A stretch of 57,376 nt of DNA from Prasinococcaceae sp. CCMP 1430 (GCA_013416795.1 RQSC01000635.1:1-57376), one strand, 5' to 3'; positions 1 through 57,376 are shown, counted from the first letter of the stretch. The notes: generated by a model not told the origin, from the letters alone. Made by a program: numbers and translations.

Positions 1-345
1 CCCGCAGCTCAGTGCAATGTGATGACCGCCGCCGCCGCCGCCAGCTCCGCTCTTGCCACCACCGCCGCCGCCGGTGCGGCTCGGAGAGGGGCGCGCGATG
101 CTATCGGCGCCGATGATGTCACGCTTGCGGATCACGGCGCGGCTGCCATCCGACCTGTAGCCATCGTCGGAGCTGTAACCACCCTCGCGGGTTGAGTGGA
201 TCTTCTTGTAGAGCTGCACGTTGGGGCGCTTGCGCGTGACCCGCGTGCCCGGCTTGGCGGCGTTGCCACCGCGGCCTAGGCTGCCCGATGCCACGCACGG
301 AAGCCGAACAGGCACCAACGCAGTGGCGCGTGCGGCGAACGCCAT
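1..345 (-). CDS. Hypothetical protein, 5' part only (runs off the window); N-terminus resembles an organellar transit peptide
   Basis: Manual translation from ATG at 345 gives MAFAARATALVPVRLPCVASGSLGRGGNAAKPGTRVTRKRPNVQLYKKIHSTREGGYSSDDGYRSDGSRAVIRKRDIIG..., open to position 1. Divergent from MND1. No family recognised. Confidence 0.45.
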   Translation of the reverse strand, partial: MAFAARATALVPVRLPCVASGSLGRGGNAAKPGTRVTRKRPNVQLYKKIHSTREGGYSSDDGYRSDGSRAVIRKRDIIGADSIARPSPSRTGGGGGGKSGAGGGGGGHHIALSCG

Positions 346-1285
346 GGCAATTCTCGCGCGCCCTGTGTCCAGCGGAGCGGCGCGGTCGCGCCCCCCCCCA
401 CCCACCCATCCACGGCGCCCCGGCAGCGGCGTCAGCACAGCGGCAGCGCGGACCCGGCGCCCGCAGCGCCCGCAGCGCGGGCGCGCTGGGAGGCGGCCGG
501 CGCGACCGCCGCCGCGGCAGCAGCCTCTGCCTCGAACGTCGCGACTCACCTCTTGAGCAACACGCGCGCGCGCGCCTTCCCCCTTCCTCCCCCCCCCCTC
601 TTCCCTTCCCCCGTTGCCGCGCGCGCGCAATGTGGTGCGGGCAACACCAACCGTCAGATGCGCAGCAGCGATCTTTCGACGACACGTTTCACATAACCTC
701 CTCTCCAAATACGCACAATCCGTATACCAAACATGTTGTATCGCGGTCACAACACGCGTCGAAATCAACATCCGGAAACTCCTATCTCCGTCGGGGCGAA
801 TCTGCGCAGCTCAGCGCGTTCGGTGCTCTCCCGTGAGTACATAATACACACTTTTTGACTTTTCATCCTCGATCCTGCCAACTCACGATCCATGTCCAGG
901 TCGAGGCCGGGCGCGTGTGAAAAGATTTAACCCTAAGTTTAAAACCGTAAATACGGCCCTCACAGGCCATCGGGCGCCGGCAGCGGACGCATTCGTTTTG
1001 ACCTGGGGCCGAAAAAAGCGGCGGAGGCGCGCTTCGAACGCGCAGAGGCGAGGGGAGGAGCCCGCGCGGGAGGGGGTGCCGGGGCGGAGCGGGAGCCACA
1101 CGGCGCGCGGGCAGCGGCAGCGGGAGGCGCCCTTCGTCCTGCGCGTCACCTTCCCGTGGCGGCAGCGCCGCTCCTTGCGAGCGAGCGACGGGGCGTGGCC
1201 GAGCGGGGCGAGGGCGTCGGAGCGATCGAGCGGCCGGGCGGGCCGGCGGTGCGCTGCCGCGCGGCCGGGGCGGCGGGCGCCAGCG

Positions 1286-1912
1286 ATGGGGAAGGTGCGC
1301 GGACTCTCGCTCCAGGAGAAGCGCGACAAGGTCATGGCGATCTTCACCGAGCCTGGCGCGCTCTTCTTCAATGAGAAAGAGATCGCGCAGCTCGCGGCGA
1401 AGAGGGGCGTGCGCGACGGCCCCGACATCCTGAAGACGCTCGTCGACGACGACCTGGTCACGTCGGACAAGGTTGGCGTGTCACGGTACTTCTGGCACCT
1501 GCCGTCGGAGGCGGAGAAGAAGCTCCGCACGAGGAAGCGAAAGGCCGAGGCCGCCACCGAGGAGCGCGAGGCGACGAAAAAGCGCCACGTGGAGGCGACA
1601 GCAGCGCTGCGAGCTGAGCGAGCTGGCGGGGACGAACGAGAGGCCGGGCTCAAGGAGCTCGCCGAGCTCAAGTCCAAGGAGGCGGCCCTGCTCGAGGAGC
1701 TCAGCCAGTTCGCCGCCGTGGACCCGGAAAAGCTCGCCGAGATTCGCAAAGCGCGCACGGAGGCGCTGATTGCCGCCAACCGCTGGACGGACAACATCTT
1801 CAGCATTCAATCGTACCTGCGCAACAAATTCTCGATGGAACGCAGGGCAGTCAAGGAGGTCTGCAAGCAGGCGGGCGTTCCTGACGACCTGGACAACATC
1901 GATGTTCATTGA
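1286..1912 (+). CDS. MND1: Meiotic nuclear division protein 1
   Basis: MGKVRGLSLQEKRDK N-terminus, winged-helix segment LVDDDLVTSDKVGVSRYFW, coiled coil, and the hallmark AANRWTDNIF; intronless, 208 aa. Confidence 0.93.
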   Translation: MGKVRGLSLQEKRDKVMAIFTEPGALFFNEKEIAQLAAKRGVRDGPDILKTLVDDDLVTSDKVGVSRYFWHLPSEAEKKLRTRKRKAEAATEEREATKKRHVEATAALRAERAGGDEREAGLKELAELKSKEAALLEELSQFAAVDPEKLAEIRKARTEALIAANRWTDNIFSIQSYLRNKFSMERRAVKEVCKQAGVPDDLDNIDVH

Positions 1913-2076
1913 GAGAGCGCCTCGTGTGCATTCTAATGCGCCGCAACGTTGAGATGCTGCGAGGGCACCGCCGCCCTTCCATGTGGGTGCGCTTTTGTGC
2001 CTGGTACGCTCGCCACCTTGCCGACTGCGAGCGTGCCTTCCGAGCCTCCGGTGACGTCTTCAAGCCTTCGGCTAGC

Positions 2077-2079
<3 letters not shown>

Positions 2080-2117
<38 letters not shown>
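2080..2117. repeat. (AG)n microsatellite between convergent MND1 and TRAPPC13 3' ends
   Basis: Perfect AG dinucleotide run seen directly. Confidence 0.95.
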
Positions 2118-2120
<3 letters not shown>

Positions 2121-2247
2121 GTGCAGGACGAACTACCGTGCATGGCCGAGGCATGCATGCCCACTGCCCACATTGGGTTAAAAAAATGAGATGTCGACGA
2201 TTGACACCGACGAATATTATCAAATCGAGAGCAGCGCGCTCGCAACA

Positions 2248-3732
2248 TCAGCCTCCTGAGGCTGCCTTTGCTTTCACGTCAACGTCCATCGCCGGCAGCG
2301 AATCCAGCGGCAGGTTGTCGAGGCCCACCAGCTCGACGCGCGGCAATGGCTGCACGCCGCACGCGGTCGCCGCCAAAATGAAGCGCACGTCGGCACGTGC
2401 GCGCGGTGCCAACCCTTCCGCAAGGAGGGCGGAGCGCTCGCCGAGGAGCAGCACCGTCTCCTCCGAAAGCTTCGGCGCAGTGGCGGCGCCCGCCACACCG
2501 GCAGCGGGGCCTTCGTCCTCACCTCCACCCACGCAACGCACGCGCATGGCGCCCATCGCCCGCTCTGTGTGGTTGGTCACGCGCACTTCGAGGACGAAGG
2601 GCTCCTCGAGCTGCACCGCGTTGGAGGCCATCGCCGCAACGGACAACGACACGTCCCTCGTTGGCGTCGCCGGCCCCATGATCTGATGCGTCTGTAGCCG
2701 CCCGCTCTCACCCATGCACATGGACCAGCGGATCTCTAGCTTTCCCAGTGACGCGCCGCTCGCGGCCGCCGCTGCCGCTGCGACCTTCACTGGGCTCGCT
2801 GCGGTGGCCGCCGCGCCCGCGCCCTCGGCCGCCGCCGACGCCCGCTCGAGCCTGAACAGAAAGTTGCGCGACCCGCCGCCAGGCATGAGCAGCGTGGGGT
2901 TGGCTGGTAGCCCGTCGGCGTCGGCGGCCCCCGCGGCTCCCGCACCTGTGCCTACGCCAGCACCCGCGCCGACCTGCACACCGCGCAGCCCCGCGGCTGG
3001 CGCGAGGCGCACCGACTCGAGGAACATTGGCTCGCGCCCCGCGCACTCGATGGACGCCTCCAACAGCGTCGCCCCGCCCCCGCCCCCGCCTGTGCTGCCC
3101 GCGCCGACCTGCCGCAGCTTCGTGCGCACCGACAGCGGGTTGCCGGCGGCGAACTTGAAGTGCTGCTGCAGCAGGCGGCGCTCGCCATCGGCGCTGTCGG
3201 AGTAGCTCGCCGCGCACGCCAGCATGTGCGGGCCGAGCTCCTTGAGGTCCGCCTCGACCAGAAAGTCGTAGTGCTCGCCCGGCGCGAGCTGTGCGAGCGG
3301 CGCCGCCGTCGAGTCGAACAGCGTCGTGCGGCCGCGCTCGGCGGAGAGCTCGGCCTTAATGCCCACGTTTGCGACAGCGCGCCGCGCTCCGTTGGACACG
3401 CGCACGAGGGACACGAAGGTCTCGCCAAGCGAGATGTGGCCGAACGCCGGCGGAACGCACAGCGCGCCGCGCGATGCCCGCGGCGGGCGCAGGCACAGCG
3501 AGCGCACCTCCGGATCCTCCTCAGCCAATGCCCGCGCGTTCCCGCTTAGGACCTCTGCTCGCTCGGCGAACGCGACATCCGCGGCCGTCTGCGCCCCGCC
3601 GCCCGCGCCGCTCGCCCCGCCCGCGCCGAGCAGCGCGCGCACGTCATCGAGCGGCGGCGGCGCCTCCGCCGTCGGCGCCAGCGGCGGCGCGCGCAGGCGC
3701 ATCACGCGGAACTGCAGCGCGTGGTCCGACAT
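2248..3732 (-). CDS. TRAPPC13: Trafficking protein particle complex subunit 13 (DUF974)
   Basis: HALQFRVMRL N-terminus; PPAFGHISLGETF; HMLACAASY; FKFAAGNPLSVRTK; LGKLEIRWSMCMGESGRLQT. Start taken at MSDHAL (3732). Confidence 0.9.
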   Translation of the reverse strand: MSDHALQFRVMRLRAPPLAPTAEAPPPLDDVRALLGAGGASGAGGGAQTAADVAFAERAEVLSGNARALAEEDPEVRSLCLRPPRASRGALCVPPAFGHISLGETFVSLVRVSNGARRAVANVGIKAELSAERGRTTLFDSTAAPLAQLAPGEHYDFLVEADLKELGPHMLACAASYSDSADGERRLLQQHFKFAAGNPLSVRTKLRQVGAGSTGGGGGGATLLEASIECAGREPMFLESVRLAPAAGLRGVQVGAGAGVGTGAGAAGAADADGLPANPTLLMPGGGSRNFLFRLERASAAAEGAGAAATAASPVKVAAAAAAASGASLGKLEIRWSMCMGESGRLQTHQIMGPATPTRDVSLSVAAMASNAVQLEEPFVLEVRVTNHTERAMGAMRVRCVGGGEDEGPAAGVAGAATAPKLSEETVLLLGERSALLAEGLAPRARADVRFILAATACGVQPLPRVELVGLDNLPLDSLPAMDVDVKAKAASGG

Positions 3733-4152
3733 CGCCGCCCGCGGGACCGCCAGCGCAAGAGCGCGCGCAGGAGGGGGAGGAGGTGGGTCGAGGCTGAGGA
3801 GGGTGTCTGTGTGGGTGAGAGCGCAGGGGGGAGGCACGCGCGCGCGCGCTCAGCGCGCGCGCTGTGGCGCGCGGCCGGGCTGGCAGCACCCGCATCTAAA
3901 CACCCACGGGAGATCCCTGTCAAAGCTGCTCTGCAGGATACGAAGCATGGGATTTGAGTGCACAAAACGCAGAATGCTCGGCGAAATTCGACGGCGTTCG
4001 AACGCCCGCGGGCGCCGCGCCACAGCGCGTGCGCGGCGCGGCGCCGCCCGCCTGCCCGCGGCGAGGAGGCAGAGGAGAGAGAGGGGGGCGGGCCGGACGG
4101 GCTGGGAACTGCAATCGAGGCGGGAGGGTGCGCCAGCGGGGACGCGGGCGCG

Positions 4153-4850
4153 ATGGCGGCCGGGGGCGCGCCGGCGCGAGGCGCGGAGCTCGTGGAGCGC
4201 CTCACGGCGCGGCTGCGACGGCGCGCGCGGACGCCGAGGCGGCGGCGCGCGAGGCGGCGGAGGCTGAGGCTGCGCGGCAGAAGGTATCGCGCGCGCGGCG
4301 CTCGCGAACGCTCGACGAAGCAAGGCGTTGCTGGGTGCGCACGCATGCGAGACAGAGCGAGCCTCGCCCTCGACACGACCGAACGCTGACCCACACGCGC
4401 GCGCAGGCGCGGGCTGACGCTCTTGAAACGCAACTCGGCATGGCGACGGCGCTGCGGGCCGAGGCCGAGGACGCTACGCGGGCCGTGGAAGCCGCCGAGG
4501 CCGAGGCCGCGGCGCACAAGGCACGCGCTGAAGAGCTCGAGGAGCGCCTTCACACAGTCACCTTGGCAGCGATCGGCGCAGCTGGGCGCGGCATGCAGTC
4601 GCTTCAGATCGGGCACACGAGGAGTGGCAGCAGCTACGAGCGCCTCCAGCGCGAAAAGCTCGAAGGCGTAGAAGACATCGTCGAGCACCGCCGCCCGTCG
4701 CAGCTGCATCAGCAGGAACGGTTCTACGAGGGGGAGCGAGCGCCTACGACCCTTGCACGCGTCGCATGCGCTCAGGGGCGCATGGAGCGCCTGCGCGGGC
4801 TCAACAACGCGCTGCGCAGCGGTGACGCCGCTGTGCGAGCTGTAATGTGA
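4153..4850 (+). CDS. Coiled-coil hypothetical protein (intron 4284-4406; apparent 1-nt frameshift near 4215)
   Basis: Ala/Glu-rich heptads (ELVERLTARL / ATARADAEAAAREAAEAEAARQK / ARADALETQL...EELEERL); GT..CTGAC..CAG intron; the first two blocks join only if one G is restored at 4215. Confidence 0.5.
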
Positions 4851-4995
4851 GCACGCACGCGCGCAAACAGCGCACTCGCTTGCGGGCGGCAGATCACAGA
4901 TAATACACCAGCTTTGCATCATTTATGCGTCGTTTCAGTGGCCCAGAGAGAATAGGAGTCCAACCGCCGGCGTCGGTGTGCGCCCGCGCCCGCGC

Positions 4996-6304
4996 TCACT
5001 TGCGTTTGTCGAGCGCCGACCACACCGCCGCTGTGATGAGCCCTACCGAGCACATCAAGATAATCGAGATCGCACACGGCACAACGCTCGCAGGGTCGGG
5101 CAAGTGCTTGGACACCAGGAGCACCGCCAGGAGGGAGCTCAGCATGGAGCAGCCCAGCGCGACCGTGCGGGTCTCCGCAGTCGCGAAGCCAGCCACGCGC
5201 GATGCTGCGAACCCGCCGCCCAGCGTGCCTAGATGGAGGGCCAAGACGGCCGGTAGTACGGCCTGCGAGCCACGGAAGGGAAGCGGGCGCATTTTGGCGC
5301 GCGGGCGCGCGCGCAGCCGGGCGCGTGCGTCAGCGAGAGCCCAGGCTACCGATCGCGGCGTTCGCAGTGCTCGTGCAGACAGAATGGGTGCATGCGCGTC
5401 GGGGCGCGCGCGCACGCACCAGGCCCATGCTCGACTTCATCGCCGCTGCGTGCGCGGCAACGGGAGCTCCGGAGCAGACTGTGGCGCCGGCGAGTCCCAG
5501 GAAGGGCAGCACCACCTTCAGGAGCGATGCCACGGCGGGCAGGTATTGATTCATCAGCAGGCCGAAGAGCACGGGCAGCAGGACCACGTCAATAATGGTC
5601 TTGATCATGCCCATGGTGTCTAACTGTACGCTCACGCCCACCAGCGCCTCTGCCAGCAGCGGCGTGGTGGCCACGCTCAGGATAGTGCTCAGCGCGACGA
5701 GCATGACGCTCACGGGCACGTTGCCGCTGCACACCACGGTGCCGAAGTTGCACAGCGTGGAGACGGGCACGCAAGCGAGCATGTAGATACCCGCAGCAAT
5801 GGCGGCAGGCGGACTGAAGACGGCAACCACCGCGGCCGCCACCAGCGGGCGCACCGCGATGCTGATGAGCAGGCCCAAGGACACTGTCTTCCACGGCATC
5901 GTCGTGAAGTCCTGCGTTTGAGAGAGGGCGCGTGCACGCGCGCGGAGGCGTCAGAGCCAGCGCGCGCGCATGGGCACACGGGCGCACGGGCGCGCGCGAG
6001 AGAGGAACACAGAGAGAGAATAGGCGACGGAGAGTGCGAGCGCCTGCTCGCGAGCGCTGCGCACGAGAGCGCGCGAGCGAGAACGCCTTTGTACCTTGAA
6101 CTCGAGGTTGATGCCCACCGACACCATGATGGCAGTGAGCGCCACGCTCCACCACTCTTTGCCGATCCACGCGAACGCCGGTGGGTGCGCGAGCGCGGCG
6201 CCGGCAATGATGAGCGTATAGTACGGCAGCACGTTGCTCACGAACGCCTTGGTGGCGCCCGCCGCCGCCGCGAGCCCGCCGCCTGGCGGCGCCGGCTCCG
6301 CCGC
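4996..6304 (-). CDS. Bile acid:sodium symporter (BASS) family plastid-type transporter; 5' end lost in gap
   Basis: Exons <6304-6095, 5911-5420, 5262-4996. Multiple TM helices, ACVPVSTLCNFGTVVCSGNVPVSVML, STILSVATTPLL, ETRTVALGCSMLSS, VPCAISIILM match BASS-family motifs. Confidence 0.85.
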
Positions 6305-6528
6305 NNNNNNNNNNNNNNNNNNNNNNNNNNNNNNNNNNNNNNNNNNNNNNNNNNNNNNNNNNNNNNNNNNNNNNNNNNNNNNNNNNNNNNNNNNNNNNNN
6401 NNNNNNNNNNNNNNNNNNNNNNNNNNNNNNNNNNNNNNNNNNNNNNNNNNNNNNNGCGCAGCGCCGGCGCGGCGCCGGGACGCGGGCGCGGATCGGCGCG
6501 TGTGCGCCCGCGCACAGACGTCCTGGCG

Positions 6529-7920
6529 ATGGCGGCCGAGCTGTGGGCGGACGAGCGCGAGGTGGTGGCGTCGGCGTACGAGTCCGAGCTCCAGCCCGAG
6601 GAATCCGAGCGCGGCGATCTGGCGCTGACGCTACGTGGGCTGGGGCCGCACACGGCGGGCGGCGCCGAGGACGTGTGGGTGCGCCTCGACGTGCGCTTCG
6701 CGCTGTCTGGCGTGCCTGCGGCCTCAGGCCTTCCGGACTTCGCCGCCGAGGACGTGGAGGCCGAGGTGCTGAACGCGCGCGGCATGGATGAGGATACGGC
6801 CGTCGAGATGCTCGCGGCGGCGCGCGCCGAGGCGCTCGATGAGGGCTGCGCGGAGCCGCCGGGCGTGTGCCTCGCGTGGGCGAGTGCGCTGGTGGAGGCG
6901 CTGATGGCGGCGAACGAGGCCGCCCCGGCCGAGGGCGACTGCTCGGTCTGTTTGTGCCCGCTGCGCGATGAGGACGACGACGAGCCCGAGGCGGTCGTGC
7001 GAGTGAGCTCGTGCATGCACCGCTTCCACCGCGCGTGCATTGTGCGCTGGTGGACCACGGCGGCCGACGCGGCCCTCGCCGAGGACATCAGCCGTCGAAA
7101 CCCCACGCACACGCCTGCAGCACCAAGGTGCGAAGCTAGACGGCGCTGGTGCGCGCTCGGCGGGCACGCGCTGGGCCATGGGACGCAATGAAACTGACGC
7201 CGCCGCCTTGCGACTCTAACACGACGTCTTACGCCCGCTGGATGCCACCGCAGGTGCCCGGTGTGCAAGACCGTCGTCCCGATCGAGGACGTGCGCAAGA
7301 TTTTAGGCGATGCGTTCGCTGATGCCGTCGGGGTGGAGGTGCGCACGGGCGCGGGGGCGAAGACGCCCGAGGAGGCAGCGCTTGCCGTCGCCGCCGCGCA
7401 GGAGAAGGCGGCGATTGAAGCTGCCGCTGCTGCGGAGAAGCGCGCAGGGGGGGAGAGTGAGGCAAGCCACGAATGCGCCGTGATAGGCGAGGCGAGCGAT
7501 GTAGAGAGGCCCGCAATGGTGCACGGCGAACCGCTGCTCGAGCGCAAGAGCACATTTCAGGCGCACGTGGCGATGGTTCGCTCGCAAGCCGAGGTCGAGG
7601 CGGCGATGGCGTACCTGTATGAGTCGCACCTTCGCATCAAGCGTGCGACGCACAACATGCTGGCCTATCGCATCCGCAGCGAGAGCGGCGGGATCATCGC
7701 AGACCACGACGACGATGGCGAGGCCGCCAGCGGCGGGCGGCTCGCGCACCTGCTGCAGGTCACACAGGCCGAAAATGTGCTTGTGGTGGTCAGCCGCTGG
7801 TTCGGAGGGGTGCTGCTCGGGCCGAGCCGCTTCACCCTTATAAACAAGGTCGCGCGTGAGCTGCTGGTGGCAGAGGGCATCGTCGCGAAGCCCTCAGGCA
7901 AGAGAAAGGGCGGCAAGTGA
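6529..7920 (+). CDS. RWD - RING-H2 - IMPACT (UPF0029) fusion protein
   Basis: Exons 6529-7127 and 7254-7920. Splicing (phase 2) completes the RING-H2: CSVC...CMHRFHRAC..W...RCPVC. C-terminal domain RKSTFQAH, ATHNMLAYR, DDDGEAASGGRL, VVVSRWFGGVLLGPSRF is IMPACT/YigZ. Confidence 0.88.
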
Positions 7921-7984
7921 GCCCCGGGCAGAATCTTTTAATATGTGTACTGCTGTATCATACACCAAACCTCGCAACACCGCA

Positions 7985-8869
7985 CTACGCTTGGCGCAGC
8001 TTTGTTCGGCCGAGCACGACGACGCGAGCGTCGCGGCGACCGTAGCGCGTCGCTGCAGCGTGTGAGCCGTGAAAGAGGTCCAGCCGCCCCGCGCCGGTGA
8101 TGGCGCCTCCCCTGTCCTCTACCACGCCGTCGCCCCACCCAGGGACGCGAAGCCTCGTGCCGAACGGCAGATGGGCCGTGTCAGCCGCGATGGTGCCGTC
8201 TCTAGCTCGCCACCGGAAGGTGAGAAGCCGGCACGTCGCTCCAAGAGGGTTGCTCAGCGCGCGCAGCGACAGCAGCGGCGGCCTTGGCGGCCGCGGGGCA
8301 ACATTAGTGGACGTGGTGCCCGCGTAGGGCCGGCCTGCCAGCGAGGTCTCCGCCCAGTATCGGCGCACAGGAAAAGCTGCCCCGATCCCACCGCCGACAA
8401 TGCTTCCCTTCGTCGCCGCTTGCGAACAGAGCTCTGCCGCCTCGCTCCAGCTGCGTGGCCGCTGACCCCCCGTCGCTCCGTGCCCACGCAGGAGCCTCCC
8501 TACTAACGTGGTGCCGTCACGGCGCTGCCCCTGCCGCTGCCGCTGCCTCTTGACGGCCCCCGGCCGAAGGCTGGACAACCCGCCCTCGGGGACGATGGGT
8601 CGCGCGAGCGCGAGTGCCGCGACGGCCACCGTCGCGCCCACAGCCGCGCCCAAGGCCACGCCCACGGCCCGCTCGCGGGCGGTGGCCTCCTCCGAGTGCC
8701 TCCTGCGCCGAGGAAAGAGCGGCAGCGTGCGCGTACCCGACGCGCGCACCGCGCCCAGCGTGAGCGGGAAGTACAGCGGCAGCAGGGGGCACGCGGCGCC
8801 GTAGTGCCAGCCGCAGCAGCGCTGGCAGCCGCAGTACGCCGTCGTGTGCATGCGCTCCGTGCGCGGCAT
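7985..8869 (-). CDS. 3D (Asp-Asp-Asp) domain protein, MltA-related peptidoglycan-acting fold
   Basis: TTAYCGCQRCCGW ... GTIAADTAHLPFGTRLRVPGWGDGVVEDRGGAITGAGRLDLFHGSH..A..YGRR; all three signature Asp present. Start at 8869 is tentative. Confidence 0.8.
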   Translation of the reverse strand: MPRTERMHTTAYCGCQRCCGWHYGAACPLLPLYFPLTLGAVRASGTRTLPLFPRRRRHSEEATARERAVGVALGAAVGATVAVAALALARPIVPEGGLSSLRPGAVKRQRQRQGQRRDGTTLVGRLLRGHGATGGQRPRSWSEAAELCSQAATKGSIVGGGIGAAFPVRRYWAETSLAGRPYAGTTSTNVAPRPPRPPLLSLRALSNPLGATCRLLTFRWRARDGTIAADTAHLPFGTRLRVPGWGDGVVEDRGGAITGAGRLDLFHGSHAAATRYGRRDARVVVLGRTKLRQA

Positions 8870-9701
8870 CGCCAAGCCGCCTTTCTCGTCGCGCGAATCG
8901 ATCCCTGCGCCGGCCGCCGAGCCGCCCGTCTGCCACCGCGACCGCGGGGCGCGCGCGGCGCGCGAACCCACCCTGCCCCGCGCGCGCCGCGCGCAGACCC
9001 GTAGCCCTGGCCGCGCGCGCGGCCCCGCGCAGGGGCGCAAGTAAGGGCTCACACAACATAGGGTCTATACATCACATCAAAATACATCCACACACATTCA
9101 CATTGCGAGTTGGCGTGAGGTTTGGGGTTGAGGTTTGGATTTCGGCGGGCGGGGGGGGGGGGGGGGGGGGCGCGCTGCAGGCGCGCGCGCGCGCGCGGCC
9201 CGGCGGGAACAAAACCTTAACCAATGCGCCGTTCGATACGATGCTATGTGATATTAGATATAGACCCTTTTTTCGAAATACCCTTATCTGGCCGCGCCGG
9301 GCGGCGGCGGCGGCGCGCGGCGCCCCTTTTTTTCCGCCGCGTCGTTTCGCCCCCGAAAAAGAGCCCGAATAAAAAATCAAAATGTGGGCCCGGCGCGGAT
9401 GAGTTTGGGGGGGGCGCCGCCGGGGCGGGTGCGGGCGGGCGCTCCGCCGCGATCCGCGAAAAACATCCGGGGAGACGCGCGCGGGAACCGCGGCTGATTT
9501 TTTTTAGATTCGGATTCAGATTTTTAGATTTTTATTATTTTATTTTATTATTGCGCGGATCGCGCGGGCGCAGGCGGCTCGCGGGGGCGCACCACACGCC
9601 GGCACCGCTGCAGGGGGGCGGAGGGGGTGGGAGCGGGGTGGGTGGGGGGAAGGGGGTGCGTCCGCTGCGGACGGGGGTGACGTCGCTGGCGTAGGTCACG
9701 A

Positions 9702-12700
9702 ATGGGGCGGCAGCGCGGAGACGCGCCGCGCTGGCGCCGCGCGGGGACACGCGCGAGCGATTTCGCGCGCGCGGCCTCGGCGTCGGCGCTCGCCAAGGGC
9801 GCTCGCGCGGATGACGACGGCGACGCGCCCCAGGCGTACCCGGCGGGCGAGGCATTGTCGAGCTTCGAGGAGACTGCGCGCGCGGCTGAGTTCATGCGCG
9901 GCATGGCACGCAGGGGCGACGAGTTCGACCGCCTGTGGGTCAGGCAGATCGAGTCCGAGCTGGCCGTGGGCTTCCGCGCGGACCCGGCGGCAAAGTACCG
10001 GGAACGCCTCGGTGAGGACGGCGAGCGCCAGGCCGTCGGCCGGGTGCTCGAGGGCCGCAATCGGCCGAAAGGATACGACGACCTGCTGCGGCGCTGGCTG
10101 CCCCCTCTCACCGAGTCCATCCGCGAGGAACAGGAGCGCTGCATGCGGGGGGAGCCGGGCCTCGATCGCCGCATCTACGCACCCTTCCTGTTGCTCGCCG
10201 ATCCGGAGGTGCTTGCGTACATCGCCGTCGCCGAAGCGATGAAGTTGCTCTTCGTGCCTTACAAGGACGACATGCTCGGGGAGAAGAAGCAAAGCAAGAA
10301 GCCCGCCGTGGCCAAGTCTGGCGCCGCGGGCACAGGGCTAGGGCTCGTCAAGGTGGTGCGCATGGCGACGGCCATAGGCCGCGCAGTGGAGGATGAGGTC
10401 ATGCTGAAGCGCCGCTGGTCGAGGCAGCGCAAGGGGCTGCAGACGCCTGCGGAGCCGCAGACGGAGCGCTGGACCATCGACCGCGTGCGGGACGAGGTGC
10501 AGCGCTGCTTGGAGGACCGCGTGCCCGACGTGCGGCTGCTGCGTGACCTGGAAGACGCCACGCGCGGCCGACACGCAGCCGAACTCGCGCCCGCGTACGC
10601 CGTGGACAATATCAAAAATGAGATCGAGGGTCTCCGCGAGAGGCACGCCGCTGCGCTCGAAGACGACGCCGCGCGCTCCGACTGGCGCGGCGTGCGGCGT
10701 ATCGACACGGGCGTCCACGCGGGGCTCTGGGAGGCCGAGTGGGACGTTAACGGCCACCGCGGGCGCCTTGGCCCCTTCTCGCGCCCGCAGCTGGCAGCGC
10801 GGCTGCGCGACAGGTGCGTGATCGTTGCGTGCAAAGGGGACATGAGCGCGGCCGCACCGTACCTCGACTTCGGCCGCGGTGGCTGGATGGATGGCCTTGG
10901 CGACTACCAGTCCGAGCTGCAGTTCCTCGGAAGTGTCGAGGACCCGCACGACTTCCTCGAGCCGCTGGGACTGTCTCGGTACTATGGCGTGGCGCGTGTT
11001 CTTGGCAACGCCCGCAACAGTGTCGGGCTTTCCTCCCAGGTTCGCAGCAACGCCACTTACGAGTGGGCCGCTGAGGTGCCCGTGTGGGAGCCCAGCACGG
11101 ACTTCGAGATGCAGCAAGGCCTGCCCGAGTTCAGCTTCAAAACGCGCCGAGTAACCAAGCTCGCAACGCCCGGGTTGGCGGCGCGGGCGCACGATCGCAT
11201 GGTGCTCGCGCTGCGCCGCCAGGCGGAGCAGTGCGTGGAGCACGGGGATCGAGCGCGCAAGAATCGCTACAAGCCCGGCGCGCGCATGGACCATTTCAAC
11301 GATCGCAAACAGCTGCTTGCACTCTCCGAGCTGCCGCTCAACTACCCGAAGGACGAGTACAGCGAGGAGCTCATCGCCGAGGACGCGGAGCTGCCCCTGC
11401 CGAAGCTTGTCCAAAGGATCCGTCGCGACTTGATGCCGGAAAACCCCCTCAGCGAGCACGAGCTCGAACGCTTCCAAGCCCTGGGGACTGACGGCGGCAC
11501 GCCCCTTCCAGACCTCGGCGAGCAATACCGTTTCAAGATGGTGGCGCGCCACACGGACGCGCAAGGGAACCCTCTCATCAACCCAGAGGCTTCGACGGAG
11601 GGCTCGGGAGGGCGGCTGCCACCGCCGGGCACCTTCAAGCGCGAGATCATCGACAAGGTCACACTGGGGCGCGACGTGGGCTCAACCGCGCGGGACGAGG
11701 CGGTGCGACGCCTGTACTTGAGTTCGGCGGCGCGCATGGGAAATGCCTCAAACGCAGCTGGGGCTCGCCGTGCGCTGTCGGGTCAGGACTGGCCCATGGA
11801 CGTCTGCGCCAAGATCGGTTCGCAGCTGCTTTACCACTTGCTTGTCACGTGCAACATCGAGGTGGACGACGCTGACAGCAACCACGAGATCGTGGGGTCG
11901 GGCTTCAACCCCGTCAGTGAGATGGATCCGCACACCAAGTGGACGGCGGTTGCGAAGCAGTTCTACGGCGAGCCCAAGGCGTACGCTGAGTTTGACGAGA
12001 CTGAGAAGCAGACCTGGGCGGAGAAGCGCGTGGTCCCGGCCTTCTACCATGGCTACGCCTACGACAGCACCAAGATAAGCAGGGGGAAGAAGATGCACAC
12101 CTTCGGCTCAGTCACGGCGCATCCGAATGTCGTCGAGCTCCTCGCCGCGAGCTTCGGCAGTGCGCGCGAGATGATGGAGCCTGTGTTTCAGCCCATGGTG
12201 ACCCCGCCGGCACCGTGGGAGGAATTTCGTCAGGGGCCGCACGTCGTGCGCTACAGCCCGCTCATGCGCACGCGCAACAAGGTTGTGTCGAAGGAGGTCA
12301 GCGATGCCTCGTGGTCGCGCTTGCAGCAGGAGGAGGTCATTAGCGGGGACCCGCTGCGCAACTTGGACCATCCTGAGCGAAAGTACGCGGCAGTGCGGGA
12401 GCTGTACGAGGATGACCTGGAGTGGGCCAAGCGCACGCACTGGACGCCGCAGGACGTCCGCGTGCCCAAGTGGCGGGGCCTGGCGGCGGAGGGTTCTTGC
12501 TCAATGTGGCGAGTATACGACGCCGTCAACTGCATCGGCAGCACGCGGTGGCGCGTGCAGGAGCGCGTCCTGCGCGTGGTGGAGGAGCTGCATGCCAACG
12601 GGGGCAGCGACGTGCTCGAAAAGTTGGGCATGCCGCCGCGGGAGCGCAACGAAATAAGCGTGCTGCCGCCTGCGGGAGTGCCGGGCACCGAAGGGTACAG

Positions 12701-14183
12701 GGAAATGCAGGACGAGCGCAAGAGGGTCATGCTCGAGCGCCGAAGGCAGCGCTTGGGAAATGTGCATCTTGACGCCGAGGCCAAGATGGTCGAGCAGGCC
12801 CTCGATGTTGCGCGCAAGTATGCCACTTATGATGCCATCTACTACCCGCACACGCTCGACTTCCGAGGACGCGTGTACCCGATTCACGGCATCTTCAACC
12901 ACATGGGCGCCGATTACATGCGCGGGCTTCTCGGCTTTGCTGACGGCAAGCGGTTGGGCCCGGGCAACAAGAAGTGGCTGGGCGTCCACATGGCCAACCT
13001 CTGTGGCCACAACAAAGGCACGTTTGAGGATCGCGCGGCGTTCGCGGATGAGATGATCGAGGAGATACTCGACTCGGCCAACAACCCCATCGACGGGAAG
13101 CGCTGGTGGCTCGAGCAGGAGAAGCCCGTGCAGGTGCTCGCGACGTGTATGGAGTTGCGCGACCTGCACGAGTGGGTACGGGCGGGCAACTCGCCAGACG
13201 ACTTCGTATCGTTCCTGCCCGTACAGATGGACGGGAGCTGCAACGGCTTGCAGCATTACGCCGCGCTGGCCCTGGACAGCGACGGCGCGGCCGCCGTGAA
13301 CCTCATTGATTCGGAGAGGCCCGGCGACGTGTACACTAATGTGGCGAGTATCCTCGCGGATCTGGTGGACGAAGACATCCGCAAGCTCAAAGAGGCCCTC
13401 GCGAATGGCGAGCCCGAGAGCCCCCAACGCGTGCAGCAGCTGAGCTTCTTCGAGGCCATTCGCAAGGAGATTGATCGCAAGCTGGTCAAGCAAACGGTCA
13501 TGACGAGTGTGTACGGCGTGACCGCCGTGGGCGCGCGTCAGCAGGTGCAGAGCCGCCTCAAGGAGCGTGACTGGTTCGTCGACGACGAGGACTGCGAAAA
13601 CCTGCAGTACAACGCTGCCATGTATGTCTCCAATCGCACCATGGGCGCCATCAAGTCTCTCTTCACAGAGGCGAAGGAGGTGATGGCGTGGCTGTCGGAC
13701 TGCGCCAACGTGCTGGCCCACGAGAACGAGCGCGTTTCGTGGGAGACGCCGCTGGGCCTGCCGGTGGTGCAGCCCTACCGCGTGCATTCGCAGCGTCAGA
13801 TCAAGACGCGGCTGCAGCAGCTGGTGCTCAATGGCGTCGAGGAGACCAACGACGTGGACAAGCGCGCGCAGCGTTCGGCGTTCCCTCCGAACTTCGTGCA
13901 CTCAGTGGACAGCTCGCACATGATGATGACGGCCTCGGCGTGCTATCGCAACAACGTTACCTTCGCGGCGGTGCACGATTCATTCTGGACGCACGCGGGC
14001 ACCACCGAACGCATGAGCCAGATCCTGCGCGAGGAGTTCGTGCGCCTGTACTCGCACGACCTGCTCGCAGACCTGAAGCGCGAGCTGCAGCAGAAACACC
14101 CACTCGTGAAGTTCCCGGACGTGCCGAGGAAAGGAACCCTCGACATCAACGACGTCAGGAAAGCCAAGTATTTCTTCTCGTGA
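9702..14183 (+). CDS. RPOT: Phage-type (T7-like) single-subunit organellar RNA polymerase with large N-terminal insertion
   Basis: DFRGRVYP, motif A PVQMDGSCNGLQHYAAL, motif B RKLVKQTVMTSVYGVT, FPPNFVHSVDSSHMM, motif C VHDSFWTH, terminal YFFS; intronless 1493 aa. Confidence 0.96.
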   Translation: MGRQRGDAPRWRRAGTRASDFARAASASALAKGARADDDGDAPQAYPAGEALSSFEETARAAEFMRGMARRGDEFDRLWVRQIESELAVGFRADPAAKYRERLGEDGERQAVGRVLEGRNRPKGYDDLLRRWLPPLTESIREEQERCMRGEPGLDRRIYAPFLLLADPEVLAYIAVAEAMKLLFVPYKDDMLGEKKQSKKPAVAKSGAAGTGLGLVKVVRMATAIGRAVEDEVMLKRRWSRQRKGLQTPAEPQTERWTIDRVRDEVQRCLEDRVPDVRLLRDLEDATRGRHAAELAPAYAVDNIKNEIEGLRERHAAALEDDAARSDWRGVRRIDTGVHAGLWEAEWDVNGHRGRLGPFSRPQLAARLRDRCVIVACKGDMSAAAPYLDFGRGGWMDGLGDYQSELQFLGSVEDPHDFLEPLGLSRYYGVARVLGNARNSVGLSSQVRSNATYEWAAEVPVWEPSTDFEMQQGLPEFSFKTRRVTKLATPGLAARAHDRMVLALRRQAEQCVEHGDRARKNRYKPGARMDHFNDRKQLLALSELPLNYPKDEYSEELIAEDAELPLPKLVQRIRRDLMPENPLSEHELERFQALGTDGGTPLPDLGEQYRFKMVARHTDAQGNPLINPEASTEGSGGRLPPPGTFKREIIDKVTLGRDVGSTARDEAVRRLYLSSAARMGNASNAAGARRALSGQDWPMDVCAKIGSQLLYHLLVTCNIEVDDADSNHEIVGSGFNPVSEMDPHTKWTAVAKQFYGEPKAYAEFDETEKQTWAEKRVVPAFYHGYAYDSTKISRGKKMHTFGSVTAHPNVVELLAASFGSAREMMEPVFQPMVTPPAPWEEFRQGPHVVRYSPLMRTRNKVVSKEVSDASWSRLQQEEVISGDPLRNLDHPERKYAAVRELYEDDLEWAKRTHWTPQDVRVPKWRGLAAEGSCSMWRVYDAVNCIGSTRWRVQERVLRVVEELHANGGSDVLEKLGMPPRERNEISVLPPAGVPGTEGYREMQDERKRVMLERRRQRLGNVHLDAEAKMVEQALDVARKYATYDAIYYPHTLDFRGRVYPIHGIFNHMGADYMRGLLGFADGKRLGPGNKKWLGVHMANLCGHNKGTFEDRAAFADEMIEEILDSANNPIDGKRWWLEQEKPVQVLATCMELRDLHEWVRAGNSPDDFVSFLPVQMDGSCNGLQHYAALALDSDGAAAVNLIDSERPGDVYTNVASILADLVDEDIRKLKEALANGEPESPQRVQQLSFFEAIRKEIDRKLVKQTVMTSVYGVTAVGARQQVQSRLKERDWFVDDEDCENLQYNAAMYVSNRTMGAIKSLFTEAKEVMAWLSDCANVLAHENERVSWETPLGLPVVQPYRVHSQRQIKTRLQQLVLNGVEETNDVDKRAQRSAFPPNFVHSVDSSHMMMTASACYRNNVTFAAVHDSFWTHAGTTERMSQILREEFVRLYSHDLLADLKRELQQKHPLVKFPDVPRKGTLDINDVRKAKYFFS

Positions 14184-14316
14184 CGCGCCCAGCATTTGTA
14201 CCATAACGATATCTTTTTGTCCTGCGTTCTCCATGGCGCCGCGCGCGCGCGCGCGACTCTGGCCATGCCCCCGCGCACACGGGTCGCATGCGAGCGTCGG
14301 ACAAACACGCGCTACG

Positions 14317-14321
14317 TTACA
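14317..14321 (-). promoter_or_regulatory. TGTAA polyadenylation signal candidate of the CRTISO-like gene
   Basis: TTACA on + strand, about 25 nt downstream of the stop at 14347; TGTAA is the known chlorophyte poly(A) signal. Confidence 0.5.
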
Positions 14322-14346
14322 AGTACAAAATTGCGACCGGTCGAAG

Positions 14347-16239
14347 TCAGGGCTTTCTGCGGTTCCCTCGCAGAGTGGCGGCCGCCACCGACCCAGCTCC
14401 GGCGAGCGGCTCGGGCGGCGCCTGGCCGGTGCCACCGTCCGGCTGAGACGCACCCTCCTCGTCCTTGGCGATGGCCTGCTGCGCCCTCCTGTACCTGTCT
14501 CCCTCGGCAATCAGGCCAAGCTGCTGCGGCACGCTGACGAGCGAGTTCGCCGCGAGGTAGCCACTGGCCGCGGCGGCGGGGACTCCAATGCCCGGAAAGC
14601 ACGAGTCGCCGCAACGCAGAAGCCCGGGGATGGGCGTCTTGACGCCTGGAAAGGGCATTTTCGCGACCTGTGGGAGGTAGCGCTCGCGCCCGGCGGCGAG
14701 GGCGGGCCCATACGTCCCGCGATACCGGCGCAGGAAGCGCTCGTGCGTGAGCGGCGAACCGAGGATGTCGACGTCCACCCGCTCGCGGATATCGGGGATG
14801 ATGCGCTCGAGCGCCTCCCACAGGACCTGCGATCGCTTCTCCTTGAATGCCTTGTACTCCGCCGATCCTCGATCCTTGTCAGCCCAGAGGTCGTAGGGCT
14901 CCGATCCTGCCGTGTAGCAGTGGATGACGTGGTGACCCTCGGGCGCGACCTTCGGGTCGAGGATGGAGGGAATAAAAATGGTAATGACGTTCTGCGGGTC
15001 GCTGAGAGGCTTCGACCAGTCATTGACAACCAGGTGGGCGGGGTCGAGGCCCTCAATCAGCCCGTCGCCGCCGCGCACGCCGAGGAAGAGGTGCATGATG
15101 CTGCCGTGCGCCGGAATCTCGAGGCAATCTTCGCGCCACCCCTGGGCACGAGGAGGCAGCCCAGAAGGATCAAGGAGCTTCGCCGTGTCCCAGACGGTCG
15201 CGTTGGACACGACCGCCGTCCGCGCGCGGACGCGCGCGCCACCCTTGAGGCGCACCCCGGCGGCGCGTCCCGTGTCGGGGTCCACCTCGATCTCTTCGAC
15301 GTGCGAGCGCAGACGCATGCTGCCGCCGTGCCGCTCGAGGGCGCCGCTGAGCGTGCCGACGACGGCGCCGGTCCCGCCGACGGGCGCGTTGAGCACGGCG
15401 CCAGGTTTGTGAAAGTTGGCGAGGCAGTAGATCATGGCCGCGCCCATGGTCCCCTCGGCGGGAAAGCCGGAGAAGAAAGACAGACAGTCGATCCAGTTTT
15501 TGAGGAAGGGCTCCTTGATGATGCCGCGCGTCACGCGGCTGAAGGAGTCGAAGAGCAGCGGCACGTCGGCCATTGCCGCCGGGTGGGTGAGGTAGAAAGG
15601 GAGCGCAACCGCCGTCGTCGCAAGGAGCCCGGGGTCCTGCCTCAGGTACTTGAGCGGACACGCATCGTTCGCTTCGCTCAACAGCGCGAGGCGCTCGACG
15701 AGAGCTTCCCACTCGCGCACCGCGGCCTCTGGATCCGACGCGTGCCTCCGCAGGACATCCTTGAAGCCGCCATCGGGGGCGTCGTCGGGCCCGAACGTGT
15801 AGCGCCACGATCCCTCCTCGGTGTGCATTCCCCAGCCGTCATAATTCTCCACCTCCACGTGCTCACCCAGCGCGTCGAGCACCTGCCGCAGCGGGTTGCC
15901 TCCGAACGACGAGCGCTCGAGGCCCTCCCAGATCGATGGCCCCACCTCGAACTCGTACTCGCCGCCGCTCTTGCTCCGGTGCTTGAACATGTGGCAGCAC
16001 CCGCCTGGGAGGGAGTGGGACTCGAGCACGAGGACCTCGTAGCCGTACTTGGCCAGGAGCGCACCGCACGACAGGCCACCGATGCCGCTGCCGATCACCA
16101 CGACGTCCACCTCCTCCTCCTTCGCCGCCGCATGCGCGGCCGCCGCCCCCACCCGCCTGCGCCCCGCAGCGGCGCGGCACGCCCTTCTGCGGAAGTTACG
16201 GTACGGCGACTCATACCCATTATTAGGGTCATTACTCAT
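14347..16239 (-). CDS. Carotenoid isomerase (CRTISO)-family FAD-dependent oxidoreductase; 5' end uncertain
   Basis: DVVVIGSGIGGLSCGALLAKYG..V.ESH..PGGC dinucleotide fold; EFEVGPS; GNPLRQVLDALGE; GSPLTHERFLRRYRGTYGP; CGDSCFPGIGVPAAAASG. Possible acceptor at 16187; gap at 16561. Confidence 0.87.
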   Translation of the reverse strand: MSNDPNNGYESPYRNFRRRACRAAAGRRRVGAAAAHAAAKEEEVDVVVIGSGIGGLSCGALLAKYGYEVLVLESHSLPGGCCHMFKHRSKSGGEYEFEVGPSIWEGLERSSFGGNPLRQVLDALGEHVEVENYDGWGMHTEEGSWRYTFGPDDAPDGGFKDVLRRHASDPEAAVREWEALVERLALLSEANDACPLKYLRQDPGLLATTAVALPFYLTHPAAMADVPLLFDSFSRVTRGIIKEPFLKNWIDCLSFFSGFPAEGTMGAAMIYCLANFHKPGAVLNAPVGGTGAVVGTLSGALERHGGSMRLRSHVEEIEVDPDTGRAAGVRLKGGARVRARTAVVSNATVWDTAKLLDPSGLPPRAQGWREDCLEIPAHGSIMHLFLGVRGGDGLIEGLDPAHLVVNDWSKPLSDPQNVITIFIPSILDPKVAPEGHHVIHCYTAGSEPYDLWADKDRGSAEYKAFKEKRSQVLWEALERIIPDIRERVDVDILGSPLTHERFLRRYRGTYGPALAAGRERYLPQVAKMPFPGVKTPIPGLLRCGDSCFPGIGVPAAAASGYLAANSLVSVPQQLGLIAEGDRYRRAQQAIAKDEEGASQPDGGTGQAPPEPLAGAGSVAAATLRGNRRKP

Positions 16240-17083
16240 TCGAGGGTTCGCTTCAATGGCGCCGCAAGCATGGATTGCCGTGTGCCATGCACGAACCGGA
16301 ACCGGCATGCTGCGTGCTGGATTTGGTTGGTTGGGCGTGCGTCTGTTCCGCATCGTCCGGCAGGCCGGTTCCGGTTCCTGCTTTCCGTGTTCCCGCCAAT
16401 CCGAAACCACAAACTCGTCGTGGTGGTTACACCCAGCTCCGGATCCATTTTCCGGCGCGGCGGCGTTCGGATTCGCGGATTCGGCCACGCGCCCGGCGAA
16501 ATCCGCGATTCCGGGGCCGCGCGCGGCGGCGGCTGTGATGGCGGCGGCTGCGGGGCCGGCNNNNNNNNNNNNNNNNNNNNNNNNNNNNNNNNNNNNNNNN
16601 NNNNNNNNNNNNNNNNNNNNNNNNNNNNNNNNNNNNNNNNNNNNNNNNNNNNNNNNNNNNNNNNNNNNNNNNNNNNNNNNNNNNNNNNNNNNNNNNNNNN
16701 NNNNNNNNNNNNNNNNNNNNNNNNNNNNNNNNNNNNNNNNGCGGCGCGGCCGCCGCCGACCTGGCCTGCGCGTGCGACGCCGTGCGGCCCGCCGCGGAGG
16801 CCTCGCCACCCGCGCGCCCACGAGCGACAGTCTTTACGTGTTTCCTCGAGACGTCAGCTCCGACGGCCAACTGTGCGAACTCGTGGGCCCTGCTGTATGC
16901 GAGAGGAGGCGGGCGACGCCAGCGGCGACCTGGCTCGTGCTCGCTCGAGCGCGCGGCCGGACGCGCCCACAAGCGGAGCGAAGAGGCGACCTGCGCCAGC
17001 GGCGACGCCGCGTCTGACCCCACGTCCAGTGCACGGCGGCTTGCGGATGCGGCGCGCACGCGTGTGCCGCGGCCCCGCCCGCA

Positions 17084-18327
17084 TCAGCCGGGGATCCAGT
17101 AGTCCAGCTCGGAGACAGGCTTGTTGATGTCGTGCGTATCCAGCTGGTTGTCACCGACGAACACGCAGGCGACCGTGCCCTTGGTGAAGCGCGGCGCGGC
17201 GGGGTGCGCGCGAGGGGGAGGGCAGGCGCGCCGCTGCGTCAGCTCCTTCGCGCGCGCGCAGCGACGCGCCCAGATTTCGCCGACGCAATGAGCACGCGGA
17301 CGGCCGCGCGGGCGCGCACCTTGGTGTGCGAGATGCGTGGAATCTGCTCCGGGCTGAGCGCCCACAGCGGCTGCTGCGCGGCCTCATCCGCGCCGTCCCC
17401 TTCGTCCTCGTCGCTGCTGTCAAGCTCGTCTGCAGCCGAAGTCACAATCTTGATGAAGTCGAGGCGATTGTTCGCCCCGCGGACGGTCGAGCGCAGTCGC
17501 AGACGCTGTCGGCACACCGTCGGCCTCTCGCTCTCGTACGTGATGGCGATGCGCACCTTGGACGTCCTCTCGTCGAACATGTAGATGCCGCCGAAGACCG
17601 ACACGCCCCGCGTGGTCTGCTGCTGCTTGCTGCGCCGCCGCCGTCCGCCGCCGCTGCTGCCGGCCCCGTCAGCGCCGCCGCGCGATATCGTGAGCGGCTG
17701 CGCAAGCTCGCCCTTGACTGCCGACAGGTTGCTCGCTGACGTTTTGGTAACGAACGTGCCGTCCGGAAAGAAGCGGTAGTATCTATAGTACACGACCACG
17801 TGCACGCCGCCCTTGTGCTGCCACTCGCGCACGCCCGTCTTGAGGTACTGATTCCTGCTGCAGTAGATTCCGTCGAAGCGCAGCCGCGGGCGGGCAGTGT
17901 ACATGTGGCGGTACGACGAGCGGTACTTGGCCGCGCACAGCGCCTCCAGCTGCGCCTCCGTTTCCATCGGCCATGCGTCGGCGCAGAGCGACCGCCACAG
18001 CGTCGGCCGCAGCGTGCCGTAGCGCCACTCACGGCAGACGCACGCGCACCGCGCGACGTCCGCGCCGCTGGCGTGCTTCAACACCTCGGCGAGGAGCTCC
18101 TCGCTCAGCAGGCGCTGGATGGGCGCAGGCTCGTGCTCGGCGAGGTCGTCTCCGCCGGAGGCGAGTGCGGTGAGCTGCGAGGTGCGCCCCCCCGCGGCGG
18201 CGCGCACGCGCCTCGAGTAGAAGTCCAGCCACGGCCGCCACGGGTGAAGGAAGCGCTCGGCGTAGTCGGCGGCGAGCGGCGGGGGCGCCCTCTGGGCAGG
18301 GACCGTCGGCGCGTACACGGTCGCCAT
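17084..18327 (-). CDS. F-box protein, FBXO9/Hrt3/plant FBP7 family
   Basis: Exons 18327-17320 and 17179-17084. F-box (LSEELLAEVL...ACVCREW...LWRSLC), PRLRFDGIYCSRNQY, VVYYRYYRFFPDG, C-terminal CVFV..QLDTHDINKPVSELDYWIPG. Confidence 0.87.
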
Positions 18328-18354
18328 CGCCGCGCGCCCGTTGCGCCCGCCAGC

Positions 18355-18709
18355 TCACAGCGCGAGGCTGGCAATGAGCTCCTCGACTTCGGCGCAGGCC
18401 TCGGCGCTGTCTTTCTTGTCGAGCAGCGCTAGCGCGCGCTCCACCACGCGCGCGCGGTGCCGCGCGTACCGCGACGCGCGCGGGAGCCGCGCGAGGCGCG
18501 CCACAGCGGCACCAGCGCCTGCGTCCACACCTTGTCGAGCGCCGGGCCGACGTGCGACCTGTACACAGGCAGGACTTGCGCCACGAACGCGTACTCGCAC
18601 GCCTCCCACGCGGAGGACATGCGCGCCAGCGCGGGCGCGCCGAGCTTCTCGTACGCGGGCACAACCACCCAAGGGCGCGCNGCGCCTGCGTGTGACCCGG
18701 TCTGGCCAT
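18355..18709 (-). CDS. Hypothetical helical protein fragment interrupted by a single-N gap (18681) and an apparent 1-nt frameshift (~18501)
   Basis: VVVPAYEKLGAPALARMSSAWEACEYAFVAQVLPVYRSHVGPALDKVWTQALVPLW then, in the next frame, RLARLPRASRYARHRARVVERALALLDKKDSAEACAEVEELIASLAL; coding-like composition, no family recognised. Confidence 0.4.
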
Positions 18710-19362
18710 GAAGGGTGGGGTTGTTGGTGGTCGGCGCTGCTTCGCCGCGCGCGCGCACGCCAGGCTGTCGGCGGGTGTTTGGGGTGGGTCCCTTTGTTTG
18801 GGGTTTGAATAGGGTTTATATTTTGTGTTGCTGGAGCTGGAGACAGCGACGCTGCGCTGGAGCCAGGGAGAGAGGGGGGGGAGGAAGGAGCGCACGCGAG
18901 TGCGGTGCCGGTTGCGCCAGCTCCTGCGCCGCGGCGGGGCGCGCTCGCCGGTGCGAGAGAGGGACCGGCGGGGGCGCGGGGGGGAGTCCATGCGCGCGGG
19001 CGTGGGGGGCGGTGTGCGGGGCCGCGCCCCTTCGCGGCTCGTCGCGTGCGAACCGGGTGCGTTCTGATGGGGCGCGGATGCGCGTGCTGGGGGGGCGGCT
19101 GGCCTGCCCTGCCTGATGTGGCTGGCGCGACGCTCGGCCTCCCCCAGCCAGACGGGCGAGGGGCGTGGCGGTGGTGGGCGCTCGCGGTGGCGGGAGGAGC
19201 GTGAGGGGGAAAGGGGGGAGGAGGGCGACACAGCGTGCGTGCACGGCAGACGCGGCAGCGGCGGTGTGCGCGGGCGCGGGGGGGTAGCGCGGGCGCGCGA
19301 GGGGGCGGGCGCGCGGCGCGAGGCTAGCGTCGGCGTCTTGGCCGAGGTCGACGGCGCCGGCG

Positions 19363-21493
19363 ATGGCGGCGCGGGTGGGCGGGCGCAGACGCGTGCGCGC
19401 GGCGGCGCGAGGGCTGATGTGCGCCGCAGTGAAAGCGCTCGTGATGAGTGAGGTGGCGCGCGCGAGGCTTCTCAAGCAGAGTCAGGGCGTTATGTACGAA
19501 TACATGACGCGCCCGTGGTCCTCCGGCGGTAAGAAGACCGCCGTGATCATCTACGCAACGAACAACCTCCAGAGGAATGTGCAGGTGACAATTGAACGCG
19601 TCACTTGTTGTCTTGACTTGGACGTCTTCTCCGCGGAAGGCAGCGGCTGCGACGCTATCGATGCCAACATTCCGTCGCAGACAAAGAACGTCGACATCAG
19701 TGACGCGTCCGTGTGGCAGTTCGTTGTCCGAAGCCAAGTGCCTTTCACCGGCTCCACCTTCTGTGACTTCACAGCTCGCACGAGCACCGGCAAATTGGAC
19801 ATGATCACCGTGAAGATGAGCGACATCAACAACAGGCTTGCACCTCTGCCAGACGACCTCTTGCCCCTACCGCCGCAGTCTCCACCTCCGCCGCCGCCAC
19901 CGCCTCCGCGTGCATCATCGCCCCCGCCGCCGCCGTCGCAGTCGCCGTGCTCGAATCCCGACGAAGCGCTCAGCTCGCAGGGCATCTGCACCGGCTCGGA
20001 CGCCAACTGCGTGGGACTTTACGGACAGGCGAAGGTACCAGCGCGGCCACCCGCGCACCCACAGGCGCGCACGTGTCGCCTCCGCCTCGCCCTCTGCGCT
20101 GATCATACTGCGCGCAGCCCATCTTCAACTTCATTTCGCGGCACTGCGAGGGCGATGGGACGCTCGCGCCACCGCCGTCTACCTCGCCCGCCTCCGGTGA
20201 CGAGTGCGGACCGCACGGCGAGCTTGCGCGCGCGGCCGCCGGCGACGCTGGTACCACGTACGATGAGTGCGTGTGCGAGCCGGGATGGACGACCCCGCAC
20301 GAAGGCGGCGACATATTCGAGCGCATTCCGTGCTCGAAGCAGCTCAACCCGCCACCGCCCCCTCCGGCAGGACAGGACAGTTTCTGGTGCGAGCGCGAAC
20401 ATTGGAGCCGACATGGCGCGAGCATGCATGCGCGCTCGCGCTTTGTCGCAGCACGCTGATGCACCTCTGCGCTCGCGCTCGCTCGCATAACGACGTCTGT
20501 GCCCCCATAGGAAACTGACAGACAACGATCCTACGTCCATTCTGGTGCTGATAACCACGGGCTTGCTGCTGCTGTGCGTGTTTTACCAGTGCGCGAAGGT
20601 GTACCGCTGCCTGGTGGTGTCCGGCTGCATTGGCAATGGCAAGCGTGAAGAGCGGCGAGAGCGGCGGTCAGAGCGCAGGGTGCGTGCGTGCTTGCACGCG
20701 CAGAATCGTGGCAGGCGTGTGTGCTCCCATCAGCCTCTTAGACCTCGTTGGCACTCGCTGACGTATTCTTCTTTTCATCTGCGCGCACGCACACGAAATG
20801 CACCTCGCCCCGTCCCACCCGCCACGGTGCGCTCAGACCTCCACAGCTCTGACGCCCGCACAAGTCCGCATGATTAATGAGCTGGAGGCTGCCGCGGCCG
20901 CTGCGCGCCCGCCCGCGCAGGCGGCCATCGAGCAGCCTGAGTGGCTGCGACACCCGACCACAGCCGTGCGCACGTCCGACCGGGCGGGCGACCGCACTTC
21001 TGGGAAGTCTGTCGCCGTTGGCATGGTCGCTCATGCCGAGCCAGCTGCCAAGGCCGCCGTCCGAGAAGGTGCCAAGGGGGAGTCGCGCACGCGATGGCGA
21101 GACAGCTATCCATCGCCGTCGGCGCTCGGGCCAGGGAGCTCGTATGCAGGTGCGACCGGGCGCGTCAGCGAGCCCGGCAGTGAGTCCTCGCACGCATCTC
21201 GCGGCTCCTTTCCCGGCCAGTTTATGCTCGGCTGGCTCGTGCGGCGCAGCAGCAACGGCAGCGCGAGGAGCTGGGGCTCTGCGCGCCAGAGCGGCGGCGC
21301 AGCACTCGAGGTGCACGCCAACCACGCCGCCGACGGAGCCACGGCGAGGTGGCCTACGCAGACTGCACCCTCGCCTGCGGTTTCGACGTCGCCGCTGCCG
21401 CCGCACCTTGTCCAGCCCACAGGCGTCTTCGCCGAGGAGCTCCAGGCACGCTTGACGGTGATGAACAGGCAGCGAGACTTGTCACGCCTCTAG
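19363..21493 (+). CDS. Type I membrane protein: signal-like N-terminus, Cys-containing ectodomain, Pro-rich linker, EGF-like module, TM, disordered tail
   Basis: Exons 19363-20034, 20118-20386, 20511-20679, 20837-21493, all phase-consistent GT-AG. ECGPHG..ECVCEPGW EGF-like; TM ILVLITTGLLLLCVFY. Confidence 0.65.
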
Positions 21494-21893
21494 CTGAGTA
21501 AGCACACGCGCACACGTACACACCAGTGCAACTCGTACTGCCTTGAATTAGTCGTGCGTGGTTACCGGGTCATCGCATGCACCCCTAAAAGCGCATGCGT
21601 GAGCTACAGGCACGAGCATGTGCGCGCCATGCGACAAATCTAACGCCTAGCATGGAGCGCGTGGCGCGGCGCGCGACTGAGAGATGAAGCGAGCGGTGTG
21701 TGCTGTGGGGGCGATCGCGCACGACTCGGCGCGAGCGCCGGCCTCTGCCAGCCCTCCCCATCCTCACCCGTGCACCTCCACCGGCTGTTTCCGCAGTGTT
21801 TGTCTCTCGTTTTCGGCGCGCGCGCGGCCCTTGTGGGCCTGCGCCACCCGGCGGCGCGCCCGGCACGTTCACCTCGCCCTGCGGGGGCGCGGC

Positions 21894-22310
21894 TCACTCT
21901 GCCTTGGCCTGGAACGAGGGCATCAGGGCGAAGTAGTCGCCGAGCACCGCGCTGGTAAAGTAGAGGTTTGGCGCCGCGCCGCACGCCTCGGTGTGCTTGG
22001 CGAGCGCGTCGCCGGCGACCTCGGCGCACGGCGCGGACATGCCGAGCACGCCGAGCAGCCCGCCCTTGGAGCACGTGATGCCCTCCTCGCCGCACGCGCT
22101 GCCGTCCACCGCGTTGAGGTAGGTGACCTTGCGCCACGCGCTCGCGCGCGCGGCCGCGCACGCGTCGCTGCACTCGCCGGCCGCGCACGCCACGCCGAGC
22201 GCGCCCCCCGCCGCGGCGGCGCGGTCCTCGCACGACGAGTGTACGCGGATGTCGGCCGCCCCGACGAAAATCGCCACCGCCACCACCACCAGCCAGTGCG
22301 CGAGCCCCAT
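21894..22310 (-). CDS. Small secreted cysteine-rich protein (138 aa, 8 Cys)
   Basis: MGLAHWLVVVAVAIFVGAA signal peptide followed by eight Cys; codon usage like neighbouring genes. Confidence 0.7.
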   Translation of the reverse strand: MGLAHWLVVVAVAIFVGAADIRVHSSCEDRAAAAGGALGVACAAGECSDACAAARASAWRKVTYLNAVDGSACGEEGITCSKGGLLGVLGMSAPCAEVAGDALAKHTEACGAAPNLYFTSAVLGDYFALMPSFQAKAE

Positions 22311-22669
22311 GGCGTTGACGCGCGCCGCACCCCGCAACGCCAGAACCGCGCGCCGCGCCGCCCGTGCCCCGCACGCACTGTGACGCCCCCTCCCCACCCC
22401 CCTCCCACCCCGCCACCCCCTCCCCTCCGGGCGGTGCGCCTGCGCCGTCGCCTTTTTTTGTCGCCTTTTTCCCCCGCCGGTTTTTTTTTTTTTTTTCGTC
22501 CCGGTCCCGCCGCGCGAGGCTCCTCCCGAAGCCCTCCCATCAACCTCCACCACCGCCAACACACACAAAAACAATTACACGTGAAAAGGAAGGCTCCGAA
22601 TCGCAGGAGCCCCGCGCGAAAAAAAAAAAGCGACATCGCGCCCTGCTCGTGCGTTTTCCGTTTCGTTTT

Positions 22670-22860
22670 GATTGCGATTGCGATTGTGATTGTGATTGTG
22701 ATTGTGATTGTGATTGTGATTGTGATTTTGATTGTGATTTTGATTTTTGATTTTGATTTTTTCCTTGGTTGGAGGGGCGCGTCCATTTTCATTTTGATTT
22801 TGATTGTGATTTTTTATTTTTTATTTTTATTTTTATTTGATTTTATTTTGATTTGATTTT
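22670..22860. repeat. Degenerate (GATTGT)n hexamer array decaying to GATTTT/TATTTT
   Basis: Tandem GATTGC/GATTGT units then T-richer variants, in the divergent intergenic region before RPA1. Confidence 0.9.
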
Positions 22861-23257
22861 CCACGGTTTGATGGCGGGCGCGCGCGAATTTCGCGCGAAA
22901 CCGACCCGGCCGACACCGAAACAAACCGTTTGTCGGTCGGGGCCGCGTTCGATTCCCGCCCGCCGGCGCCGGCGGATTCCGTTTCCCGGGTCCGTCCCGG
23001 GGCGCGCGCGCGCGGGATTCATGGAGGCACCTGTCAGAGGCCCAGCAAAGAACGCCTCCAGAACGCACGCCGCGCCCGCGCGCGCGTTTTCGCGACGCGT
23101 TTCGCGCCGCCGCCGCCGCGCGGCGTGTGTGCGAAGGGGGGTGGGGGGGGGATTGGGGGGGGCATGCAGGTGTGTGTGTGTGTATGAGGGGGATGGCACA
23201 GCGCGCGCGCCCCGCGCCAGGCTCCCTCCCCCCCCCTTCCGCCCCGCGCGAGCGAGC

Positions 23258-25042
23258 ATGGCGACCCCGGGCGCGATCGCCGCCATCCAGGCGGGCTCCA
23301 CCGACGAGGCCACGCTGCAGTACAAGCAGCTCAACGGGGTGGTCTCCGGCCGCACCAAGGTCGTGCTCACCGACGGCGCCGCCGACGTCAACTCGATGTT
23401 CCCGCAGCAGCACGAGGCGCAGATCGGCGCGTGCGCGGCGGGAGACCTGCTCAGGCTGACCAACTTCAGCTCGCAGGCGCTGCCGAACGGCACCTCGGTG
23501 CTCATCGTGCACGACTTCGCCAAGGTGGCCAAGGCTGAGCTCGCGGCCGAGCCCACCGAGGTGGCCACGCCGGCGCCCGCCGCGCGCCCGGCCGAGGTCG
23601 TCGCCGCGGGCGAGCCCGCCGCCAAGCGCGCCAAGCTGGAGGGCTCGCCCTCGGGCCAGGGACTGCCGTCGCCGCTGCTGTCGAGCGGCGCGCTCCTCAA
23701 CAAGCGTGTGATGCCCATCATGTCGGTGAACCCGTACAACAGCTGGACCATCAAGGGCCGCCTCTCGGCCAAGAGCGACGTGCGCATGATTCGCGGCGGG
23801 CCCAAGCGCCTCTTCGACTGCGAGGTGACCGACGCCGATGGCGTGAACATCCGCATCACCTTTTGGGACGAGCTCGCGGACAAGTACCACGCCGCGCTGC
23901 AGGAGGACCGCGTGTACGTCATCTCAGGGGGCAACATGAGGCAGGCCAACAAGCAGTACAACAACACGCGCGCGCCGTACGAGATCACCGCGTCGGCGGG
24001 CACCAAGATCGTCGAGGACACCGATGCGGCTGCTGACGCCAACTTTGGCCAGCTGAAGCTCGAGTTCGTTGGCCTCGAGAAGCTGCCGGCCCACGTGGGC
24101 AAGAAGTCGACCGTCGACATCCTCTTCGTCGTCAAGGAGGCGTACGAGCTCAGCAGCGTCACCCGCAAGGCCGACGGCGCCGCCCTCTCCAAGCGCGACC
24201 TGCTTGTGATGGACGAGTCGGCCAAGACAGTTCGCCTGACGCTTTGGGGTAAGATGGCCACCGAGACGGCGGTCGAGACCGGCGACGTGTGCGAGCTGTC
24301 GCGCGTCAAGGTGGGCGACTGGGGTGGCGTTTCGCTCAGCTCGGTGGGCGCCTCCAAGATCACCGTCAACCCCACCAACGACAAGGCCAACGAGCTCAAG
24401 GCGTGGTACGAGTCCACCGGCCGCGATGCGTCGGTCGAGTCGCTCGGCGCCGGCCTCGAGGGCGCCGCCGCCGGCGGCGCGCGCCAGGACAAGTCCGTCT
24501 CATGCGGTGAGCTCGAGGAGCTGGGCGGCAACCCTGACAAGCCCGACTGGGTGGTGTGCCGTGGCGTGGTCATGAAGATCGGCAACGAAAAGGCAATCGA
24601 GAACGGGCCGTGGTACACGGCCTGCCCGGAGGCAGGCATCCAGTCCAAGGTGACTGAGGACGGTTCGGGGCGCTGGTTCTGCGAGAAGAATGGCAAGCAC
24701 TACGACACCTGCGAGCGCCGCTTCATCATCTCCGTGCGGATGATGGACGCCACCGGCAACGCATGGGTGCAGTGCTACAACGACGAGGCAGTGCAGCTCA
24801 TCGGCACGACTGCCGACGAGCTCCACAGCCTCAAGGAGACGGACGATGAGAAATACAAGAGCATGCTCAAGGCCAACAGCTTCTCGCTCGTACAGATGAA
24901 GATGATGGTCAAGGACGACGTCTACAACGGCGAGACGCGCAAGCGCATCTCGTGCAAGCGCCTGCAGCCGCTGGACTACGCCTCCGAGGCGCGCCGCCTG
25001 CTGGACTCCATCAAGGCCATGAAGGGCGGCGAGGTCAAGTAA
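23258..25042 (+). CDS. RPA1: Replication protein A 70 kDa subunit
   Basis: RPA70N, then MPIMSVNPYNSWTIKGR, IRITFWDE, QANKQY, KRDLLVMDES..VRLTLWG, KVGDWGGVSLS, WYTACP, RFIISVRMMDATGNAW; intronless. Confidence 0.94.
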   Translation: MATPGAIAAIQAGSTDEATLQYKQLNGVVSGRTKVVLTDGAADVNSMFPQQHEAQIGACAAGDLLRLTNFSSQALPNGTSVLIVHDFAKVAKAELAAEPTEVATPAPAARPAEVVAAGEPAAKRAKLEGSPSGQGLPSPLLSSGALLNKRVMPIMSVNPYNSWTIKGRLSAKSDVRMIRGGPKRLFDCEVTDADGVNIRITFWDELADKYHAALQEDRVYVISGGNMRQANKQYNNTRAPYEITASAGTKIVEDTDAAADANFGQLKLEFVGLEKLPAHVGKKSTVDILFVVKEAYELSSVTRKADGAALSKRDLLVMDESAKTVRLTLWGKMATETAVETGDVCELSRVKVGDWGGVSLSSVGASKITVNPTNDKANELKAWYESTGRDASVESLGAGLEGAAAGGARQDKSVSCGELEELGGNPDKPDWVVCRGVVMKIGNEKAIENGPWYTACPEAGIQSKVTEDGSGRWFCEKNGKHYDTCERRFIISVRMMDATGNAWVQCYNDEAVQLIGTTADELHSLKETDDEKYKSMLKANSFSLVQMKMMVKDDVYNGETRKRISCKRLQPLDYASEARRLLDSIKAMKGGEVK

Positions 25043-25757
25043 GGCGTGGACGCGGATGCACGTGGAACCCGTACACATGCACGCACGAAATGTGCCATCG
25101 CAGCAGCAACGGATGCCCCCAAATACTCACAGCGGCCCCCACCGGCGCCAGCCAGGCGCACCACCGGGGCTTGACTGGCGGAGCGTGGCCTCGCTCCGCC
25201 GCACGCGCGCTCGCCGTGCAGGCAGCGGCGATATCGCCGCCGCTGCGCCGCGCACGTGGCTCGCACCCGTCGGTGATAATGAAACGTAACGCTCATTGTC
25301 TCTCTGTACCCCGCTTGGTGGGGTATGCCGCGTTGTGCGCTGCTGCGCGCAGTGCCGGTTGCGATGAGTGCGTGCGGGCAACCGGCGCACTGGTGGCCTC
25401 GTCAGTCGCCGGCCGGCCGCGGCCTCTTCCGCGCCCTCGACCCCCTCGATGCCGCGCGCCCGCTCCCGATCGACAGGCCCATGGAGCAGCCCGCGTCCCG
25501 CTACAGTGCGCCGCAGCGGCGCGCCGGCAGCGGGCACGCCTGGCTGGATCCGCAGCTTGGTCCGGCCCCCCAGGGCGGAGCGCAGTCATTCATTTTGACC
25601 TGAGCCCGTTCCCCGGGAGGAACGCGCACTTTCGGGCGCGCCAGCGGGGCGCGCGGGCCACAGCGCGCGTGCTGCGTGCCCACCCCCACCACCCCGCCCA
25701 TTCCCTTGCGCGGTGCGCCCGTCCGCCTCGCGGCCCTGGCGGACGCCAGCGCCAGCG

Positions 25758-27782
25758 ATGGACGACGCCAACCCCTTCGCGGCGCCCGCGCCCGCGGCAG
25801 CAGCGCCTCTGCCGCCGCCGCGGGCAGCCGCGTCGCCCGCCGACGTGATGCGCAAGTGGTTCCGCGTCGCCGACGCCGACCGCGATGGGCGCATCAACAG
25901 CCACGAGGCGCCCGCTTTCTTCGCGCGCTCGGGCCTGCCGCGCGAGGAGATGGCGCGCGTGTGGATGCTCTCGGATCCGGGCAGGCAGGGCTTCCTCGGA
26001 CCTGCCGAGTTCGTCGCCGCGCTCAAGTACATCTACCTGGCGCAGCAGGGGCGCGAGGTGAGCTTGCCGCAGCAGTCGCTGCGAGTGCGCGCGGCGGTAG
26101 CTGTGCCTCCGCTCGCGCGCTGCGCCGTAGAGCAAGGGGCACAGCCGCGCAATTTGGGCGCCGGGCCGTTGCCGAGGACGCGCCCAGAGCTGACGCCCGC
26201 GCCCCGCGCCTTTCCCACGCGCCATTTGTGACCTCCGGCGGACAACTCTGCCCGCTCACCTCGACGATCTCGGACGCGCCTTGCGCAGCTGTCGGTCGAC
26301 AGCCTGCGCGCCGCTGAGCAGAGCGGCTCGCTCGAGCTCCCCGTCCTTGAGGGGCTCGACTCTTCCACCGGCGAGACACTTGATGGCGCGGCAGCCGGCC
26401 GGCCGCCGCCAACGGCGGGGGCGATTCCCCAGAGGCGTGGCAAGAAGGGGCATCTCTCCGCGCGCGAGTGCTACGGGTCAGTTGTGGAGGGGCTCAAGCA
26501 CCTGTATCGCACCAAGGTGAGACCCGTGGAGGAGATGTACAAATTCGCCGAGTTTTGCTCGCAGCCGCTGCAGGATGGAGACTTCGATGCCAAGCCCACC
26601 GTGTTGCTGCTCGGCCAGTACAGTGTGGGCAAGTCGACATTCATTCAGCACCTGCTCGGTCGGCAATACCCTGGCTGCCACATCGGCCCCGAGCCGACGA
26701 CTGACCGATTCTTTGCGGTGTATGACGGCCCCGAGGAGCGCACAACGCCGGGCAACACACTGTGCGTGCAGACGTCCAAGCCGTTCACGGGACTGACGGC
26801 ATTCGGGACGAACTTCATGAGCAGGCTGGAGGGCTCCGAGCTGCCAGCTGAGTTGCTCAAGTCGATCACCATCATCGACACGCCCGGTGTGCTCAGCGGT
26901 GAGAAGCAGCGTGTCGACCGTGGGTACGACTTTGTGCGCGTGTGCCAGTGGTTTGCGAGTCGCGCCGACCTCATCCTGCTGCTCTTCGACCCACACAAGC
27001 TGGACATCTCGGATGAGTTCAAGCGCGTGATCATATCGCTCAAGGGCAACGACGACAAAGTGCGCGTGGTGCTCAACAAGGCGGACCAGGTGGGCGAGCA
27101 GCAGCTCATGCGCGTGTACGGCGCGCTCATGTGGAGTCTCGGCAAGTGCTTAGGCACGCCCGAGGTGGCACGTGTGTACATCGGCTCGTTCTCGGCCGAC
27201 GGCTCAATGCGAGAGAACGGCAACGAGCACCTCTTCAAGATGGAGCAGCAGGACCTGCTCAATGACCTCAAGGATATCCCGCGCCGCTCGATCGACCGCA
27301 AGGTGAACGAATTCGTCAAGCGCGTACGCTCAGCAAAAATCCATGCGCACATCGTCGCGCACCTGCGCTCGCGGATGCCGTCGATGTTCGGGAAGGACAA
27401 AAAGCAGCAGAAGATGCTGGACAACCTGCACGAGGAGTTCAACGCCGTGCACAAGGCTACCCATCTGCCCGTTGGCGACTTTCCCAATCTAGACCGCTTC
27501 CGTGAGACGCTCTCGACGTATGATTGCTCCAAGGTGCGGACGTGCCACTGCGGCAATTGCAGCGCCCACCTTTGCTCCTGGCGCGAACCGGGCAAATGCG
27601 GCCCGTGTGCGACAGGTGGTGTGCTAACTTTCCCCTCCCATGCGCCTGTGCCCTCTCTCATGGCTCACCCTGCTCCGCTGCAGTTCAAGAAGCTCGATCC
27701 TAAACTCATGTCCAAGATCGACGAGGTGCTCGAGAAGGACATCCCGGCGCTGCTCGAGGAGTTCAGGAATCCTTACCAATAG
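25758..27782 (+). CDS. EHD1: EH-domain-containing protein, plant-type EHD (N-terminal EH, dynamin-like ATPase)
   Basis: Exons 25758-26057, 26289-27533, 27684-27782. EH (WFRVADADRDGRI...WMLSD); P-loop GQYSVGKST; IGPEPTTDRF; IIDTPGVLSGEKQR; VVLNKADQ. Confidence 0.95.
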
Positions 27783-28100
27783 TCACATGCGACACATGCG
27801 CACGCGTGCAGCGCGATTGGCGCGCGCGACGGCAACGCAAGGCACCGCCCGCGGCGCAGCAGACCGTATTTTTTGGGCGGTTGGGCAGTGTTAGATCGTA
27901 CTGTGGACTCCCGAGTCTTACACCGCCACGCGGAAATCCGCGCCACTGCAGAGCCGCACGCGTGCGCGCCAGTGCGCACGCCCCACACGAGCGCGGGGCG
28001 CTGGCTTGCGCCTACGATGCACAGCATGATTGCGTGGCAGCGCACGCCCTGGCAGCAATGGCCTCCAGTGCGTCCACCGGGGTCCACGCCCGCTCGCACG

Positions 28101-29119
28101 CTATTGTATCCGCAACCATCCATCGCCGATCTCCTCGCGCGTGAGCGTGCGGCCGCCCGAGTCGAACGCCTGCGGCAGTGCTCGTGCCCACGCGCCAAAG
28201 TCCAATGGCGAGTCCTCTGGCGCAGCCACAACGATGACCTGCAAGCGCGCGGATTCCGGCAAGTCGGGAAAGTCAGCTCTCGCGCTCGCCACAGGAGGCG
28301 CGGGGTTTCGCTCCGCGTGCGCGCCTGCGCACGCACATTGGCGCTCACGCAGTCGGCCACCAGGCCCAGGTCCTTGGCGTACAACGCATAGCCCGCGGGC
28401 ACGCCCCGCGCGACCGCCCGCATCGCGCGCGCGTGGAACTTGTCACGCTCGTCCGAAAGGTTGGCCACCATCACGCCGCTCCCCGGCACCAGCCGCGCGG
28501 ACATCGCCCGCCACGCGCCCTCCTCGGCCAGCTGCGGCAGCAGCGCGCTGTCGGCAAAGAGGTCCACGCACACCACGTCCAGCGCGCCCACCTCAGTGCT
28601 CTGGGGTTCTTCCAGCGCATCGCCGACCACGGTGGTGAGGCACCCCTCGTCTGCGAGCTCCCCGAGCCCCATGTGCAGCAGTGCAGCCTCGACGACGACC
28701 TCGTCGAGCTCCCATCCAACCACCTCAACAGCGGCGTGTCGCTCGCGCGCGGCCTCCAGCGCGACGTGCGCGCACGTGCCCCCAGCGAGGCCCATCACGC
28801 CAACGCGCACGGGCGCCGCCGCGCGCGGCGGCACGAGCGACGCAGCGGCGCCGATCACGTCCCAGTAGCTGTCGGTGAGCGCCGCGTCGAGGCGACCGCT
28901 GCTGCCCTTGCTGTCGCCGCCGCCTTCGCTGCCGCCGCTCGCGCTGGCATCTGCATCCGCTGGGAAGTGCACGCTGTGGATGTTCGATGAGTCATCCAGC
29001 ATGAGCGCGCGCGCACCACCGAGCGGCGGGCCGAACGACCGCGGGATCTCGATGACGCGCACGCCGCTGTCGTGGCGGTACAGCTGGCGCACGCCGCCCC
29101 CGCCGCCGCCGGCCCGCTC
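28101..29119 (-). CDS. Spermidine-synthase-like SAM-dependent methyltransferase (plant/algal family); 5' exon not identified
   Basis: Exons <29119-28337 and 28238-28101. LDDSSNIHSV, DSYWDV, GVMGLAGGT, GWELDEVV, VGDAL, VDLFAD, VMVANL. Confidence 0.8.
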
Positions 29120-29332
29120 CTAACCGCTTTTTGTACTGTACGTCAAAACACACGCTAAAACTGGGTTCGCGACTACCCAGGTGGTGTGATATAGGGTAAG
29201 AAAGAAAGAAGATTGTTTCATATGTGTACAGGGTCTACAAACATGCAAAAAGCTCCTTGCAGCATCGGAAGTGCTGCGGAGAGCCGAGCTGAGGGCTTCG
29301 AAGTGGAGCGAATGCGATGGCGGCAGTGGCGA

Positions 29333-29648
<316 letters not shown>

Positions 29649-30586
29649 CTTTCCTCCGCCAACGGCGCGCGCTCGACCGCAAAGGCACAGCCCTTCGACG
29701 TTCTCAGCGCCGCCGCCGCGGCGTTGGAAGCCCTCGCGGCCTCGGCACGGCCACACGTTGCGGGGCCGCCGCCCGCGCCACAACCCAAACCTCCCACACT
29801 CCGACGCGACGTCGAAATGCAACGCGCGCGTCGGGGTCGGATACCCTGATTCCGTCGAACCTTAAGTGTTCGAGCCGCCGCCGGCCACCCGCCCCGCGCT
29901 CCGATGGGCCGCGCGCGATCGAAAGCGCGGGCGGGAAAAAAAAAAAAAAAACGCCCGGCCCGCGTCTTTTTTTGCCGCGCGTGCGCACGCAACGCTTTCG
30001 TTTCGTTTCTACGCGCCGCGTTTTTGGCGGGGGCGGGTGGGTGGGAGGAGGGCGCGTTTCGTTGCGCGAGACGGCGCAGGGGGGCGTTCTTGCGGATTCG
30101 ATTTCGTCGGCGTTTCGCGGCGGATTCCGTGTTTTAAATATGAAACGAAAATGAATATTTAAAAAAAAAAAATCGGGGCGCGGCCGCGCGCGCGCTGCCG
30201 GCCGCGGTTGACATCGACGCCGCCCTCCCACGCTGCGTAGGTGCCCGGCCTCGACGGCCCCTCCCTTCCGCCGGCCCCTCGTCTGACGCCGCGGGGTGCT
30301 GGCCTCCCCCCCTTGTCCTGGCCGGGGCGGGGACGCGCGGTCGCGACGAGCGGTCACCTTACGGCCCCGCGCGCGCGCCGCGCTGGGGGCGAGGCCACAG
30401 TGCGCGCACCGCGCACCCCGCGCCGCTCCCGCCGCCGGGCTGTCCCGCAGGCAACTTGTGCTTGCCCGAGGCAGCGCGCTGGGTGCATCGTCGCTGCAGC
30501 CGCTGCAGCGACAGTCTGGCAGTGGCCTCGCTGGCCTGCGACACATTGCTGTTGGCGGGGGCAGCGGGCACCTAACAAAGTTTACC

Positions 30587-41570: not shown

Positions 41571-44500
41571 ATGACCTTCCCGACGGACGTCGAAGCGGCG
41601 GCATGGGCGGAGTCGCCCGCGCTGCTGCTCGTCGGGGCAGAGCGCGCAGATGTGCGCACGCTCTCATACGCCGCGTTGCACGAACGCGTGTCGTGTGTGG
41701 CCACCCGGCTCGCTCTCTCGCTTGCAGCCGGTGCTTGCGCTGCGAACGCGCGCGTGTGCGTGGTCTCTGGGGCGGACGGCGACGGCGTGCCGCCCCTAAC
41801 GACGGTGCTCGCGCACCTCGCCGCATGGCGCGCAGGTGCGGCCGTGGTGCCGCTGGATGCGCATTGGCCTGCTCGTCGCGCCGCAGCGGTTGTGCGCGCC
41901 ACCGGCGCAGCGGCTGTCATCGCGCCGCGCGGCCGCGGCCGCGCGGTCGCCGAGGAGGCGCTTGCGCTTGCGGGGTTGGATGGAGCCTGCGTCGTGCTCG
42001 ATGCTGATGAGCTCGCGCGTGCCACCGACGAGCATGTGGCCGACGCGAACGCATGCTCTCATGATGACTGCGCTGTCGCTGGCGACAGCGGTAGCAGCCA
42101 CGGCGGAGGCGGCGGCGGCGGAGGCGGCGGAGGAGGAGCAGGAGGAGGAGGAGGAGGAGGAGAAGGAAGAGGCGACTGCGACCTCACGCGTGAACGCAAA
42201 CGTCCTCTGCCTATGGCAAAGGAGCTCTCGTTGCTGCCCTCGCGCGTGGACGAAACGGCGCTGGCACATGTGGTGTTTACGAGCGGCACGACGGGCACTC
42301 CTAAGGGCGTGCTGTGCGAGCGCGGCCACTTGGCCGCCTACGGGGCCGCACGGCGCAAAGCCGAAAGGCTCCTTCCCGGTGACGTCGTGCTGGCGGCGTC
42401 GGCACCAACCTTCGACCCTTTCCAGGCGGACCTGGTCGCCGCGCTCGGCTGCGGCGCTGCACTCGCCCTCGCACCTCGATCCGAAGTGCTCGCAGACCCG
42501 CTCGGCGTGTGCGTGGCGGTCGGCGCGACGCACGTCACGACGACTCCGGCTGCGTGGGTGGCGGCGGTGGCCGGAGCCGCCGCTACAAGCGCTCGCGCAT
42601 CGCAGCTCGCCCCGCCAACTCTTCGCGTGCTCTCCATTGGCGGCGAGGCCATGCCGCGCACGATGCTGGAAGCGTGGCTTCTCGCGACGTCGGCGACGGG
42701 TGGGCGCGACGGTGACGACCACGGGCTCGAGCTGCGCAATGTCTACGGCGTCACCGAGTGCTGCGCCTACCAGACTGCACGCGCGATGTGCCGTGGCGAC
42801 AGCGCGCGTCATATCGGCGCTGCCTTGCCGTGCTGTGATATCGACCTGCTCCGCGGCGGCGCGTACGTCCCTGCGAAGACCGCCACCTCTTGCGGCGTTG
42901 GTGCTGCTGCGCCATCAGCTGCCATCATCGCTCTCGCTGCCCTCTCCGACCCCGCGGTCGATGCGCACGCCGTGGCGATCGCAGGCACGGGAACGGACAC
43001 GGGTGCTGCGCTCTCGCCTGCGGGTGAGCTTTGCATCCGCGGCCAGACGCTCGCGCGCGGCTACCTCGATGATGATGCCCTCACGGCCGAACGCTTTGTG
43101 GTGGGAGTGGCCTCCGAAGGCATCCCAGGCGCGAGTGCGCGCGGGCGCATGCAACGACGCTACCTCACGGGTGACATCGCGTGTCTTGATGCAAGCACGA
43201 AAGGGGACGGTTCGCTCGTGCTGCTCGGGCGGCGTGATGACCAGGTCAAGGTGGCGGGCGCACGAGTGGAGCTTGGAGAGGTACGCACGGTCCTGCAGAT
43301 GCGCGCCCGAAGCTCGCGCGTGCGCCAAAGCCCATTGTCAGAGCTCGCGCTCGCGCTCTCTGTTCTTGCCCCGAGCGCCTCTGACCGCTGGCACCAATGC
43401 GCGCATATCCACGGTTGCATTCGCAGGTCGACGCAGCCCTGCGGGAATGCTCGCTGGTTGACGCCGGCCTGGCAGCGGCGGTGGCCCTGCCGCGCGACGG
43501 CTCGGGCGCGGTGCTCGTCGGGCTCGTTGCGCCCGCGCGAGCGCCGGGCGGCGTGGCCCCGCATGCATGGGATGCGCTGAGCGAGCGTGTCGCGCGCTGT
43601 GTCGCCGCTCGTCACCTGCCTATGTACGCTGTCCCCGCACGAGTACTGGCGCTGCCGACCTCCCCATGCGACGACAACTCTGGTCCTGCGCTACCCTTAA
43701 ACGCCAACGGCAAGGTCGACAGACACGCGCTTCGATCGTTTGCCGAGGCAGCGGTGAGCTCCAGTGCGGGCGCTCGCTCAGCGCGAGCAGGAGATGAAGG
43801 ACCATCTACCACGCAGTCGTTCGATCGCCCATATGAGGCGACTGTGCGGTCGGTGTGGCGCTCGCTAGGCCTCAACCCGCGCTCACCGAACGACGGCTTC
43901 GCGTGCCTGGGCGGTGACTCCCTCATGGCAGCGCGCGCGGCCAAGATGCTGCACCATAGGGCGACGGGCGTCAAATTCGACGAGAGCGCGCCAGAGGATG
44001 TGCGTCTCTTCGGCATGGTCCGCGGCGCATTCGCCGCGGAGCACGTGATCGCGAAGTCCAGCCTGCGCGAGTACGCTGCTTTCGTGTCATCGGCGCAAGA
44101 GAGGGAGCAGACGGAACGGCAAGCGGCCGGCGGCGCCGGCCTTGCCGAAGCCGGGGGGCAGAGTGCAGATGGGGTCGAGGCCGCTGCCGCTCTTGACATT
44201 GACATTGATGCAGATAGCGAGGCCACCGAGGCGGACGTGCTGCTCGCGGATGCGGCGGCTGCGTGCCGGCTGGACGCGCTCATATCGCTGCTGCACGATG
44301 GCGGCGCGTCGCCCGATGGGCCCTGGCGCCGAGTCAACAAGACGCGGCCGCACGCGCTCGAGGCGAATACGCCGGCAGACTTGCACGCGCCACCACCACC
44401 ACCGCAGTCCGCACTGCACGCTGCAGCGGCGGCAGGCTTCAACGAGGGCGTGGTTGCACTATTGCGTGCGGGCGCCACAGTGCAGGCACGTTCCGCTGCA

Positions 44501-44947
44501 GGCACACTGCCGGCGCATCTCGCCGCTGCCTCACGCGCGCCTGGCGCGGTGGCGACGCTGCTCGCGCTGCTCGAGGCGGGTACTGCACCGCGCTGCACGG
44601 ACAACAACAAACAGACGCTGCTGCACTGGTGCGCACGCGGGGGCAACGTGGGCACGCTCAACGCCGTGCTCGCCACCGGGCAGCTCGCCGTGGACTCATA
44701 CGACCGCTGGCACCGCACGCCGCTCTCCTGGGCCGTCGTCAACGGCCATGGCGACGCCGCGCGCGCGCTGCTCGCCGCCGGCGCGTCTGTGCGCGCTCGT
44801 GCCAAGACCAAGCGCGGCAACCTGAGCAAGAGCGCCCACATGCCCGCGGAGGGCCCGCTCGCGATCGCACTGAGGCTCGACGACGGCAGCGCGGAGCGCA
44901 GGGCGCTCGTCGAGATGCTGCGGGCGCATGCGAATGCGCAGCAATAG
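41571..44947 (+). CDS. NRPS-like adenylation - carrier protein - ankyrin repeat protein (AASDH-like A domain)
   Basis: Exons 41571-43280 and 43427-44947. A-domain cores FTSGTTGTPKGV, TFDP, NVYGVTE, GELCIRGQTLARGYL, YLTGD, LGRRDDQVKVAG, NGKVDR; PCP LGGDSL; ankyrin repeats (ALHAAA, LLHWCA, TPLSWAV..GH). Confidence 0.9.
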
Positions 44948-45608
44948 CCATAGTAGCATAGGTGCACAAAAGTTTGAGTCAGAGAAACTGGGCGTCGCGG
45001 CCGCATCGCCGCGCGCCGCACGCGCCTGCGCGTGCACATGAGACCCGATGCTCGCGCTCGTGTGCCCCTGCCGCGTGTGCGCGTACTGCAGCGCCCCTCT
45101 CGCCCCCGCTTGTGACCCCCCCCCCCCCACCCACACACCCACACCCACACCCACACCCACACCCACACACAAAAGTGGGCCTTCCGTTGGTGAGGTTGGT
45201 CGCATGCCACACTGAGCGTATACGTATACGTAGACGCAAATTTAAACCCTAAACCCCAAACGAAAACCCGTATGAGGCCGGCGCGTTGCTCCCGGCGGTT
45301 CCCCCACGCGCGCGCGGTTTCACCGCGAATTACCGGGCGGTCGAGGGTCGAGTCACTACTGGCGGTGCAGTGCAGTGCAGTGTGCGGTGCGGTGCGAGCG
45401 GCGCGCGAGGCGCAGGCGCTGCGCGCAGGCGCTGATGCGCTGCGCTGCGCGCCGCGGAGGGCGCGGGCGCCGCCTCGGGCGCAGCGCCCAGGTCCCACCG
45501 CGCGGCAGTGGTGAGTCCACGCCGACGCGCTCCGCGACGCCGCGCCACACCGCGCGCGCGCGGCGGGACGCGCGCGAGGCCCGTGCCGCACCCGGCTCCC
45601 CCAAAGCC

Positions 45609-47885
45609 ATGGGCCGCGGCGGGGCGGGCGGCGCCAAGCCGGAGGCGCCGTGGTGGAGCCCCAAGGAGCTCGCCGGCAAGCTGACGTTCAAGGTGCCGCA
45701 GTCGGTCGCCATCAGGGGTGCGTGCGAACGCCGCCTCTGCCAGCTCGCTGGCGGCCGGCGCTGCCACCGAAGCCGACTTTGCTATCGTCCCGGCTGCTGC
45801 TCCCGCTGCCGCTGGCACCTTGGCCGCGCCGATGCTCTTGCCACATAGGCTGACGACAGCGCCTCATGCCTGAATGACGCAAACGCCACAGACTGGCGTG
45901 TTGGTGGGCTTCAGGTGGTCCTGCAGGTGGCCATCATTTGTTACCTCGCGTACAGCCTCTTCGTCGGGCAGTTCTGGCTGGTCACCGAGGAGCCGTTGGG
46001 CTTCCAGACCCTGTATGTAGAAGCACCGCGTCGCTCGGGGGCCGTGACGAATGCCATGCGCGAGGCCGCCACCGGCGAGCTCGCTGCGGATGTGCCTATG
46101 TGCCTGCCGTCTGCTGCGGGCTTCCCACACAACTTCACGTGGAGTGCAGGATGGCCCTACAGCTTCGAGGGTGCGTGCGCGGCCGGCGGGCGCGTCGGGC
46201 GGGGGGTAGTGAGGGAGGGGCAGCACGCGCTGACGCGACCGCTCGCTGCAGGTTGCGTGTTCACTACCACAGCGCAGGCATACTCGAAAACTTCGGACTC
46301 CTTCTTCATCACGACCAGTGTGGAGGTGACTGAGGTGGTCAAGGTGGATGCGCCGCGCTTCAAAGTATCGAATGCTGAGTGCGCTGAGGCGCTGCGAAGA
46401 GCCGAACTCAAAGGTTTGGACCTGGCGCCGTGCGGCGAAGATGTGGACGCCGCGGCGTCATGGCGTCCAACAGGCGGTATCAATGGCGAGTGTTTCTGTT
46501 CGCACCGCGCGCCGTACATCATGCCGGGCGCTGAGGAGGTGAAACTGTCCGTGGATCACGCGTTCGTAGCTCAGTCTGCAAGCGGGAACGCACCAGTAAC
46601 GCGGGTGCGGCTCGAGGGCAACAGCACTGACCTGGCGACCTTCGAAGCTCAGGAGACGATTACCTTCACCTTGAAAGACCTCCTCGGATGGGTGCACGTC
46701 GACTTGGACTCGCCTGCTGACACCGGCGACAACGCGGAGTGGCTTCTCCTTACCAACCTTTGCCGCAACGATTGCGGCGATGGTCCCGACGGCGTGTGCA
46801 ACGACGGCGGGCCGGGCTCGGCGGATAGCACCTGCGACCTTGGCACCGACTGCTCGGACTGCGGCGCACGCAAAGTGAACCAGGCCTTGCAGGGTACAAG
46901 CGGGATGGCGGAAGGCAAGTTCCCGACCCCGAGGTTGAGCGGCTTGAGCGTGCAGGCCTCGATGAAGTACTACAACTACAACTTGCACGACGATACCAAG
47001 CAGGGCGACAGCACGACGGCCCCGGTGTGCATCATGGAGCTGCGCCCGACCATCAAGTGGGTCTCTTTGGGCGACAAGGAGCCCAACACAGTGCGAGACT
47101 TGGAAGAGTACAAAGGCCTTTACCCGTACGGCGTCCAAGTCATATTCACCAGCACCGGCCAGATTGGCCGCTTCGACTTCCCGACTTTCCTTACCGCCCT
47201 GGTGAACGCGGCGGTCCTGCTCGGCGTGACGGTCACGATCACCAAGGTGGTGTCACAGCACCTCATGGGCCAGCGCTCGAAGCTGTACAAGCGCTACATC
47301 GACCGGGAAGTGTCCTTCGATGAGGAGTACGCTGCCTTTGCGCTTCAGGCCATCGCTGCGGGCAAGGTGTTCGACCTGCTGGACCACGACGGCGGTGGCA
47401 GCCTCTGCCGCGACGAGCTCAAGGCCGAGCTCGTTCGCAACTTCGGCGACATGCTCACCCCCGACGAGATGAGCGTGCTGATAGACTTCGTCTTCAAGTA
47501 CGCGAATAAGGAGGCCGAGAGGATCGCCGAGAACGCCCAGGACAGCGGCGCGCAGGACGCCAAGGGCGGCGCCGCCAACCTCAGCACGAGCGCGGACGGG
47601 GACCAAATTGACAAGAGGGCCTTCGTCGAGCTCTTCTGCCACGGCCCCGCGGACGCCGCGGGCCTCGGCGCGCTGGCGGCCGCGCGCCTCGAGAGGCACC
47701 CTTCCGCCGTGGGCTCTGGCGCCAACGCCAACGCCAGCTTCTACGACCTCAGGCAAGGGGGCGGCCCCGCCGCGGGCTCTGGCGCCAACGCCGACGCCAG
47801 CTTCTACGACCTCAGGCAAGGGGTAGCCCCCGCCGCGGGCTCTGGCGCCCCCGCCGACGACAGCTTCTACGACCTCGAGCAGTAA
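45609..47885 (+). CDS. P2X-family ion channel with C-terminal EF-hand and terminal tandem repeats
   Basis: Exons 45609-45717, 45892-46170, 46252-47885. Splicing gives VAIRDWRVGGLQVVLQVAIICY (P2X TM1 entry), EEPLG after TM1, YGVQVIFTSTGQIGRFDFPTFLTALV (pre-TM2/TM2), EF-hand DHDGGGSLCRDEL. Confidence 0.8.
47711..47882 (+). repeat. 63-nt coding tandem repeat, about 2.7 copies (GSGANAxASFYDLRQG....A)
   Basis: Units start at 47711, 47774 and 47837. Confidence 0.92.
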
Positions 47886-47984
47886 GAAGCTCTTAGCGGT
47901 CGGCGGCGCCCGGGCGACGGGATGACGACTCGATCCTGCGTATTTAAGGTTGATGCCATGTAGGGTTTACACTCTTCCAACATC

Positions 47985-52815
<4,831 letters not shown>

Positions 52816-52910
52816 TGAGCTCGCGCCTGCTCGGATGCGAGCAGGCCCGTTGTGTATACGCCACCGTATTGCGTCGAACGCGCACGCGCGCGCGAGTGTG
52901 GCGCAGGCAC

Positions 52911-54456
52911 CTACGAGCACGCCAAGAGGGCCCTCTTGATGATTGGTTCCATCTTGGTTTTGGCCCCGCAGGCGGCGTACACCTGTGCAGCAGCCTCCAC
53001 GTGAACCTTTGCTCCGTCCGTGTCGCCTACGTGCGCGAGCGCGAGCGCCGATGCCAGGCGCGCATCACCGACCAAAGCGTGCGTGCCGCCGAGCACCTCG
53101 CTGCGGAGCGCGCACGCGTCCTGCAGCATCGCCACGACCTCAAGCAACTGACTTTCCTGAAGCGGAAAGTGCGCATCCGCGCCCCCCTGCGCGTGCGCGT
53201 GCACACCACCGTCCTCGCCTCCCGCGCCCCCCAGCTCGCTCTCCTCACCCTCGTCCTCCTCTTCGGTTACCTCTCCGCCATGCTCGGTAGCACGCTTCAG
53301 AAGGACGCCCGCGTCGGCGCCGAGCACGAGCGTCGTAAGCGCACGAAGCCAGATGCGCACGACGTGGTCGTTGCACGAGAGCGCCTTCTCGGTGTCTCCA
53401 TCCGCCTTGAAGACCTTGCTGAGATTGTAATACCCGAGGCTGGTGCGCACGTCCTCTGGGCCATGCTCCAACGCGCAATAGTACACGTCCTCTGCGAAGG
53501 CCGCCAGCGCGTCCGCTGATTTGCCTTGGCTGGCGTACAGCTGGCCGTAGAGCCGCGAGAGCTGCGAGCGCATGGCGTTCGTAGTTGCCGTGGGCTCCTT
53601 GAGCACGAGCCAGCTGGCCAGCCCCAGAAAATCTTCGCACTGCTTGGAGCGCCCGAGCCCCAGATTTGCCTGCGCGGCCTGCAAGTACAGCGGGAAAAGC
53701 TGTGGCGCGGACGAGGGTTTGAAGAGCGCCTGGCCCTGCCGCACGGCGCCGAGCGCGGCGGGTAGCGCGGCGTCGTACGCGCCCATGGTCATCAGGTGCG
53801 CGGCCTCCTCCGAAGCGAGCTTGAGCAGCGCGAGCTTCAAGGGCCGTACCAGCTCAGGGCGGCGGCGATCCGACAGCAGCACCTCCACGGTCTCGGCGGA
53901 CAACAGCGTGGTGCCTTGCATGCCGCTACCATCGGGCGGCATGCCCAGCGCCGCGCAGGTGTGCGCAACGTCCGAGCGCACAGTATGCACCTGGACGTTT
54001 GATGGGCGTTGGGTGGATGGGCGAGTGGGCGGGCGAGGGGAGGGGGTTGGGCGCAAGGTAGGGGCGCGACAACTGGTCAGTGTTCGTGGGCCGACGGGGT
54101 GCACTACGCGCCGCCGCGCGGGCGCGTGTCGACGGTCCTTTCGCATGCAGGGGCGGGCGGGCGGGCACATGGGGCAGTGTGCCTCCTCGCCCCCTTCCAA
54201 CGGCTTGCCCTCGCACGCGCGCGCCCGCTGTTCGTCTGCGTGCGTGCGCGCTCACCTTGGCGTAGCGCCCCACGCGCAACTCCTTGGTGAAGGTGACCGG
54301 CGACTCCTGGAAGAGCTTGGCAGCCACCTCCGCCGTGGCGAAGAGCCGCCCCTGCGACGTGTGCAGCAGGTGCAGCCGCGCGTCTCCCAACGTGATCGCC
54401 GTGTACGGCACCTCGCCCACGCCGCCGCCGCCGGCGGACGCGCCGTGCCACGCCAT
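52911..54456 (-). CDS. ZMYND12-like TPR protein (flagellar-type) lacking a visible MYND finger
   Basis: Exons 54456-54256 and 53990-52911. LFPLYLQAAQANLGLGR, EDFLGLASW, LSRLYGQLY, EDVYYCALEHGPEDVRTSLGYYNLSKVF match the ZMYND12 C-terminal region. Start may lie in the adjacent gap. Confidence 0.75.
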
Positions 54457-54675
54457 CGCGCGCGGGTGCAGGCGCGCAGTTGCGGCGCGCAGNNNNNNNN
54501 NNNNNNNNNNNNNNNNNNNNNNNNNNNNNNNNNNNNNNNNNNNNNNNNNNNNNNNNNNNNNNNNNNNNNNNNNNNNNNNNNNNNNNNNNNNNNNNNNNNN
54601 NNNNNNNNNNNNNNNNNNNNNNNNNNNNNNNNNNNNNNNNNNNNNNNNNNNNNNNNNNNNNNNNNNNNNNNNNNN

Positions 54676-56359
54676 CGCTCGGCGAGCGCGTCTCGGCCGG
54701 GGGCGCGGCGAGCGTCGCGCACCGCCCGCTGCCGCCCGTGCCCGAGGGCCTCGCGCCGGACGCGGTGACCATAGCGCTGTGCTACCAGTACATCGAGCCC
54801 ATGTGGACCAAAAAGGAGCACAAGGCCGCCCTCTCCAAGCTCAACGCGCTCGCAGCGCAGCACGCCGTCACCGGCCGAGGGCGATGCGCCCGAGAGGGCA
54901 TCAACTGTACGCTCACCGGCAGCGCGGGCGGCCTGCGCTCGTTCTGCTACGCGCTGCGCGAGTGGGCGCCCGAGCACTTCTCGCAGACCGACTTCAAACT
55001 CACCGATGGCCTCGAGGCGCGCGTGGCCTTCAAGTCATTCTCGCTGCACAAGAAGGATGAGCTCGTGAACTACGACTTGGAGCACGAGAAGGCGCCGTCC
55101 ATCGGCCGCCACGGCGGCGTGCACCTCGACGCGCTGGAGTACCACGAGAAGATGAAGCAGGGCGACACGGTGATCATCGATGTGCGCAACGCGTATGAGA
55201 GCGCCATCGGCCACTTCCAGCCACCGGAGGGCGGCGCCACGCTCATCGACCCCAAGATGCGCAACTCGAGCGACTGGGCCAAGTGGCTCGCCGACAGGAA
55301 AACGCGGCAGCAGCTGCAGAACAAGAGCGTCATGCTCTACTGCACCGGCGGCATCCGCTGCGAGCGCGCCAGTGCGCTGCTCAACCAGATGGTGGAGAGC
55401 GACCCGAGCTTCAACGTGCGCGAGACCGTGCAGGTGCGCGGCGGCATCGAGAGGTACCTGAAGACGTTCCCAGAGGGCGGGTTCTGGAAGGGGAAGAACT
55501 ACCTCTTCGACAAGCGGCAGGAGCAGAAGCCCGAGCTCAAGTCGGACGACGCGCTGGAGGGCGAGGTCGAATCTCAGTGCTGCGTGTGCGAGCGCACGTG
55601 GGGGGTGTACCGCGGTCGCTACAAGTGCGGCGTGCGCGAGTGCGGCGTGCCGGTGATCGTGTGCCCGCGCTGCGTGACATCGGCGAAGGAGCAGCCTGGC
55701 AAGCTGCGCTGCCCGCTCTGCGTGGAGGGCTACAGGGCGCCGACGCTCGAGCCCGACCTGGTGGGCATGAAACGCCGGCTGGGCGTGACGGGCGTCGAGT
55801 CCGCTGGGGCCGAGCAGGGAAACAAGCGCGCGCGCGTCGACGAGCGCCGGCAGAGGATCGCCGATGCAGCTGCTGACGCCGCGGCGTCCGACGCCGAACA
55901 TGCCAAGGTGCGCGCGCGCGCGTGCGAGTGCGCGAGCGAATGCAGCAGAGGCCACGCGCGCGTGCTGACGTTCCCTCCCTTTTGCGCACTGTGCGGATGC
56001 CGTCCGTCCGCCGGGCCCGTTCGCCGGCGCAGCGCTTGTACGTGCGCCAAATCCCGCTGGTAGTGAGCGCCACCAAGCTGCGCGAGGCGCTGGGCGGTGG
56101 CGTGGAGCTCGTTCAGTGGCTCGCGGACAAGAAGACGGGCGCGTTCTACGGCGCGGCAATCGTGCGCATGGCGAGCGTCGAGGCCGCGCGCGAGCTGGTG
56201 GCGCGTGCGGCCGACCCGAGCGGCAAGGGGCTCAGGGTGGCTGGCAGCAAGGCCAAGAAGCGCCTGCAGGTGGCGCTCGCGCAGCCGCCCAAGGACGGCG
56301 ACGCGTGGCCGCCACCCGGCTTCGCCGAGCAAGAGTTCCCGCCGATTGGCTCCGGCTGA
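54676..56359 (+). CDS. TrhO/YceA (UPF0176) rhodanese-domain protein with C-terminal RRM; 5' end in gap
   Basis: Exons <54676-55907 and 56033-56359. GRGRCAREGINCTLTG, IIDVRNAYESAIGHF, LYCTGGIRCERAS, GGIERYL, WKGKNYLFDKR, Cys-rich tail; exon 2 RLYVRQIP...FYGAAIVRM is RRM-like. Confidence 0.85.
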
Positions 56360-56415
56360 GGCGCCTGTGGCCGACCCCACCCCACCCATCCCTGTACTGT
56401 ACTGCGTGTATCAAA

Positions 56416-56420
56416 TGTAA
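56416..56420 (+). promoter_or_regulatory. TGTAA polyadenylation signal candidate of the TrhO-like gene
   Basis: TGTAA 56 nt after the stop, in the short convergent gap before TL17. Confidence 0.5.
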
Positions 56421-56437
56421 CGAAAGCGGAGCTCCTC

Positions 56438-57322
56438 TCAGTCGCGGCAGCCAACGTAGAAGCGCGACATGTCCTTGAGCGTGGGGTTGGCGCAGATGCG
56501 CTTGCTGTCCTCGGTGCCCACGATGGCCCCCTCCCAGTCGGTGTCCGTCAGGTCCGCGCCCTCGAACTTGTCGGCAGAAATGACGGCTCCCCTGAGGATG
56601 GCGCCCGTGAGGTCGGCCTCCTTGAAGTCCACGCCCTGGATGACGGCCGAGCTGAGGTCGGCGCCGCGGAAGCTCGCGCCGTCGGCGTACGAGGAGCTAA
56701 TCACGATCTGCTGCATCTGCGCGTTGTCGAACTTCGCCTCCACCATGACGGCGCCCTTGAGCGTGAGCTCCTGCAGGGTCTGGCCGGTGTAGTCGCACCC
56801 GCGCATGTCGGAGTACCTCCTGCCCGCGCTGGAGCTCTCGGTGCCCAGCAGGTCCGCGTTCACGGCGTCGGCGCAGCGCATGGGATCCGAGCTGGACTCG
56901 CGCAGGTTGAGGCCGTACAGCTCCTCGGCGGCCGCCGGCGACACGCAGCCCGCGGAGAGCGCCACCGAGAGCGCCGCCGCGGCGAGCGCGGGCGCGCCGA
57001 GCGCGCCCAGCGACGCCACGAGCGCACGCGAGCGCGCCGAGCGTGAGCGCGCCATCGCGCCTGGGGCGGGCGCACGAGCCCACAAGAGTGGCATGGGCCT
57101 CCCTGTTGGCCAGTCGCACGCACTCGCTCACTCGAACACGGATGTGTTCAGTTTCAATGGCGTTTGATGTGGTGCATGCTTCCTGATGACCGTCGTGGAG
57201 GGCGCGCGCGGCACGCGCGCGGTCGCCACCGTGCAGACACAGCACGCACCCTGCCCAGCCCCGCCTGAGGCGCGAGGGCGGTGCGCGCGAGCCGCCACGG
57301 TGGCGATGGCGTCAACGGGCAT
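56438..57322 (-). CDS. Thylakoid lumenal pentapeptide-repeat protein, TL17 (17.4 kDa) type
   Basis: Proposed exons 57322-57250 and 57102-56438. Lumen signal ending PAAA; RCADA..DMRGCDY, pentapeptide repeats (ASFRGADLS, ADLTGAIL), C-terminal KRICANPTL..R..GCR. Confidence 0.85.
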
Positions 57323-57376
57323 TGCCTCGATGGCGGCGGCGCGGCCGCGCGCGGCGGCGGCCGTCGCGCATCGCGC

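Follow-up and report, generated by a model that had tools for sequence, protein, structure and literature searches.

The window, a stretch of 57,376 nucleotides from Prasinococcaceae sp. CCMP 1430 (GCA_013416795.1 RQSC01000635.1:1-57376) with a base composition of about 67% GC, carries at 9702..14183 on its + strand a single-exon open reading frame (ORF) of 1493 amino acids (aa), uninterrupted in frame, that encodes a T7-like single-subunit RNA polymerase of the RpoT type; all features described below lie on this same strand. The ORF passes the Pfam cut-offs for both RNA_pol (PF00940; 3.9e-146, 487.8 bits against a cut-off of 22) and RPOL_N (PF14700; 1.7e-35, 123.5 bits against 30.1), and its nearest relatives in the PDB are the yeast and human mitochondrial RNA polymerases (~1e-112), with T7 RNA polymerase (RNAP) at ~1e-62. 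Among the matches listed, RpoT database proteins share 33-53% identity with the ORF over the best local alignment, and those named by organism come from green algae or land plants only, Chloropicon, Chlorokybus and Tetraselmis included; no relative closer than this set was found in the database proteins searched. The catalytic residues are all in place: motif A (DGSCNG, 13230..13247) provides the catalytic Asp 1177, equivalent to T7 D537, motif B (RKLVKQTVMTSVYG, from residue 1259, 13476..13517) provides Lys 1263 and Tyr 1271, equivalent to T7 K631 and Y639, and motif C (HDSF, from residue 1425, 13974..13985) provides the catalytic Asp 1426, equivalent to T7 D812. Each of these falls in an invariant column of the RpoT family alignment, as does the C-terminal YFFS (the aromatic foot), and the N-terminus is rich in Arg, Ala and Ser. 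The RPOL_N plus RNA_pol architecture, the catalytic motifs and the terminal YFFS are common to RpoT, RpoTm and RpoTp of plants and green algae, yeast Rpo41 and human POLRMT. Judged by its sequence, the gene specifies an organellar RNA polymerase of the phage type (RpoT), encoded in the nucleus and with its catalytic motifs intact, and the original prediction, which had named it an organellar T7-like RNA polymerase, is borne out by the Pfam matches and the motifs.

The protein departs from its family between two conserved blocks of the N-terminal domain. The left block, AIGRAVEDEV (residues 224-233, 10371..10400), aligns with T7 RNAP residues ~140-149 (AIGRAIEDEA), and the right block, WPMDVCAKIGSQLL (which begins WPMDVCAK; residue 697 onward, 11790..11831), aligns with T7 RNAP from residue ~204 (HKEDSIHVGVRCIEML). 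The interval from AIGRAVEDEV to WPMDVCAK, lying between two helices of that domain, measures 463 aa here, as against 26-202 aa (median 63) in RpoT, Rpo41 and POLRMT enzymes (118 homologues in the family alignment). Most of it is a lineage-specific, in-frame insert of approximately residues 245-689 (10434..11768) that stands in place of the ~63-aa linker of other RpoTs, relative to which the polymerase has an extra translated segment of ~400 aa. The original prediction had described just such a segment of ~460 aa, far longer than usual, between anchors at ~10400 and ~11790, and both its length and its anchors prove correct, as do the positions of the motifs picked out within it, namely SDWRGV at residue 326 (nt 10677), SRYYGV at 425, LNYPKDEY at 546 and LVQRIRR ending at nt 11426.

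An extension of this kind might in principle reflect a fault in the gene model or the assembly, either because an in-frame intron was left unspliced or because an RpoT was chimerically joined to an AP2 gene, and we consider this very unlikely. In every 60-codon window of the insert GC3 is 0.78-0.93 and GC2 is 0.27-0.57, the same pattern as in the flanking polymerase sequence and unlike the non-coding flanks of the gene, where GC is flat by codon position. Because this GC3/GC2 periodicity matches that of the flanking polymerase sequence, the insert is coding sequence, in frame with the polymerase, and not an intron. The periodicity is uniform and in the frame of the flanks, synonymous codon use in the insert correlates at 0.92 with that in the rest of the gene, the conserved blocks of the N-terminal domain continue in frame on either side, and a run of ~400 stop-free codons would be expected by chance at a rate of roughly 1e-4 at the local base composition. 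No convincing terminal repeats, inverted repeats or target-site duplications were found around the insert, and the window contains no Rfam match.

Within the insert, residues 325-391 (10674..10874; D1 in what follows) form a probable AP2-fold domain in which SDWRGVRR, LWEAEW, RLGPF, AARLRD and YLDFG occur in this order. AP2 (PF00847) is the sole family that Pfam reports for the insert, and its score at D1, 13.8 bits (E 0.073), lies below the gathering cut-off of 33.3. Taken by itself, the 75-aa D1 had no match in Pfam, and neither had the flanks or a second candidate unit, D2 (see below), when isolated in the same way, and phmmer searches with the insert returned no match in the PDB or in 1.84 billion representative proteins. 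The sub-threshold Pfam score and the empty phmmer searches favour the view that the likeness to AP2 arose by chance in a lineage-specific Arg/Ala/Leu-rich expansion that is not homologous to AP2, and so does the best AP2 score in the six frames of 778 kb of metagenomic RpoT loci (1.5 million residues), a partial match of 11.3 bits that falls inside a polymerase domain. For D1 we nonetheless regard chance as an unlikely explanation, given the agreement of several methods and of two AP2 profiles built separately, and an alignment that runs from end to end.

The second of these profiles is our own AP2 hidden Markov model (HMM), made from 120 proteins of bacteria, phages and metagenomes that a phage AP2 domain had retrieved, and it is a valid AP2 model because it recovers the plant AP2 structures WRI1, ERF096, TEM1 and AtERF1 from the PDB at 4e-31 to 7e-15. 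On the whole RpoT it scores 18.6 bits (P 9e-8), with D1 as the best domain (325-371) and a second at 480-503. When the insert was shuffled 20000 times with its composition preserved, the sequence score was never reached and the domain score once, and among 77k six-frame decoy residues from the same window the next best score was 5.2 bits, against 13.2 for D1. With hhalign, D1 aligns to the AP2 alignment with 82% probability (P 1e-5) over 59 of the 60 columns, from SDWRGV to the terminal YLDF, a score that no shuffle (0/300) and no natural decoy (0/271) attained, and control runs with the insert flanks gave probabilities below 1%.

A search of 2.3 Gb of phage genomes by tblastn with D1 yielded non-significant matches throughout (lowest E-values 0.3 and 2), the two best of which coincide exactly with the segments that Pfam assigns to AP2 in two "Seg-like" GIY-YIG/NUMOD3 homing endonucleases of Rhizobium phages. 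That D1's most significant database matches are of this type speaks for an origin of the insert in a homing endonuclease or mobile element with an AP2 domain, of which it would be a domesticated relic. Such an origin seems to us highly improbable, since neither Pfam nor PHROGs reveals a nuclease or NUMOD motif in the insert, neither terminal repeats nor a target-site duplication could be made out convincingly at its borders, its codon use is that of the host gene, and the plant-dominated Pfam profile and the phage-type one score D1 alike (13.8 and 13.2 bits).

Structure prediction adds a qualified view of the same segment. An unbiased single-sequence AlphaFold model has a pLDDT of 40 (~45 at D1) and a strand-strand-strand-helix succession at D1, and a fold search with it produced meaningless matches. 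Guided by the AP2 alignment, the model of D1 attains a pLDDT of 82, which indicates compatibility with the AP2 fold only and is not independent proof, since the alignment used is itself one of AP2 and biases the model towards that fold. Compared with 48161 representative chains, the guided model has six top structural neighbours, all of them AP2, with the next, unrelated chain at Z 4.4: AtERF1 (2GCC; Z 7.3, rmsd 2.3 Å over 60 residues, 30% identity), WRI1 (Z 7.1), TEM1 (Z 6.8) and three Toxoplasma mitoribosomal AP2 proteins (Z 6.2-4.7); Foldseek agrees on AP2 neighbours.

D1 is, on the evidence of sequence comparison, very probably a true, divergent homologue of the AP2 fold. It corresponds from end to end to the AP2/ERF family (PF00847), which includes plant ERF, AP2 and WRI1 proteins and modules of HNH or GIY-YIG endonucleases, with the signature elements RGV, W-A-E, LG-F, AAR--D and LDF, and D1 may also share the predicted topology of three antiparallel strands packed on one helix. 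It differs from typical members in a first loop that is five residues longer, in a longer C-terminal loop and in its sub-threshold Pfam score, and it sits inside an enzyme, whereas known AP2/ERF domains sit in transcription factors or nucleases. D1 keeps RGVRR, Glu346 and Arg353, which we take to correspond to base-contact positions of AtERF1, and is without equivalents of AtERF1 W154, R162 and W172, and on this mapping only about four of the seven base-contacting residues are kept. Since the latter three equivalents are lost, the specificity of D1, if it has any, would differ from that of AtERF1.

The original prediction was of two AP2 domains, and the two fare differently: the first is upheld by our HMM and by hhalign, if not by Pfam at its cut-off, and the second is suggestive only (p ~0.004-0.01). 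This second unit, D2 (residues 425-524, 10974..11273), is a possible degenerate AP2-like unit, in which the stretch from FKTRRVTKLATPGLAARAHDRMVLAL to HGDRARKNRY is the core that matches best. Our HMM gives it 0.6 bits (P 0.04), at residues 480-503, and hhalign against the AP2 alignment gives probabilities of 17-29%, or 40-58% with D1 added, and P-values of 1e-4 to 1.5e-3. The hhalign score was reached by one of 300 shuffles and by none of 271 natural decoys, two of which came within 0.6 score units of it; both were checked and are not AP2, a near miss that counts on the side of chance resemblance at the level of D2. To be an AP2 domain, D2 would require long loop insertions. If it is real, D1 and D2 would stand as two tandem units in the manner of the plant double-AP2 proteins (APETALA2, ANT, WRI1), and with D2 starting at SRYYGV the spacing between them, 33 residues, is that of the WRI1 repeats (7WQ5_A); phmmer against the PDB, however, detected neither the WRI1 linker nor any double-AP2 chain. 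As an AP2 domain D2 is thus suggestive only, its chances about evenly balanced, and it may be a second, eroded AP2 copy.

The double-AP2 linker of the form NFP..Y..EL...LRR that had also been proposed finds no support. The segment in question, LNYPKDEYSEEL...LVQRIRR (LNYPKDEY...LVQRIRR, 11337..11426), follows D2 instead of connecting D1 with it, and has no Pfam family and no match in the PDB, including the solved double-AP2 proteins. Two further candidates were set aside: a BLASTP similarity between D1 and D2 (E 0.001 as a single pair, 21 bits), which was rejected when equally strong chance matches appeared in 200k decoy residues, and a possible third AP2 unit at approximately residues 610-685, dropped with an hhalign P of 0.12.

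The distribution of the insert appears to be narrow. In addition to the phmmer searches mentioned above, a word-index search with residues 290-640, a PHROGs search, a metagenome scan with the protein and a scan of viral contigs found no homologue of it. Our HMM detects no AP2 signal in 120 other RpoTs (best score -0.7 bits), and among 80 metagenomic RpoT loci, all at most 48% identical and scanned with the RpoT alignment, none has AP2 and none has the insert. An RpoT with an AP2-bearing insert would so far come from this genome only. The searched literature holds no description of an AP2 domain together with a phage-type RNA polymerase, in agreement with the earlier suggestion that the fusion was undescribed, and those papers in which RpoT, AP2 and algae occur together deal, to judge from their titles and abstracts, with plant signalling and not with a fusion. 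What would be new here is an RpoT with an in-frame insert holding a probable AP2 domain, the kind of enzyme itself being already known.

Where the insert sits bears on what it may do. With T7 gene 1 aligned through the RpoT profile, it maps to T7 RNAP residues ~157-190, and the yeast counterpart of the site is roughly Rpo41 462-505; no other part of RpoT varies as much in length (26-202 aa among homologues). We take T7 ~157-190 to be the surface segment known as "subdomain H", beside the promoter-binding helices, and in T7 this subdomain reportedly refolds and nears the RNA exit path during elongation. The insert is an expanded form of the variable surface linker of the N-terminal domain and would adjoin the promoter-binding helices.

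The interpretation that we consider probable is that of an intact RpoT in which expansion of this linker by ~400 residues, with a genuine AP2 domain in D1 and perhaps a second, eroded one in D2, has furnished an extra nucleic-acid-binding arm. The AP2 module would, in other words, be an addition to a catalytically competent polymerase. The most likely role of such an arm would be to anchor the enzyme to organellar DNA, close to the start site or upstream of it, where it may help in promoter finding or in tethering to the nucleoid, and it would add to the polymerase's own promoter contacts and not replace them. Built-in promoter recognition by the AP2 module, which the original prediction had put forward as a possible substitute for, or supplement to, a separate specificity factor, is plausible as a hypothesis. 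The more specific proposition, in which a tandem, sequence-specific AP2 module in the promoter-binding domain lets the polymerase itself pick organellar promoters (of mitochondrion or plastid), seems to us rather improbable.

The AP2 domain may also be real and yet recognise no promoter, binding instead nascent RNA near the exit, other RNA or protein, or persisting as a neutral passenger in a tolerant surface loop, and to this we accord an appreciable chance, though short of an even one. A role of this sort would suit the pronounced length variability of the insertion site and the mapping of that site to a T7 region that contributes to the RNA exit path in elongation; it fits less well with the retention in D1 of RGVRR and of the E and R positions that, on our mapping, contact DNA in AtERF1. 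It would also suit the eroded look of D2 and the lack of the insert in every related sequence examined; set against this is the strong codon bias over all ~440 codons of the insert, which contain no stop. With that bias maintained and no stop present, the insert is not decaying DNA. Binding of RNA has a precedent in the mitochondrial AP2 proteins of Toxoplasma, which are RNA binders in the mitoribosome and appear among the structural neighbours of D1 (PMC11652630). The mtAP2-1 to -4 proteins of Toxoplasma and Plasmodium resemble the arm envisaged here in that their AP2 domains work within an organelle (PMC11652630), and they rank among the structural neighbours of D1 (Z 4.7-6.2). They differ in being free-standing ribosomal proteins with rRNA fragments as their ligands, whereas D1 is part of a polymerase.

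To return to the extra nucleic-acid-binding arm, DNA recognition is added to a T7-like core by Mtf1/TFB2M, by TFAM and by the specificity and AT-rich recognition loops of T7, and the AP2 arm would do likewise if it binds promoters; with no relation in sequence or fold, the likeness would be functional only. To our knowledge, no Mtf1/TFB2M-like factor is known for the phage-type organellar polymerases of plants and algae. On the question of how these find their promoters, a polymerase with its own AP2 arm, if that is what the gene encodes, would offer a direct handle, with one protein, one module and a small organellar genome, and promoter choice borne by the polymerase would represent a third solution beside the T7 specificity loop and separate factors of the Mtf1/TFB2M/TFAM type. 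The AP2 fold, familiar from transcription factors, from homing endonucleases and from the mitoribosomes of apicomplexans, would then occur inside a polymerase as well. Should the module prove to be a passenger, the case would show how much extra protein the loop equivalent to T7 157-190 can carry.

The RpoT site occupied here by the insert, the in-frame extra segment that carries the probable AP2 domain D1, tolerates large insertions in other RpoT lineages too, as shown by the 202-aa linker, the second longest at this site, of P0019, an RpoT of 1138 aa from a Logan assembly in which no AP2 signal was found. Close to each end of the insert lies one copy of an imperfect 28-nt direct repeat (window positions 10484-10511 and 11687-11714; 75% identity), the two copies sharing a reading frame at a spacing of exactly 401 codons and encoding the peptides VRDEVQRCL and ARDEAVRRL, respectively. 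This repeat could be a trace of the origin of the insert, or could reflect chance within GC-rich coding DNA.

The phage proteins whose AP2 domains give the two lowest tblastn E-values with D1, neither of them significant, are 'Seg-like' homing endonucleases from Rhizobium phages RHph_X2_25 (L001:538-1389) and RHph_TM3_3_14B (L002:643-1401), both of which combine NUMOD3 repeats with a C-terminal AP2 domain that, at 24-29 bits, likewise falls under the Pfam cut-off (33.3 bits). A GIY-YIG domain is weak in the former and, when looked for, was not detected in the latter. Three tandem AP2 domains, separated by ~15-30 residues, occur in each of two metagenome proteins of bacterial or phage type: P0125, which also has an HNH_3 domain, and P0129, for which no further Pfam domain is on record.

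Two long ORFs antisense to the RpoT gene, of 408 aa (10338-11564, minus strand) and 466 aa (12501-13901, minus strand), were rejected as genes, being the expected by-product of the very high GC3 of the sense strand. Directly downstream of RpoT, in convergent orientation, lies an 824-aa ORF (14347-16821, minus strand) with coding-like GC3 and a run of Ns (assembly gap) close to its 5' end. A frame at 7198-7917 (plus strand) matching UPF0029, an IMPACT-type domain (Pfam, 3.2e-29), served solely as a non-AP2 decoy.
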